Of a stretch of 56,476 nt of DNA, positions 1 through 56,476 are shown in pieces. The number at the start of each line of letters is the position of its first letter. Within the stretch, counting starts at the first letter, position 1. The notes beneath the pieces are model-generated. The model worked only from the letters and a program-made list of their open reading frames with translations. It searched no databases and was not told where the DNA came from. The DNA is from a virus. Lineage: Duplodnaviria > Caudoviricetes. Made by a program: the position numbers and the translations under genes. The stretch spans positions 1 through 56,476 of the IMG/VR virus record IMGVR_UViG_3300028802_000186; one strand, 5' to 3'.

Positions 1-132
1 TTCGTGCACCGCCAGATGACTAAGGGCCAGTTCGACAGCCTTGACGACGCCACCCAGAAGAAGGTCCTCGACGACCTGGACCACCAGATCGCCAACGGCT
101 CGGGTGCGCGGACGAAGCAGCTTGCCCAGGAT
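1..132. repeat. Terminal direct repeat (circular assembly overlap), copy 1
   Basis: 1-132 is identical to 56345-56476 except position 127 (C) versus 56471 (A). Confidence 0.97.
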
Positions 133-3100
133 GTGAAGGACCGCTTCCAGCCTGCGGCGGCACCGTCCGGCCCGGCCGCCTTGAAGCCCTCCGCGCCGCT
201 TGCGCCCGGCACTGCCGCGCACGTGCAGCACGCCAACGCCGTCGCCAACCGGACGGCACCCAAGGCGCAGATGTCGAAGACGCAGGTCGACTCGTACGGC
301 ACGCTGTCCAAGGCCGACTTCGACCAGCTCGCTCCGGCCGCGCAGAAGACGATCCGGGACGACCTGGCCAACGCCAAGGGCAAGTTCCTCGACCCGAAGA
401 AGCGGCAGGCCGCACAGGATCTCCTCGATCGTTTTGGATCGAGGCACCCCGCTTCGGCCGCTCCCGGGCCGTCCGCGACACCTGCCAGCCCAGCCCACCC
501 CAAGGGCTACAGCGACCCGATGAGCGAAGTCATCAAAGCTGCGCAGGGTGGCGACAACGGCAAATTCCTCCAGACGGTCGCCCGCATCTCCCCGGCCACC
601 GCCGCCAATTTCGACAACGGCGACCGCAAACAGATCCTCGCCCACCTCGACTTCATCGCCAGCCACCCGAAGGCCACCGACGAGCAGAAGGCGAAGGCGT
701 CCGCGTACGGCCGGATCTTCGGTGGGGGCACCCACGTGCCCGCCGCAACGAAGTTCGACCACACCCCGTCGATCGGAGAACTGCACACCGAGGAGCAGAA
801 GGGCGGCCACGCCGCCGCATTCGACGCCCTCAAGGCCGCCGACGATACGTCGATGCCGCGCGCCGATCGGATGAAGGCGCTCACCGCGCTGGACAAGGCC
901 CAGTTCGACGCCCTCGCCCCCGACGAGCAGCGCAAGATCACTGACGCACTGCACGTGCTGCACACCGACCAGAAGGGCACGACCGGCGGGATCACCCTGG
1001 ACAAGGCGGCCGGGCTGGCTATTGAGCGGCTGACCGGGGTGCGGCCGGGCCTGCACCGGCTGAGGCAGGCCGAAGCCGACTTCCGGGCCGGGAAGATCGA
1101 CGCCAAACAGTTCTGGGCCCAGCTTCTCCGCGCCCGGGTCCAGGACCCCGGATCCAGCCACACCCCCGGATCGGCCGGGGCCCTCCTCGAAAAGGAGGCC
1201 GCCCGGGTCGCACGGGACAACCCGACCCTGCCGCTGTGGCTGCGCGCCTCCATGATCGAGAACCCGTACAACGCCATAGGGCGCACCTACAATGCCGTCG
1301 CCATGGCAAGCATGGAGCACACCTGGGAGCCCGCCCCCCGGCTGTCAGGCAGCGACATCACAGCTATCTTCGGCCCCACCGTCGACGACCTCGCCGCCGC
1401 CGACCCGATCCACGCCGAGGCGATCAAGGCGCTGCGCGGGCACCTCATCGAAACCGGCCTGAAGGGTGACCCCGGCGTTCCCACCGGGAGCCCCTGGTCT
1501 CTCGCCACCCGCAACCATGTGGTGGACAACCTCCTGGGGATCTCCAGCGTCAGCCCGGAGGTCCCCGCCGAACGGCTGGCCGAATACAACGCCCTGCCGC
1601 ATGGTCAGCAGGCGCTGGTCCGCAAGGTGCTCCGCGAGCGCCTCGACAGCCAGACCAGCGATCATGCGAAGACTGGCACCTGGCTTGCCCTGCGCGAACT
1701 GGAGGGCCGCGCACCCCTTTCCCCGGAGCAGCGGGACGCCGCCATGGCCGCAACCGACAGCTTCCCCCGGTCCGGCGCGGACGACACCTACCGCAAGCTG
1801 CTCATCGCGGAGTTCGACGAGCTGCCCACGTACACCCGGGCCGCGATCCGCGCCAACCTGCTCCAGTTTCAGACGCGCGCCGAGCGCAGCGGCCCCGTCC
1901 GTACCTGGGGCGCCTCCGATAACCCGCTGGAGGTGTTCCCCGGTGCGCTCGCCGACCACCTGGCCGGGGTGCGCACCTTCTACGCGGATCGTCGCCTGCG
2001 TAACGCGTCGGACATCGCCAACTTCGGCACGAAGATCATCAACCCGTTCGACCGGACCCGGGCATACGAAGAGGTGCCGATCGGCCTCTTCCGCAACATG
2101 CCCCTGGGCGATCAGGCCCTGATCAACGACGACCTGGACAAGATCGCAGCCGACACGGCCAACCCCCTGCAAATCCGGTACGGCGCGCAGGTCGCCAGGG
2201 ACGTGCTGCTCAACACGCCCGCCCACATCAACACCCCGCAGCTCGTCGCCCTCAAGAAGGCCGACCCCCGACCCGGCCGCGAATCGTCCGACGCCGACGT
2301 GATCGGTGCGCTCGGCTACCTCGACAAGAGCGACTACGACAAGCTCAACAAGACGTACCGCGAGGCCATCGACGCGCGGATTGCGGCGCTGCCCGGCGCC
2401 GTGCAGCAGGCCATGACCGCCAAGTACCACCCGGCCGCCCCTGCAGCGACCCCCGCCGGGTACACGCCGACGACAGTGCAGGCGAACGTGCCGCCGCACG
2501 TGCAGGCCGCCCTGGACACCATCTACGGCGTCCACAAGTCCGGCAAGTCGCACACCATGGCCCACCAGCTGTCCACCTACGGGGCGCTACGCGGGTCCGA
2601 CTTCAGCCAGCTCAACGCGCAGGAGCAGGGCCACCTGCTCGGTGATCTGTCGTTCATCGCGACCACCGCCAAGGGGCCGTCCGCCGACAAGGCCCGCAAG
2701 TTGATCGACCGGTTCACCCCGGCTGGTACGCCGTCTGGGCAGGTGCCGACCGGCGCGGTCATCCCCCCGGCCAACGCCGTGCCCGGCCAGGTCCGCTACG
2801 CCACCCCGCTGAAGGGCCTGGAGCAGGCGAAGGACTCCGGCAAGTCCGGTGACGGCTGGATCTCCCTGCCGGGCGGCGGGCGGGTGTGGGGCGCGCACGG
2901 CGCGGCCGGTCTGCTGCTGCAGCACGTCGATCCGCAGACCGGCGAGAAGCGCTACCTGATGGTGCAGCGCGGCCCGGCCATCTCCGACCCGGGCAAGTGG
3001 ACGTTCCCCGGCGGCGCCAGCGACTCGAAGGAGACCCCGCACCAGGGCGCAGCCCGCGAGACGATCGAGGAGCTGGGCCTCAAGGCCGACGCCCTGAAGG

Positions 3101-4167
3101 ACGCCCTGGTCCACGGCGACCACACGTTCTCGGTGCCGAACCACTCGTGGAAGTACACGACGGTGGCCGCCCAGGTCCCGACGATGATCAAGCCGAACCT
3201 GACCACCGCCCACGCCCGCGCCGAAACGTCGGACGCGAAGTGGATGACGATCGATGAGATCCGCGCTCTCGACAAGAGCGGCCAGCTGCACGGCCCCATC
3301 GCAGGCGGCAAGCTGGAGCAGAACGTCATCTCCCTGTACCCGCAGGGCACCGGCCAGACACTGGGCCAGGTCGCCCGGCCCGGCCCCGTCACCAAGCGTC
3401 CGGGGCGGCTCCGCCTGCCGTCCGCCGGTCGCCAGGCGCCCGCCACGTTCAACGCGTGGCCGCACGCCCACAAGCCCTCGAAGGGCAAGGACCTCATCCC
3501 CGACAAGGCCGCCTTCGACGCCCAGCGGCAGAAGATCAAGCAGGACCGCAAGCTGTACGACGGCAAGACCGCCGACGGCCGCCTCGCCGCCATCGGAGCC
3601 CAGCAGGGATTCGACGACACCCCCACCGTCGTGGACCGCAAGGAGATCGATCGGCTCCTGGCCACCGGCGACTACATCGAGGCGTGGCGCGGCGTGTCCG
3701 GCGCCGGTGGCTGGTCGGCGCGCTCCCGGGGCGGCTCTGGCGGAAAGACCGCCGCCGACATCAACGAGGAGATGCGCACCGGCCCCGCCTACTACGGCAA
3801 GGGCATCTTCGGCAACGGCTACTACCTGGCCACTCAGAAGCGGGTGGCTGAGCAGTACTCCGACCACACCCACGGCTCCGTGGTGCGCATCCTCATCCCG
3901 AAGAGCGCCGTCACCCAGAAGTACGACAAGGTGTCGAAGGAGTCCCACGCCAACCCCCGGATGTCGAAGGCCAAGGGCGGCGGCTACGACGTCAGCACCT
4001 TCTACGACCCGGGTCGGTACGCCGCCGCGAAGGGCCTCGACGGTATCGAGATCAACGCGCACCACAGGTCCCCGAGCGGCGGCGCCGCGCACGTGGCGTC
4101 CAGCGGCAAGCCTGCCTTCAACTGGCTGAACCGCTCCGTGTTGATCCTCCAGAAGGAGCCCGCATGA
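1..4167 (+). CDS. 3' part of giant (~1839 aa) head-module protein with helical repeats, Nudix hydrolase and C-terminal ART-like domain; true start at 54992 across the junction
   Basis: Frame is continuous with the open frame 54992-56476; canonical Nudix box G-ASDSK-E-TPHQGAA-RETIEELG at 3013-3078; C-terminal AWRGV...GIFGNGYY...AEQYS pattern. Confidence 0.85.
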   Translation, partial: FVHRQMTKGQFDSLDDATQKKVLDDLDHQIANGSGARTKQLAQDVKDRFQPAAAPSGPAALKPSAPLAPGTAAHVQHANAVANRTAPKAQMSKTQVDSYGTLSKADFDQLAPAAQKTIRDDLANAKGKFLDPKKRQAAQDLLDRFGSRHPASAAPGPSATPASPAHPKGYSDPMSEVIKAAQGGDNGKFLQTVARISPATAANFDNGDRKQILAHLDFIASHPKATDEQKAKASAYGRIFGGGTHVPAATKFDHTPSIGELHTEEQKGGHAAAFDALKAADDTSMPRADRMKALTALDKAQFDALAPDEQRKITDALHVLHTDQKGTTGGITLDKAAGLAIERLTGVRPGLHRLRQAEADFRAGKIDAKQFWAQLLRARVQDPGSSHTPGSAGALLEKEAARVARDNPTLPLWLRASMIENPYNAIGRTYNAVAMASMEHTWEPAPRLSGSDITAIFGPTVDDLAAADPIHAEAIKALRGHLIETGLKGDPGVPTGSPWSLATRNHVVDNLLGISSVSPEVPAERLAEYNALPHGQQALVRKVLRERLDSQTSDHAKTGTWLALRELEGRAPLSPEQRDAAMAATDSFPRSGADDTYRKLLIAEFDELPTYTRAAIRANLLQFQTRAERSGPVRTWGASDNPLEVFPGALADHLAGVRTFYADRRLRNASDIANFGTKIINPFDRTRAYEEVPIGLFRNMPLGDQALINDDLDKIAADTANPLQIRYGAQVARDVLLNTPAHINTPQLVALKKADPRPGRESSDADVIGALGYLDKSDYDKLNKTYREAIDARIAALPGAVQQAMTAKYHPAAPAATPAGYTPTTVQANVPPHVQAALDTIYGVHKSGKSHTMAHQLSTYGALRGSDFSQLNAQEQGHLLGDLSFIATTAKGPSADKARKLIDRFTPAGTPSGQVPTGAVIPPANAVPGQVRYATPLKGLEQAKDSGKSGDGWISLPGGGRVWGAHGAAGLLLQHVDPQTGEKRYLMVQRGPAISDPGKWTFPGGASDSKETPHQGAARETIEELGLKADALKDALVHGDHTFSVPNHSWKYTTVAAQVPTMIKPNLTTAHARAETSDAKWMTIDEIRALDKSGQLHGPIAGGKLEQNVISLYPQGTGQTLGQVARPGPVTKRPGRLRLPSAGRQAPATFNAWPHAHKPSKGKDLIPDKAAFDAQRQKIKQDRKLYDGKTADGRLAAIGAQQGFDDTPTVVDRKEIDRLLATGDYIEAWRGVSGAGGWSARSRGGSGGKTAADINEEMRTGPAYYGKGIFGNGYYLATQKRVAEQYSDHTHGSVVRILIPKSAVTQKYDKVSKESHANPRMSKAKGGGYDVSTFYDPGRYAAAKGLDGIEINAHHRSPSGGAAHVASSGKPAFNWLNRSVLILQKEPA

Positions 4168-4397
4168 ACCCCGTAGGCCAGCTGTTCCACCGCCTCGGCG
4201 AGGCTCTCGGGAGCGTTGACGTGCAGCCCGATGAGCGCGATCAGATCCTCACCGCATGGACGGCGGCGGGCGGCGAAGACGGGGCCACCTGGGAGAAGCT
4301 GCCGCTCGGCATCCAGCACCTGGTGACGCAGATCGAGGGGCGCCCCCGGCAGTCGTGGGACGACCCGGCCGACCTGCCGGACCAGAAGGGCCTGTAG
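4164..4397 (+). CDS. Small hypothetical protein translationally coupled to the giant gene
   Basis: ATGA overlap with upstream stop; 77 aa. Confidence 0.7.
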   Translation: MNPVGQLFHRLGEALGSVDVQPDERDQILTAWTAAGGEDGATWEKLPLGIQHLVTQIEGRPRQSWDDPADLPDQKGL

Positions 4398-4432
4398 CGC
4401 GCTGTATCATCTGGGCCGACAGGAGGAATGTC

Positions 4433-4549
4433 ATGAAGAAGATCATCGCCGCGCTCGCGCTCGCCGCCGACCTGGCGTTCGGTGCGACGCTCGTCGTCAT
4501 CGGCACCGGCGTCATCGTCGGATTCTCCACCGGAGCGCTCTGGTACTGA
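4433..4549 (+). CDS. Small membrane peptide (38 aa)
   Basis: AGGAGG RBS; hydrophobic MKKIIAALALAA...; TATCAT -10-like hexamer upstream. Confidence 0.6.
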   Translation: MKKIIAALALAADLAFGATLVVIGTGVIVGFSTGALWY

Positions 4550-4599
4550 ATCCGTCCCGCAGCCGTACCATGTGCCCTATCCGGAGAAGGGGATAACGC

Positions 4600-6627
4600 A
4601 TGGGGACCGCCTGGCAGATGCCGCTAGCCGTCATCGGTAAGCCGACCGGCGACGGCCGTCAGTTCGATGCGGGGGCGCTGTCGCACCGCGACCTGCCGTT
4701 GCCGCTGCGGTACGTCGCCTCCGACTCCGGCGGGCACGCTAACGCCGTGATCGTCGGACACATCGCGAAGATCGGCAAAGAGAAAGACGGAATGCTTCCC
4801 GGCAGAGGGGAGTTCTACGACGACGAATCCTGGCCCGAGGATGTGCGTAACGCCGCCACGGCCGCCCGGATGTTCACCGAGAACAAGGTGATCGGCCCGT
4901 CCGTCGACCTTGATCAGCAGGAAGTCGAACACGTCCCCGAGCCGAAGGCGTACGCGAGCTGGAAGAAGGATCAGGCCGGGAAGCTGAAGGCCGCGAAGAT
5001 GGCCCACTCGAAGGCCACCGGCGGCGACTGCGGCTGTGGCAGCGATCCGGTCATGGCCGAGGAGTCATACGAGGGGCCCCGCCTGCGGATGATCCGCTCC
5101 GGCCGGATGGCGTCGGCCACGCTGGTGCACATCCCGGCGTTCGCCGAGCTGTCCGGGCACGCGAAGCTGATCCCGATCGACTCGTCTGACCCGAACGTGG
5201 ACGGCACCACCTCCTCGGCGATGGTCGCGGGCGCTCTGCTCGAATTCGACTGGGCCGCCGTCGAGTGGGACAAGATCGAAAACGATGCGGAGATGACTCC
5301 CGAGCGGCTGGCTAATGTGCTTTCGGACGGCGCCGTCGCCCCCGGCAAGGCGGTCAGTCCTATCCCCCATCGCAAGGCCAAGAAGAAGCCGAACGTGGAC
5401 GGCTCGCAGGACACGCAAGAGATGGCCGCCGACTCCGGCATCTGGCTTTCGGACGCCGAGTACGAGGGGTTCGCCCGCAAGAAGCTGCCGCGCCCCTCCA
5501 AAGAGGGCGAGCCCGAGCAGCAGGGCACCGACGGCGAGCAGGCCCAGGGCGGCGGCGGACTGGGTGGCGGCACCTACGCCATGGACCGGGCCAAGATCGA
5601 CTCGCAGGACTTCGTCGACCCCGACGGCCGCCGCTTCCCGATCACCGACTGCGCCTCCATCGGCGACGCCATCAGCTCGTACGGCCGGGCCGACCCGAAG
5701 ATCCCATACGCGAAATTCAAGGCCCGCGTGACGGCCATCGCCAAGCGCAAGGGCTGCCAGGGCAGCCTGCCCGACAACTGGAAGGCCGGAGAGAAGATGG
5801 CCGCACTCATGGCGGCAGCCGCCCCGGCCGCCCCGGCCGCCCCACCCAAGGAATGGTTCGACGATCCGAAGCTGACCGGCCCGACCCCGCTGCACATCGG
5901 CGACGACGGCCGCGTGTACGGCCACGCCGCCACCTGGGGCACCTGCCACATCGGTATCGGCGACTCGTGCACCCTGGCCCCCAAGTCGGCCACCAACTAC
6001 GCCTACTTCCACACTGGCGAGGTGGTCACCGCCGACGGATCCCGGATCCCCGTCGGCCGCCTGTCGTACGGCAAGGGCGGCCACGCCGGGCCGAACCTGG
6101 GCTACCGGGCGGCGGCCGAACACTACGACAGCACCACCAGCCTCGGCGCCCTCGTGCGCGCGGGCGAAGACCAGTACGGCATCTGGGTGGCGGGCGCCCT
6201 CGTGCCTGAGGCCGACGAGGCGGCGATCCGCACCATGCGGGCAACCCCACTGTCCGGTGACTGGCGACGTGTCGGCGCCAACCTGGAGATGGTGGCCGCC
6301 CTGCACGTCGTCACCGCCGGGTTCCCCATCCCTCGCGCGGTCACCGCCTCGATCGGGCAGGAGGAGGCCGTACTGAGCCTGGTCTCGGCTGGCGTCCTAT
6401 GGACCGAGCAGCCCGGCGACTCGGTCACGGCCTCCTTGCCGATCGACACGGAGGCTCTGGGGCGGGCCATCGCTCGGGGCATGCTCGCCGAGCAGCAGGA
6501 GGCCGTCGCGCTCTCCGCGCGCGCGGAGGAGTGGCGCCAGCTGGTGGCCGCCGCCACGGCGGTGGACCTCAGCGCCGATTACGATGACGCCATGGGCGAC
6601 CTGATGGCCGTCCTGGTTCAGGAGTGA
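4600..6627 (+). CDS. Capsid maturation protease / scaffold-like protein
   Basis: TGDGRQF...RDLPLPL N-terminus and GRVYGHAATWGTCH...GEDQYGIWVAG...LSGDWR C-terminus typical of actinophage head proteases; located upstream of capsid genes. Confidence 0.75.
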   Translation: MGTAWQMPLAVIGKPTGDGRQFDAGALSHRDLPLPLRYVASDSGGHANAVIVGHIAKIGKEKDGMLPGRGEFYDDESWPEDVRNAATAARMFTENKVIGPSVDLDQQEVEHVPEPKAYASWKKDQAGKLKAAKMAHSKATGGDCGCGSDPVMAEESYEGPRLRMIRSGRMASATLVHIPAFAELSGHAKLIPIDSSDPNVDGTTSSAMVAGALLEFDWAAVEWDKIENDAEMTPERLANVLSDGAVAPGKAVSPIPHRKAKKKPNVDGSQDTQEMAADSGIWLSDAEYEGFARKKLPRPSKEGEPEQQGTDGEQAQGGGGLGGGTYAMDRAKIDSQDFVDPDGRRFPITDCASIGDAISSYGRADPKIPYAKFKARVTAIAKRKGCQGSLPDNWKAGEKMAALMAAAAPAAPAAPPKEWFDDPKLTGPTPLHIGDDGRVYGHAATWGTCHIGIGDSCTLAPKSATNYAYFHTGEVVTADGSRIPVGRLSYGKGGHAGPNLGYRAAAEHYDSTTSLGALVRAGEDQYGIWVAGALVPEADEAAIRTMRATPLSGDWRRVGANLEMVAALHVVTAGFPIPRAVTASIGQEEAVLSLVSAGVLWTEQPGDSVTASLPIDTEALGRAIARGMLAEQQEAVALSARAEEWRQLVAAATAVDLSADYDDAMGDLMAVLVQE

Positions 6628-6646
6628 GGTAGGAGGAGGTTCACCG

Positions 6647-6805
6647 ATGGGCTGCAACTGTGGAGGCAACGGCTCCGGACTCGGCAACTACGAGGTGAGA
6701 GACGCGCAGGGAAATCTGCTCAAGCGTTTCACGGCCGTACGCGAGACTGAGGCCAAGGTGTTCGCGGTGAAGACGGTCGGCGCTACCTGGCGCAAGACCA
6801 GCTAG
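6647..6805 (+). CDS. Small MGCNCG-type phage protein
   Basis: AGGAGG RBS; MGCNCGG start, common next to actinophage head proteases. Confidence 0.7.
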   Translation: MGCNCGGNGSGLGNYEVRDAQGNLLKRFTAVRETEAKVFAVKTVGATWRKTS

Positions 6806-6811
6806 AACGCA

Positions 6812-6855
6812 GCAGAAGAGCCCGACCCCGGGGAAGTGGGGTCGGGCTCTTCTGC
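6812..6855. terminator. Bidirectional terminator hairpin
   Basis: Perfect 18-bp inverted repeat GCAGAAGAGCCCGACCCC between convergent genes. Confidence 0.85.
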
Positions 6856-6859
6856 CCGC

Positions 6860-7183
6860 CTACTCGGGTGAGCCGAACGCCTGGTCGCGTGCCCGCTTCA
6901 GCACCTTGATCAGCCGGTTGGCCTCCGCCCAGTCGTCGAGGATGGCGTGCCAGCCGTCGAATTCCGGCGTGTACGCGAGCTTCTCACGTAGGGCCCTCAT
7001 GTCGATGACCGGCTGCCCGGCCTCGATCAGCCACTGATTGACGATGGCGATCAGGCGGTCCGTAGCCTCGTTCGGGTGTGCCTGGCTGGACGCCAGGGTG
7101 GCTACCTGGATGGTGCCCTCGTGGTTGCTGCCCCACGCCACGCGCACGTGCACGCTGGGGGCGTAGATCGTCTCGCTGGGCAT
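6860..7183 (-). CDS. Hypothetical protein
   Basis: 107-aa ORF in leftward cassette. Confidence 0.7.
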   Translation of the reverse strand: MPSETIYAPSVHVRVAWGSNHEGTIQVATLASSQAHPNEATDRLIAIVNQWLIEAGQPVIDMRALREKLAYTPEFDGWHAILDDWAEANRLIKVLKRARDQAFGSPE

Positions 7184-7244
7184 CGCTTCTCCCGTCTCGG
7201 GGTGGTGCGCCCGGCGTCTCGCCGGTGCACGTGCAGGCTACCCC

Positions 7245-7445
7245 TCAGATGGAGTCGCGGTAACTGACCGGCGGGTTGCGCACGCCGTGGTCGACGATCA
7301 GCCCGGCCCACGGGTCGATCTCGATGTCCACCTTGGTGGAGTTGCCTGCGCCCCCCGTCGCGCCCATCGTCGAGTACCCGGATTCGCCTACGCTGAGCAG
7401 CAGCACAACCTTGCAGCCATGCCAGATCCGCAGGGTCTTTTCCAT
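7245..7445 (-). CDS. Hypothetical protein
   Basis: MEKTLRIWHG... start after upstream stop. Confidence 0.55.
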   Translation of the reverse strand: MEKTLRIWHGCKVVLLLSVGESGYSTMGATGGAGNSTKVDIEIDPWAGLIVDHGVRNPPVSYRDSI

Positions 7446-7453
7446 GCCATCCC

Positions 7454-8149
7454 CTAGCTCTCGTCGTACCGCGCCGCATCGGCGTGGGCGTCCCAGCCCG
7501 TCTGCCGGGCGCGTTCCTGATCCGCCAGCCACCCGGCAACGAGCCGCTTGGTCGCGCTGGCCGGGAGGCCGAAGCCCTCAATGAACGCGGCCACCTCGTC
7601 TCGCGTCAGCGGCGCGGTCCGTGGCTGCCGTGCGGAGACCGCCACGTTTGCCCGCGCATCCGCGACCCGCCTCTCCCAGTGCACCACCTGGACCTTCTTC
7701 ATCTGCGGCGCGATCGGCTTGCCGTCGAGCACGTCAAGCGTGAGCTGGTGCGGGCGCCCGTCGTAGAACCTGTCCAGCACCGCGTTCGGAAGCGTCGGAT
7801 CGGCGACCACCGTGGAAAACAGGGTCATGCAGGCGTGCAGCTTGTAGTTGTCCGGGTAGCTGAACATCAGCCGCCGGTGACTGAGGACGCCCATCGTGCA
7901 TTCGGCCAGCCGGGCGCGCAGCACCGGATCGCCGATGTAGGCGGCGGCCTCGGCCTTGTCGGCGAGCCCGTAGTGCTGCGCGGTTTCGCTCTTCGCCAGG
8001 ACGCGCAGCTGCGGGAACACAAACCACATCCAGTGGGTGCGCTTACGCCCTGCCACGATCTCGCTGCGCGCCCTGGCGTACGCGCCCTGCCGGGCGTGGG
8101 CGACGTGGAAGCGGTCCAAGCCGACCGCGCGCTGCGTCATGGCGCTCAC
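7454..8149 (-). CDS. DUF1810 (Rv1873-like) family protein with C-terminal extension
   Basis: LDRF...AYARARSEIVAGRKRTHWMWFVFPQL...HYGL...KLHACMTLF signature; GTGA overlap start (alternative ATG 8140). Confidence 0.85.
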   Translation of the reverse strand: MSAMTQRAVGLDRFHVAHARQGAYARARSEIVAGRKRTHWMWFVFPQLRVLAKSETAQHYGLADKAEAAAYIGDPVLRARLAECTMGVLSHRRLMFSYPDNYKLHACMTLFSTVVADPTLPNAVLDRFYDGRPHQLTLDVLDGKPIAPQMKKVQVVHWERRVADARANVAVSARQPRTAPLTRDEVAAFIEGFGLPASATKRLVAGWLADQERARQTGWDAHADAARYDES

Positions 8150-8466
8150 GGCCGCCACCTGTGCTTGTTCAGCACGGCAACCACCAGGTCCAGGCCGACG
8201 CCGCTGATCAGCGTCTCGGAGCACCCCTCGCAGCCGAGGTGGAGGGTCGTCTCCGTGTCCCAGTCGTACAGGCTGCGCGCGCCCGGGAAGGCCGCCCAGG
8301 TCAGCTTCTCCTCGCCGCACTCCGGGCATACGCCCCGGTTGATCAGGGCGGCCCGGCAGCTCGGGCAGGTCATCTCGGCCAGCTGGGTGGTCAGCTCATC
8401 CCGGCGGGCGGCCGAGAGGCGGCACTCGGTCAGCGCCGTACCGCGACCGTTCAGCAGGTGCCTCAC
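8146..8466 (-). CDS. Zinc-ribbon hypothetical protein
   Basis: CPSC, CPEC and CEGC motifs; GTGA overlaps. Confidence 0.65.
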   Translation of the reverse strand: MRHLLNGRGTALTECRLSAARRDELTTQLAEMTCPSCRAALINRGVCPECGEEKLTWAAFPGARSLYDWDTETTLHLGCEGCSETLISGVGLDLVVAVLNKHRWRP

Positions 8467-8720
8467 TCCTTGCCCGCCTCGTCGTTGTCGGCCACGGTCT
8501 CCCACTCGCCAACGGGGCGGCGGAGCAGTTCGCTGGCGGCGAGGCGCTGGTACTTGGGGGTGACGCGGTCGGTCCGGGCAAGCGTGTCCTGGATCGCATC
8601 GTGCCGGGCGCGTGCCTCCATCTCGTGACGCACCTCCCGGATCTCGACGTGCGTCTGCTCTACCGCGCCTGTGCCGTCGAGGTATTCCATGGTGATTTTG
8701 ACTGCCCACTGGTACTGCAT
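8463..8720 (-). CDS. Hypothetical protein
   Basis: GAGGAGG RBS before ATG at 8720. Confidence 0.7.
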   Translation of the reverse strand: MQYQWAVKITMEYLDGTGAVEQTHVEIREVRHEMEARARHDAIQDTLARTDRVTPKYQRLAASELLRRPVGEWETVADNDEAGKE

Positions 8721-8737
8721 GATGGCCTCCTCGTGTC

Positions 8738-8803
8738 TGTCTGCCGTAAGCATACGCTATGCGCGCAGGCTAGCGCAACGGTGGTGTACGCTGGCAGCAT
8801 ACA
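8738..8803. promoter_or_regulatory. Divergent promoter region with two 19-bp operator-like palindromes
   Basis: TGTCTGC-N5-GCATACG (8738-8756) and TGTACGC-N5-GCATACA (8785-8803); leftward TTGCGC-N18-TATGCT. Confidence 0.65.
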
Positions 8804-8817
8804 AGCTGGAGGTGGCC

Positions 8818-9021
8818 GTGACCGAAGCGCTGTTCGACGTAGCCGACCCCGACCCGGGCCGTGAGCATCAGGCGTGCGACCGCTGCCTCATCGCGGCCTG
8901 GGCCTCCAACGACGGGCTCCGCGCTCGCGGCTGGCACGTCTACGACGGCACCTCCCAAACCGGCCTGCCCCTGCACGTCCGGATCTGTCCGGCATGCCAA
9001 CGGAAAGGAACGCACCCATGA
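8818..9021 (+). CDS. Small Cys-rich hypothetical protein
   Basis: GGAGG RBS; CDRC...CPAC. Confidence 0.6.
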   Translation: MTEALFDVADPDPGREHQACDRCLIAAWASNDGLRARGWHVYDGTSQTGLPLHVRICPACQRKGTHP

Positions 9022-9203
9022 GCTACGACCCCTCGGCCGAACCTGTCGACTGGAGCGCTTACCGCGCCTGTTCGACGTGCCTCGCCAAGATGGGTAAGCC
9101 GTGCTTCTCCCGGAGCGGCAGGATCGTAGGCGGGCAGCCGGACGGGATACGGACCGCGCTCCCCGCCCCGCACGGGGGCCGCAAGCTGCGCGTGAAGCGA
9201 TAG
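9018..9203 (+). CDS. Small zinc-finger hypothetical protein
   Basis: CSTC.A..GKPC...H..R motif; ATGA overlap. Confidence 0.65.
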   Translation: MSYDPSAEPVDWSAYRACSTCLAKMGKPCFSRSGRIVGGQPDGIRTALPAPHGGRKLRVKR

Positions 9204-9228
9204 CCTGTCCCGGTCACCCTCCCTGACG

Positions 9229-9267
9229 CAGAGCGGCCCCCTACCGGTTCGGTGGGGGGCCGCTCTG
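9229..9267. terminator. Bidirectional terminator hairpin
   Basis: CAGAGCGGCCCCCTACCG / CGGTGGGGGGCCGCTCTG between convergent genes. Confidence 0.8.
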
Positions 9268-9278
9268 TCTGTCGCGGG

Positions 9279-10289
9279 TCAGGCCGCGTCTACCGCGTCG
9301 TTTTCGATCTTGGCACCCGCCTGCCGGTCCCGCATCGGCGAATCCCTCGCCGCATCCTCAGCGGCCTTCCGGTTGATCACCAGCTTCGGCCACTGGTCCG
9401 GAGGCAACGGCAGGATGTTCGCCTTCGGCGGCGGGAACGGCTTCGCGCGGTACTCCGGCACCCCGTACCAGACGGTCTTCTGGTGGGTGGTCGACACGCC
9501 CGTGTGCACCAGGACAGGCAACCCCACCTGATGGGCGCGCAGGCAGAACGAGATGTCCTCCCCGCACATCTCGCCGTCCGGGCCCGGAATCCGCTCGAAC
9601 CAGATGTGCGGCGGCGCGCCCTGCTCAAGTAGCCAGGCGCTGATCTTCTCGTACACCGATCGGTGAGTCAGCAGGAAACCGGTGCCGGTCGCACCGACCC
9701 GGGTCACCTCGTCCGGCGCCCACTCCGGCCGGGACGCCAGCTTGTACGCGCCGGGCATCCCCGACTTCGGCTCCACCCACGACCAGTCGTACAGCGTCGG
9801 CGCCAGGCTGGACCGCAGCCCGCCCCGGAAGTCGTAGGTGTAGTCACCCTCGACGAAGCACAGGCCGCCGACGATCGGCGCGGTGTCCGGGTCAGCGACC
9901 GCGAGCAGCTTCTCCAGGGCGTCCTGCTCGGCGCCGATGTCCGAATCCCACCAGAGCAGCCACTCCGAGTCGCTGGCCAGGAAGGCGGCGGCGGCCGTGT
10001 TGCGGGCGTGGGCCAGCTCCATCGAGCGACCCCACACGGCGGCCAGTGCGCCGTTGTTCATCAGGCCCGAGTTGTGCAGCAGATGGTTGCCGTGCGCCTT
10101 GTCGTAGGCGGCCACCCGCAGCACCGACTCGACGAAGTTCCATCCCGCCTCGTTCAGGTGCGGCACCCCGATGCACACCTTCTCCCCGGCGCGGGGATCC
10201 AGGGCCCTGCCGAGGTGCTTCTGCGCCTCCCGGGCGATCCGCTCGGGGTCGCACTCAAAGCTGGGCTGGTCGGCGTCGTTCAACGTCAT
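9279..10289 (-). CDS. GT-A fold (GT2-like) glycosyltransferase
   Basis: ARN...WLLWWDSD (DxD), GATGTGFLLTHR, GEDISFCLRA motifs. Confidence 0.85.
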   Translation of the reverse strand: MTLNDADQPSFECDPERIAREAQKHLGRALDPRAGEKVCIGVPHLNEAGWNFVESVLRVAAYDKAHGNHLLHNSGLMNNGALAAVWGRSMELAHARNTAAAAFLASDSEWLLWWDSDIGAEQDALEKLLAVADPDTAPIVGGLCFVEGDYTYDFRGGLRSSLAPTLYDWSWVEPKSGMPGAYKLASRPEWAPDEVTRVGATGTGFLLTHRSVYEKISAWLLEQGAPPHIWFERIPGPDGEMCGEDISFCLRAHQVGLPVLVHTGVSTTHQKTVWYGVPEYRAKPFPPPKANILPLPPDQWPKLVINRKAAEDAARDSPMRDRQAGAKIENDAVDAA

Positions 10290-10393
10290 ACGGGCTCCTC
10301 CTCCAGGAATCAGCAGACTACCGCTATGATCCCCACCAGGTGTATCCGTGCTGCCACGGTCCGGCGGAGCGCTCGAAGTGAAGAGAGCACGCA

Positions 10394-12274
10394 GTGGCCA
10401 ACCTGCCTTTCCGGGTCCCGACTGCCGACGACGGCTCGTACGCCTTCGCCGGAATGTCGACCGATGACCTGACTTCGATTCGCTCGCAGGCGCGTGAAGC
10501 GGCTGCCCAGTACGCGGAGATGGACGTCTCCGACGTGTCGGCCGATGACATCGAGACGATGCGCGAGCTGACCACCATCGTTCAGGGTGTCGACGCCGAG
10601 CGGACCCGACGTAGCGGCGCGGCTGGCGCTTTCGCCGCCCTCACTGACAGCCTCGGCGACGAGGACGAGACCGACGCCGGAGCGGACTCCGACGGCGCGG
10701 GCGCCGAGGGGACCGGCACCCCGGAGACTCCCGCAGCGACCACCACGGCTGCGGCGGCCAAGCCGACCGCGCCGAGCGTCGCCGCTGTAGCCTCCCGGAC
10801 CACTCCCGCCGTCCCGGCCGAAACGGAGACGTCCCGAGTCCCGGCCGTCATCCTCGCCGGGGCCAACAACTCCGACTACCCGACCGGCGCGGAGCTGGAC
10901 TGGAATGCGGTCGGCGCGCTGGTCGAGAAGCGGTTCCTGCAGTACAACGCGGCATCCGGCATGGGCGGCCGTCGGCAGGACCCGATCGCGCAGTTCAAGC
11001 TGGAGTACCCGAAGGAGCTGACCGCGTCGGGTGGTCTCAACGACGACGCGACCGCGATCATCGACTACGCGGCCAGCGAGAAGCGCCTACCGGGCGGCTC
11101 CCTGCTCGCGTCGATCAACCTGGCTCGCAAGAAGATCGAGAGCCAGGGCGGCAACAGCCTGACGGCTGCGGGCGCCGGTTGGTGCGCCCCGTCGGAGGTC
11201 ATCTACGACCTGTGTGAGCTGGAGTCTTCGGACGGCCTGCTGGACATTCCGGAGATCAACGTCTCGCGGGGCGGCATCAAGTTCACGACCGGCCCGGACT
11301 TCAGCTCGATCTACTCGGGTGCCGGGTTCTTCCACTACACCGAGGCGCAGATCATCACCGGCGTGACCAAGCCGACGATGCCGGTGCCGTGCCCGTCGTT
11401 CACGGACGTCCGCCTCGAGGCTGACGGTCTGGCGATTCAGGCGGACCTGCTGCAGCTGCGCGGCTATCCGGAGCTGATCGCCCGGTTCGTGCGGGGGGCG
11501 ATGGTCGCCCACACGCACAAGATCAACCAGTTCATGATCAACGCCTTGGTGACCGGCTCGACCGCGCTCAGCCTTCCGAGCAACGTCGCCGCCCACACCC
11601 CCGGCCTGGGCACCACCTGGTACTCCGACCACTCGGTGGTCTCCACCCTGCTGGGCGCCCTCGACATGGCCATCCAGGACTACAAGTACCGCCAGCGGAT
11701 GCAGCTCTCCAGCACCCTGGAGATCGTGCTCCCGTACTGGGTGCAGTCGTGGATCCGCGCCGACATCACCCGCAAGGCGTTCTACGACGGCGACGGCGGC
11801 TCGGACCAGTACGCCATCACCATGCAGAAGATGGCGGAGTGGCTGGCCGTTCGCGGCGCCCGCGTGCAGTGGGTGTACGACTGGCAGGACGCTTTCTACT
11901 GGGCGGCCTACCCGACCGGCGCCCCGTCGCAGTGGCAGCAGTTCGGCACCGACCCGACCTCCAGCAACTTCGTGCAGGACTGGCCGCACACGCTCCAGAT
12001 CCTGATGTACGCGGCCGGTACGTGGGTGCGCGGCAACGCCGACATCATCACCCTCGACACCGTGTACGACTCGACGCTGCTGGCGCAGAACAAGACCACC
12101 CAGCTCTTCACCGAGCAGGGCATCCTCGCGGCCAAGACCTGCTTCGACAGCCGGGTCTACACCATCGGCACCGCGACCGGCGGCCTGATCCCGGACGGCG
12201 CGGCGGCGTACGCCCTGAACGCCCAGGCGGTCGCCTCCACCGGCACCTTCGCCACCTTCCCCACCAACCCGTGA
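10394..12274 (+). CDS. Major capsid protein (large, hexamer-type, with N-terminal scaffold-like region)
   Basis: GWCAPSEVIYDLC motif typical of cluster-B-like capsids; 626 aa; TATGAT -10-like at ~10325. Confidence 0.88.
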   Translation: MANLPFRVPTADDGSYAFAGMSTDDLTSIRSQAREAAAQYAEMDVSDVSADDIETMRELTTIVQGVDAERTRRSGAAGAFAALTDSLGDEDETDAGADSDGAGAEGTGTPETPAATTTAAAAKPTAPSVAAVASRTTPAVPAETETSRVPAVILAGANNSDYPTGAELDWNAVGALVEKRFLQYNAASGMGGRRQDPIAQFKLEYPKELTASGGLNDDATAIIDYAASEKRLPGGSLLASINLARKKIESQGGNSLTAAGAGWCAPSEVIYDLCELESSDGLLDIPEINVSRGGIKFTTGPDFSSIYSGAGFFHYTEAQIITGVTKPTMPVPCPSFTDVRLEADGLAIQADLLQLRGYPELIARFVRGAMVAHTHKINQFMINALVTGSTALSLPSNVAAHTPGLGTTWYSDHSVVSTLLGALDMAIQDYKYRQRMQLSSTLEIVLPYWVQSWIRADITRKAFYDGDGGSDQYAITMQKMAEWLAVRGARVQWVYDWQDAFYWAAYPTGAPSQWQQFGTDPTSSNFVQDWPHTLQILMYAAGTWVRGNADIITLDTVYDSTLLAQNKTTQLFTEQGILAAKTCFDSRVYTIGTATGGLIPDGAAAYALNAQAVASTGTFATFPTNP

Positions 12275-12277
12275 CAC

Positions 12278-12319
12278 TGATCCGCCGGGCTGACAGCGCT
12301 CCGTCAGCCCGGCGGATCA
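12278..12319 (+). terminator. Strong hairpin between the two capsid genes
   Basis: Perfect 17-bp inverted repeat TGATCCGCCGGGCTGAC. Confidence 0.75.
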
Positions 12320-12346
12320 CCCCACGACGGAAGGGAAGGAGCAGGC

Positions 12347-13279
12347 ATGGCCGCACTAACACCGATGACCGGGCCGGTCTTCGTACCGCAGCCCGCCGTC
12401 GGCAACATCCGGTACGGCCTCTTCTCGGCGGCCAACGGGCCGTTCCCGATGCCGCAGCACGGCGACGTGGGTGGCGTGCAGTACCTGGAGGAGCACTGCG
12501 GGCAGGCGCACCTGATCGCGGCGGCCTCCTGCTCCAGCCCGACCGTCACCCTCGCCACGCTCGACAGCTGCGACGGGACGGCCATCGGTCTGCCCTACCA
12601 GGTCGGCGCCACCCTCAAGGCGGGAGCGTTCCCGTACGACGCGGCCGATGTTGAGCGGCGGCTGCGAATCCGGCTCGGCGACAACGCGCAGTACGTTGCG
12701 GAGACGGCGTTCTGGGGCGGCAACGCGGACGTTCAGCCCGCCCTCCAGCGGGCCGAGCTGAACGGCGGCTCCGGCATCCTCGACCTCACCCCGACGCCGG
12801 GCACGGCCATCACGATCGAATACGGTGTCGGCCTGCTGGAGGACGCCCTGTCGGCGTACAGCTATCCGGGCATCATCCATGCGCGGCCGGTCGTGACCCC
12901 GTACCTCGTCGAGCGGCAGATGATGCCGCTCCCGCAGCGTGCGGCGAAGGGGTTGACCGGCGTGCAGTACACGCCGATGGGCAACGTCTGGTCGTTCGGG
13001 CGCGGCTACTCCGGCAACAAGCCGAACAACGACGCGACTGCGCCCGCCGCCGGTACCGCCTACCTGGTAGCCACCGGGGCGGTGACGATCTGGCGCGACG
13101 ACAACGTGTTCGTCACCCCGCCGGAGCGGGAGTTCGACCGGTCAGGCAACGCCTGGCAGGCGAACGCTCAGCAGGCGTATGCCACCACGGTCGACTGCGT
13201 GGCGTTCTTCGTGCTCGTCGAGTTGGATGCGATGACGCGGGGTACCGGTCCTGCGGCAATCGCAACGACGGTGTACTGA
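12347..13279 (+). CDS. Second capsid protein (pentamer-type)
   Basis: RYGLFSAA...AETAFW...TPMGNVW.FG.GY motifs; immediately follows major capsid. Confidence 0.72.
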   Translation: MAALTPMTGPVFVPQPAVGNIRYGLFSAANGPFPMPQHGDVGGVQYLEEHCGQAHLIAAASCSSPTVTLATLDSCDGTAIGLPYQVGATLKAGAFPYDAADVERRLRIRLGDNAQYVAETAFWGGNADVQPALQRAELNGGSGILDLTPTPGTAITIEYGVGLLEDALSAYSYPGIIHARPVVTPYLVERQMMPLPQRAAKGLTGVQYTPMGNVWSFGRGYSGNKPNNDATAPAAGTAYLVATGAVTIWRDDNVFVTPPEREFDRSGNAWQANAQQAYATTVDCVAFFVLVELDAMTRGTGPAAIATTVY

Positions 13280-13290
13280 GGAGCTGATCG

Positions 13291-13572
13291 ATGACTGGGA
13301 TCGTGATCGTCGACTTGCACGAGCCGCACCACGAGGTGGCGGGTCGCCTGCTGGAGCTGGCCGATGAGCTGGGCTACGGCGTCCGCAGCGTTGTGGCGCA
13401 GCGCGGGGAGCATGACGCTGCCCTGTCCTTCCGGGTGCCGCAGGATGTGGCCGACGCGTTCGACGCGGAACGCGCCGGGCGCTGGCCCGCTGACGGCGGC
13501 CTGGTGGACGATGATGGAGACCCGACCACGCCGCCGGTCCGCAAGTCGCGGCCGGTCAAGGCCAAGGAGTAA
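13291..13572 (+). CDS. Hypothetical virion-module protein
   Basis: 93 aa, RBS, operon context. Confidence 0.7.
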   Translation: MTGIVIVDLHEPHHEVAGRLLELADELGYGVRSVVAQRGEHDAALSFRVPQDVADAFDAERAGRWPADGGLVDDDGDPTTPPVRKSRPVKAKE

Positions 13573-13575
13573 CAG

Positions 13576-14268
13576 ATGACGGCCGTATGTCAGGCACCCA
13601 TCCAGGGAACCACCATGCGGGTCCAGACAGTCAACTCGTGCGGTACCCCGTCGACGGGTTCCTGCGTGTCGGCCGTCTCGACCGGCTTCGTTTCGGTGGA
13701 GATGCAGGATCAGGTCGAGTCGGGTCAGGAGATCGTCGTCCTGAATGCGGCTGGCGTGATGTGCGTCAACGAGAAGTCGCCGAAGCAGTTGAAGTGGATC
13801 GATGTCACGGTCACCTTCTGCAACGTCGACCCGGAGCTGTTCGGGCTGATCACCGGTTCCACGCTGGTGCTCAACGACGCGGCCTCCCCGGCAGCCGTGG
13901 GCTTCCAGACGCGGACGAGTAACTATGCGGCGGGGGCGTTCGGGCTGGAGGTGTGGACGAACATCGCTGCCGGGACGTGTGTCACGGTCGGCACGTTCTC
14001 GCTGGTGCCGTACGGGTATTTCCTGCTGCCCAACATCGTGGAGGGCACCGTCGGTGATCTCAAGATCGAAAACGGTGCTATCTCGTTCACGGTGAACGGG
14101 CGCACCAAGCAGGGCACCAACTGGGGCACCGGCCCCAAGAACGTGCTCGCCAACATGACCACCGCCGCGTCAGAGAAGCTGCTGATCGCCCTGCCCAACG
14201 ACACCCACCGGCACCTCCAGTGGACGTACCTGGCCCCGCCTGCCGCATCCTGCGGCTGCGCGAGCTGA
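13576..14268 (+). CDS. Major tail protein
   Basis: MRVQTVNSCG...NAAGVMCV...FCNVDPEL...FGLEVW pattern of cluster-B-like tail tubes. Confidence 0.82.
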   Translation: MTAVCQAPIQGTTMRVQTVNSCGTPSTGSCVSAVSTGFVSVEMQDQVESGQEIVVLNAAGVMCVNEKSPKQLKWIDVTVTFCNVDPELFGLITGSTLVLNDAASPAAVGFQTRTSNYAAGAFGLEVWTNIAAGTCVTVGTFSLVPYGYFLLPNIVEGTVGDLKIENGAISFTVNGRTKQGTNWGTGPKNVLANMTTAASEKLLIALPNDTHRHLQWTYLAPPAASCGCAS

Positions 14269-14274
14269 CTCGAT

Positions 14275-14339
14275 AGGGGCCGGGGCTTTCCCGGCCAAGC
14301 TGGCGCCGGTAACGAGCCGGACCGTCTGCCCCGGCCCCT
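14275..14339 (+). terminator. Hairpin after major tail gene
   Basis: AGGGGCCGGGGC / GCCCCGGCCCCT inverted repeat. Confidence 0.55.
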
Positions 14340-14362
14340 GTCGCCCATAAGGAGGAGACGAG

Positions 14363-14479
14363 ATGGGCAGGCTCACGGACGATCCTTCGGACCCCGGCCT
14401 GACGCGTGGCGCCGATCCGGAGGGCTCGCGCGTTCCGCAGGCTGCGGCGTATCTCGTCCTGTCGGAGGAGGAACGCTGA
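14363..14479 (+). pseudogene. Truncated 38-aa remnant of a small phage protein family
   Basis: AGGAGG RBS; LTDDPSDPGLTRGAD...PQAAAYLVLSEEER* resembles the recalled N-terminus of longer (~110 aa) proteins; stop overlaps next ATG. Confidence 0.45.
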
Positions 14480-15288
14480 TGACCAGCGCGACGCCGGACG
14501 GGTGGGCTGTCACGAACTTCCCGGCCTGCTCGACGTCCTGGACGGCCCTCACTCCGGACCAGCGTGAGCTTGCCCTGCGCCTTGCGGCGTTCACGGTGTA
14601 CTCGCTGACCGGTCGGCAGTTCGGGACCGTCACGCTCACGCTCAGGCCGTGCAACGCCCCCCTGCTGCCGCCGCTCTACCAGGTGTACCCGGTGAACCTG
14701 ATCAACCCGTGGGGCACCGACGAAGGAAACAGCTACTACCCGCTGTACATCCAGAACGGGGTATGGCACAACGCCGGGTGTGCGGGCATCAACTGCTGCG
14801 GCGCCACCTGCGAGGTGGAGCTGCCGAAAACCGTGTCCATCACCTCCGTGATCGTGGACGGCGCCACCGTGGACCCGAGCGCCTACCGGGTCGACAACGG
14901 GTTCCTGCTGGTCCGCACGGACGGCGCCTGCTGGCCGCAATGCCAGGACCTCGACAAGAACCTCGGCGTTGCGGACACCTGGTCCGTGACCGGCGTGTTC
15001 GGCCGCTCGGTGCCGCAGGAAGCCCTCGACGCTGCGAGCCTCCTGGCCTGCGAGATCGGCAAGTCGCTTGCCGGTCAGCCGTGCCGCCTGCCGCAGCGCA
15101 TGCAGTCACTGTCCCGGGCGGGCGTCTCCGTGCAGTTCCCGGCCGTGAACACCTACCTGGACCGGGGGCTGACCGGCCTCAACGAGGTTGATCAGATCGT
15201 GGTGCAGCTCAACCCGCACCGGCTGATCCAGTCGCCGAAGGTGTTCTCGATGGACCAGTCCCCCAGCCGTATCACCACCTGGCCATGA
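14479..15288 (+). CDS. Head-to-tail adaptor
   Basis: LTGRQFG...RPC...YRVDNG.LLVRTDG.CWP.CQD...CRLP.R..SLSRAGVS. Confidence 0.82.
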   Translation: MTSATPDGWAVTNFPACSTSWTALTPDQRELALRLAAFTVYSLTGRQFGTVTLTLRPCNAPLLPPLYQVYPVNLINPWGTDEGNSYYPLYIQNGVWHNAGCAGINCCGATCEVELPKTVSITSVIVDGATVDPSAYRVDNGFLLVRTDGACWPQCQDLDKNLGVADTWSVTGVFGRSVPQEALDAASLLACEIGKSLAGQPCRLPQRMQSLSRAGVSVQFPAVNTYLDRGLTGLNEVDQIVVQLNPHRLIQSPKVFSMDQSPSRITTWP

Positions 15289-15824
15289 CCGCCCCGACAG
15301 ATCCGATCGGCATGCCCGTCGCGCAGGAGCTGCTGGCCTGCTTCACGGAGCAGCTCAGCCAGCTGGCCGACCCTCCCAAGTACGTTCAGCTGCGCCTTGG
15401 CCAGGAGACCGGCCCGCTCGTCGGCCCGAACATCGACGAGTGCTGTTCGGGCCTGGCGTGGGTGCGCATCACCAGCATCTACCCGTCATGGGACAGCTTC
15501 CCCGGCCCCGACAACACGTGGCTGCCGTGCGGCCCCCTCGCCTACGCCGTGGTGCTGGAGATGGGTGTCGCGTTCTGCATGCCCTGGTCGGATTCCGGCG
15601 ACACGCTCGACAACATCGACCCGCCCAGCGCGGCGGACTGGTCGACGGCCGCCGCAACGCAGATGGTCCACCAGACGTTGATGCGCCGGACGGCCGCCTG
15701 CTGTTTCCGCCCGACGCAGCGCCGCGCGGTCGGCGAGTGGTCGCCGCTGCCGGTGGAGGGCGGCTGCACCGGCGGTAAACTGCTGGTCACCGTGTCGGTG
15801 CCCGCGCCGTGCGCGGACTGCTGA
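15285..15824 (+). CDS. Head-tail connector / tail terminator-like protein
   Basis: DECCSGLAWVR...EGGCTGG; position. Confidence 0.65.
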   Translation: MTAPTDPIGMPVAQELLACFTEQLSQLADPPKYVQLRLGQETGPLVGPNIDECCSGLAWVRITSIYPSWDSFPGPDNTWLPCGPLAYAVVLEMGVAFCMPWSDSGDTLDNIDPPSAADWSTAAATQMVHQTLMRRTAACCFRPTQRRAVGEWSPLPVEGGCTGGKLLVTVSVPAPCADC

Positions 15825-15834
15825 GGAGGATGTC

Positions 15835-16023
15835 ATGGGCAAGGTCGTGGTCGAGTCGCGCACGTTCGAGGTGCTGGTGAGCTTCAGCGGCCTGAACATC
15901 GGCGAACGGTTCACGCTGAACGCGGGCGATCCGTGGGCCGCGCAGCATGTGGGGACCGGCTATCTTCGGGACGTGACGGAGGAGGTTCCGGATGCCGGGC
16001 GGGGTGAAGTCGACCAGGGTTGA
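15835..16023 (+). CDS. Hypothetical protein
   Basis: GAGGAGG RBS; 62 aa. Confidence 0.6.
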   Translation: MGKVVVESRTFEVLVSFSGLNIGERFTLNAGDPWAAQHVGTGYLRDVTEEVPDAGRGEVDQG

Positions 16024-16444
16024 CCTGTTCCTGCCGGTCATCAAGGGGATCTTGCAGGACGATGTGGGCCGCGAGGTCGTGAAGACGACGCTCAAGGTGC
16101 TCAACCGGGCCCGGGTGATGACGCCCGTGCTCCACGGTAATCTGCGGGCGAGCCACCAGTTCAAGATCACAAACGGCGCCAACAAGATCACGGGTGAGGT
16201 GTTCACCAAGGTCAAGTACGCGCTCGCCGTGCACGAAGGCCGCCGCGCCCTCACCATCTACCCGAAGACCAAGAAGGCCCTCGCATTCGTCTGGCACGGC
16301 CAGCCGATGGTGCGCAAATGGGTCCACCAGCCCGCCCGACGGGGACGCCCGTGGCTGAGGGACTCCCTACGCGAAGTCGCGACCAGCGAGGGCTACAAGA
16401 TGCAATCCGGCGCGGCAGCAGACGCCAGCGGCGGAGATCTGTAG
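15992..16444 (+). CDS. HK97 gp10-like tail completion protein
   Basis: TPVLHGNLRAS...YALAVHEG...RPWLRDSL. Confidence 0.78.
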   Translation: MPGGVKSTRVDLFLPVIKGILQDDVGREVVKTTLKVLNRARVMTPVLHGNLRASHQFKITNGANKITGEVFTKVKYALAVHEGRRALTIYPKTKKALAFVWHGQPMVRKWVHQPARRGRPWLRDSLREVATSEGYKMQSGAAADASGGDL

Positions 16445-16456
16445 GAGGAGGAAGAC

Positions 16457-16657
16457 ATGAAGAATCTCAAGGTGAGATGGCTGGACGAGTCGTCGGATCT
16501 GGGCGGCGGCCCGCTGATCGCCTCCATGGTTATGGACTACAGGACGAGGATCAACCTCCTCGGCGCGACGCTGGTCTTTCAGGACCCGAAGGGGGAGGAA
16601 ACCATCTTGGTAATCCCCGAAGGCCGCCTGATCTCAGTTGTCGCGGTGATGCTGTGA
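16457..16657 (+). CDS. Hypothetical protein
   Basis: AGGAGG RBS; 66 aa. Confidence 0.6.
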   Translation: MKNLKVRWLDESSDLGGGPLIASMVMDYRTRINLLGATLVFQDPKGEETILVIPEGRLISVVAVML

Positions 16658-17019
16658 GCGAATTGACGGTGCTGGTTGAGCTGGGCGGCCGGAAGGTCGA
16701 GATGCGTAAGCCGACCGATGGGGCGCTGGTGGTTTTGGCCAGGGTTGCCCGTGGCCTGCCCACCGGCAAGATCGAAAACGATTCCGAGATCCCTCAGGAG
16801 ATGCGGGATCGTCTGGTCCGCAACCTCGGCACCCTCGGCAAGATCGTCGACGGCATGATCGTCAAGGACGACGACAAGGAATGGCTCGAAGACGCCATGA
16901 TCGACGGCGACGTCAAGGCCGAGGAGGTCTTCTCGTCGATCCGTATGGCGGGCGAGAAGTTCAACGGCACGACGACCGCCGCCAAGAAGGCAGCAGCGCC
17001 GGTCCGGCGGCGGCGATGA
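16654..17019 (+). CDS. Tail assembly chaperone (G-like)
   Basis: GTGA overlap; MRKPTDG...DKEWLEDAMIDG; position upstream of tape measure. Confidence 0.6.
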   Translation: MSELTVLVELGGRKVEMRKPTDGALVVLARVARGLPTGKIENDSEIPQEMRDRLVRNLGTLGKIVDGMIVKDDDKEWLEDAMIDGDVKAEEVFSSIRMAGEKFNGTTTAAKKAAAPVRRRR

Positions 17020-17186
17020 CCGGCCCGGAGCACTACGAGGCCGCCGAGGAGCTGCTAGAGAAGGCCAACGGGAAGGTCCCGCCAACTCAGGAGCAGCTTG
17101 TTGCGCGGGCCCAGGTGCACGCCATGTTGGCCCTGGCCGCCGCCGTGGCCTGGGCGACCTCCGAGAAGACGGGGCAAGCCTGGTGA
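17016..17186 (+). CDS. Hypothetical protein (MTGPEHY...AQVHA family)
   Basis: ATGA overlap; common small actinophage motif. Confidence 0.65.
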   Translation: MTGPEHYEAAEELLEKANGKVPPTQEQLVARAQVHAMLALAAAVAWATSEKTGQAW

Positions 17187-17452
17187 CTGCCGTCGTACAC
17201 ATCGCCGGGGTGCACGTGGTGATCGGCGGCCGGTACCTGCGTCAGCGCTGCGCCTGGTGCGGGGCCACCCTGCTCGACTACGACCTTGCCCGCATCGCCG
17301 TACCGGAGGGGCAGGATCCGACGCCGGGCACCTGGACGCACGGCGGCCTCGTGTTGATCGACGAGGGCTTGTCGGCGGCCGTGGAGCACGAGGACGGCGC
17401 GGAGCTGCCGGATGGCGCCTGCGCCAAGCTGGACCCGCAGGTGACGGTATGA
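17183..17452 (+). CDS. Hypothetical protein
   Basis: GTGA overlap; QRCAWCG motif. Confidence 0.65.
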   Translation: MTAVVHIAGVHVVIGGRYLRQRCAWCGATLLDYDLARIAVPEGQDPTPGTWTHGGLVLIDEGLSAAVEHEDGAELPDGACAKLDPQVTV

Positions 17453-17682
17453 CCGCCCCGACGGAGCAACCGATGCCGACACCCAATGGGCGGCCGTCGG
17501 TGCAGGGCATGGTGATCGACGACCTGGAGACCCGGCTGCGGGTCGGTATCCAGCGGTACGGCACTCCGTTGCAGGCGTTCAACGGCCGGGACGCGCTGCG
17601 GGACGCATACGAAGAGGCGCTCGACCTGGCGTGCTATCTGCGGCAGGCGATCGCCGAGCGCGACGCGGAGGTAGATGGCTGA
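17449..17682 (+). CDS. Small all-alpha NTP-pyrophosphatase (MazG-like) protein
   Basis: RYGTPL...NGRDALRDAYEEALDLACYL acidic helix motif. Confidence 0.5.
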   Translation: MTAPTEQPMPTPNGRPSVQGMVIDDLETRLRVGIQRYGTPLQAFNGRDALRDAYEEALDLACYLRQAIAERDAEVDG

Positions 17683-19673
17683 TGTCCTTCCCTGCTGGCC
17701 TGACCCTGGTCACCGTGCACTGCCGCCTCGACCTGCCGCCGAGCGGCGGATCGTCCGGCACCATCACCTTCACCAGCCAGGGCCCCCTGGTCGGCGCGGT
17801 GGACAACAGCATCGTCCCGCCGTTCGACATTGACGGGACTCTGGTCAACGGGCAGTGCACGGTGCAGCTCCCGGCGACCAACGACCCCGACTGGACGCCC
17901 GTGGGTTGGTCGTATCTGGTGCAGGTGGTCATCGCCAACGGCGTCAACTGGGTCACCGGCACCGCGCAGTTTGACTATCAGGTCACCTCGGTTGAGTTGG
18001 CCGACGTGTTTCAGCCCAACGGTGCCGCGCTACCTGGGGTGTCGTATGTTCCGTCGTCCCTGCTGTCGGTGGTCACTCCCTCGGGGGATGTCACCGGCGT
18101 CGCGGATACGGCGGCGATTCAGGGGGCCGAGAACGGCGGCCGGTCGATGATCAGCCTCGCGCCGGGCATCTTCTACGTGACGGGTCTGACCAAGAACGCG
18201 AACACTGTCTGGCAGGGGTCCGGTCGTCTCGGGACCACGATCAAGCTGGCCGACAACGTCAACGCCGCCGCCGTGATCACGACGGCGGGCTTCAACTCGC
18301 TCACCGGCACCGGCGTCGAGGGCGGCCCTGGCGGCTGGGGGATCCGGGATCTGACGGTCGACGGCAACAAGGCGAATCAGACGGTCAAGCCGGACGGTAT
18401 CCGCCTGTACGGGTACAACTTCGACATCACCGATGTCAGCTTCACCAACGTCGCCAAGGGCATGTATACGGAGTGGCGCGACTTCGGCGGGTCGGGCATT
18501 CCGGGCAAGACGATGGAGTCCCGCTACCTCGGCGTCAAGATCAACGCCTTCGACACCTACGGCTGGCAGAACAGGGGCCCGCACGACTCCCGCGCCTTCG
18601 ACCTGACCATTTTCGGCCCCGATCTGGCCACCGCCTACGGCTACTGGGGGCAGGAGTCGACCGGGCTCTACTCGTCGGCGGGCACCCAGATCATCGGCGG
18701 CCACGTGTGGGGCTCCCCGTTGTGGGATTGGGTGCTCGACAGCCAGACCCACCTGTTCGAATGCATCAGCGAGGTTTCCGCCCCCGGCGGCGGTCAGGTC
18801 CTCATCCGGGCGAACCTGTGCCAGGTCAACGGCGGCGTCCTGGTCATCTACCAGGGCTTCACGGCGGACGGCTGCGGCATTCAGCTGGGCGACCTCACGC
18901 ACCCCGTGAGTGGGGTGCGGGTCGACACGACCATGCTCGGCTTCACCGGGGTGGACGCGGCGCACGCGGCGATCAACGTCGTCAACGACGCGGGCTCCAA
19001 CGCCATCGACGCCACGGTCTACCAGCCCACCGGCACCGCCCTGTGGGGCACCCCGAACACGGGCTTCTCCCGCTACAGGATTGCCGGGGCGGGCGCGGCG
19101 ACGCGGGGCGCCAACGCCGCGATCAGCCTGCAACTGCTGCTCGGGCGCCACGTGTTCGACATCCCGGCCGGTGTCGGGCAGGCGTTCCTACTGACGAGCA
19201 ACGGCAGCGACGTCGTCAACGTCAACACCGCCAGCAACCGCCTGGAGATCATCGGGGGGATGCTGGCCCGGATGTACTCCGACCCGTTCTACTCGACCCC
19301 GGCGATCGAACTGGACTCCACCAAGGGGCACATCAACATCCCGGCGCCGACCACCGCCCCCGGGGTGACGCTCGGACCGGCGATCGGCACCAGCGGCAAC
19401 GGTGCTTCCGTCACCGTGTCCGGCAACGACATGCGCGGCACCGTGTCCATCACCACCGCCTCCACCGGCGTGGGTACCGGCACCGCCGTGACGTTGACGT
19501 TCGCCAGTTCGTGGGGCGTGACCCCCGCCGTCTCGCTGACGCCGGTCAGCGCGATCGCGGCGGCCCGGCAGGCGTACGCGCAGGCGATCTCGCCGACGCA
19601 GGCCCTGATCGGTTTCGGGGTGGCCCCGGCGATCAGCACGACCTACGTGTTCGCCTACCAGGTGCTTGGCTGA
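17682..19673 (+). CDS. Tail spike / beta-helix (pectate-lyase-like) virion protein
   Basis: N-terminal GQCTVQLPATND head domain; GVADTAAIQ...LAPGIFYV...IRDLTVDGNK beta-helix start; 663 aa. Confidence 0.7.
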   Translation: MSFPAGLTLVTVHCRLDLPPSGGSSGTITFTSQGPLVGAVDNSIVPPFDIDGTLVNGQCTVQLPATNDPDWTPVGWSYLVQVVIANGVNWVTGTAQFDYQVTSVELADVFQPNGAALPGVSYVPSSLLSVVTPSGDVTGVADTAAIQGAENGGRSMISLAPGIFYVTGLTKNANTVWQGSGRLGTTIKLADNVNAAAVITTAGFNSLTGTGVEGGPGGWGIRDLTVDGNKANQTVKPDGIRLYGYNFDITDVSFTNVAKGMYTEWRDFGGSGIPGKTMESRYLGVKINAFDTYGWQNRGPHDSRAFDLTIFGPDLATAYGYWGQESTGLYSSAGTQIIGGHVWGSPLWDWVLDSQTHLFECISEVSAPGGGQVLIRANLCQVNGGVLVIYQGFTADGCGIQLGDLTHPVSGVRVDTTMLGFTGVDAAHAAINVVNDAGSNAIDATVYQPTGTALWGTPNTGFSRYRIAGAGAATRGANAAISLQLLLGRHVFDIPAGVGQAFLLTSNGSDVVNVNTASNRLEIIGGMLARMYSDPFYSTPAIELDSTKGHINIPAPTTAPGVTLGPAIGTSGNGASVTVSGNDMRGTVSITTASTGVGTGTAVTLTFASSWGVTPAVSLTPVSAIAAARQAYAQAISPTQALIGFGVAPAISTTYVFAYQVLG

Positions 19674-19683
19674 GGGGGAGTCG

Positions 19684-19986
19684 ATGAGCGGGTTGCGCGT
19701 GAAGCGGGTCATCTGGACTGTCGTGTTCCTCGGGATCACCCTGGCGGCGATCGTCATGGAGGTCGTGGCGGGGCTGTGGCATCCGACCGGCTGGACGATC
19801 CCGTGGACGGAGTACATCGCCACCTACGTGCCGTGGCCGGTGCAGCTGGCCGCCTACGTGGTGCTGGCCGTGTGGCTGCCGTTCCACTTCTGGCGCCACG
19901 ATCACATGCGCAAAGCCGCATACGAGCAGGGCTATCGCGAAGCGGTCGACAACGCCAACGCCATGCGCCGGTTCGATGGCGGCTGA
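19684..19986 (+). CDS. Membrane protein
   Basis: Two hydrophobic segments; PWTEYI...WLPFHF. Confidence 0.65.
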   Translation: MSGLRVKRVIWTVVFLGITLAAIVMEVVAGLWHPTGWTIPWTEYIATYVPWPVQLAAYVVLAVWLPFHFWRHDHMRKAAYEQGYREAVDNANAMRRFDGG

Positions 19987-20545
19987 CGCCCTCGCCGCGC
20001 TGCGAATCTGGGCGCTTGAGGTAGAGCTGGCGGGGGAGACCTTCGTGGTGCCCGCCCGTCCGGCGGCCGACTGGTTCCTCGCCATCCTCGACGAGGATGT
20101 GCCGCTGCCACTGATCCCCGGGATGATGGGCGACGGCGCGGAGGACCGCATCACTGACCTGCTGCTGGACGAGAAGGTGACGCCCGAGCTGATCGCCACA
20201 CGCTCGCGGGAGCTGCTCACGGCGGCGGCGGGACGGCCCTGGTGGGAGGCGGACCGGCTGATCCGCTCGTCCGGCGCGTCCTGGCACATCATCGGCGGCG
20301 AACTGACCCGGCTCGGGGTGGACCTGAACGCGGTAAGCCTGGCGGCGGCCCTGAATGCGATCTACGTGGTGTGCGTGCGGACGATGGACGAGAAGGAACG
20401 CAACCGCTTCGACATCGACCTGCGGCTGCCCCCGATCGGTGTGGAGGGCGTGAAGGCGGAGGAGATGTACGACCAGCGGGCGGCCGAGTCGGCGTTCGCG
20501 GCCCTGATGGGCCAGGCCCAGCCGCCTGCACCCGTAGGATCCTGA
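19976..20545 (+). CDS. Tail assembly chaperone (T-like)
   Basis: AAGRPWWEADRL...GVDLNAVSLAAALN; immediately before tape measure. Confidence 0.7.
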   Translation: MAADALAALRIWALEVELAGETFVVPARPAADWFLAILDEDVPLPLIPGMMGDGAEDRITDLLLDEKVTPELIATRSRELLTAAAGRPWWEADRLIRSSGASWHIIGGELTRLGVDLNAVSLAAALNAIYVVCVRTMDEKERNRFDIDLRLPPIGVEGVKAEEMYDQRAAESAFAALMGQAQPPAPVGS

Positions 20546-20548
20546 GTC

Positions 20549-22951
20549 ATGGCTGGTGTGCTGGGTCGGGCGTTCGTGCAGGTGTTCGCCGACCTGTCGA
20601 AGTTCACGCCTGGCCTGCGTCAGGAGATCAAGAAGGCGCTCGACGAGCAGACCAAGGGCCTGAAGTTCGAGGAGCTGGACAAGTCGGCGACCAAGGCGGG
20701 CGAGTCGGCGGCCGACGAGCTGGGCAAGGGCGTCGACAACAAGATCGACAAGAACATGGACAAGGAGGGCCGCAAGGGCGGGTCCTCCTTGTGGAAGGGC
20801 CTCTCCGCCGGGCTCAAGGCCGGTGCCGCCCTCTTCCTGCCCGCGCTGATCGCCGTCGCCGTTGAGCTGGTCGCCGCCCTCGCACCGGCCGCCACCGCCC
20901 TCGCCGCGACGCTGCCCGCCGCGATCGCCACCGCCATCACTGCCGGGGTGGCGCTGAAGCTGGCGTTCGACGGGGTGGGCGGGGCGCTGAAGAACGCGTT
21001 CGATCCAGCCAAGGCGGCGCAGTTCGACGAGGCCATGAAGAAGCTCACGCCGTCGGCGCGCGCCTTCGTCATGGAGATCAAAAACTTGCACCCGGCGTTC
21101 AAGCAGTTGCAGCAGGACGTGCAAGAGGTCTTCTTCGCCCAGCTGTCCGGGACGCTGACCCGGGTGTCCAAGACGCTGCTGCCGACGCTGCACACCGGGC
21201 TGACTCAGATCTCCAAGGATCTCGGCAAGGTGGGCAACAGCTTCCTCAGCGCGTTCGGTAGCCGCAAGCAGGACATCGCGTCGATCTTCACCTCCGCACA
21301 CGAGGCCATCAAGCCGTTCATCCCGGCTCTCGGCGCCGTGGCGGGCGCGTTCGTCACCCTGGCGGCCGTGGGCGGCCCGCTGTTCGCCAGCCTCTCCGGC
21401 GGCCTCGCGAACATGCTGATGACCTTCTCGCAGTTCATCGACAAGGCGGCGGCCTCGGGGGCGCTGGCGCAGTTCTTCAATGACGCCCTGGTGATCCTGA
21501 AGCAGCTGGGCGGCTTTCTCGGCAGCGTTTTTGATCTTGTCACCGCGATCATCTCCGCCCTCCAGGCGGACGGCGCCCAAGCCCTCGGCTTCCTGACCAC
21601 GCTAGTCGGCCAGCTGGCCGCGTTCTTCGCCACCGCCCAAGGCAAGGAAGCCCTCAGCGAGCTGTTCCGGCTGCTGAATACCGCGCTGTCCACCATGGCG
21701 CAGGTGCTGACGCCGCTGCTCCCGGTGGTCGGCCAGCTCGCGGGGACGTTCGCGGGGACGTTCGCCGACGCCCTGGTCACGATCACGCCGTTCCTGGTGT
21801 CCATCGCCGACCTGCTCGCCAAGCATCCTGATCTGCTCGCTGCTGCGGTTACCGCGTGGATGGCGTACCGGGTGGCCCTGCTCGCCGTCGCCGTCGCAGA
21901 GGGGATCGTGGACGCCCTCAACCCGGTCGGCTGGATCATCCTGGCCATCGCCGCGATCGCCGCCGGGGCGTACCTGATCTACAAGAACTGGGGTGCGGTC
22001 ACCAGCGCGCTGACCTCCGCCTGGGGTGCCATCAAGGGCTTCTTCTCGGGCATCTGGCAGTGGATCATGTCGGTGGGCAAGGACATCGGCAACTGGTTCA
22101 CGGTCACCCTGCCCGGCTTCTTCGCCAGCATCCCCGGCCGGATCTGGGCGGTCCTGAGCGCGCTCCCCGCCCTGCTCGGGCAACTCTTCCTCAACGCCCT
22201 CAACGCCGCCGGGTTCGCCATCGGCGTCGGCATCGGCCTGATCCTCGCGTTCTTCATCAAGACGCCCGGCCTGATCTGGGAGGCCATCAAGGGGATCGGA
22301 CACCTGTTCGTCGACCTGTGGAACCTGGCCTTCTCCTTGGGTAGGGCCGCCCTCGACGCGGGCGTGGCCGCCGTGATCTTCGTCTTCACCGAGCTGCCCG
22401 GCAAGATCGCCGGGTTCGTGGCCAAGCTGCCCGGCATCATCGGCGGTGCGTTCAAGAATGCATGGGACTGGGCGAGGCGCGAGGTGCGCGATGGCGCCGA
22501 CGCGGTGGTGACCTTCGTCAAGAACCTGCCCGGCCGCATCTCCGGCTTCATGCGCAACGTGGGGCATGACATCCTGTCCGGGCTCCGGTCCGGGATCAAC
22601 TCCGTGATCGGCAGCTTCAACTCCGGCATCAACCGGGTCGGAAGCCTGATCCATATCGGGCTTCCGAACATTCCTCTGCTGGCGTCCGGCGGCATGGTCA
22701 ACGCGCCCACCCTCGCGGTCGTCGGCGAGGCCGGGCCGGAGGCCGTGGTCCCGATGAGCGACCCGTCCCGGGCGGCGGCCGTCGCCAAGAGCACGGGCCT
22801 GCTCGACATGCTCGGCAGCAAGCTGGGCAGCGCAGGCACCACGCTGGTCAAGGTCTACCTCGGCACCCGGGAGATCACCGATATTCTCGACACGCAGATC
22901 GACAAGAAGATGAACGATCAGGCCAACGAGCTGGCGTACGGGACGAGGTGA
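20549..22951 (+). CDS. Tape measure protein
   Basis: 800 aa Ala/Leu-rich; LGRAFVQV N-terminus, W/F periodic repeats, IPLLASGG...VGEAGPEAVVP. Confidence 0.92.
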   Translation: MAGVLGRAFVQVFADLSKFTPGLRQEIKKALDEQTKGLKFEELDKSATKAGESAADELGKGVDNKIDKNMDKEGRKGGSSLWKGLSAGLKAGAALFLPALIAVAVELVAALAPAATALAATLPAAIATAITAGVALKLAFDGVGGALKNAFDPAKAAQFDEAMKKLTPSARAFVMEIKNLHPAFKQLQQDVQEVFFAQLSGTLTRVSKTLLPTLHTGLTQISKDLGKVGNSFLSAFGSRKQDIASIFTSAHEAIKPFIPALGAVAGAFVTLAAVGGPLFASLSGGLANMLMTFSQFIDKAAASGALAQFFNDALVILKQLGGFLGSVFDLVTAIISALQADGAQALGFLTTLVGQLAAFFATAQGKEALSELFRLLNTALSTMAQVLTPLLPVVGQLAGTFAGTFADALVTITPFLVSIADLLAKHPDLLAAAVTAWMAYRVALLAVAVAEGIVDALNPVGWIILAIAAIAAGAYLIYKNWGAVTSALTSAWGAIKGFFSGIWQWIMSVGKDIGNWFTVTLPGFFASIPGRIWAVLSALPALLGQLFLNALNAAGFAIGVGIGLILAFFIKTPGLIWEAIKGIGHLFVDLWNLAFSLGRAALDAGVAAVIFVFTELPGKIAGFVAKLPGIIGGAFKNAWDWARREVRDGADAVVTFVKNLPGRISGFMRNVGHDILSGLRSGINSVIGSFNSGINRVGSLIHIGLPNIPLLASGGMVNAPTLAVVGEAGPEAVVPMSDPSRAAAVAKSTGLLDMLGSKLGSAGTTLVKVYLGTREITDILDTQIDKKMNDQANELAYGTR

Positions 22952-22955
22952 GCTG

Positions 22956-24248
22956 ATGTCCACGATCACCGCCACCGCCGACAGCGCGAAGTCCCAGATC
23001 AGACTTGACGTCGATTTCAGTGACATCGATGCCCCCTACGTGCTGGTGAACCGGGTCGACCCGGCAACCGGCGCCACCACTGCGGTGCGCGGCCACGGCT
23101 CTTCGACGACCATCGCAGGCGTTGCGTACGCACCCATGCAGGCCGGGTACAAGGCGGTCCTGTATGACACGGAGGCGCCGCTGGACAGTGCGGTCTACTA
23201 CACGGCTGCGGCCCCCCTGGTGACCCTGAACGCCAACCCGACGTTCGCCGGTGGCTACGTCGACCCGTGGTACCCCACCGACGCGGCCGTCACCATCCGG
23301 CCCACCTCCTCGCGGTCCGGCGCCGACTTCCTGTCGTTCTTCACGGCGGGGGCGACGGCGACCCCGACGATCCGGGCGGAGGACATCGCGGCCACGCCGG
23401 GCGCCTCGTTCACGGTGACGGCCACCATGTCCGCCAATGTGTCGCAGGGCGTCTCCGTGGGGATCAGCTTCCGGGATGCCGCCGGGGCCATCCTGTCGAG
23501 TACCAGCACTTCCGCCACCGTGCTGGCCGCAACCGTCGTGACGGCCACTGCGGTCGCCCCCGCCAATACGGTGTCCGTGCAGGCGTTCATGACGATGTCC
23601 GGCACCCCGGCCGCGACGACCATCGTCAGCGTCAGCTCGATCACCGTGGTCTCTGCCGCCGGTTCGGCGACCTCGGGCGGCGCACTGCTGCCGTCGCTGG
23701 GGGCCAGCCAGCTGAAGGATCCGCTGCGTCCCGGCAACAATGTTCGGGTCGATTTCGCGTTCGACCCGAACCCGCTGTGCATCCCGGCGGAGGGTGTCTT
23801 CTGGCAGAGCCTGGACGTCGAGCAGCAGGCGGCCAACGCGGCGACGTTCAACGTCAACAACCAGCCGAACCCGGTCGTCGTCTCCAAGGTGCGCAGCTCA
23901 CCCACGTCCACCCTGACTCTGGTGTCACGCACCTTCCCCGACCGGGACCGGCTGATCACGCTGCTGGCGCCCGGCTCACCGCTGCTTTTCCAGGCGCCCG
24001 ACGAGTACGGCCTGCCCGACCGGTACCTGTCCGTCGCCGCCGACTCGATCGCCCGGGTGCTGCCCGACCACAGGTTCCCCATCCGCGTCTTCTCGCTGCC
24101 CCACGCGGTCGTGAGCTCACCCGGCGGCCCCATGCAGGGCACCGTGGGCGCCCGCTGGCAGGACACCTGCAACCGGTATGCGACCTGGGCGCTGGTCACC
24201 GCCGCCGGGCTGACCTGGACACAGGTCCTGCAAGGGCTGGCTGGCTGA
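22956..24248 (+). CDS. Minor tail protein (distal-tail-like with inserted beta-sandwich)
   Basis: Follows tape measure; YDTEAPLD...LKDPLRP motifs. Confidence 0.75.
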   Translation: MSTITATADSAKSQIRLDVDFSDIDAPYVLVNRVDPATGATTAVRGHGSSTTIAGVAYAPMQAGYKAVLYDTEAPLDSAVYYTAAAPLVTLNANPTFAGGYVDPWYPTDAAVTIRPTSSRSGADFLSFFTAGATATPTIRAEDIAATPGASFTVTATMSANVSQGVSVGISFRDAAGAILSSTSTSATVLAATVVTATAVAPANTVSVQAFMTMSGTPAATTIVSVSSITVVSAAGSATSGGALLPSLGASQLKDPLRPGNNVRVDFAFDPNPLCIPAEGVFWQSLDVEQQAANAATFNVNNQPNPVVVSKVRSSPTSTLTLVSRTFPDRDRLITLLAPGSPLLFQAPDEYGLPDRYLSVAADSIARVLPDHRFPIRVFSLPHAVVSSPGGPMQGTVGARWQDTCNRYATWALVTAAGLTWTQVLQGLAG

Positions 24249-25390
24249 TGGTGTGGGCCGGGGGTCTCGACGCGCAGTACCGGGACGCGCTGACGCGCCC
24301 GCACACGGTCTTCAACCAGATCGACGTGCTCGACCGGCAGGGCGACGTTCTGCTGTCCAATCTGCCGATCATCGACGGCAGCGTGCGCGCCACCCTGAAC
24401 AGCCGGGTGGCGCGCGTTCTGAGCCTGTCGGTAGACCGGTCCTGGTTCCCGCTGCTCCCGAACGGCAGCGTCGACACGGGCGGGCTGCTGACCCCGTTCG
24501 GGAACCGGCTGCGCGCCTCCCGTGGCATCGTCTACGGGGATGGCTCGCTCGCGGAGTTCCCGGTGTTCTACGGGCGCATTGAGCAGGTCCAGATGGGCCG
24601 CAACGGATCGGTCAGCGTGTCCGCTAATGATCTCGCCGCCGACGTTGTGGACGCGCAATTCGAGAGCCCGCAGTCCTCGGTGACGACGAATACGATCACC
24701 ACCGAGTTCCGGCGCCTCGTGCAGGGAGCGCTCTCCGACGCCACGTTCGGCACCTCTGACCTGACCGGCGTGCTCATCCCGCCTCTGGCCTGGCAGTCCG
24801 ACCGGGCGCAGGCCCTCGACGACATGAGCGCCACCGTCGCCATGCTGTGGTACCCGCTCGCCGACGGGTCGTTCGTGCAGCGCCTCGTGCCGTGGACCAA
24901 CCCGGGCCAGGTCGCCCAGGTCACCCTGGCCGACGGCACCAACGCGGCACCAGGGGTGAGCAACACCGTCGCCGACTGGCAGATCAGCGTGTCCCGCACC
25001 GGCGTCTACAACAGCGTGGTGTTCGCCTCGGAACGGCAGGACGGTACGGCCCCGGTCTACGCCATCGTCCGCGACGTGATCGAGGGCTCCCCCACCAACT
25101 ACCTGGGCAACTTCGGCAAGAAGCCGCTCTTGATCCAAAACCAGGCGGCGTTGACGCAGTCGCAGTGCCTCGCCGCCGCGCAGTCCGCCCTGAAGGCCGC
25201 GACCGCCATCACCCAGGTCTGGGACCCGGTGTCGATCGTGCCCGACGCCTCCCTCGAACTGGGCGATCTGATCGCCATGCGCGCCGAGGACGCCGCGAGC
25301 GTGCAGGTGGTCGTCGGTTTCACCCTGCCCCTGCGGGAGACTGGCGACATGAGTCTGAGCCTGCGCGCGTATGCACCGGTGGCGTCGTGA
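24248..25390 (+). CDS. Minor tail protein (baseplate hub-like)
   Basis: LPIIDGSVRA...LTPFGNRL...SRTGVYNSVV. Confidence 0.78.
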   Translation: MVWAGGLDAQYRDALTRPHTVFNQIDVLDRQGDVLLSNLPIIDGSVRATLNSRVARVLSLSVDRSWFPLLPNGSVDTGGLLTPFGNRLRASRGIVYGDGSLAEFPVFYGRIEQVQMGRNGSVSVSANDLAADVVDAQFESPQSSVTTNTITTEFRRLVQGALSDATFGTSDLTGVLIPPLAWQSDRAQALDDMSATVAMLWYPLADGSFVQRLVPWTNPGQVAQVTLADGTNAAPGVSNTVADWQISVSRTGVYNSVVFASERQDGTAPVYAIVRDVIEGSPTNYLGNFGKKPLLIQNQAALTQSQCLAAAQSALKAATAITQVWDPVSIVPDASLELGDLIAMRAEDAASVQVVVGFTLPLRETGDMSLSLRAYAPVAS

Positions 25391-25860
25391 GCACCAGGCT
25401 GGCGCACCAGACGCAGAAGGCCGCCGGGATCGGCAACGGCATGCGCACCGCCACCATCGCGGAGGTCTCCCCGCTCACCCTGTCCGTGAGCGGCGGCACG
25501 ATCTCCTCCGGCGTCGGCGTGCTCGGCTCGTACATCCCGAACGTCGGGGACGTCGTCGCGGTCTTCCGGCAGGACTCCTCGTGGCTGATCCTGGGTCTCA
25601 CCCAGGCCGGGCCGAGCGCTGCCGTCGGCGTCGTGACCATCACTCCCGTGGCCAACACCCCCACGTCGCTCGCCGTGGTCTTCCCCGTCGCCCTGGTGGG
25701 CGACAACTTCGCCTGCCAGGTAACCGCCAACACGACCGTGCCCGGCTCGGCCGTGCTGGAGGTTTCGTACACCGGCCTCTCCGCCGCCGGTGTGACGTTG
25801 TGGATCTACCGCACGGGCACCACCCCCACCCAGCTCTCCTACAGGGTAGAGGCGTACTGA
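25387..25860 (+). CDS. Minor tail protein
   Basis: LGSYIPNVGDVVAV...WLILG OB-like motif; GTGA overlap. Confidence 0.7.
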   Translation: MSTRLAHQTQKAAGIGNGMRTATIAEVSPLTLSVSGGTISSGVGVLGSYIPNVGDVVAVFRQDSSWLILGLTQAGPSAAVGVVTITPVANTPTSLAVVFPVALVGDNFACQVTANTTVPGSAVLEVSYTGLSAAGVTLWIYRTGTTPTQLSYRVEAY

Positions 25861-27093
25861 ATGGCCACCACCGGGTACAGCGACACGTTCAACCGGACCG
25901 TGGCCAACGGGCTCGGCACGGCCACCTCCGGCCAGGTCTACACGCTGTCCGGCGTCGCGACGCAGTTCAGCGTGGCACCCAGCCAGGCCAGCATCGCGAT
26001 CGCCACCAGCGGGGAAAAGATCGGCTACATCGACTTCCAGACGCAGGACGTCGACATCACCGGGCAGGTGGCGTTCACCGCGATACCGGCCACCAACCTG
26101 GCCACCGCCGGTTTCGCCGCGAAGCTGTCCAGTCCGAGCAACTACTTCGTCGGCTCGATGATGGTCGCCGCCGGAGGTGCGATCTCGCTGCGCTTCTCCA
26201 AGCTCGTCGCGGGCAGCCTGGTGACCATCTCGACAACCGCGACCGGGCTGACCTACGTCGCGAACACCTTCTACAACCTGCGGTATTCGATCTTCTGGAG
26301 CCGCACGCTGCAGACCAACGTGATGCAGCTGAAGCTGTGGGTGGTGGGCGGCACCCCGCCGGGCGGCTGGATGGCGACCGCCACCGATCCGAGCTTCACC
26401 GACTACACCGCAGGCCGGTCGGTGGGCATCCACGCCCGTGACGAGTCGACGGTGGCGGGCACGATCACCACCCGGTACCGCAGCGTCCTGGCCAGCTCGT
26501 ACAACCTGCCGATGCCCGCCACGACGGACCCGATGTGCTACGACCCGGCCATCACCTACCCGAAGCAGACCGCCCTGGAGTCGCTGGCCGACGCCGCTGA
26601 CGCCGCCATGGCCACGATCGACCCGCTGACCTCGCTCGCCGGGCTGTTCCCGCGCGTGCGGGTCAGCAACAGCAACGTGCCCATCGACACGGCCACGTTC
26701 GGCGGCACCCTCGTCTTCAACGCCACCGAATTCAACGTCGGCACGGACACCAACCTCGGATATGACAACACATCGCTGTATCTGCCGGTCGGCATCTGGT
26801 TGGTAACCTTCGAAATCCGACTCACGGAGGCCGCGAGCAATTACCTGTCCCTGTTCGCATTCGGCACCGGCCCTGCCATCGGGGAACCGGCGGTGAACTT
26901 CCGCTCCAACGCGGTGCAGACAAACGATCTGGGTGTCGGAGGCTGCGGGCACATGTCCATGCTCACCTACTCCACGGACCCGACGACGCCCATCCAGTAC
27001 GGCATGACGATGTTCCCGAACAATCTCGCGACGACGTACGTCATCCAATACATGGCCCTGTCCGCCATCAAGGTCTCGGACTATTTCGCATGA
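25861..27093 (+). CDS. Minor tail protein
   Basis: DTFNRTVANGLG...; beta-rich; tail operon. Confidence 0.7.
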   Translation: MATTGYSDTFNRTVANGLGTATSGQVYTLSGVATQFSVAPSQASIAIATSGEKIGYIDFQTQDVDITGQVAFTAIPATNLATAGFAAKLSSPSNYFVGSMMVAAGGAISLRFSKLVAGSLVTISTTATGLTYVANTFYNLRYSIFWSRTLQTNVMQLKLWVVGGTPPGGWMATATDPSFTDYTAGRSVGIHARDESTVAGTITTRYRSVLASSYNLPMPATTDPMCYDPAITYPKQTALESLADAADAAMATIDPLTSLAGLFPRVRVSNSNVPIDTATFGGTLVFNATEFNVGTDTNLGYDNTSLYLPVGIWLVTFEIRLTEAASNYLSLFAFGTGPAIGEPAVNFRSNAVQTNDLGVGGCGHMSMLTYSTDPTTPIQYGMTMFPNNLATTYVIQYMALSAIKVSDYFA

Positions 27094-27686
27094 GCGCAAC
27101 CACACCGGTCGAGGGCTACCCGTACCCCCTCACGACCGACTTCGCGGACGTCCAGGATTCCTTCCGCCTGGCCATGGCGATCGACGAGGACCTGCGCGCC
27201 GAGCAGGCGCCGTTCAGGGCGTTCATCGGCCGCCCGTCGTTCATCGCCCGGCAGACGGTCACCGGCAGCGGCTTCATCGCGGGCTCCCAGAACTTCTCGG
27301 TCGGCGCCATCGAATGGGACAACACGGGCGGTCTCACAGTGGGACAGTCGTCGTGGTTGCAGCCGAACAATCAGCAGCCCTCGTGGTGGCTTTTCGGGGC
27401 GATGATCCTGGTCAACATCGTTTCTGGCACCCCGGTTGTCGGCGACATGAACATGGGTCGCATCGCCGTGAATTCCACCGATCAGGTGACGAGCCTTGTG
27501 TCCACGACGAGTTTCTTTCAGCGCAACGACGACACCAACACCGGCGGCGAGTGGATCAACGTGTTCGGGATGGCGCCCGTTTTCCAGGGCTCGGCCTTCT
27601 GCCAACTCAACCTCAACGGAAGCACTCAGAAAGCGATTCAGCTGGGGTCGCGTTTCTGGGGCATGTACCTGGGGCCGGTGAACTGA
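27090..27686 (+). CDS. Minor tail protein
   Basis: TTPVEGYPYP...RLAMAID tail-fibre attachment-like N-terminus. Confidence 0.68.
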   Translation: MSATTPVEGYPYPLTTDFADVQDSFRLAMAIDEDLRAEQAPFRAFIGRPSFIARQTVTGSGFIAGSQNFSVGAIEWDNTGGLTVGQSSWLQPNNQQPSWWLFGAMILVNIVSGTPVVGDMNMGRIAVNSTDQVTSLVSTTSFFQRNDDTNTGGEWINVFGMAPVFQGSAFCQLNLNGSTQKAIQLGSRFWGMYLGPVN

Positions 27687-27687
27687 T

Positions 27688-28314
27688 ATGGCGATGCGCA
27701 AGACGCCGAACCTGCGGCTGCGTTACCCGTGGACCGATGACGTCGTCAACGCCGCCGACGTGCAGTCCATGGCGGCGGATATCGATCAGGGGCTGGTTTC
27801 GACCGCGACGCTGGGCACGAATTTCTCGAAGTTCGCTTCGGTCGCCGTGTCTCGTAATGCAGTACAGAGCATTACGAAGGGCAGCCTGACCGCGATTTCT
27901 TTCGACACAGTCGTGCTGAACAACGGGGCAAACAGCCCGCTGTCCAACGGCGCCTGGTTTAGCGCTGGTGCCCCGACCCGCCTGACCGCGCCCGTCCCGT
28001 GCGTCGTTCTGGCGGCGGGGTTCGGCGGCATCAACATCGGCTCGGCGCTGGGCACGAGCGGCGTCGTTCAGGCCACGGTCGCCATCAACGGTGCGACAGG
28101 CGGCACCGGCGTGCAGGGCGAGAAGTGGGCTCCGGTCAGCACGGTCACCGGCCAGCAGTGGGCGTCAGTGCTTTCGATGTGGAAGCTCGTGGCGGGCGAT
28201 TTCCTGGAGCTGAAGATGTTCTGGACGGGCACGCCCGCCGGGCCGTTCAACACGGACAACGTGATCCCGCCGTCGCTGAGCTTGATGATGGTCGCACTGC
28301 CCACCGTTTCCTGA
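27688..28314 (+). CDS. Minor tail protein
   Basis: TPNLRLRYP...MAADID N-terminus; C1q-like C-terminus (ISFD...LVAGDFLEL). Confidence 0.68.
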   Translation: MAMRKTPNLRLRYPWTDDVVNAADVQSMAADIDQGLVSTATLGTNFSKFASVAVSRNAVQSITKGSLTAISFDTVVLNNGANSPLSNGAWFSAGAPTRLTAPVPCVVLAAGFGGINIGSALGTSGVVQATVAINGATGGTGVQGEKWAPVSTVTGQQWASVLSMWKLVAGDFLELKMFWTGTPAGPFNTDNVIPPSLSLMMVALPTVS

Positions 28315-28370
28315 TTCGTCAGACCTTTATGAAAGGATTGGTCTAAGCAGGTACGGGAGAACGGGGCGAG

Positions 28371-28685
28371 ATGACCTTGGTGAACGCGCAGAATTTGCCC
28401 TGGTATCTGATTGGGATTCTGGTTTCCGCGCTGATCGCGGTGTTCTACGCACTGCTCGGGGGGAAGGTCGTCTCCAACCGGGTCGCCGAGCTGCTGCGGG
28501 AGAGCGCCGAGAAGCGGGCCGAGATCGCCGAAGCCGGGGTGGCCGCGAATACTGAGAGCGTCAGGTCACTCGTGGAATCGGTGGGGAAGCTTATGGTGCT
28601 CGCAGAGAATCAGGACAAAGTCCTGAACGCCCTGCATCAGCGCGCGGGCCGGGGGGACACTAGAAGCCGAGGTGGTTCCTCGTGA
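28371..28685 (+). CDS. Membrane protein, lysis cassette
   Basis: N-terminal TM plus coiled coil. Confidence 0.7.
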   Translation: MTLVNAQNLPWYLIGILVSALIAVFYALLGGKVVSNRVAELLRESAEKRAEIAEAGVAANTESVRSLVESVGKLMVLAENQDKVLNALHQRAGRGDTRSRGGSS

Positions 28686-28891
28686 CGTGGTGGCGGTGGC
28701 GCAAGAAGGTGCAGCAGTCGCAGGAGGCGGTACGTGCGGCTGAGCGCCTGCGCGACACCGCCCAGGCGCAGCAGCGCCAGGTCGAGCGGATCACCCCACG
28801 CGTGGACGCTGTGTCGGCCTCCCTGCAGAAGCTGCGCACGGACAACCACATCGGACCGCTGATCGAGGCAATCCTGGGAGGCCGCGAGTGA
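28682..28891 (+). CDS. Small lysis-cassette protein
   Basis: W-rich N-terminus, ...DNHIGPLIE; GTGA overlap. Confidence 0.7.
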   Translation: MTWWRWRKKVQQSQEAVRAAERLRDTAQAQQRQVERITPRVDAVSASLQKLRTDNHIGPLIEAILGGRE

Positions 28892-29241
28892 CGCCTCAGC
28901 TTCTGGGCACCATCGGCATCCACCTCTCGGCGGTCATCTCCACCGTCGGTCTCGTGCTCTTCGTCGGCCTGGCCCGCTTCTGGCGCTCGCGGGGCGGTTG
29001 GCACGTCTTCTGGTACATGCTGATGATCTCGTGGGTGCTGGATCTCAGCTCGATCTCTCACCTGTTCGACGCCCCCTGGTTCGTCTGGCTGCGCGTCGCG
29101 ACCTTCGCCGTCGGGATGCCGCTGGTGCTCGGCTGGCGTTCCTGGATCATTTTTGATCTTCAACTCATGCGGCGGTGGCGGACGGCGCAGGCGTACCGTA
29201 AGGCAGACAGTCGCCCGGCCGCCTGGGAGGAGCGCAGATGA
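28888..29241 (+). CDS. Putative holin (3 TM)
   Basis: Three hydrophobic segments; RFWRSRGGWH. Confidence 0.65.
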   Translation: MTPQLLGTIGIHLSAVISTVGLVLFVGLARFWRSRGGWHVFWYMLMISWVLDLSSISHLFDAPWFVWLRVATFAVGMPLVLGWRSWIIFDLQLMRRWRTAQAYRKADSRPAAWEERR

Positions 29242-29966
29242 GCTGGCACGTCGCACCGGATCTCCAGGTGCTGATCAACGAGATCAAGGCAGAGCACCCC
29301 GGCGTCACGATCGGCACGATCGGGGACGAGGCGCACCAGGGAGAACCGTCCGACCACAACCCGGACAAGGACGGGTCGGTCAACGCGGCGGACCCGATGA
29401 TCGACGGGAAGCACTTCACGGCCGCCGACGCCAAGCGCCTGTTCGCCCGACTGGCCGAGCTGCTGGACCCCCGGATGGCCTATGCCATCTACAACCGGGA
29501 GATCGTGTCGACCACGGTCCAGCCGGGCAAGGTTCGGGATTACGACGGATCGGACCCGCACACGGGCCACGTGCACATCTCGGTCAAGCACACGAGCGAG
29601 TCCGACACTCGCCCCTGGCACATCACGGAGGAAGACATGCCCCTGACCGCCGCCGACGTCAAGACGCTGGCCAACACGGACAACGTGTTCAAGGCTCCGC
29701 CCGGGTCCAAGAACGCGGACGGCACCCCCAACGAGTACTGGTCGTTGGCCAGCTACGTCACGAACACGTACAACAACTCGGTGGCCGCCAAGACGTACGC
29801 CTCGCAAGCCCTCGCAGCGGTCAAGGCTCTGGGTGGCTCCGCGAGCATCGCGGCGGCAGTGGTGGCGGCTCTGCCTGCCGACCGCGATGACATCTCGCAG
29901 GCCGAGGTGACCATCGCCGTCTCGGCTGCCGTGGACGCGGCGATCGCCAAGCTGGCGGCGGCATGA
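29238..29966 (+). CDS. Endolysin, M15-like zinc peptidase
   Basis: GTIGDEAH...SDHNP...AAD...HTGHVHIS. Confidence 0.8.
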   Translation: MSWHVAPDLQVLINEIKAEHPGVTIGTIGDEAHQGEPSDHNPDKDGSVNAADPMIDGKHFTAADAKRLFARLAELLDPRMAYAIYNREIVSTTVQPGKVRDYDGSDPHTGHVHISVKHTSESDTRPWHITEEDMPLTAADVKTLANTDNVFKAPPGSKNADGTPNEYWSLASYVTNTYNNSVAAKTYASQALAAVKALGGSASIAAAVVAALPADRDDISQAEVTIAVSAAVDAAIAKLAAA

Positions 29967-30217
29967 ACCCGTTCAAGAAGGCCCCCATCGCCACTCTGGT
30001 GGCGTGGTCGACCACTGTGCTGGCCGTGCTGGTGACGCTTCAGTCCACCGGCGTACTCGCCGGGTCCGCCGCGCACTGGGCGGACGTGGCAGCCGGAGTG
30101 CTCCAGGTGCTGCTAACCGCCTACGCCCGGCAGCATGTGACGCCCGTGGCGGCCCCGAAGGACAACCTGGGCCGGGCCCTCGTGCCTGGCAAGATCATGC
30201 CCCCGTCGGGCTTCTGA
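29963..30217 (+). CDS. Holin
   Basis: Two TMs followed by RQHVTPVAAPKD. Confidence 0.75.
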   Translation: MNPFKKAPIATLVAWSTTVLAVLVTLQSTGVLAGSAAHWADVAAGVLQVLLTAYARQHVTPVAAPKDNLGRALVPGKIMPPSGF

Positions 30218-30567
30218 TGGCCGGGCGCACCCCTCTGGCTGTGGCCAGCGTGAGCCGTCTCGTGCAGACGCCTTTCCCGGCGCCCTCGGTGGCCGGGGAT
30301 GTGACCAACGGCAACGTCAGCCCCAACGACGGGGCGACCTTCCTCGCCGTGCTATCCGGTGACACCAACCCGCACGGGCTGACGGTGACGGTGGTCAATG
30401 GGGTGGACGGGCTGACCGCCGGGCCGCGCTCGTACACGGTCCCGGGGTCAGCGTCCGGCACGCAGCTCGTCGGCCCGTTCCCGCTGCAGTTCTACGGCTC
30501 GCAGCTGCTATGGAACGTCGACTCCGCGCAGCTCAAGGTTGCGGCGTATTCCCTGCTGGGGCCCTGA
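30217..30567 (+). CDS. Small beta-sandwich virion/decoration-like protein
   Basis: GDVTNGN...NDG.TFL.V...VDGL...GPFP..FYG. Confidence 0.55.
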   Translation: MAGRTPLAVASVSRLVQTPFPAPSVAGDVTNGNVSPNDGATFLAVLSGDTNPHGLTVTVVNGVDGLTAGPRSYTVPGSASGTQLVGPFPLQFYGSQLLWNVDSAQLKVAAYSLLGP

Positions 30568-30692
30568 CTCCTCGCCGTTTTTGATCTTGCGCCTGGGCCG
30601 GTACGACCTCTGGATCTCCAGCAGTTCCCGGCGCCGGGCGTTGGCGGCTCGCCGCTCATCCGCCCGGCGCTGAGTCCGTTCCCCCCGGCTGG

Positions 30693-31202
30693 TCACCCGA
30701 TGGGGGTCTGCGGCCCGAACGTCGGCAGGTCGGGGGCCGTCATCTGCACCGGCACGTCCATGTCGCGCGCCCAGGCCAGCAGCCGGGTCACGGTGGCGCC
30801 CGGGTCCGCCCCGTCCCACTTCGGCGCGTGCTCCACCTCGGGCACCTCGGCGAAGTCGTCCCAGTGGGTCAGCTTGTAGTGGTAGGTGATCGTCCCGGCG
30901 GGCGTGTCGATCCCCACGACGAAGTAGCCGCCCTCGAACATCGGGCTGTCGTCGGGGTGGTGTGCCTTGGACCGCCAGGAGATGTCCGCCCGCTCGGCGG
31001 CGAGGGCTGCCGTGAGGGCGCGCCGGTGGTCGTACAGCTCCTCCATCGTGTGGAAGCCGTCAGTGAGCTGCGCCGGATGGCCGCCCATGACGGGCTTCGG
31101 ACCCTCCTCGTCGGTGATCGGCCGCTGGTGCAGCTCGTACTCGTCGGCGTCGTGCTGGTGCCAGCCGTGCTGCCCGTGCGCGTGAACGATGGGCGCGCTC
31201 AT
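30693..31202 (-). CDS. WDGH-domain protein
   Basis: DGFHTMEELYDHR...WRSKAH...GTITYHY...WDDF...APKWDG. Confidence 0.72.
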   Translation of the reverse strand: MSAPIVHAHGQHGWHQHDADEYELHQRPITDEEGPKPVMGGHPAQLTDGFHTMEELYDHRRALTAALAAERADISWRSKAHHPDDSPMFEGGYFVVGIDTPAGTITYHYKLTHWDDFAEVPEVEHAPKWDGADPGATVTRLLAWARDMDVPVQMTAPDLPTFGPQTPIG

Positions 31203-31573
31203 GCCTGCGGCCGATCCTGGACCGGCCCGAACGGCGGGAGGTCCCCGAAGGTGAGGGCCGGGTTCGGGGGGTCCATGACGGTGGCCGGACGCGGGACCGG
31301 GCCGGGCCTGCCGTAGTCGGAGCGGATGCCCGCGCGGACCATCCAGTCCTTCGCCTCGACGAGCGTGTTCAGTGCGGTGGTCAGCTCGGCGGAGTCGGTG
31401 GGGATGCGTTCCAGCAGCTCGACGGCGGCCGTGTAGATGGGCGCCGACAGGGACTGGAGTTCGTCGGGCAGGTGGGAGAACGCCAGCCAGGCGAGGGCGG
31501 TCACGACGCCGGGGTGCCGGTCGTGGGTGACCATCGCGGCGTGGTCGGCTGAGCCGATACGGGGGAGCATCAT
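31199..31573 (-). CDS. Helical-hairpin protein, possibly Acb2/Tad1-like sponge fold
   Basis: FSHLPDELQSLS...AELTTALNTLVEAKDWMVRA. Confidence 0.5.
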   Translation of the reverse strand: MMLPRIGSADHAAMVTHDRHPGVVTALAWLAFSHLPDELQSLSAPIYTAAVELLERIPTDSAELTTALNTLVEAKDWMVRAGIRSDYGRPGPVPRPATVMDPPNPALTFGDLPPFGPVQDRPQA

Positions 31574-32079
31574 GCGGTGTCTTCCTCCTGGTTTTTGATC
31601 TTGCGGGGTTCGGCGTGCTCGGCCGGGCAGGTGCCCTCGCCGAAGTCCGGGCAGGTCGGCTCCTGGCAGCTCGGCCCGTCTATGAGGGCGAGCGCGTCGT
31701 AGCTGAGTTCGTAGAAGGGGTTCATGTTCAGGTCGTCGGCCCACTCGTAGCCGCCCGCCTCGGTCAGGTACCACCAGCCGTAGCCGTTCACGGTGTGGAT
31801 CTTCGCCGGAACCTCGCGCGGGTCGACCCCGGCCCGCCGCTCGACCACCCAGCCGACCGCCACGCACCCGGCAGCGTCGGAAAGCGTCAAGTCATGGCAA
31901 GTGCGGCAGAGCATGAGCAGGTTCCGGGGATCGTTCGACACGTCGGACCCGGCCCGGTGCACGCCGCCGATGCCACGCGTCATCCGGTGGTGCGGGTCCA
32001 GGTCCCTGAACGCACGGCAGCCCTCGCACGACCCGTACGAACGGGCCTGCGCGAGGGCCTTGGCGATCTCGAAGCTCAC
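31570..32079 (-). CDS. HNH endonuclease-like protein
   Basis: CEGC...HHR...N..NLLMLCRTCH. Confidence 0.8.
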   Translation of the reverse strand: MSFEIAKALAQARSYGSCEGCRAFRDLDPHHRMTRGIGGVHRAGSDVSNDPRNLLMLCRTCHDLTLSDAAGCVAVGWVVERRAGVDPREVPAKIHTVNGYGWWYLTEAGGYEWADDLNMNPFYELSYDALALIDGPSCQEPTCPDFGEGTCPAEHAEPRKIKNQEEDTA

Positions 32080-32276
32080 CGGACCGGCTCGTCCGGAGCC
32101 GGGGCGTGCCGGGCGTCGACGACCTCGCGGTAGCCCTGCCTGCTGGGCGGGTAGCCCATGCCGTCGTCGCGGATGACGATGGCGTACGGGTCGCGGCCCG
32201 CCTTCTTGACCATCCGGCGGCGCTGCTTGGGAGTCATCTGTGTTCCGGCCCGTGCGATGCGGGTGGCTGTGTCCAT
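32076..32276 (-). CDS. Hypothetical protein
   Basis: GAGGAG RBS downstream of operator-like palindrome. Confidence 0.6.
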   Translation of the reverse strand: MDTATRIARAGTQMTPKQRRRMVKKAGRDPYAIVIRDDGMGYPPSRQGYREVVDARHAPAPDEPVR

Positions 32277-32292
32277 CCTGCTCATCTCCTCG

Positions 32293-32311
32293 TGTATGCC
32301 ACCAGCATACA
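32293..32311. promoter_or_regulatory. Operator-like perfect palindrome overlapping TATGCT -10
   Basis: TGTATGC-CACCA-GCATACA. Confidence 0.65.
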
Positions 32312-32322
32312 CCACGGCGGTG

Positions 32323-32613
32323 TCAGCAGGGGCAGTGCCTGGTCTTGCTGTGTTCCGGATTCGGCCAATGCCCGGTTGCCTTCTTCTCCAGCCGGGCGCA
32401 GTGCCCCTTGACCTGCTCAGGTTTCACGTACTTGCCCAGATGGTCCAGGCAGCGGCAGAACGCGCACGGCTCCGGCCAGCGGATCTTCGCCGCCCCCTCG
32501 CCCGCCGTCCAGTAGGCGTCTAGCCGCGCCTCCCCCGCCGCACCCTTGGGGGTCACTGCGAAGGAGGCGCGGATGGCGTAGCCGAGGTCGCGGGCGAGCT
32601 GCACGAGCTGCAT
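32323..32613 (-). CDS. Stand-alone 'YW..GEGAAKIRW' Cys/His domain protein
   Basis: LDAYWTAGEGAAKIRW...RC...KY...GHCARL...ATGHWP. Confidence 0.65.
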   Translation of the reverse strand: MQLVQLARDLGYAIRASFAVTPKGAAGEARLDAYWTAGEGAAKIRWPEPCAFCRCLDHLGKYVKPEQVKGHCARLEKKATGHWPNPEHSKTRHCPC

Positions 32614-32618
32614 GCGCC

Positions 32619-32870
32619 TCAGGATAGGGGTCGCCGGAACCGCCAGGCCCGGTACTGCCGGGGCGCGTCTCGCAGCTCCCACCACGGGTGGACGTGCAGG
32701 TGGCCGTGGGACTGGATTACCAGGCGGTCGCCGCGCACGGCTACCACCACCCCCAGCCGCCAGTAGGTGCGGGTCACGTGCCGATCGCGGTGGCCCATGC
32801 GCACCTCGTACGCGGCGATGCACCGATCGCCGACGTGCCACCGTCGGACGGGGGCACGTCGGCGGGACAT
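32619..32870 (-). CDS. Hypothetical protein (SH3-like)
   Basis: WHVGDRC...GVVVAVRGD. Confidence 0.55.
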   Translation of the reverse strand: MSRRRAPVRRWHVGDRCIAAYEVRMGHRDRHVTRTYWRLGVVVAVRGDRLVIQSHGHLHVHPWWELRDAPRQYRAWRFRRPLS

Positions 32871-33334
32871 CAGAGCCCGGCAGCCTTGACGCCGTGGACG
32901 GCCTGAGCGTGGGTGAAGCCCTCGTACTCCAGTTGCTCGGTGAGCCCCTTGCTGGAGAACGCCTGCCCGCTCAGGTAGCTCTTGGCCGAGCGAGCGGCCT
33001 GCGCGTTCCAGTCGACGCCCAGCGAGTCCACGGCGGCCGTGGACGCCTTGGCCGGGTAGCCCTCGTATTCGAGCTGTTCGATCAGGCCCTTGCGGGAGAA
33101 GCCGTGTCCGCCGTCCAGGTAGCTGCGCGCCGATGCGGCGGCGTTGAGCTGTTCCGCGCTGATCGTCTTGGTTACCCGGGGCGTCGGCACCGCCCCGGTC
33201 GGGGTCCTGGTCGTCGGCTCGACGACCGGCGCTGATGCGGCCTGGTCGATGGCCCGGTCGGTACGGCTGGGGCTGCCGCAGGCGATCAACGCGGCCAGCG
33301 CCGCCGCGCCGAGGGCGATTCGGATCTTGCTCAT
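32870..33334 (-). CDS. ltp: Ltp-family surface lipoprotein (superinfection exclusion-like)
   Basis: Lipobox LIAC; two repeats A..SA.SYL....FS.KGL.EQLEYEG. Confidence 0.88.
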   Translation of the reverse strand: MSKIRIALGAAALAALIACGSPSRTDRAIDQAASAPVVEPTTRTPTGAVPTPRVTKTISAEQLNAAASARSYLDGGHGFSRKGLIEQLEYEGYPAKASTAAVDSLGVDWNAQAARSAKSYLSGQAFSSKGLTEQLEYEGFTHAQAVHGVKAAGL

Positions 33335-33386
33335 CTCTCTCCTCCATGATCAAAAACGATGGAATGATGCCTTGCTGCCTGCGCGG

Positions 33387-33584
33387 TTACTGCCAACCCC
33401 CGGGCGGCGGCAGGCAGGCCCTCCTGACGCCGTGGCCGTGCCGCTGCGTAGAGACGTGGCCGCCCCTGACCGTGCAGTCCCGGGTGAACTTGTCCGGCTC
33501 GGCCGGAGTGTTGCCGCCACATCCGGCGGCCGTGGTCGAGACGAGCACAACGACTGCCACCAGGGTCAGGATGAGCCGCCTCAC
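33387..33584 (-). CDS. Small lipoprotein
   Basis: Signal peptide with AAGC lipobox. Confidence 0.6.
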   Translation of the reverse strand: MRRLILTLVAVVVLVSTTAAGCGGNTPAEPDKFTRDCTVRGGHVSTQRHGHGVRRACLPPPGGWQ

Positions 33585-34102
33585 GCCCCGGCCTCCAGCA
33601 TGGCGACGAAGCCGTTCGCGAGCGCCGCCATGCGCCCGACGCCCTCGTCGGTGGTGGTGACCGTGACGTACGGCTTGCCTTGGGTTACTTCGATGAAGCC
33701 CAGGACCTCGCCGGTGGCCGAGTCCAGGCCCTCGCTGCCGACGGGCAGCGAGCCCGCCACGTCGAGGAGCTTCTTCAGGAATGCGGGCCGGACGACCCGT
33801 ACGGTCTGCACTTCGTCCGGGTAGTTCCTCTCGGCCCACGCCAGGGCGGCGGGCTCGTCGGTGATCTTGACGCTCTTGCGGCCGTCGGAGTGGCCCACGG
33901 CGGCCAGCTTGGTGCCGTCCGGCAGGAACGCCCCGACCCGCTCCACGTGCATCCGGCCCATGTCGGCGGTCACCTTCGCCCGCAGCGCGTCAGCGACGGG
34001 CTTCAGCACCTTCAGGTAGGCCTCAAGCGCCGCCAGCTTCTCCGCGTCGGTCAACCCCCCGGGGCCGTCGTCGTGGACGGCCCCGGGGACGTTGTCGGTC
34101 AT
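33581..34102 (-). CDS. Recombination-module protein (Gam/gp157-like)
   Basis: KITDEPAALAWA...VRPAFLKKLL...TGEVLG; adjacent to ERF. Confidence 0.55.
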   Translation of the reverse strand: MTDNVPGAVHDDGPGGLTDAEKLAALEAYLKVLKPVADALRAKVTADMGRMHVERVGAFLPDGTKLAAVGHSDGRKSVKITDEPAALAWAERNYPDEVQTVRVVRPAFLKKLLDVAGSLPVGSEGLDSATGEVLGFIEVTQGKPYVTVTTTDEGVGRMAALANGFVAMLEAGA

Positions 34103-34314
34103 GCGCACTCCTTCATCGGTTGTGGCCTGCACGCCCGCAGGGTGCGGGCAATATCGGCCCGGGTATTGGCTATCGATCGGCCCTTGCCGGGCGTGGCAGG
34201 GCAGACGAGCTGGGCGTGCCCGCAGGGGCAGCGCCAAATCTGGTGGACCCGCTGGCGGGCCAGCGTGAATCCGGCCAGCTCGAACGCGCGGCGCAGTATC
34301 GTCCCGTCCCTCAT
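34099..34314 (-). CDS. HicA-like small protein
   Basis: GFTLARQRVHQIW..P.G...V..TP...R...NTRADI. Confidence 0.45.
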   Translation of the reverse strand: MRDGTILRRAFELAGFTLARQRVHQIWRCPCGHAQLVCPATPGKGRSIANTRADIARTLRACRPQPMKECA

Positions 34315-35264
34315 CGCACGTCGGCCGAGTCGTAGGCGGTGTCCTCGGGCGCGGTCTCCTGCGAGCCCTCGGCGTCCGCCGCGTGCTGGGCCAGCTCCCG
34401 GGCCGTGAACAGCGCCTCCTCCAAGGTCTCCGTCGCCGAGACCTTGATCTTCATCAGGCCCCGCGTCTCGCCGATCGCCTTGAGGGCAGCGATCTCCTCC
34501 GGGGTGGTCTGCGGCAGCAGTGCGGTGTCCGCCAGGCGCAGCGCCAGCACGAGGGTGGCCGTCTTGCCGGAGGGGCCCACGCCCCGGTTGTGCAGGTCCC
34601 GGCTGGCCATCCAGTCGTACGCCTTGCCTACCGCCGTCAGGTCGACTTGGGTCAGCTTGGCCTGGTAGTCGGCCACCTCATCGTCGGTCCAGGAGGTCTT
34701 GGGCGGCGTGGCCGGTGCGGGCTCGTCGGTGTGGTTGACGCCGCGCCGGTGCTGGTCCATGGCCTGCTGAACGGTGGCCTGCACAGGCCGGGCGCTGTCC
34801 CAGCTCTCGCGGGCCGTGGCCTGCGCCTGCTTGCCGTCGTCGTCGATGCCGCCGGGGAATGTGCCGGTCAGGCCCCATCCGAGATACCGACGGCCGTAGG
34901 TCATGGCCGAGCCGATGTCCTGCGGTCCCATCCGGCGGGGGTCGGGCAGCGGCCAGTAGGCCGTCTCCCGCTCGCCCATCTCGTGCAGCAGCGTCACCTC
35001 CAGCATGAACACGCCCTCAGGCGTGAACGTGGTGCGTGAGGTGACGGCCAGGCCGTGCTTGCCGAGGACGGGTTCGACGATCTCGACGAACTGGTCCAGG
35101 CCCGCATAGCCGTAGGTGTAGTTGGCCTTTTCGCTTTTGACCTTGGCCGTCTCGTCCTTGGACATCTTCGGCACTTCGGCCTGAAAAGCGGCCAGCGCCT
35201 CGGCAAGGCTGGAGTGCGGGGCGGTTCCGTTGTCCCAGACCTTGGGGGTTTCCTGCTCTGCCAT
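34311..35264 (-). CDS. erf: ERF-family single-strand annealing protein
   Basis: YGYAGLD...PQDIGSAMTYGRRY...DDDG. Confidence 0.92.
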   Translation of the reverse strand: MAEQETPKVWDNGTAPHSSLAEALAAFQAEVPKMSKDETAKVKSEKANYTYGYAGLDQFVEIVEPVLGKHGLAVTSRTTFTPEGVFMLEVTLLHEMGERETAYWPLPDPRRMGPQDIGSAMTYGRRYLGWGLTGTFPGGIDDDGKQAQATARESWDSARPVQATVQQAMDQHRRGVNHTDEPAPATPPKTSWTDDEVADYQAKLTQVDLTAVGKAYDWMASRDLHNRGVGPSGKTATLVLALRLADTALLPQTTPEEIAALKAIGETRGLMKIKVSATETLEEALFTARELAQHAADAEGSQETAPEDTAYDSADVR

Positions 35265-35285
35265 GCGTGTGCCTCCTCGATCGAC

Positions 35286-35324
35286 TGTCTACGCACAGCA
35301 TACACGATGGCCGCCAGCGGTCAA
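35286..35324 (-). promoter_or_regulatory. Promoter with operator-like motif upstream of erf
   Basis: TTGACC-N16-TATGCT; 20-bp TGTATGCTGTGCGTAGACAG identical to 48581-48600. Confidence 0.7.
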
Positions 35325-36040
35325 TCGTCCGTGATGCAGTAGCACTCTCCCGGCTCGCACCGGCAGGCCTGGTCCGCGCAGCACCGCTCCGTCGCCTGCG
35401 GCCCGTGCGTCGGGCACTGGGGTCCGTGCTCCGGTCCGCAGCCGCAAGGGGTCAGCCTCGCGCCGGGCCTGAACGGGTAGTTGTGCGCGTGATCTATGCG
35501 GTAGCAGACCCCTGGATCGGTGCACGTCTCCGTCTTCGGCCGGTAGTGAGGGTTGGGCTCGGCGTCCTGCTGTCGCCGGAACGCGGCGTGCTCCCGCTCC
35601 CAGGCCACCGTGCGGGGCTTCAGCGCCTCCCTGGAGCCCTCCGGCAGGTCGGCCCGTACGCGGGCCACCAGATCGGCCACGGCCGCCGGGAGGTCACTCA
35701 GAGCCAGCCGCTTGATCTCCTGCCCGGTCTCCGCCGCCGACGGCCGCAGCTCGGTCGGCATCGGCCGATCTTTCGGCACCCCGGCCTGCCCTGGCGCCCA
35801 CCCGGTGTGCCGGGCGGCCATGTCCCGCTGGCTCACCATGTCCCGGACGGCGCGCCGGACGTGGGCGGGCATCATCCAGTCGGTCTGCTCCGCGTAGTGC
35901 TGCTTGACCGCCTCCAGGCAATCCTCAAAAGACGCATCGGGGAGGACGGCCTGCCAGGCGACCACATCGCCGTCGCCGACGGTGCGGCGGTCGAAGGACG
36001 CCATGGCACCCAGAAGGCGGGCGGTTTCCGAGAGATTCAC
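35321..36040 (-). CDS. Helicase loader/inhibitor-like (G39P-like) protein
   Basis: ETARLL...FDRR...AW...AVKQHY...WMMPAHV; follows initiator. Confidence 0.65.
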   Translation of the reverse strand: MNLSETARLLGAMASFDRRTVGDGDVVAWQAVLPDASFEDCLEAVKQHYAEQTDWMMPAHVRRAVRDMVSQRDMAARHTGWAPGQAGVPKDRPMPTELRPSAAETGQEIKRLALSDLPAAVADLVARVRADLPEGSREALKPRTVAWEREHAAFRRQQDAEPNPHYRPKTETCTDPGVCYRIDHAHNYPFRPGARLTPCGCGPEHGPQCPTHGPQATERCCADQACRCEPGECYCITDD

Positions 36041-36822
36041 AGTCCCTGCTCCTCGTACTTTCGGGCGATGTCGAGCGCCTGCCCGACTCGCTGATCGGTC
36101 GTGCTCGGGCGGTATGGCGCGCCGGAGGTGGGCGCCAGGGCGTTGCCGGGCCGTCGTGTTGCGCGCTCGGCCGCCGAGCGCATCCAGTTACGCCACGTCG
36201 CGGGCCAGTCGTGCTTGCGGCCCTTCACGCCGGGCGCACCGAGCCAGTAGTCGACGAACTTGGCGTGTTCGGTGCGGACGTCAACCACGTGGTGCAACTG
36301 CTCGGCAGCGAACCAGGCGCGCAGGCTCTCGTCGGGGATGAAGTTCGCGGGGAGCCTCGTCGCGCGTGAAGACTCCGAAGGAGTCTTAGTCTTCTTCTGG
36401 TCTTCTAGAGAGGAACGAGGGGGCGTTTTCCTGCCGTTCGGTTCACCTGCGGAAACGCCCTGCTCTCCCTGGTCGGACCGAGGGGGCGTTTTCCCGCCGT
36501 TCCCGAGGGGGCTGTTCCCGCCCTCTCGGGGGTCGGTCAGTACGTAGCTGACGCGCGATCCGCCGGTGACGATGGGGGTCCGTTCGCGGCGCAGATACCC
36601 GGCCTCTTCAAGGGCGCGGGTCATGGTCCGCACGGCCGCGCGTTCCCCGGGCCCCGCCGCGATGATGCCCTCTTCGGTGATCGGGTAGCCCTCGGCGTGG
36701 CTCTGCATCCAAGCCAGCAGGCCGCGCGCCGCCCAGGACAGCGAGTCGTCACGCACCCAGGCGTTAGAGATGATCGTGAAGTGGTCGGTCGGCAGTGGAC
36801 CGCGCCTGATGGTGATTGCCAT
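36037..36822 (-). CDS. Replication initiator protein (HTH)
   Basis: FTIISNAWVRDDSLSWAARGLL...LEEAGYL; ATRLP..F.P...FVDYW...DWPATWRNW. Confidence 0.82.
   Translation of the reverse strand: MAITIRRGPLPTDHFTIISNAWVRDDSLSWAARGLLAWMQSHAEGYPITEEGIIAAGPGERAAVRTMTRALEEAGYLRRERTPIVTGGSRVSYVLTDPREGGNSPLGNGGKTPPRSDQGEQGVSAGEPNGRKTPPRSSLEDQKKTKTPSESSRATRLPANFIPDESLRAWFAAEQLHHVVDVRTEHAKFVDYWLGAPGVKGRKHDWPATWRNWMRSAAERATRRPGNALAPTSGAPYRPSTTDQRVGQALDIARKYEEQGL
36416..36527. repeat. Three 24-bp iteron-like direct repeats within initiator gene (putative origin)
   Basis: CGAGGGGGCGTTTTCCYGCCGTTC at 36416 and 36479, variant at 36504; lower-GC tract at ~36381-36413. Confidence 0.65.
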
Positions 36823-36906
36823 AGGTGCCACTTTCAGATAGGGCACCCTGCGGAGTTGCCGTGCCTGTATGGCGTCGGTAGACTCCGGGGTGACGATTTG
36901 AGCACT

Positions 36907-36939
36907 GCAACGCCTCGGGTTCGCACCCCGGGGCGTTGC
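36907..36939 (-). terminator. Hairpin between HTH gene and initiator
   Basis: GCAACGCCTCGGG / CCCGGGGCGTTGC. Confidence 0.55.
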
Positions 36940-36954
36940 TCATTTCTACACCCG

Positions 36955-37302
36955 TCAGGCTGCGGGCGACAGCTCCGCCTCGTCCGGGTAGTCATGCCAC
37001 ACCCGGCCGGTCGGGACGACGAACCCGCCCTTGATCGTCGAGGCGTACCAGAGCGGTTCCTTGATCAGCGGAAAGTCCACCGGCGGCAGGTGGTCGCGCT
37101 GCTTCCACTGCTGCGGAGTGAACCGCTCCACCCTCATGTGCCGGGCGATACCGGCCAGGTCCACAACCTGCCGGATCCGCTCCAGCTCGCGCAAGGTGTC
37201 ATCGGGGCTGAGGGCGACCAGGCCATTGAGCCGGTTCACCTCCCGCTTCAGGCGCTCGATCTCCTGGACCGCCTCCTGCCACATCGTCTTATAGCTAGGC
37301 AT
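36955..37302 (-). CDS. AlpA/excisionase-like winged-HTH DNA-binding protein
   Basis: VVDLAGIARHMRV...QQWKQR..LP.....PLW. Confidence 0.6.
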   Translation of the reverse strand: MPSYKTMWQEAVQEIERLKREVNRLNGLVALSPDDTLRELERIRQVVDLAGIARHMRVERFTPQQWKQRDHLPPVDFPLIKEPLWYASTIKGGFVVPTGRVWHDYPDEAELSPAA

Positions 37303-37408
37303 ATCTGTCCTCACCTGTGTTTCGGGTGTTCGTCAGCCAGCAGCTTACAGGAGTTGACCTCGCGGAGGCTATGTGACCGCCGCGCTGACGTGCTCTGTAA
37401 TGTCCCGG

Positions 37409-37437
37409 TTGACAGCGGGAGCCGAGGTGTGGATGAT
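37409..37437 (+). promoter_or_regulatory. Rightward promoter
   Basis: TTGACA-N17-GATGAT at the transcription divergence point. Confidence 0.55.
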
Positions 37438-37470
37438 GAAGACGTTCACACCCCCCGAGGAGGGACCGAG

Positions 37471-37896
37471 ATGCTCAACCCGGTTGTACTGCCGCTGCCC
37501 CTGGCCCTGGCCGTCGTCGCCGCCCTGGCCCTCGCCGCCTACGCCTACCGGCGCTGGCTGGAGGACACCCCGAACCCGTGGGCAGGCCAGCCGTGGGCCG
37601 AGAAGGCGCCCCGCCGCGCAAGAAGTTCACCGTCACCCGGCCGCCACCGCATGACCCGCGCTATCGCCGCCGACCCCAACCGCCGAGACTGGGCGGCCAT
37701 CGCCGCCGAACGGATCGACGAAGCCCACCGCCGCGCCTCCCTCGTCGTCGCCGACTGGCGTCAGCCCCTCACGGACTTCGAGCGCCGCGTCGGCGTGATC
37801 GAGATCGCCGGGCTGCCCGACCGGAGCCCGGTCGGGCCGGGCCCGCTGCACGTCGCCGGTGACATCGACACCCACGAACTGGCGACCATCGCATGA
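37471..37896 (+). CDS. Membrane-anchored hypothetical protein
   Basis: GAGGAGG RBS; N-terminal TM. Confidence 0.65.
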   Translation: MLNPVVLPLPLALAVVAALALAAYAYRRWLEDTPNPWAGQPWAEKAPRRARSSPSPGRHRMTRAIAADPNRRDWAAIAAERIDEAHRRASLVVADWRQPLTDFERRVGVIEIAGLPDRSPVGPGPLHVAGDIDTHELATIA

Positions 37897-38780
37897 AGGA
37901 CCCGACCGAGCACACGATCCGGACTGAGACTGTGCGCATCCCGCGCCTGCGCTACAGCTACGGCAGTTGCATGGCCCTCGGCGCCAGCATCCGCGACGAC
38001 GGCCTGCGCCGCCCGATCACCCTCTGGCAGGACGGCACGATCATCTCCGGCGGCAGGCGACTGTTCGCGCACCTGCTGATGGAGAAGCCACGCATTCAGG
38101 CCGTCTTCGTGCACACCATCGAGGACGCCGCCAAGCGCATGCTCGCCGACAACCAGGACGAGTACCTGTCGCTGCCGTGGAAGTGGTCCGAGGTGTGCCG
38201 TCTGTGGGAGCTGCTGCGCCGCCTCGACGCCCCCGCCGCTGTCAAGCGCAACGACGAATCCCGCCGCCGGGGTGTCCTGCTGCGCAAGCAGACGCAGGCC
38301 GGTAAGCGCAAGCCCGGCCGCTCACACAACCGCACCGACGACTACGCGCTGCACGTCATCTGCGAGCCGTTCGGCATCTCCTCGGCCACCGCCCGCCGCA
38401 TCGAGGTCATCTACCAGACCGGATACGGCACCCTGGACGCGTCGGACGAGAAGCGCGAACTGGCCCGCGAGATCATGCGCGACATCGACGAGAGTGGAAA
38501 CGTCTGGGGCAACTACCAGCGCTTCAACGGTGCCCGCACCGTCGTGACCCGGCCGCGTCCGATCGAGCCGATCGAACCCGCCACCGCCGCCCGCCAGGTC
38601 GCCGCATGGTCCAGGTCCCTGCCGCAGATGGAGGGGCTGACGGCCGGGCTCGTCGAGCTGGGACCGCCGAATGCCGAGCTGACCTGGGAGCAGGTCGGGC
38701 CGGTGCACGCCCGCCTCATGGCCGTACGCCGTGAGCTGGAAAAGATCATCAAGCAGATGAAAGAGAGCAGCCAGTCATGA
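37893..38780 (+). CDS. ParB-like N-terminal domain protein
   Basis: LGASIRDDGLRRPITL...IISGGRRL.A; HTH-like FGISSATARR. Confidence 0.75.
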   Translation: MKDPTEHTIRTETVRIPRLRYSYGSCMALGASIRDDGLRRPITLWQDGTIISGGRRLFAHLLMEKPRIQAVFVHTIEDAAKRMLADNQDEYLSLPWKWSEVCRLWELLRRLDAPAAVKRNDESRRRGVLLRKQTQAGKRKPGRSHNRTDDYALHVICEPFGISSATARRIEVIYQTGYGTLDASDEKRELAREIMRDIDESGNVWGNYQRFNGARTVVTRPRPIEPIEPATAARQVAAWSRSLPQMEGLTAGLVELGPPNAELTWEQVGPVHARLMAVRRELEKIIKQMKESSQS

Positions 38781-39562
38781 GCAACCCGAACGCCGCCCGC
38801 GTGTCGTACCGGATGGCCGAACGCAAGGTGGGAGACCTGTGGGTCGACCCCAACGTGCAGCGCAACCTGAAGAAGGCTCGCGTCACGAAGATGGCCGCCG
38901 ACTTCAGGCCGGACGCCATCGGGGTGCTGACCACCTCCTACCGCTCACCCAGGCGCATCCACGTCATCGACGGCCAGCACCGCTACCGCGCCGCCGAGGG
39001 CGCCAACTACACCGGCACCATCCAGACCATGGAATACCTGGGGCTGACCGTGCCGGAGGAGGCTGCGCTGTTCCGCCTGCTCAACACCACCGAGAAGGTC
39101 TCCCGCATCGACCAGTTCCTGATCTCCTGCGTCGAGCAGGATCCTGGCGCGATGCGCCTGGCCGGGTTCCTCGCCGACCACGGCTGGTCGGTCGGCGTCG
39201 GCGCCACCGAGGCCCGCCTGTCCGCCATCGCCAGCCTGGAGCGCGTCTACGCCCTCTCTCCCGAGGCCGCAGACGGCGTCCTCGCCGTGCTCACGGCGGC
39301 GTTCGGCCACCGTCCCGCCGCCGTGCAGGGCGCCCTGATCGAGGGCCTGGGCCGGATGCTCGCCCGCTACGGCCGCGATGTCGACCTGGACGATCTGGCG
39401 AAGCGGCTGGGCGGCATCCCCGGCGGTCCTGACGGTCTGGTCGGCAACGCCCGGGGCCAGTCGTTCACCCGCACCAGCAGCCTGTCCACGCAGGTCGCCC
39501 GGATCATCACCCAGCTCTACAACCAGCGCCGTCGCACCACCGGCGTGCCCGAGTGGTCGTGA
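38777..39562 (+). CDS. ParB/DGQHR-superfamily protein
   Basis: VDPNVQR...VIDGQHRYRAA...EEAALF..LN. Confidence 0.82.
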   Translation: MSNPNAARVSYRMAERKVGDLWVDPNVQRNLKKARVTKMAADFRPDAIGVLTTSYRSPRRIHVIDGQHRYRAAEGANYTGTIQTMEYLGLTVPEEAALFRLLNTTEKVSRIDQFLISCVEQDPGAMRLAGFLADHGWSVGVGATEARLSAIASLERVYALSPEAADGVLAVLTAAFGHRPAAVQGALIEGLGRMLARYGRDVDLDDLAKRLGGIPGGPDGLVGNARGQSFTRTSSLSTQVARIITQLYNQRRRTTGVPEWS

Positions 39563-39616
39563 CGACCCAGCTCGACATCGAGTGGCCGCCGTTCCCCGGA
39601 CCGGCGGCCACTCGCC

Positions 39617-40000
39617 GTGCCTAGACAATTCGGCAAGATCGACGGGTCCACGACGTGGGCGTGCGACAGGTGCCCACACAAGCACGAGCCCGGCTCCAGA
39701 TGTCCCCCGGCGGGCGTCTGGCTGGTCCGGGGAGGACCGGTCGGCCGCCTTGGCGTGGTGTGGCTGAAGCGGCTCATGCCCGACGGCCAGTGGCCCGTCA
39801 ATCAGCGACTGCCCCGCGACGACTCGTTCTCCTTGCTGGTGCGCTCGCACTGCGGCCACCAGGGCGGGGCTAGGCAGTGGGCGTTCTACGAGGAGCGGTA
39901 CGCCGACCTGTACGGCCACCTGTTCCGCAGCAATCCGTGCTGGTACACCCGCTGCCCCGACTTCATGATCCAAAACGATAAGAGGATGAGCCGTGGCTAA
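39617..40000 (+). CDS. Hypothetical protein
   Basis: 127-aa ORF in operon. Confidence 0.55.
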   Translation: MPRQFGKIDGSTTWACDRCPHKHEPGSRCPPAGVWLVRGGPVGRLGVVWLKRLMPDGQWPVNQRLPRDDSFSLLVRSHCGHQGGARQWAFYEERYADLYGHLFRSNPCWYTRCPDFMIQNDKRMSRG

Positions 40001-40388
40001 CTGGGCCTGGCCTCACACCCCCGCAAGCTACTACGCCCGCATCGTGCTGACCGGCGGCCCGTTCGACGGCCAGGAGGTCGCCTTCCTACCGCCCGACCTG
40101 GCCGCCCCCGTCCAAATCGTCTGGTCCGGCTGGTTCCCGTGGGGCTTCAGCGCCTACCTGTACGAGTGGCACGGCGAGACGTCCACCGACCGGGGTCGCA
40201 CCGACGCCCTGATCTACCGCCCCCCCCTCGGCCAGGACGAACACCTGCGCGTCCACCGGGGCCGTCGCCTCGGCCCCGAGGAGATCCCCTCGCTGATCGC
40301 TGAGGACGCCGAAGTGTGGGCCGACGGCGCGGCGATGATCGTCTCCGCGTTCGACGTCCCCGCCGAGCTGATATGGCCCGGCCTGTGA
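39993..40388 (+). CDS. Hypothetical protein
   Basis: LTGGPFDG motif; GAGGA RBS. Confidence 0.6.
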   Translation: MANWAWPHTPASYYARIVLTGGPFDGQEVAFLPPDLAAPVQIVWSGWFPWGFSAYLYEWHGETSTDRGRTDALIYRPPLGQDEHLRVHRGRRLGPEEIPSLIAEDAEVWADGAAMIVSAFDVPAELIWPGL

Positions 40389-40428
40389 AGGCTTTACCAT
40401 TCCGCAGTACCCAACCAAGGAGGAGCAC

Positions 40429-41223
40429 ATGAAGGCTCGCATCCAGGCGGCACTCGCCGCCCTGGTCCTCGCCACGGCCGTGATCGTCGGGGGCTTCGCC
40501 GCCCCCGCGCACGCGGCCCTGACCTACTTCTACGCCGGTGGTCGCCAGACCTACACGACCACTGGCGCCGGGGCCAACTTCGGCATCGGCATCCCCGCGA
40601 TCACGAGCGGCGACTTCCACTCGCTGTTTGAAATCTCGGTCTCCACGACTGACCAGAACCAGGCTGTCGAGGCTGGCTGGACCGTCGACCCGGGCACCTA
40701 CGGCGACAGCCACCCGCACCTGCTCGTCAGCAAGTGGGTCAACGGGGCCTTCGGCGGCTACAACGACGCCAGTTGGAACGACTGGGCGGCCAACGGCCTC
40801 GACCGGGGCGCTGACCTCAGCGCCTACGTCGGCGGCGCCGAGAAGTCGATCACCATTCAGTACCAGGGCACCGGCACGACCGGCTGGTGGGTGTTCTTCG
40901 ACGGCAGCCCGGTCGGCTGGTTCTCCAGCGGCCTCTGGACGTCCCCGACGTTCACGCAGAGCGGTAAGGTCCAGCTGTTCGGCGAGGTGGCGGCCAACGT
41001 GGCGGCGCCCTGCACGAACATGGGCAACAGCATCTACCCGAACGGCCTGACCTACCCAGCCGCCGGTGCACCGCTGCGCATCTCGAACACGACCTACGCC
41101 GACGGCACCACGAACGTCAATCTGACCCTGTTCCGGACCAACTCCGCGTACTACGAGACGGCCTTCCAGCCGTCGACCAGCGTGCGGAGCATGGCCATCG
41201 GCGGCACCGGCAACGCCTGCTAA
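40429..41223 (+). CDS. Secreted neprosin-family glutamic peptidase
   Basis: Signal peptide (..PAHA-A); VEAGW..DP..YGD..PHL, WW...VGWF...LW, FGEVA and MGNS motifs. Confidence 0.8.
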   Translation: MKARIQAALAALVLATAVIVGGFAAPAHAALTYFYAGGRQTYTTTGAGANFGIGIPAITSGDFHSLFEISVSTTDQNQAVEAGWTVDPGTYGDSHPHLLVSKWVNGAFGGYNDASWNDWAANGLDRGADLSAYVGGAEKSITIQYQGTGTTGWWVFFDGSPVGWFSSGLWTSPTFTQSGKVQLFGEVAANVAAPCTNMGNSIYPNGLTYPAAGAPLRISNTTYADGTTNVNLTLFRTNSAYYETAFQPSTSVRSMAIGGTGNAC

Positions 41224-41305
41224 GGGGGCGACTCGGCGCCCGCTCGCGCGCTGTGCAAAGGCGCGGGAGCGGGCGCCGGTAGGCTGGCTCCCGTAGGAGG
41301 AGCCC

Positions 41306-42034
41306 ATGCCACGCCAGAAGCGCAGCAACGACCACAGCCGTTCGCCCGAGGTGCTCGACGCCCTGGAGCGCCGCAAGATCGAAATCGATCCGCTGCTTGA
41401 CGCCTGGGCGCAGCAGCCCGGAGAGACGCCACGCAACTACGGCCTCTTCCTGATGTACCGGGACTATGGCCGGATCCGCACCGTCGCGCAGATCGCCACC
41501 ATGTCCCCGATCAGCTTCGCGGCCACCGCCCGGGTCGCCCGCTACAACCTCTGGGTAGAGCGCGCCGGACGGTGGGACGCCGAGCAGGACCGTATCGCCG
41601 GTATCCGACTCCAGGACGCCCGCGAGGAGATGGCCCGCACTCACTCCAAGGCCGCCCGCGCCCTGATGAAGAAGGCCCTGGAGCGGCTGGAAACCCTCGA
41701 CGTCGACTCGATCAGCCCCCACGCCCTGGTGCTGATGCTCGACACCGCCGCCCGCATCGAACGCGCCGCGCTGGGTCTCGAAGTGCTCAACAAGGGTGCC
41801 AGCTCGCAGACCTCCGTCACCGTGGCCGCCACCGCCAAGACCGACGCCGCCGGTAAGTCGGAGGTGCGTGTGGAGGTCGGCGTGCAGCACGACAACATCA
41901 TGAAGACCCTGGACGCGATGGTGCAGCGCATGAGCCCTGAGCAGATCGCCGCCGGATATCAGGAGCTGACCGCGAGCGCGGAGGAGGCGACTCGCGAGCT
42001 GGACGCCGCCCTTCCTGCACCTCCTCCGCAGTGA
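41306..42034 (+). CDS. Terminase small subunit-like protein
   Basis: W.QQPGET...F..YRD.G..RT...WVERA..WD; precedes large subunit. Confidence 0.7.
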   Translation: MPRQKRSNDHSRSPEVLDALERRKIEIDPLLDAWAQQPGETPRNYGLFLMYRDYGRIRTVAQIATMSPISFAATARVARYNLWVERAGRWDAEQDRIAGIRLQDAREEMARTHSKAARALMKKALERLETLDVDSISPHALVLMLDTAARIERAALGLEVLNKGASSQTSVTVAATAKTDAAGKSEVRVEVGVQHDNIMKTLDAMVQRMSPEQIAAGYQELTASAEEATRELDAALPAPPPQ

Positions 42035-42197
42035 GGGCTGGCGCGGCCGGAGGTCGCCCTGCCGGGCGGATGGGCGGCCTCCGGGCACCGCGCATGTACG
42101 ACCCGTGCATGTCGTGCGGGGAGGACCGGCACGGTCCGGCACCCGAACGGTGTCTTCAACCGGCAGGTCATGCACCATCCCCGCGTAGTTTTCGATC

Positions 42198-43655
42198 ATG
42201 AGCCTGTCTGCCGCGCAGAAGCTGGCCCTGCTCCCGGCCGCGCTGCGTCGTCGCTGGCTACAGGGCCAGACCCGCGAAACGCTGGAGGACATCCAGAAGG
42301 GCGCCTGGTGGTGGCTCGGCCGCCCGGAGCAGTTCCGCCCTCCCGGCGACTGGCTTGTCTGGCTGATCCGCTCCGGCCGTGGCTGGGGCAAGACCCGCAC
42401 CGGCGCCGAAGACCTCCTCGACCGCCTGTTCCGCCACCCCGTGGACGCCTTCGGCCAGCGCACCGAATGGCTGGTCGTCGCCGAGACCCTCAACGACTGC
42501 CGCACGGCGTGCATCGAGGGCAACTCGGGCCTGCTGACCGTGCTGCGCCGTATGGGCATGGAGAATCACCGGGACTTCGAATACCGCAAGAGCCCCAAGC
42601 TGATGATCGAGTTCCGGTCTGGCCAGATCATCTACTTCGAGGGCGCCGACAACGACGACGTCGGCCGTGGCTACAACGCCGCCGGGGCCTGGCTCGACGA
42701 GCTGGCCAAGTGGCGTTACACCTGGGGCGCCTGGTTCGAGGGCATCCTCCCGTCGATGCGCGCCCCGCTGATCGACGACCGTCCCCGCGTGGTGGTCACC
42801 ACCACCCCGAAGCCGATCAAGCTGCTGATCAAGTGGCAGCACGAGACCGACGGCACCGTCGTCATCACCACCGGCTCAATCTTCGACAACATCGCCAACC
42901 TCTCCCGCGAGGTCGTCGAAGAGCTCAAGAAGATCTACGAGGGCACCCGGGCCGGACTCCAGGAGCTGTACGGCCACCTCCTGGAGGACATCGAGGGCGC
43001 CTTGTGGAACCGGGCCATGATCGAAAACAATCGCATAAAGCCCGCCGAGCTGCCTGAACTGAAGACCGTCGTCATCTCCATGGACCCCGGCGCCACCGGC
43101 GCAGGCGACGAAACCGGCCTGCTCGCCGCCGGACGCGGCTACAACGGCGACGACTACGTGCTAGCCGACTGGACCAAGAAGATCGTCGGCCACGCCGCCG
43201 CCCGCCGCGCCTGGGAGATGTTCCTCCGCTACGACGCCACCTGGCTGATCATCGAAACGAACATGGGCAAAAAATGGCTCATGCAGGTCGTCACCGACGC
43301 CTACGCCGAGATGCAGAAGGAGCACGCCCCCGGCTGTACTGACGAGGACTGCAAGGGCTGCCTGTTCCCGCCCGGACCCCCGCCGGTCAAGGAGGTCACC
43401 TCCCTCGCGGGCAAGAAGCTGCGCGCCGAACCGGTCGCCTCCCGCTACGAGCAGAACCGCTGGCACCACGTCGGCACCTTCATCGAGCTGGAGGACCAGT
43501 GCTGCACGTGGGTGCCCGAAGATGCCAAGTCCCCCGACCGCATCGACGCCCTCGTGCAGGCCGGACTGTTCCTCATGGGCAAGGAGAAGGGGCTCGTGCG
43601 TGTCGCCGCCCCCTCGGCCGACGCGTACATGCCGGTCAGCTCCCCGTACGGCTAG
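42198..43655 (+). CDS. terL: Terminase large subunit
   Basis: SGRGWGKT Walker A, WLDE Walker B, TTTPK, SMDP nuclease, SPDRIDA. Confidence 0.95.
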   Translation: MSLSAAQKLALLPAALRRRWLQGQTRETLEDIQKGAWWWLGRPEQFRPPGDWLVWLIRSGRGWGKTRTGAEDLLDRLFRHPVDAFGQRTEWLVVAETLNDCRTACIEGNSGLLTVLRRMGMENHRDFEYRKSPKLMIEFRSGQIIYFEGADNDDVGRGYNAAGAWLDELAKWRYTWGAWFEGILPSMRAPLIDDRPRVVVTTTPKPIKLLIKWQHETDGTVVITTGSIFDNIANLSREVVEELKKIYEGTRAGLQELYGHLLEDIEGALWNRAMIENNRIKPAELPELKTVVISMDPGATGAGDETGLLAAGRGYNGDDYVLADWTKKIVGHAAARRAWEMFLRYDATWLIIETNMGKKWLMQVVTDAYAEMQKEHAPGCTDEDCKGCLFPPGPPPVKEVTSLAGKKLRAEPVASRYEQNRWHHVGTFIELEDQCCTWVPEDAKSPDRIDALVQAGLFLMGKEKGLVRVAAPSADAYMPVSSPYG

Positions 43656-43665
43656 GATGGACACC

Positions 43666-44060
43666 ATGAGGCAGCACGCTCTACAGGGCGGGTCTTGCTA
43701 AGCCGGGAGAATCGACCCCGCCCTGAACCCGCACTCGTACCGGCAATCCCTGCAACCCCGGATAGACTGCCCGGCGGAGATGATCCAGCGCGGCCCCTGG
43801 CCTAGCGGATCGGCAACCGGGATGAAGCGCGGCAGTGCCGCGACACTCAAGACGCCCCGACTACCCCGTGAGGGGCTCGGGGCGTTCCCATGTCCGGGTA
43901 AGGGGAAAGGCCCGGCCCCACGGGGGGAGGACCGGGCCTTTCCGTCTATGCGACGGTGGAACGTGATAGCCCCTCCGGTGGCATCGGAAGGGCTATCGTT
44001 TGCCATGCGCTTGCCCGGAAGAGCGATCAGACCCTCAGGCGTTTGCGCAGGTCGGTCGAC
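43666..44060 (+). ncRNA. Candidate structured non-coding RNA downstream of terL
   Basis: TAGGAT -10-like at 43653; four strong hairpins (43684-43725, 43852-43885, 43904-43943, 43965-43997); no credible ORF. Confidence 0.4.
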
Positions 44061-44082
44061 TAGAGGGGCTCCAGGGCCGATG

Positions 44083-44355
44083 CTACCGCCGTCTCCGCGA
44101 GCGCCGCAAACGTGCCAGCCGCTTCGCCCGCACGTCCTTCAGTCGGGCGATCAGCTCGGACACGGCGGCGCCGTCCAGCACGCTGAAGGTGCGGATGGTG
44201 GCGGTGCGCTCCGCGTAGGGCAGCTCGGTGCGGCAGAGGTCCATGGCGAAACGGATCTGCTCCCGGCTCGGCGGTGCCGGTGGCCGCCGCCACGGGTTGA
44301 CCGTCGGCAGCTCGAACGCTTCCTTCTCCTGTACCTGCGTGCCCATCTCGCCCAC
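44083..44355 (-). CDS. Hypothetical protein
   Basis: PSREQIRFA.DL...VSELIARL; GGAGGAGG upstream. Confidence 0.65.
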   Translation of the reverse strand: MGEMGTQVQEKEAFELPTVNPWRRPPAPPSREQIRFAMDLCRTELPYAERTATIRTFSVLDGAAVSELIARLKDVRAKRLARLRRSRRRR

Positions 44356-44449
44356 CTCCGTCGGGTTCCTCCTCCTTCACCTTCCAGGGTCCCCGATGAC
44401 CGGCGTATGTCAAGCGTGAATCTACGCACTCCCAATCGTCTATCCGGGG

Positions 44450-44478
44450 TTGACAGGCGCTCCACCTCGGACTAACGT
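44450..44478 (+). promoter_or_regulatory. Strong sigma-70-type promoter for the small-gene/tRNA-like operon
   Basis: TTGACA-N17-TAACGT; a second TTGACA on minus strand at 44408-44413. Confidence 0.78.
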
Positions 44479-44513
44479 GGAACACGACAGACCGACCAGG
44501 GAGGATGTGCCAA

Positions 44514-44717
44514 ATGGCGACTTGGACCGCAGGTCAGATCGGAAAAAGCGGCGGGGCCTACTCGGGTAGCAAGGTGTCGTTCAGCCTCGGTGGCGAAACC
44601 ATCGAGGGAACTCTCACCCGCTCCGACCACACCACGGACGGCAGTGACCACGCCTACCTCACGGTTGACGGCGTGTGGCGCTCCGTTCCTGCCGCCGTCC
44701 CGGTCGAGGTGTCCTGA
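44514..44717 (+). CDS. Hypothetical protein (SH3-like)
   Basis: GGAGG RBS; beta-rich 67 aa (alternative start 44505). Confidence 0.6.
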   Translation: MATWTAGQIGKSGGAYSGSKVSFSLGGETIEGTLTRSDHTTDGSDHAYLTVDGVWRSVPAAVPVEVS

Positions 44718-45070
44718 TGGACGCAGGGATCGCCGACACGCTCAACCGCCACGCCGTGCAGCTGATGGTCGGCCAGCTCGACCGCGTCGACATCGACCTG
44801 TGCGCCACCGAGGAAGGCCCGTGGTATCGCGTCAGCCTCGCCGACACGCTCATGGGCACCAACGACGCGACCAACGCCGACCGCGCCTGGCTCGTCGGCA
44901 TCATCGCCCACGCGACCCCCGGCCTCGACTTCGACGGGCACCCGGCCGACTGCGACTGGGACAACCTGTTCAGCCACTTCCGGGCCGAGATCCTGGCCCG
45001 GCGTGACCCGCAATCCCATCCTGCGCGCGCGGCAGAGATCCCCGCGCGGGATGGTGTAGGGTCACGGTAG
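44717..45070 (+). CDS. Hypothetical protein
   Basis: TGATG overlap. Confidence 0.6.
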   Translation: MDAGIADTLNRHAVQLMVGQLDRVDIDLCATEEGPWYRVSLADTLMGTNDATNADRAWLVGIIAHATPGLDFDGHPADCDWDNLFSHFRAEILARRDPQSHPARAAEIPARDGVGSR

Positions 45071-45072
45071 AC

Positions 45073-45169
45073 GGAGGGGACCGGGGCAGGCCCCACGCCT
45101 CCTTCGGTCTGTCAACCCGAGCGGGTGGCCCCCCGCCCGCTCGGGAGGTCGGGCCACCCGGTCCCCTCC
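45073..45169 (+). other. Nested stem-loop element
   Basis: GGAGGGGACCGG / CCGGTCCCCTCC enclosing CCCGAGCGGG / CCCGCTCGGG. Confidence 0.6.
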
Positions 45170-45204
45170 CCCGCCCGAGTTATGCACAGCCTGAGGAGAA
45201 ACCT

Positions 45205-45405
45205 GTGGATCTGGTCCTGCACCGCGTCGACGGCCGTAACCGTCTCAACCTGGACGGTGTCGTCGCGCCTGGCGTGGAGTTCTACACCGCCGAGGTGGAA
45301 GAGACGGACGACGACCACATCCCGACCGGACGCATCATCCTGTCGCCGGTGAAGGTCGCCACGACCGCAGTCAAGCGCACCGCCGAGGCCGAGCCCGACG
45401 CCTAA
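45205..45405 (+). CDS. AbrB/MazE-like swapped-hairpin protein
   Basis: VDGRNRLNL...GRIILSPV; GAGGAG RBS. Confidence 0.55.
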   Translation: MDLVLHRVDGRNRLNLDGVVAPGVEFYTAEVEETDDDHIPTGRIILSPVKVATTAVKRTAEAEPDA

Positions 45406-45425
45406 ACCCCAGAAGGGGAGAGAAC

Positions 45426-45620
45426 GTGAAACGCCTGTTCGGCAAGATTACGAACCGCATCATCGGAGGAGAAATCCCCCACGACGCCGTGTTCCCCGCC
45501 AAGCGCCCCGGCGCCGCGCCGCCCACCTCCGCAGCCATCAGGGCTGCCGAAGGCCACGGGCTCGGCCGGGGAGCCACCCGCAAGCGCTCCGGCCCCGGCG
45601 CCCGCGCATCGGAAGACTGA
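45426..45620 (+). CDS. Small basic hypothetical protein
   Basis: GGGGAG RBS; 64 aa. Confidence 0.55.
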   Translation: MKRLFGKITNRIIGGEIPHDAVFPAKRPGAAPPTSAAIRAAEGHGLGRGATRKRSGPGARASED

Positions 45621-45672
45621 AAGCCCTCCCTGGCTCTGACCGGCGGCCAGGGGTGATTCACCGGCCGGTCAC

Positions 45673-45775
45673 GGGGAGATAGCTCAACAGGCAGAGCGAT
45701 CCCGCTTCCGCAGCGGAGGGTTACGACTCGCGCGCGGTAGGGATATAGATGCAGGTTCAAGTCCTGCTCTCCCCT
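45673..45775 (+). ncRNA. tRNA-like element 1 (36-nt insert in anticodon loop)
   Basis: Acceptor GGGGAGA/TCTCCCC; D GCTC/GAGC; ATCCC/GGGAT enclosing 36 nt; T GCAGG-TTCAAGT-CCTGC. Confidence 0.8.
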
Positions 45776-45943
45776 CGACCGAAAGTGCTTCGTGGACGGC
45801 CTGATATGGCCGTGACGTCCACCAGAGGTCGCGCATGAGGAGGGCCCGCTCTCCACCGCCGGGCCAGATGCACCCGGCAGGTAACAGGAACGGCAGGGCA
45901 ACGCCTAGCGGGTCGACACGCGAAGCGGAAGAGCGCCGTACCC

Positions 45944-46013
45944 GCCACGTAGCTCAGATGGCCAGAGCTGGGGCCCTAAGCCCTGAGTCGGAGGTTCGAA
46001 TCCTCCCGTGGCA
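45944..46013 (+). ncRNA. tRNA-like element 2 (5-nt loop CCUAA)
   Basis: Acceptor GCCACG/CGTGGC (6 bp); D GCTC/GAGC; GGGGC/GCCCT; T GGAGG-TTCGAAT-CCTCC. Confidence 0.82.
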
Positions 46014-46334
46014 CGGAAGACGCACCGGGGCACCGGGTGCGACACCCCACGCAACACCCACAGGTGCAAGCGCTGGACGACGCCCCCACGCCTCGGGGGA
46101 TGAGGCCCAGTTCGGCGCGACGGCCGCTAGATGACCCGGGACATACTCCGGGCGGCCGGGATCGGGCAGCGTCCCGCAAGGGGTACGGCCGTACGGCTGC
46201 TGGGCTTCAATGCCACCGATCCGCGCGAAGGAACGACGAGGACGACCTGTCCCGCAAGGCCCTTGGCCCCCTGCATGGACCTGTCGACTGCTCACCTCGC
46301 CGCTAACCGACGCCCTCGCCCTGAGCAAGCGAGG

Positions 46335-46408
46335 GACGCTGTAGCTCACCCTGGATAGAGCGTCCGCCTCACGGCGGGAGGATGGCGGTTCGAATCCGTC
46401 CAGCGTCA
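46335..46408 (+). ncRNA. tRNA-like element 3 (6-nt loop CUCACG)
   Basis: Acceptor GACGCTG/CAGCGTC; TCCGC/GCGGG; T GGCGG-TTCGAAT-CCGTC. Confidence 0.82.
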
Positions 46409-46609
46409 CGGAGGCAGCCATGCCTAGCCGACATGCCCGCCGGGGCTCAGCCCAAGCGAAAAATGGCACCCGCCCCAGCCCGGGAGACGAACCCTGGCAC
46501 ACGGACGGGAGCACGAGGTAACAGGAAAGGCCAGCACGGGCCCGCCTCCTGAGGCATCAGGACATAGGTGAGCCGCCGTATGGGTGGATACCCGGACTGG
46601 CCAAGTACC

Positions 46610-46676
46610 GCCGTGAAGCTCTGGAGGTGGGCGCCCCCTAACCCGGGGAAGACGGGGTTCGACTCCCCGCACGGCA
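46610..46676 (+). ncRNA. tRNA-like element 4 (4-bp stem, loop CUAACCC)
   Basis: Acceptor GCCGTG/CACGGC (6 bp); D GCTC/GGGC; CCCC/GGGG; T CGGGG-TTCGACT-CCCCG. Confidence 0.78.
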
Positions 46677-46931
46677 CGAGGTGACCACCTGCTCCATACG
46701 TGAGGGGACCGGGAACAAAAGCGGCTAGAACCGCCTCAAGCCCGGCACGACGTACGGGCAGGCCGACGGGACCTCTGACACCCCGGAGAGACGGGGCGCG
46801 GACCGCCTAGCGTTATCGGCGGGCGGCGCTGGCATAGAGGCCAGCTGATCGAGGGGGTGTGGTGGTGCCGGGTGAGCCGGTGAACCAAGCAGTCCACGAC
46901 CCGCCCACCCCCTCGATTGACAACTGAACAC

Positions 46932-47031
46932 GCCCCGACGGTAAGCGGATCGAGCGCACGCCCTGCGCGCCGTCGCCCGGCAAAGCCAGCCCGCTGAGGG
47001 GTGGCGAGGTGGTTCGAGTCCACCAGGGGCA
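46932..47031 (+). ncRNA. tRNA-like element 5 (5-nt loop, branched ~40-nt variable arm)
   Basis: GCCCC/GGGGC; D CGGT/ATCG; GCGCA-CGCCC-TGCGC; T GGTGG-TTCGAGT-CCACC. Confidence 0.65.
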
Positions 47032-47220
47032 CGGATGCAGAGGAACACCGTGGCGGGCCTACCCGTCCAGGACCTCTGCTGTCGCCCTCCCTGGGCCGCC
47101 GCACGTTGACCAAGCAGGGGAGGACGGCGGGTCGCCGGGATGCACCGAGGGAATCTCCCGTGGCCACGGCGTGGATTCGTGTCCCGGCGACCTACCACAT
47201 ATCCACACGAGGAGGACAAA

Positions 47221-47358
47221 ATGGGCTGGCCGTTCGGGCGGAAGCAGCCGCGCGTCGACAAGGCTGGCAGGGTCACCACCCCGCCGTTGCAGCAGCAGAA
47301 GCCGAAGTACGGGGACAAGAAGATCGTCAAGGCCGTCAAGCCGAAGAAGGGCAAGTGA
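47221..47358 (+). CDS. Small Lys-rich peptide (45 aa) inside RNA island
   Basis: GAGGAGG RBS; MGWPFGRKQPR...KIVKAVKPKKGK. Confidence 0.7.
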   Translation: MGWPFGRKQPRVDKAGRVTTPPLQQQKPKYGDKKIVKAVKPKKGK

Positions 47359-47458
47359 CGGCGACCAAGCCGAAGCCTCGCCCCCGGCCGATCCTCAATC
47401 CGAACCACGGCCGGTGATGCTGCAGGCCAGCACGTAACGGCGCGACGTTTTCGATCAT

Positions 47459-47532
47459 GGACCAGTAGCTCAACGGGAGAGCCGCGCCGCGAAGGCGAAG
47501 ATGAGGGTTTGTTCAAGTCCCCTCCTGGTCCC
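47459..47532 (+). ncRNA. tRNA-like element 6 (5-nt loop GCGAA, bulged T arm)
   Basis: Acceptor GGACCAG/CTGGTCC; D GCTC/GAGC; CGCC/GGCG; GAGGG-TTTG-TTCAAGT-CCCCTC. Confidence 0.75.
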
Positions 47533-47664
47533 GATCCCCGGCGCCCTGGCTGACGCCCCGGGGATGTTGTTGACCCTGCCGTGCGCTGGGCGCAGAACGC
47601 GGTCCATCGTGGCTCACGGGCGTTGTGATGGTGTCCGAATGCGTACCTCCACGGCAGGGTTCCA

Positions 47665-47735
47665 GGCGAGGTAGCTCAACAGGCAGAGCACCGGCGCCAA
47701 GCCGGGGGATGCAGGTTCGACTCCTGCCCTCGCCG
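47665..47735 (+). ncRNA. tRNA-like element 7 (5-nt loop GCCAA, Trp-like)
   Basis: Acceptor GGCGAGG/CCTCGCC, G discriminator; CCGGC/GCCGG; T GCAGG-TTCGACT-CCTGC. Confidence 0.82.
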
Positions 47736-47800
47736 CTCGTCCCTTCCGGGTGGACGCAGCCCGGATCAGCGCGTAAGCTGAGGACTGACAGAAAGACCCG

Positions 47801-48538
47801 ATGGAGGAGATCGTCGTGCAGCACCCGAACCCGAGCGACGCCTGGACCGACTGGCTCGCCGCCAACGACCTCGCCGACGAGGCCGACAAGCTCACCGCGC
47901 TGCACGAGATCATCGTGCGGACCGCCCGCGACCAGGTGAGAAACGAAACCTACAGCCGCATCACCGCCGAATGGGCCAACAAGAAGCTGGCCAAGCTGGG
48001 CATCCCCGACCGGATCGGCGTGCGCAACTCGTACGTCATCGAGGCGCCCATCTCCGGCACGATCCGGCTCCCGGTCGGTGCCGCCAACCGGACCGCCGCC
48101 CTCGCGCTGTTCGAGTCGCGCGTGACCAATGCGGCCTCCTGGGAGGTCTCCGCCCTTGTCGTCCAGGGCGCCCCGGTCTTCGCGTCCGGCCCCGCCGACG
48201 AGGACCCGAACGTGGTGGACCCGGACGTGCCGACCACCGTGCAGGGCACCTTGGACATGCTGCGCGAGATCATCATGCTGGGCCACATTGCCGGTCCTAA
48301 GTACTGCGAAGACGAGGCAAACGACGTCCTCGCGAGCTTCGGCCTGGCGCCGATCCCGCCGCGCAAGAAGTTCACCGTCACCCGGCCCGTGACGGCCGAG
48401 ATGTCCACGACCGTGGATGCGTACGACGAGGAGTCGGCGGGGCGCGTGGCGGCCTGGCGCTGGGCCGACGGCCGGGGCGGATACAACCTGGCCAACGTCG
48501 ACCCCACCGACGAGCTGACCGTGACTGCGGCTGCCTGA
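47801..48538 (+). CDS. Hypothetical protein with two internal repeats
   Basis: WANKKLAKLGIPD and EANDVLASFGLAP repeated units. Confidence 0.75.
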   Translation: MEEIVVQHPNPSDAWTDWLAANDLADEADKLTALHEIIVRTARDQVRNETYSRITAEWANKKLAKLGIPDRIGVRNSYVIEAPISGTIRLPVGAANRTAALALFESRVTNAASWEVSALVVQGAPVFASGPADEDPNVVDPDVPTTVQGTLDMLREIIMLGHIAGPKYCEDEANDVLASFGLAPIPPRKKFTVTRPVTAEMSTTVDAYDEESAGRVAAWRWADGRGGYNLANVDPTDELTVTAAA

Positions 48539-48546
48539 CCCGAGCC

Positions 48547-48600
48547 CATACAGCCCCCTTGCCCCGCCAGGCAAGGGGGCTGTATGCTGTGCGTAGACAG
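48547..48600 (+). promoter_or_regulatory. Hairpin overlapping promoter and operator-like motif upstream of macrodomain gene
   Basis: 17-bp inverted repeat CATACAGCCCCCTTGCC; TTGCCC-N18-TATGCT; TGTATGC-N5-GTAGACA. Confidence 0.68.
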
Positions 48601-48615
48601 ATCGAGGAGGACACC

Positions 48616-49245
48616 ATGACCGAAACCATCGCCGCCGCCGTTGCCATCCTGGCCCTGGCCGCTCTTGCCGCCCTGATGCTGGCCGCCAGCACTGGCCTGC
48701 CGTTCCGCGTCCGTCACCGGCCCGCCCTGCGGATCGAGGTCGTGATCGGCGACATCACCACCCAGCGCGTGGACGTCATCGTCAACGCCGCCAAGTCCAG
48801 CCTGCTCGGGGGCGGCGGGGTGGACGGGGCGATCCACCAGGCGGGCGGACCGGCCATCCTGCGAGAGTGCCGCGACCTGCGCGCCCGCCAGTACCCCGGC
48901 GGGCTGCCCGCCGGTCAGGCCGCGTTGACCGGCGCTGGGCGCCTGCCCGCCGAGCACGTCATCCACACCGTCGGCCCCATGTACGACCCGTTCGTCGACC
49001 AGTCGGCCATCCTGCGCAGCTGCTACACCGAGTCGCTGGCCCGCGCCGACGAGGTCGGCGCCCGCACGGCCGCCTTCCCGCTGATCTCTGCCGGGGTGTA
49101 CGGCTGGCCCAAGGACGACGCGGTCAGGCAGGCTCTGGCGGCGCTGCGCACCGCGAGCACGAGGGTGAAGACCGTACGGCTGGTCATGTTCGACGAGGGC
49201 ACCTACCGCACCGCCCTGGCCGTCGATTCGCTGGAGGATTTCTGA
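48616..49245 (+). CDS. YmdB-like macrodomain (ADP-ribose/O-acetyl-ADP-ribose hydrolase) with N-terminal hydrophobic anchor
   Basis: GDIT...IVNAAKSSLLGGGGVDGAIH...VIHTVGP...AFPLISAGVYG. Confidence 0.92.
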   Translation: MTETIAAAVAILALAALAALMLAASTGLPFRVRHRPALRIEVVIGDITTQRVDVIVNAAKSSLLGGGGVDGAIHQAGGPAILRECRDLRARQYPGGLPAGQAALTGAGRLPAEHVIHTVGPMYDPFVDQSAILRSCYTESLARADEVGARTAAFPLISAGVYGWPKDDAVRQALAALRTASTRVKTVRLVMFDEGTYRTALAVDSLEDF

Positions 49246-49442
49246 TGAAGCTGGCAGTCGTATTCGACATCCCCGACGACCAGGCCGACACGTACGCTGG
49301 AGTCGTCGTCCGCATGATCAAACACCACCAGTTCGCCACGGAGCAGGGCATCAGGCATTGGTCGTTTGATCAGGAGATGCGCCCGATCGCCGCCGCCGTC
49401 ATCGGCAACGATGCGCTTACCGGCCTGTTCCTGAAAGGCTGA
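49245..49442 (+). CDS. Hypothetical protein
   Basis: TGATG overlap; GGAGG RBS. Confidence 0.6.
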   Translation: MKLAVVFDIPDDQADTYAGVVVRMIKHHQFATEQGIRHWSFDQEMRPIAAAVIGNDALTGLFLKG

Positions 49443-49451
49443 GGAAGCCCG

Positions 49452-49808
49452 ATGTACCTGATCACGGCAATCCAGGAGCTGCTGCCCGAAGGTGCCCAGG
49501 CGCGGCGGATCTCCGAAGACGTCGTCAACATCCTCGCCCCCGGCCGTGACCTCACCAAGGAGGATGCAGACGCCGCGCGGATGGCCATCGCCGCAGCGGG
49601 CTACACGGAGGTCAAATCCTGGATAGCCACTGAGGGTATGTCGTGGCTGTCCAGCGGAATCCAGAGCGCGTCGTTCAAGGTCCAGCGGGACCCGTTCGTG
49701 CACGAGCAAGCGCTGCATGAGAACTGGGCACGCGGTCAGGTCACCGCCGCCGGGAAAAGCTGGGCCACCCACATGGTCAAATTCGATGGGACCGTACTGG
49801 AGCGCTGA
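49452..49808 (+). CDS. Hypothetical protein
   Basis: GAGGA RBS; 118 aa. Confidence 0.65.
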   Translation: MYLITAIQELLPEGAQARRISEDVVNILAPGRDLTKEDADAARMAIAAAGYTEVKSWIATEGMSWLSSGIQSASFKVQRDPFVHEQALHENWARGQVTAAGKSWATHMVKFDGTVLER

Positions 49809-49854
49809 CCACCGCTTACCGGCAGAGCCGGGCTGACCACCTACGATGGTGGTC

Positions 49855-50154
49855 ATGCCCGGCTCTTCCACGCTGTACGCCATCTACTTGCTCGCGTTCG
49901 CGCGTCTCGTCGTGCTGCTCACCCGCGACACCATCACTGAGGTGCCCCGTGACGCCTTCGTGACGGCCCTCAAAGAGCGCGGCCACAACAGCCTCGCCTA
50001 CCTGGTGCTATGCCCCTGGTGCATCTCGGTCTGGCTCGCCATCCCTGCCGCCCCGATCATCTACGCTTACGGCGATTCGCCGTGGCTGTTCGTGCCCGCC
50101 CTCGGGCTGGCCCTGTCCGCAGCCGCCGGTTGGCTCGCGCGCGTGAAGGGGTGA
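49855..50154 (+). CDS. DUF1360-like membrane protein preceding portal
   Basis: ARLVVLLTRDTIT..PR...LVLCPWCISVW; TACGAT -10 seven nt before ATG (leaderless-like). Confidence 0.75.
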   Translation: MPGSSTLYAIYLLAFARLVVLLTRDTITEVPRDAFVTALKERGHNSLAYLVLCPWCISVWLAIPAAPIIYAYGDSPWLFVPALGLALSAAAGWLARVKG

Positions 50155-50158
50155 CCGG

Positions 50159-52114
50159 ATGGGGCTGCTGACCCGTAAGGCCAAGCTCGTGCCCGCCGGT
50201 GGGCAGGACGGCCCGGGAACGCGACCTGCCGCCCTGACCGCCGCCGCCGTACCCATCAACCTGGGCGACGCCGCCTCCTGGCAGATGTTCAAGCTCGGCG
50301 ACCACCGCTGGCAGTGGGAGGCCTGGCGCCACTACGACATCTGCGGGGAGATGCGTTTCGTCGTCAACTGGATGGGCAACAGCATCTCCCGCTGCCGCAT
50401 GTACGCGGCGCAGATCACCGACGATGGGGTGGTCGGTGACGAGGTCGAAGACCCCCGCGTGAAGATGATCGCCGAAACCATGTTCGGCACCCCGGCCGCG
50501 AAAGCGCAGGCCCAGCGCCTGATGGGCATCAACATGATGACCGCCGGGGATTGCTTCATCGTCGCCGAGGGGTACCGGTCCGCCCAGGACGGCGAGGTCG
50601 GCACCGACAAGTGGTACGTATGCTCCTCGTCCGAGGTGTACCGGCGCGGTGACGACATCATGGTTCGCCGTTCCATCACCCACGGCGGCGGCACGTACAA
50701 GCTGGACAAGGCCAAGGATCTGCTGATCCGGTGCTGGAATCCGCATCCGCGCCGCCATGACGCCGCCGACTCCACCGTGCGGGCCATCCTGCCGGTGCTG
50801 CGGGAGCTGGAGCAGTGCACGAAGCGGGTGTTCGCCGAGCTTGACTCCCGCCTGGCCGGTGCCGGGATCCTGCTGCTGCCGGACAACATCGACTTCCCGC
50901 GTCCGCCGCAGGAGACGCCCAATGTGCCGCAGCGTTCCGGGGTGGAGGGCTTCGCGGACTTGTTGCAGAGGACGATGGCTACGTCGATGCAGCAGCGCGA
51001 CAACGCTGCCGCCGTGGTGCCGATCATCTTGCAGGTGGCGGTCGACGCCCTCGACAAGATCAAACACTTGACGTTCGATTCGACCATCTCCGAGCATATC
51101 TCCCAAATGCGCAAGGACGCCGTGGCCCGCATGGCGATGTCGCTGGACATTCCGCCCGAGGTGCTGACCGGCATGGGCGGCTCGAACCACTGGTCGAGCT
51201 GGCAGATCGAAGAGTCCTCGATCAAGATCCACATCGAGCCGCTGCTGATCCAGCTCGCCGACGCCCTCAACATCGGCTACTTCCAGCCCGCCCTCAAGGC
51301 CGCAGGCATCCCGAACCCGGAGAAGATGACCCTCTGGTTCGACATCGCCGCCCTCACCGTACGGCCCAACCGCTCCGAGCAGGCCATGCAGTTCGCCGAA
51401 AAGGAGTACATCTCCGCCGAGGCCGCCCGCAAGAACGCCGCCTTCACCGAGGACGACGCCCCCAAGAAGGCGGAGCTGGTCTACAACATCACCAAGGCCC
51501 TGGTCCTGGCGCAGCCCGCCTACGCGGGCGACCCGGAGGTGCAGAAGATCCTCGGCCTGCCCAACATCCAGATGCCCGCCCCGGCCGCTCCCCCGGCGCC
51601 GCCCGGAGACCTGATGCCCGGCGACCCCGGCTATGACACGGCCGGTAGCGAACCGGCAGATGTGGGTGCTCGCGGCCTGCCGCAGTTCCCGTCCGTCGCC
51701 GAAGCGGAGTCCGGCGCCGTCCCAGGCAAGGGCCAGAAGCTGGCGGCCCTGGCGGCTTCCGCCCTGAAGCCCCTCGGTGACGCCGCCCTGTTCTACGCCG
51801 CCGACGCCGCCGTGCGCCGCGCCTTGGAGCTGGCCGGTGGCCGCCTCGTCGCGGGGCCGCAGCGCACCCGGTACGGCGTGCCGAAGCACGAGCTGCACAC
51901 CCAGGTCGTCCCGGACCGGTCCCGCGTGCCCGCTCTGCTGGCCGGAGCCTGGACTCACGCCCGCGACCAGGCTCTCGCCCTAGGTGTCGACCCGGACGCG
52001 CTGGAGGAGCTTCTGGGCGGCTACTGCACGGAGCTGCTGACCCGGGGCGTCCCGCATGAGGCGGGTCTGCTGCGGGCCACGCTGCACCAGGCACGAGGAG
52101 ACCTGAAGTCATGA
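50159..52114 (+). CDS. Portal protein
   Basis: WQWEAW..YD..GE.RF...SRLAGAGILLLP...PPEVLTG...NHWSSW typical actinophage portal. Confidence 0.9.
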   Translation: MGLLTRKAKLVPAGGQDGPGTRPAALTAAAVPINLGDAASWQMFKLGDHRWQWEAWRHYDICGEMRFVVNWMGNSISRCRMYAAQITDDGVVGDEVEDPRVKMIAETMFGTPAAKAQAQRLMGINMMTAGDCFIVAEGYRSAQDGEVGTDKWYVCSSSEVYRRGDDIMVRRSITHGGGTYKLDKAKDLLIRCWNPHPRRHDAADSTVRAILPVLRELEQCTKRVFAELDSRLAGAGILLLPDNIDFPRPPQETPNVPQRSGVEGFADLLQRTMATSMQQRDNAAAVVPIILQVAVDALDKIKHLTFDSTISEHISQMRKDAVARMAMSLDIPPEVLTGMGGSNHWSSWQIEESSIKIHIEPLLIQLADALNIGYFQPALKAAGIPNPEKMTLWFDIAALTVRPNRSEQAMQFAEKEYISAEAARKNAAFTEDDAPKKAELVYNITKALVLAQPAYAGDPEVQKILGLPNIQMPAPAAPPAPPGDLMPGDPGYDTAGSEPADVGARGLPQFPSVAEAESGAVPGKGQKLAALAASALKPLGDAALFYAADAAVRRALELAGGRLVAGPQRTRYGVPKHELHTQVVPDRSRVPALLAGAWTHARDQALALGVDPDALEELLGGYCTELLTRGVPHEAGLLRATLHQARGDLKS

Positions 52115-52344
52115 CCGTTCCCTACGTCCCCGGCAATGATGTACGCAGCGTGACTGGAAACGGGCAAAACGATGTTACTAGCCAGTACATGTGCCCGGAT
52201 CCCCGGGCTGGCACCCACCGCCGGTCACCGCGCGTAACAACGGACTGGTCCAGTCACGGGATCCTGGCCGTCATCGCCGCCCTCGCGCTCGCCCTCACCG
52301 CCGACGGGGGCATGCTGCTGCTCATCGCCTGGTGGCAGCAATGA
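52111..52344 (+). CDS. Small membrane protein
   Basis: ATGA overlap; C-terminal TM. Confidence 0.55.
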   Translation: MTVPYVPGNDVRSVTGNGQNDVTSQYMCPDPRAGTHRRSPRVTTDWSSHGILAVIAALALALTADGGMLLLIAWWQQ

Positions 52345-52526
52345 CCCCCGAACAGATGGCGACGATAGGCGCCTTCGCGGGCGCCCTCGGCAAACTCAAG
52401 GCGAAACAGGAGCTGGGCCAGGGCGCCGAGCTGACGGCCGACGAGGTGAACGGCATCATCTGGGGAATCAAGCAGCTACGAGGAGGCGCCCAGCATGGCC
52501 CAGCCGACAACCCTGCCGAACGCTGA
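52341..52526 (+). CDS. Hypothetical protein
   Basis: ATGA overlap. Confidence 0.5.
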   Translation: MTPEQMATIGAFAGALGKLKAKQELGQGAELTADEVNGIIWGIKQLRGGAQHGPADNPAER

Positions 52527-53910
52527 CGCGCAGAGGGCCGCCGCCCTGGAGGTGTTCGCCCAGTACGAGCCGCCCCTGTATGAGGCATACCTGGAGATGA
52601 TGCTGGAGTGGATGGCCGCCGTGAAGGCCGCCATGTTCGCCGGTGGCGTCGCCGCACTCGGGCTGGTGCCCGACCCGCTGGCCGTGTTCTCCCAGACCCC
52701 CAAGTGGACGGCGTTGACCGCGCAGTACACCGCTCAGGTGGCCCGTGAGGTCCTTGCGGCCCCATACCGGGACCTGTTCGCCGACGACGCGCTGTTCGAG
52801 TCGCGGCCGTTCGTGCGTAACTGGATCGTCGAGCGGGAGAACCGGCTGTCGGCCATGCCTGATCAGGTGTTCGGTCTCGTCTCCCAGATCATTGACTCGG
52901 CAACAGTCAACGGCGCAAGCATCCCCGACGTGACCGCCCAGGTCGAACAGCTGTTCTCCGACACCAGCATCCCCACGTGGAAGAACCGGGCCCGCACCGT
53001 CGCCCGCACCGAGGTCGTCGGCGCCTACAACGGCGGGCTGCACGACGCCTTCGCCATGATCGTCGAGAACGACCCCGACACCGAATACGTGCACCGCTGG
53101 CTCGCCACCGAAGACCACCGCACCCGCCCCGACCACGTTGAGGCGGACGGCCAGACTCAGCCGTTCGGCCAGCCGTTCATCATCGGCGCCCAAGAGGGCG
53201 AGGGCGCCCACCCGGGCTACGCCATGATGTTCCCCCACGACCCCGCCGGACCCCCTCACGAGGTGATCAACTGCCGGTGCGTCGAACTGCTGGAGATCAA
53301 AAACGAGCCGACGAAGATGGCCAACCGCCAGTACCTCGGCGCCTCCGGCATGACCCTCGAGCAGACCATCGGCCCCGACTGCGGGTTCTGCATGCTCACC
53401 CACAAGCCCGGCCTGTGCAAAGGGCAGAAGCGCGGCCAGACCGAGCCCGGCGCGCAGGACGAAACCAAGAAGACGCCCGCCCAGGTGGCCCAGACCGCCG
53501 TCACCGGCCTGTCCGACGCCATCACCCGAGCCGAGCAGGTCGCCGCCCAATCCGCAGGCACCAACCCGAAGCTGGCCGCCATGGCACGCCGGGCCATCGC
53601 CGGATACCGCAAGGCCCTGCGCCCGCACCAGCAGACCCTCAAGCAGGCCGCAGGTGCCAACGCCAAAGCAAAGCGGACCGCCACCCAGGACACCAAGCAG
53701 CAGGACACCCTCGACAAGCGGGCCAAGCGGCAGAAGGAGAGCCTCGGCAAGGCCGCGCAGCGCATCCTCGACCGCCGCGCCGAAAAGGCCAAGCTGAAGA
53801 AGATGACCCCGCACCAGCGCACCGCCTACCACAAGGCGAAGTCGGCAGCTGCCAAGGCGAAGCGCGAGGCCCAGGAGAACAAGACGTTGAAGGAGGCGGG
53901 CAAGGGGTGA
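52495..53910 (+). CDS. MuF-like minor head protein with basic C-terminal extension
   Basis: RARTVARTE...WLATED.RTR..H...DGQ...EVINCRC. Confidence 0.9.
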   Translation: MAQPTTLPNADAQRAAALEVFAQYEPPLYEAYLEMMLEWMAAVKAAMFAGGVAALGLVPDPLAVFSQTPKWTALTAQYTAQVAREVLAAPYRDLFADDALFESRPFVRNWIVERENRLSAMPDQVFGLVSQIIDSATVNGASIPDVTAQVEQLFSDTSIPTWKNRARTVARTEVVGAYNGGLHDAFAMIVENDPDTEYVHRWLATEDHRTRPDHVEADGQTQPFGQPFIIGAQEGEGAHPGYAMMFPHDPAGPPHEVINCRCVELLEIKNEPTKMANRQYLGASGMTLEQTIGPDCGFCMLTHKPGLCKGQKRGQTEPGAQDETKKTPAQVAQTAVTGLSDAITRAEQVAAQSAGTNPKLAAMARRAIAGYRKALRPHQQTLKQAAGANAKAKRTATQDTKQQDTLDKRAKRQKESLGKAAQRILDRRAEKAKLKKMTPHQRTAYHKAKSAAAKAKREAQENKTLKEAGKG

Positions 53911-54803
53911 AGCTGCGGACCGGAAGGCGTAACCCGCGCAACCTGTACCTACAGCTGGGCGACGAGCCGGGAGAGCGGGATCCGTGCGTCGGGTTCATGG
54001 TCGACGACGGCTCGGCCGCGCTGATCGCTGACGCGCTGAACAGTCCGTGGCACCTGAACGAGATCAAGATCAACGCCGAGGTGCGGCACGAAAACCCCTT
54101 CAACCCCGAACTGCTGGTGATCGTCCCGTCCCGGGGCAGGCCGCAGCACCTGGCCCGCACGGTCGACGCCTGGCGCACCACCGGCGCCTTCGACCGGGCA
54201 GCACTGCTGTTCGCCGTCGACGCCGACGACCCGGAGATCGGGGCGTACCGGGAAGCCCACCGCGCGGTAGCCCACCTGCCGGTAGGGCTGCGCGTCGCCG
54301 TCCGGTGGCTGCCGATGGTCACCAAGCTCAACCGGGTAGCCGTCCAGCACTGCGAGGCGCCGTTCGCGCTCGGCTTCGCCGGTGACGATCACGTGCCCCG
54401 CACTCCCGGCTGGGCCGGACGCTACCTGGACGAGCTGCACGCGCTAGGCACGGGAATCGTGTACGGCGACGACGGCATGCAGGGCGAGGCGCTGCCCACC
54501 CAATGGGCGATGACCTCGGACATTGTGCGCGCACTCGGGCGCATGGTGCCCGCCGACGTGGAGCACTTGTACTGCGACAACGCCGTCCAGGAGCTGGGCC
54601 TCAAGGCCGACTGCCTGCGGTACCTGCCGGACGTGCTGATCGAGCACATGCACCCGATGGCGGGCAAGGCCGCGACGGATCGTGGCTACGCGCGCGTCAA
54701 CCAGCCCGAGCAGTACAGCCGCGACCAGAAGGCGTTCCTGGAGTGGACGACCGGCCTGATGGGGATCCAGGTCGCGACCGTGCGGGCCCTGCGTGTTCGG
54801 TGA
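53907..54803 (+). CDS. GT-A fold glycosyltransferase with short N-terminal extra domain
   Basis: VIVPSRGRP...FAGDDH.PRT.GW...HLYCDN...IEHMHP; GTGA overlap with MuF stop. Confidence 0.82.
   Translation: MKLRTGRRNPRNLYLQLGDEPGERDPCVGFMVDDGSAALIADALNSPWHLNEIKINAEVRHENPFNPELLVIVPSRGRPQHLARTVDAWRTTGAFDRAALLFAVDADDPEIGAYREAHRAVAHLPVGLRVAVRWLPMVTKLNRVAVQHCEAPFALGFAGDDHVPRTPGWAGRYLDELHALGTGIVYGDDGMQGEALPTQWAMTSDIVRALGRMVPADVEHLYCDNAVQELGLKADCLRYLPDVLIEHMHPMAGKAATDRGYARVNQPEQYSRDQKAFLEWTTGLMGIQVATVRALRVR

Positions 54804-56476: not shown

Follow-up and report, generated by a model that had tools for sequence, protein, structure and literature searches.

A family of phage RNAs that joins a structured leader to a non-decoding tRNA-like domain

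A part in counter-defence is now under discussion for phage tRNA genes, and we know of almost nothing on phage tRNA mimics that do not decode. The window analysed here (the whole stretch of 56,476 nucleotides of IMG/VR record IMGVR_UViG_3300028802_000186) carries on its + strand a non-coding array (45673–47735) whose tRNA-like cassettes have structured leaders; the array lies after the terminase gene (42198–43655) and before the portal gene (50159–52114). Two cassettes of the array begin with the same short motif, and the locus raises the question of what kind of RNA they encode and what becomes of its leader. The two cassettes very probably belong to a family of phage-encoded non-coding RNAs, read from the + strand, in which an 11-nt motif, an insert of one of two classes and the closing strand (A)GUACC are followed by a non-decoding tRNA-like domain. 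The leader is a folded RNA domain outside Rfam, found in a family of uncultured soil phages.

The two copies and their surroundings

The sequence AGGTAACAGGAA is present twice on the + strand (45879–45890 and 46516–46527), as a first-pass annotation of this DNA had claimed. Allowing up to one mismatch reveals no further match in the window, and shuffled controls give a mean of 0.02 matches, with two or more copies in 0 of 100 shuffles. The same annotation described a common order, which both copies follow: AGGTAACAGGAA, a folded insert whose outer stem differs between the copies, GTACC and a tRNA-like element.

In copy 1, the invariant 5' motif GGUAACAGGAA (45880–45890, + strand) is preceded by A, a position occupied by U in 33 of the 38 family members. 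The short-class insert that follows is a rod (45891–45937, + strand) built of helices P2 (CGGC at 45891–45894 with GCCG at 45935–45938), P3 (45902–45904 with 45925–45927) and P4 (45908–45910 with 45919–45921), and it is capped by an 8-nt apical loop (45911–45918) that contains the self-complementary hexamer GUCGAC at 45912–45917. The closing strand GUACC (45938–45942, + strand) has two potential partners, GGUA (45880–45883) and GGAAC (45887–45891). The tRNA-like domain (45943–46015, + strand) has a six-pair acceptor (45944–45949 with 46007–46012; GCCACG/CGUGGC), a 5-nt 'anticodon' loop, a normal T arm and the tail A-C-G (46013–46015). Its first nucleotide, C 45943, is unpaired and forms one extra C between GUACC and the acceptor; the 2-nt bulge of other members is absent from this copy.

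In copy 2, the same invariant motif GGUAACAGGAA (46517–46527, + strand) is followed by a long-class insert that folds as a three-way junction (46528–46603, + strand). Its helices are P2 (GGCCAG at 46529–46534 with CTGGCC at 46597–46602), P3 (46537–46540 with 46591–46594), P4 (46543–46547 with 46566–46570), P5 (46548–46552 with 46557–46561, loop GGCA) and P6 (46573–46577 with 46583–46587). The closing strand is AGUACC (46604–46609, + strand; GTACC at 46605–46609), and the tRNA-like domain (46610–46678, + strand) has a six-pair acceptor (46610–46615 with 46670–46675; GCCGUG/CACGGC), a 6-nt 'anticodon' loop and the tail A-C-G (46676–46678).

The two tRNA-like elements are recognised to different degrees. 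The element of copy 1 is called by ARAGORN (45943–46014) and scores 45.6 bits against the Rfam tRNA family (RF00005; gathering score 29 bits). That of copy 2 is called by ARAGORN only (46609–46677) and has no Rfam tRNA match at E up to 1; its sole Rfam match is to mascRNA-menRNA at 24.2 bits, below the gathering score of 42.5. A covariance search of positions 44000–49000 with Rfam 15 (E up to 1) returned tRNA and this one sub-threshold mascRNA-menRNA match, and none on the leader; the related loci that were searched gave tRNA hits only. For tmRNA, in which the two ends together make the tRNA-like domain and a tag reading frame is present, there was no ARAGORN call in the window and no Rfam match in the window or the related loci; one permuted 'tmRNA*' call by ARAGORN, with an atypical tag, was obtained in 1 of 25 related loci.

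The surroundings are those of a phage packaging region. No open reading frame with a G+C content above 0.85 at third codon positions lies between 45405 and 47801, and the informative families among the neighbouring open reading frames are Macro, the small and large terminase subunits, portal, Mu-F-like, ERF and DUF6551. A promoter and terminator scan found 0 promoter-like sites, and 3 terminator-like sites against 2.3 expected. In a DNA search, the nearest cultured phages gave only tRNA-like matches of 60–70 nt, and the terminase shares no more than 37.5% identity with those of cultured phages; thus, the phage has no annotated relative. A search for a prophage or host returned ten stretches (Lachnospiraceae, Bacteroides, Hymenobacter, Rossellomorea and similar), which were taken as chance matches from their record titles. 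The sequence is contained in 12 sequencing runs, all of DNA (soil, root and rhizosphere), with no RNA run among them.

Conservation and structure of the family

The core GGUAACAGGAA…(A)GUACC was found in 21 of 25 terminase-related viral contigs, 2.5–4.4 kb after the terminase gene; the canonical module is absent from the other four related phages, one of which has a hybrid. When the tRNA requirement was dropped from the scan, 57 stretches were retrieved, 25 of them family members, and a T loop follows in all 25. The distinct variants gathered number 38, each followed by a tRNA-like element, and leader and tRNA mimic together form a unit of 130–165 nt. Positions 1–5 and 7–11 of the 5' motif are identical in 38/38 variants and position 6 in 37/38, and GUAC is identical in all 38. 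The closing strand joins the tRNA-like domain without a spacer, ending exactly at its start in 38/38 units. The proposal of the first-pass annotation that a conserved purine-rich motif and covarying stems are joined to a tRNA-like domain is supported: other genomes, too, have the motif ahead of tRNA-like elements, and its structure is conserved. A pattern search that demanded the leading A of AGGTAACAGGAA exactly gave 68 stretches, all unrelated (32–59% G+C, with similarity only in the motif itself); the base before GG is U, not A, in most relatives. A keyword search of full-text literature on tRNA-like RNAs in phages, which was not exhaustive, found no description of the GGUAACAGGAA motif.

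How the 5' motif pairs is less simple than had been suggested. GUACC can indeed pair back with GGUA (positions 1–4), but GGAAC (positions 8–12, with one A-A mismatch) pairs equally well, and the two folds differ by 0.2–4.5 kcal/mol. When partners for the 5' motif were sought from −130 to +200 nt, only GUACC was consistently complementary (37/38). The outer helix shows no covariation because it is invariant. Searches for variants of this helix found none that were new: a 3'-anchored scan returned 11 unrelated stretches and 11 known members, none of which departs from the standard 5' motif, and a scan with the 5' motif and acceptor returned 9 known members and 27 unrelated stretches. In the divergent copy L078:5347, GGUAACA is unpaired and stands before a different 9-bp helix, and at L074:10793 and L092:10597 GGUAAC[A/U]GG is kept with no GUACC partner. 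These divergent copies, together with the nearly isoenergetic pairings, suggest that the 5' motif may serve some purpose other than forming a helix. The closing helix stops exactly where RNase P would be expected to cut, as a model in which the leader is released also predicts.

Between the invariant ends, the insert takes one of two forms, a short rod of about 50 nt (19 variants) or a three-way junction of about 77 nt (19 variants). Both classes occupy one syntenic slot, between the conserved blocks at 46280–46410 and 47120–47215, and are interchangeable, and the core common to both holds nothing beyond the outer motif. In the long class, 97.4% of cells are paired among 15 aligned sequences and both sides have changed in 13 of 23 pairs; none of 500 shuffles was as good, and slid controls pair only 20–44% of cells. 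In the short class (14 sequences aligned), 99.1% of cells are paired, and the covariation score is 0.591 against 0.180 in shuffles (0/500). These covariation counts rest on few independent lineages, the short class comprising two clades. The helices contain 15 G-U cells that would become A-C mismatches on the opposite strand, which supports an RNA made from the + strand.

Each class has a characteristic loop. A GRCA tetraloop of GNRA type is present in 17/19 long-class variants. The 8-nt apical loop of the short class reads G-[self-complementary hexamer]-A in 19/19, the hexamer being GUCGAC (8 variants), ACGCGU (6), AUGCAU (4) or, by wobble, GUUGAC (1). All three symmetric position pairs of the hexamer covary, with symmetry kept in 42/42 cells, and the predicted 6-bp duplexes range from −5.4 to −10.3 kcal/mol. 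With a hexamer flanked by unpaired purines and undergoing compensatory change, the loop has the features of a kissing-loop hairpin, a class defined by how it works and not by homology, and dimers of the short form may arise through kissing of these loops. The palindromic loop occurs only in the short class, and dimerisation therefore cannot be the common function of the family. Judged by eye against consensus rules, the invariant loop fitted neither a kink-turn nor a loop E motif nor a tetraloop receptor. A hammerhead was also considered and rejected: the inner 7x7 loop of the short class resembles tandem sheared G-A motifs, but a third helix is lacking.

The tRNA-like domain keeps a normal T arm and departs from a tRNA in its acceptor stem and its 'anticodon' arm. 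The acceptor has six Watson-Crick or G-U pairs in 37/38 units and five in the remaining one, in 20 strand combinations, and the bases that follow are ACG in 36/38. The acceptor is short in all 38 module-linked units, in contrast to the seven pairs of module-less neighbours. The six-pair acceptors that the first-pass annotation saw behind both copies are real, but they are not the only short ones in the array, since the element at 46932–47031 has 5 pairs; that element sits behind a different leader. In 9 related loci, 3 of 10 module-linked bodies reach the gathering score of the Rfam tRNA model. When six bodies were folded alone, five gave cloverleaves and none had a 7-nt anticodon loop; their 'anticodon' arms have 4–6-nt loops or are irregular, and the Infernal alignment likewise shows a shortened loop. 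The seven-pair acceptor and the 7-nt loop on a 5-bp stem of a functional decoding tRNA are thus both lacking, and with such an 'anticodon' arm the domain cannot decode.

Fate and role of the leader

We lean, tentatively, towards an RNA that stays one two-domain molecule, in which the leader helix would abut the short acceptor and hide nucleotides that RNase P needs. The closing helix is modelled as stacking end-on onto the shortened acceptor stem and as holding the last four or five leader nucleotides, including would-be tRNA position 1. A short acceptor and a sequestered leader would both be unfavourable for RNase P, so the leader would escape trimming and the two-domain RNA would persist. 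The argument for this resistance draws on two published statements of a general kind (PMC4201824, PMC7897497), the second being that RNase P processing is blocked when a single-stranded 5' leader is sequestered. The tRNA-like end might then engage host factors that recognise the acceptor/T 'top half' of tRNA, and the leader would add a second function: in the short class, self-association by kissing of the palindromic hexamer, and in the long class, tertiary contacts or contacts with protein. The place of the module in a fast-changing array of tRNA mimics suggests a role in phage–host conflict, for instance one in which a factor that binds tRNA meets a decoy or a sponge. A more specific form of this proposal, which we consider unlikely, makes the short-class RNA a natural head-to-head dimer joined by a palindromic kissing loop of retroviral style, with two RNase-P-resistant tRNA mimics at its far ends. 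With such a bivalent decoy, a soil phage would capture a dimeric host enzyme that binds tRNA, or a defence protein that targets tRNA, and long-class RNAs would achieve this via a different docking domain.

In the main rival reading, possible if somewhat less likely, the tRNA-like element does no more than direct processing: RNase P would cut where the closing helix ends and so set the leader free as a small RNA. A 3' nuclease would cut after the A-C-G tail, the tRNA-like piece would be a by-product, and the released leader would be stable with both ends locked in the terminal helix, a logic like that of MALAT1/mascRNA. The exact coincidence of closing strand and tRNA-like start in all 38 units agrees with such a cut. 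So does the contrast between conserved acceptor and T arms and degenerate 'anticodon' arms (4–6-nt loops; inserts of 44 nt or far longer), which is what would be expected if only RNase P recognition mattered. Several other leaders of the array likewise end in hairpins adjoining the tRNA-like element; in the cassette at 46335–46408, the leader hairpin adjoins a normal seven-pair acceptor, so an abutting helix need not mean 'uncut'. However, an acceptor of six pairs and a leader paired throughout would each make a poor RNase P substrate. Nor is it obvious why a generic signal for cutting should need the short acceptor of every module-linked unit, when module-less neighbours have seven pairs.

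The persistence of the two-domain RNA could also be conditional. The alternative GUACC partners, or a ligand or protein on the invariant loop, might gate RNase P and so time the release of a working tRNA-like RNA. In favour of this are the near-equal energies of the two pairings, the invariance of both 5' segments and a synthetic precedent (PMC7897497). We regard this as improbable, since both helices keep the neighbours of the cleavage site paired and neither state thus exposes the leader, the body is non-decoding, and no known riboswitch family was matched by Rfam in 44000–49000.

Very unlikely, in our judgement, is an element that acts at the DNA level or selfishly, as a recombination, packaging or protein-binding site or as a spreading cassette without an RNA function. 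The module does adjoin packaging genes and carries palindromic hexamers, and leaders and bodies are shuffled between cassettes, as in the hybrid copy of L074. Yet compensatory changes keep RNA helices, the 15 G-U cells are strand-specific, the conserved G...A mismatch flanking the hexamer breaks DNA symmetry, and the module has the orientation of all tRNA-like genes in the array. The first-pass annotation took the motif to be protein-binding or catalytic. A leader that cuts itself, making the tRNA-like 5' end without RNase P, has in its favour the invariant purine-rich loop next to the would-be cleavage site, but this too is very unlikely, given that no ribozyme family of Rfam 15 (hammerhead, twister, pistol, hatchet and HDV-like included) was matched in 44000–49000 at E up to 1 and that the insert classes have no common core beyond the outer motif, which would be unusual for a catalytic fold. 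Finally, a tether like the bacterial Y RNAs, to which the first-pass annotation had likened the module, would bind a Ro60-type protein through the leader and a second factor through the tRNA-like domain; despite the bipartite layout with a tRNA-like domain and the Ro60 and YrlA that are described for some actinophages (PMC4201824), this is largely refuted by a different topology, the lack of any Rfam Y-RNA match at E up to 1, and the findings on Ro60 and its binding motif given below.

Relation to known RNAs

The bacterial YrlA RNAs, as described by Chen et al. (2014; PMC4201824), likewise are non-coding and combine a tRNA-like domain (T arm, D arm and acceptor-like stem) with a second structured module; they also occur in some actinophages, and their short acceptor is given there as the likely reason why RNase P does not cleave them. 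According to the same source, YrlA is encoded on the same strand as a Ro60 (TROVE) gene and no more than about 4 kb from it, is listed for 22 phages and has the motif GNCGAAN0-1G near its 5' end (PMC4201824). Domain searches found no TROVE, CCA-adding (PolyA_pol) or RtcB domain in this 56.5-kb, 99%-complete phage record, and control genomes were detected in the TROVE search. With no Ro60 gene, the module is not a Y RNA. GNCGAAN0-1G is present in 5/38 modules, at positions 17–55 and never near the 5' end. The phage element has the ordinary 5'-to-3' order of arms and open ends, whereas the order in YrlA is permuted, and its extra module is a 5' extension, not a helix formed by both ends.

In the tRNA–miRNA chimeric RNAs of gammaherpesviruses, the 5' end is formed by the tRNA-like part, which is used for transcription by pol III and for processing by RNase Z. 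These RNAs are described as viral non-coding RNAs that likewise join a tRNA-like element to hairpin modules (PMC4337559), but they belong to an animal virus and have no sequence or structural relation to the phage module. ROOL and GOLLD are also structured phage RNAs of obscure function, 'often near tRNA islands', and are described as self-assembling via kissing loops and A-minor contacts (Kretsch et al., 10.1101/2024.12.08.627333). Neither was matched by Rfam in 44000–49000 or the related loci; relative to that description, the phage module is about ten times smaller and forms one fused unit with the tRNA-like element instead of being its neighbour, and its self-association is predicted for the short class only.

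Retroviral dimerisation-initiation hairpins have a loop with a six-base self-complementary sequence and unpaired purine flanks, and their palindromes differ by lineage. The short-class loop is alike in its hexamer, flanking purines and lineage-specific palindromes, and looks built for dimerisation in its predicted fold; it differs in having 8 and not 9 nt and in belonging to a DNA phage with no genome-dimer function, where the dimer is only predicted. The family is a compact test case, with a conserved leader and tRNA mimic, a clear structural model and two interchangeable inner domains.

The two main readings of the module each have a counterpart. In MALAT1/mascRNA, as its processing is described, a non-decoding tRNA look-alike also stands right after a structured RNA, the 3' end of which RNase P would define; the phage setting is bacterial, the acceptor has six pairs, the leader is paired up to the junction and cleavage is only predicted. 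If RNase P does release the leader, the family would provide a case, from a virus of bacteria, in which tRNA-like punctuation makes small RNAs. In the synthetic RNase P riboswitch of Ender et al. (2021; PMC7897497), as described there, a leader likewise sequesters nucleotides 5' of a tRNA and so controls RNase P. That switch is designed and ligand-controlled, whereas the phage leader shows no known aptamer and stays paired in both alternative folds. Either outcome, if true, would explain why a 2-kb array of 'broken' tRNAs is kept between packaging genes throughout the family, and if the leader blocks RNase P, it would be the natural counterpart of that designed switch.

A repeated leader in a gap without convincing ORFs

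The window record (56,476 bp, rated 99% complete) has a G+C content of 64–71% along its whole length, and gene calling by third-position G+C finds no convincing ORF at 45405–47801. Upstream of this gap lie the genes for the terminase small (41306–42034) and large (42198–43655) subunits; on its downstream side are a Macro-domain gene (48559–49245; E = 4.5e-37), the portal gene (50159–52114) and a Mu-F-like head protein gene. The Macro-domain gene and the preceding 245-codon ORF, which has no family match, are conserved in related contigs where the locus extends that far. Arrayed along the + strand of the gap are tRNA-like elements (ARAGORN, Rfam) at 45673–45775 (whose anticodon arm contains a 44-nt insert), 45943–46014, 46335–46408 (inside the conserved block 46280–46410), 46609–46677, 47459–47531 (weak) and 47665–47735 (Trp). 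At E up to 1, Rfam returns only the tRNA family across 44000–49000 and one sub-threshold mascRNA-menRNA match, to the fourth element (24.2 bits vs a threshold of 42.5).

The second and fourth elements follow the two copies of AGGTAACAGGAA (45879 and 46516), which has no further site in the window. The first-pass annotation had recognized this repeated 5' module, and none of 100 shuffles yields two copies. The order it gave (repeat, copy-specific stem, internal hairpins, GTACC, tRNA-like element) holds in both copies, with an extra C at the junction of copy 1, and the six-pair acceptor stems of both elements are confirmed by an acceptor pairing check and by body folding. These two had also been singled out as the short-acceptor elements; each does have six pairs, but the element at 46932–47031, behind a different leader, is shorter still, with just five.

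An exact-pattern scan retaining the leading A found unrelated DNA only. Among 25 viral contigs with a terminase 77–91% identical to that of the window, 21 carry [U/A]GGUAACAGGAA 2.5–4.4 kb downstream of the terminase, in each case followed by an insert, (A)GUACC and then a tRNA-like element; the annotation had staked its claim on finding the motif ahead of such elements in other genomes. A tRNA-independent scan (GGTAACAGGAA-N48-78-AGTACCG) returned 57 stretches, of which 32 are unrelated and 25 are family members, all at G+C of at least 66% and all with a T loop downstream. In a metagenome scan, 23 of 28 stretches are additional family stretches, bringing the distinct module sequences to 38 (19 short and 19 long). 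A genome-collection scan gave 10 stretches, taken as chance matches judging by record titles alone, and cultured phages are distant (terminase identity at most 37.5%). The DNA runs with family sequence are soil, root and rhizosphere metagenomes, with no RNA run among them. As far as the collections scanned show, the family is thus confined to a single group of uncultured phages, about 54–59 kb in size.

Short and long classes share one syntenic slot, between conserved blocks 46280–46410 and 47120–47215, and the window and the related loci L090 and L078 have two units each. Other leader-plus-mimic cassettes fill the slot in three loci (L071, L087 and L091), and a fourth, L074, has a hybrid (10793–10887) of the GGUAACAGG motif and a leader of the type at 46847–47031. 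The latter leader is a long hairpin (z = -3.2) with a 14-nt single-stranded linker, and its body combines 5 acceptor pairs with a large insert in the D region and an ACGG tail common to other elements. A third recurrent type of leader hairpin shares a conserved GGCUGCUGUAGGGCAGUAAGCGCC core and precedes other tRNA-like elements (L071 9268–9299; also L072, L076 and L080). A single leader class is joined to different bodies, and a single body to leaders of either class.

Conservation along the array is highest at 46280–46410 (25–26 of 30 loci). This block contains a tRNA-like element with a 4-nt loop at the end of its anticodon arm, preceded by a leader whose 7-bp hairpin (conserved 9-nt loop) abuts a normal 7-bp acceptor stem. 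The stretch 47129–47195, which by blastn is shared by about 23 of 30 related loci, folds (z = -2.5) into a 15-bp helix around two small hairpins, with UACCA after the helix. It lies just upstream of a strong Shine-Dalgarno and ATG at 47221 (45-codon ORF), and may be either a 5'-UTR element or a tRNA-end mimic of the minihelix type. Anticodon-region inserts, 44 nt at 45673–45775, are far longer in L071 (9320–9512) and L087 (11089–11286); they could be introns or expansion arms, and are too short for group I introns.

Conserved sequence and fold of the leaders

Across the 38 variants, positions 1–5 and 7–11 of GGUAACAGGAA do not vary. Position 6 is C in all but one (37), position 12 is split between C (24) and A (14), and 33 variants have U just ahead of the motif. 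In the 3' segment A-G-U-A-C-C, the first A and the last C are each present in 37 of 38 and the four bases between them in all. Positions 6 and 12, the only two of the motif that vary, are third places within three consecutive adenine-purine-any triplets (45883–45891 and 46520–46528 in the window), an arrangement resembling the type of site bound by Hfq; a link to Hfq is only an idea.

The long-class covariance model, built from 12 sequences and used to re-align 15 matches, comprises an outer helix, a 6-bp P2, a 2-bp P3, a 5-bp P4 extended by the P5 hairpin, and a P6 hairpin. Pairing reaches 97.4% of 345 cells, with both-sided changes in 13 of 23 pairs; none of 500 shuffles reaches any of these measures, and sliding the partners by 1–3 columns lowers pairing to 20–44%. 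Of the 19 distinct long modules, 17 have a GRCA tetraloop capping P5 (GACA 14, GGCA 3, counted by eye). The inner core is a separable module, because it recurs once in a different outer helix (L080:10443–10523; 42.6 bits), without GGUAACAGGAA or GUACC.

For the short class, a 14-sequence alignment with four helices plus loop 'pairs' shows pairing in 99.1% of 224 cells and a covariation score of 0.591 vs 0.180 in shuffles (0/500). Both-sided changes in 9 of 16 pairs are matched by 20 of 500 shuffles on that measure alone; the aligned sequences form two clades and thus represent few independent events. The conserved structure with covarying stems that had been proposed is therefore present in both classes (0/500 shuffles for pairing and for covariation score). 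At its tip the rod has an 8-nt G-hexamer-A loop, whose hexamer is self-complementary in all 19 distinct short modules (GUCGAC 8, ACGCGU 6, AUGCAU 4 and, via G-U, GUUGAC 1). All three symmetric position pairs covary, and the predicted 6-bp duplexes have energies of -5.4 to -10.3 kcal/mol. A hexamer of this kind has no partner inside the loop that carries it, and the conserved G...A on either side disrupts the symmetry in the DNA. Selection for loop-loop pairing between two copies would be the simplest explanation.

GUACC is the sole consistent complement of the 5' motif within -130/+200 nt (37 of 38). Its proposed pairing with GGTA (positions 1–4) is possible, but GGAAC (positions 8–12, one A-A mismatch) is an alternative partner, and the two folds lie 0.2–4.5 kcal/mol apart across 27 members. 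Covariation is unable to choose between them, since the outer pairs are invariant. A divergent copy (L078:5347) keeps GGUAACA, unpaired, and replaces the remainder with a 9-bp helix abutting the acceptor; L074 and L092 retain GGUAAC[A/U]GG without a GUACC partner; and the cassette at 46335–46408 has a similar GCUAACCGACG stretch ahead of its leader hairpin. These cases would favour an inner GGAAC/GUACC helix with a single-stranded, sequence-specific GGUAACA, a possible target of a protein or a nuclease. Support is good for the existence of the family and for its fold, as distinct from its function.

Processing, role and known relatives

The six acceptor pairs are complete in 37 of 38 units, with 20 different strand combinations, and 35 units have a full 5-bp T stem. 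The acceptor is followed by A-C-G in 36 and by A-C-C-A in one (L185); where a tRNA would have its position 1, the last C of GUACC stands opposite an A. Folded alone, five of six bodies form a cloverleaf, with 'anticodon' loops of 4–6 nt or irregular arms, as Infernal agrees. In nine loci, the Rfam tRNA threshold is reached by just 3 of 10 bodies linked to a module. A decoding tRNA is rejected on the six-pair acceptor and the non-standard anticodon arms. Trailer motifs ACGGAUGCA and ACGGAGGCAGCCAUGCCUAGC recur after tRNA-like elements (46013–46022, 46407–46428, 47029–47038 and related loci) and may be 3'-processing signals.

In work on YrlA-type Y RNAs, a short acceptor is offered as the likely cause of missing RNase P cleavage (PMC4201824), and RNase P is reported to be blocked when the single-stranded 5' leader is sequestered (PMC7897497). 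Either alternative helix leaves the leader paired up to the junction, and because this and the short acceptor agree in every member, we tentatively favour a two-domain RNA that would not be trimmed by RNase P. In the main rival, which we consider somewhat less likely, the tRNA-like element would serve as punctuation, and RNase P cutting there would free the leader as a small RNA with a hairpin end. This accounts for the exact end-to-end junction and for the freedom of the anticodon arms, but is a poorer fit to the short acceptor. We rate the switch, ribozyme, Y-RNA and DNA-level readings lower still. In the untrimmed two-domain RNA, host tRNA-binding factors would take hold of the tRNA-like end, and the leader would be an effector or assembly domain; the RNA might conceivably act as a decoy. 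The fast-changing cassette array is a setting typical of phage-host conflict, and phage tRNAs have been proposed in general terms to counter tRNA-targeting defences (PMC10264068).

The loose likeness to Y RNAs noted in the annotation does not amount to membership, since the RNA fails the YrlA tests; it also fails those for tmRNA, ribozymes and ROOL/GOLLD. ARAGORN calls a permuted tmRNA across a tRNA-like element and its leader in L077 (4939–5484), which is probably a false call because it occurs in one of 25 loci and has an atypical tag. Without homology to them, the phage leader-mimic RNA works most like bipartite tRNA-mimic RNAs, like tRNA-like processing cassettes and like self-assembling phage RNAs near tRNA islands.
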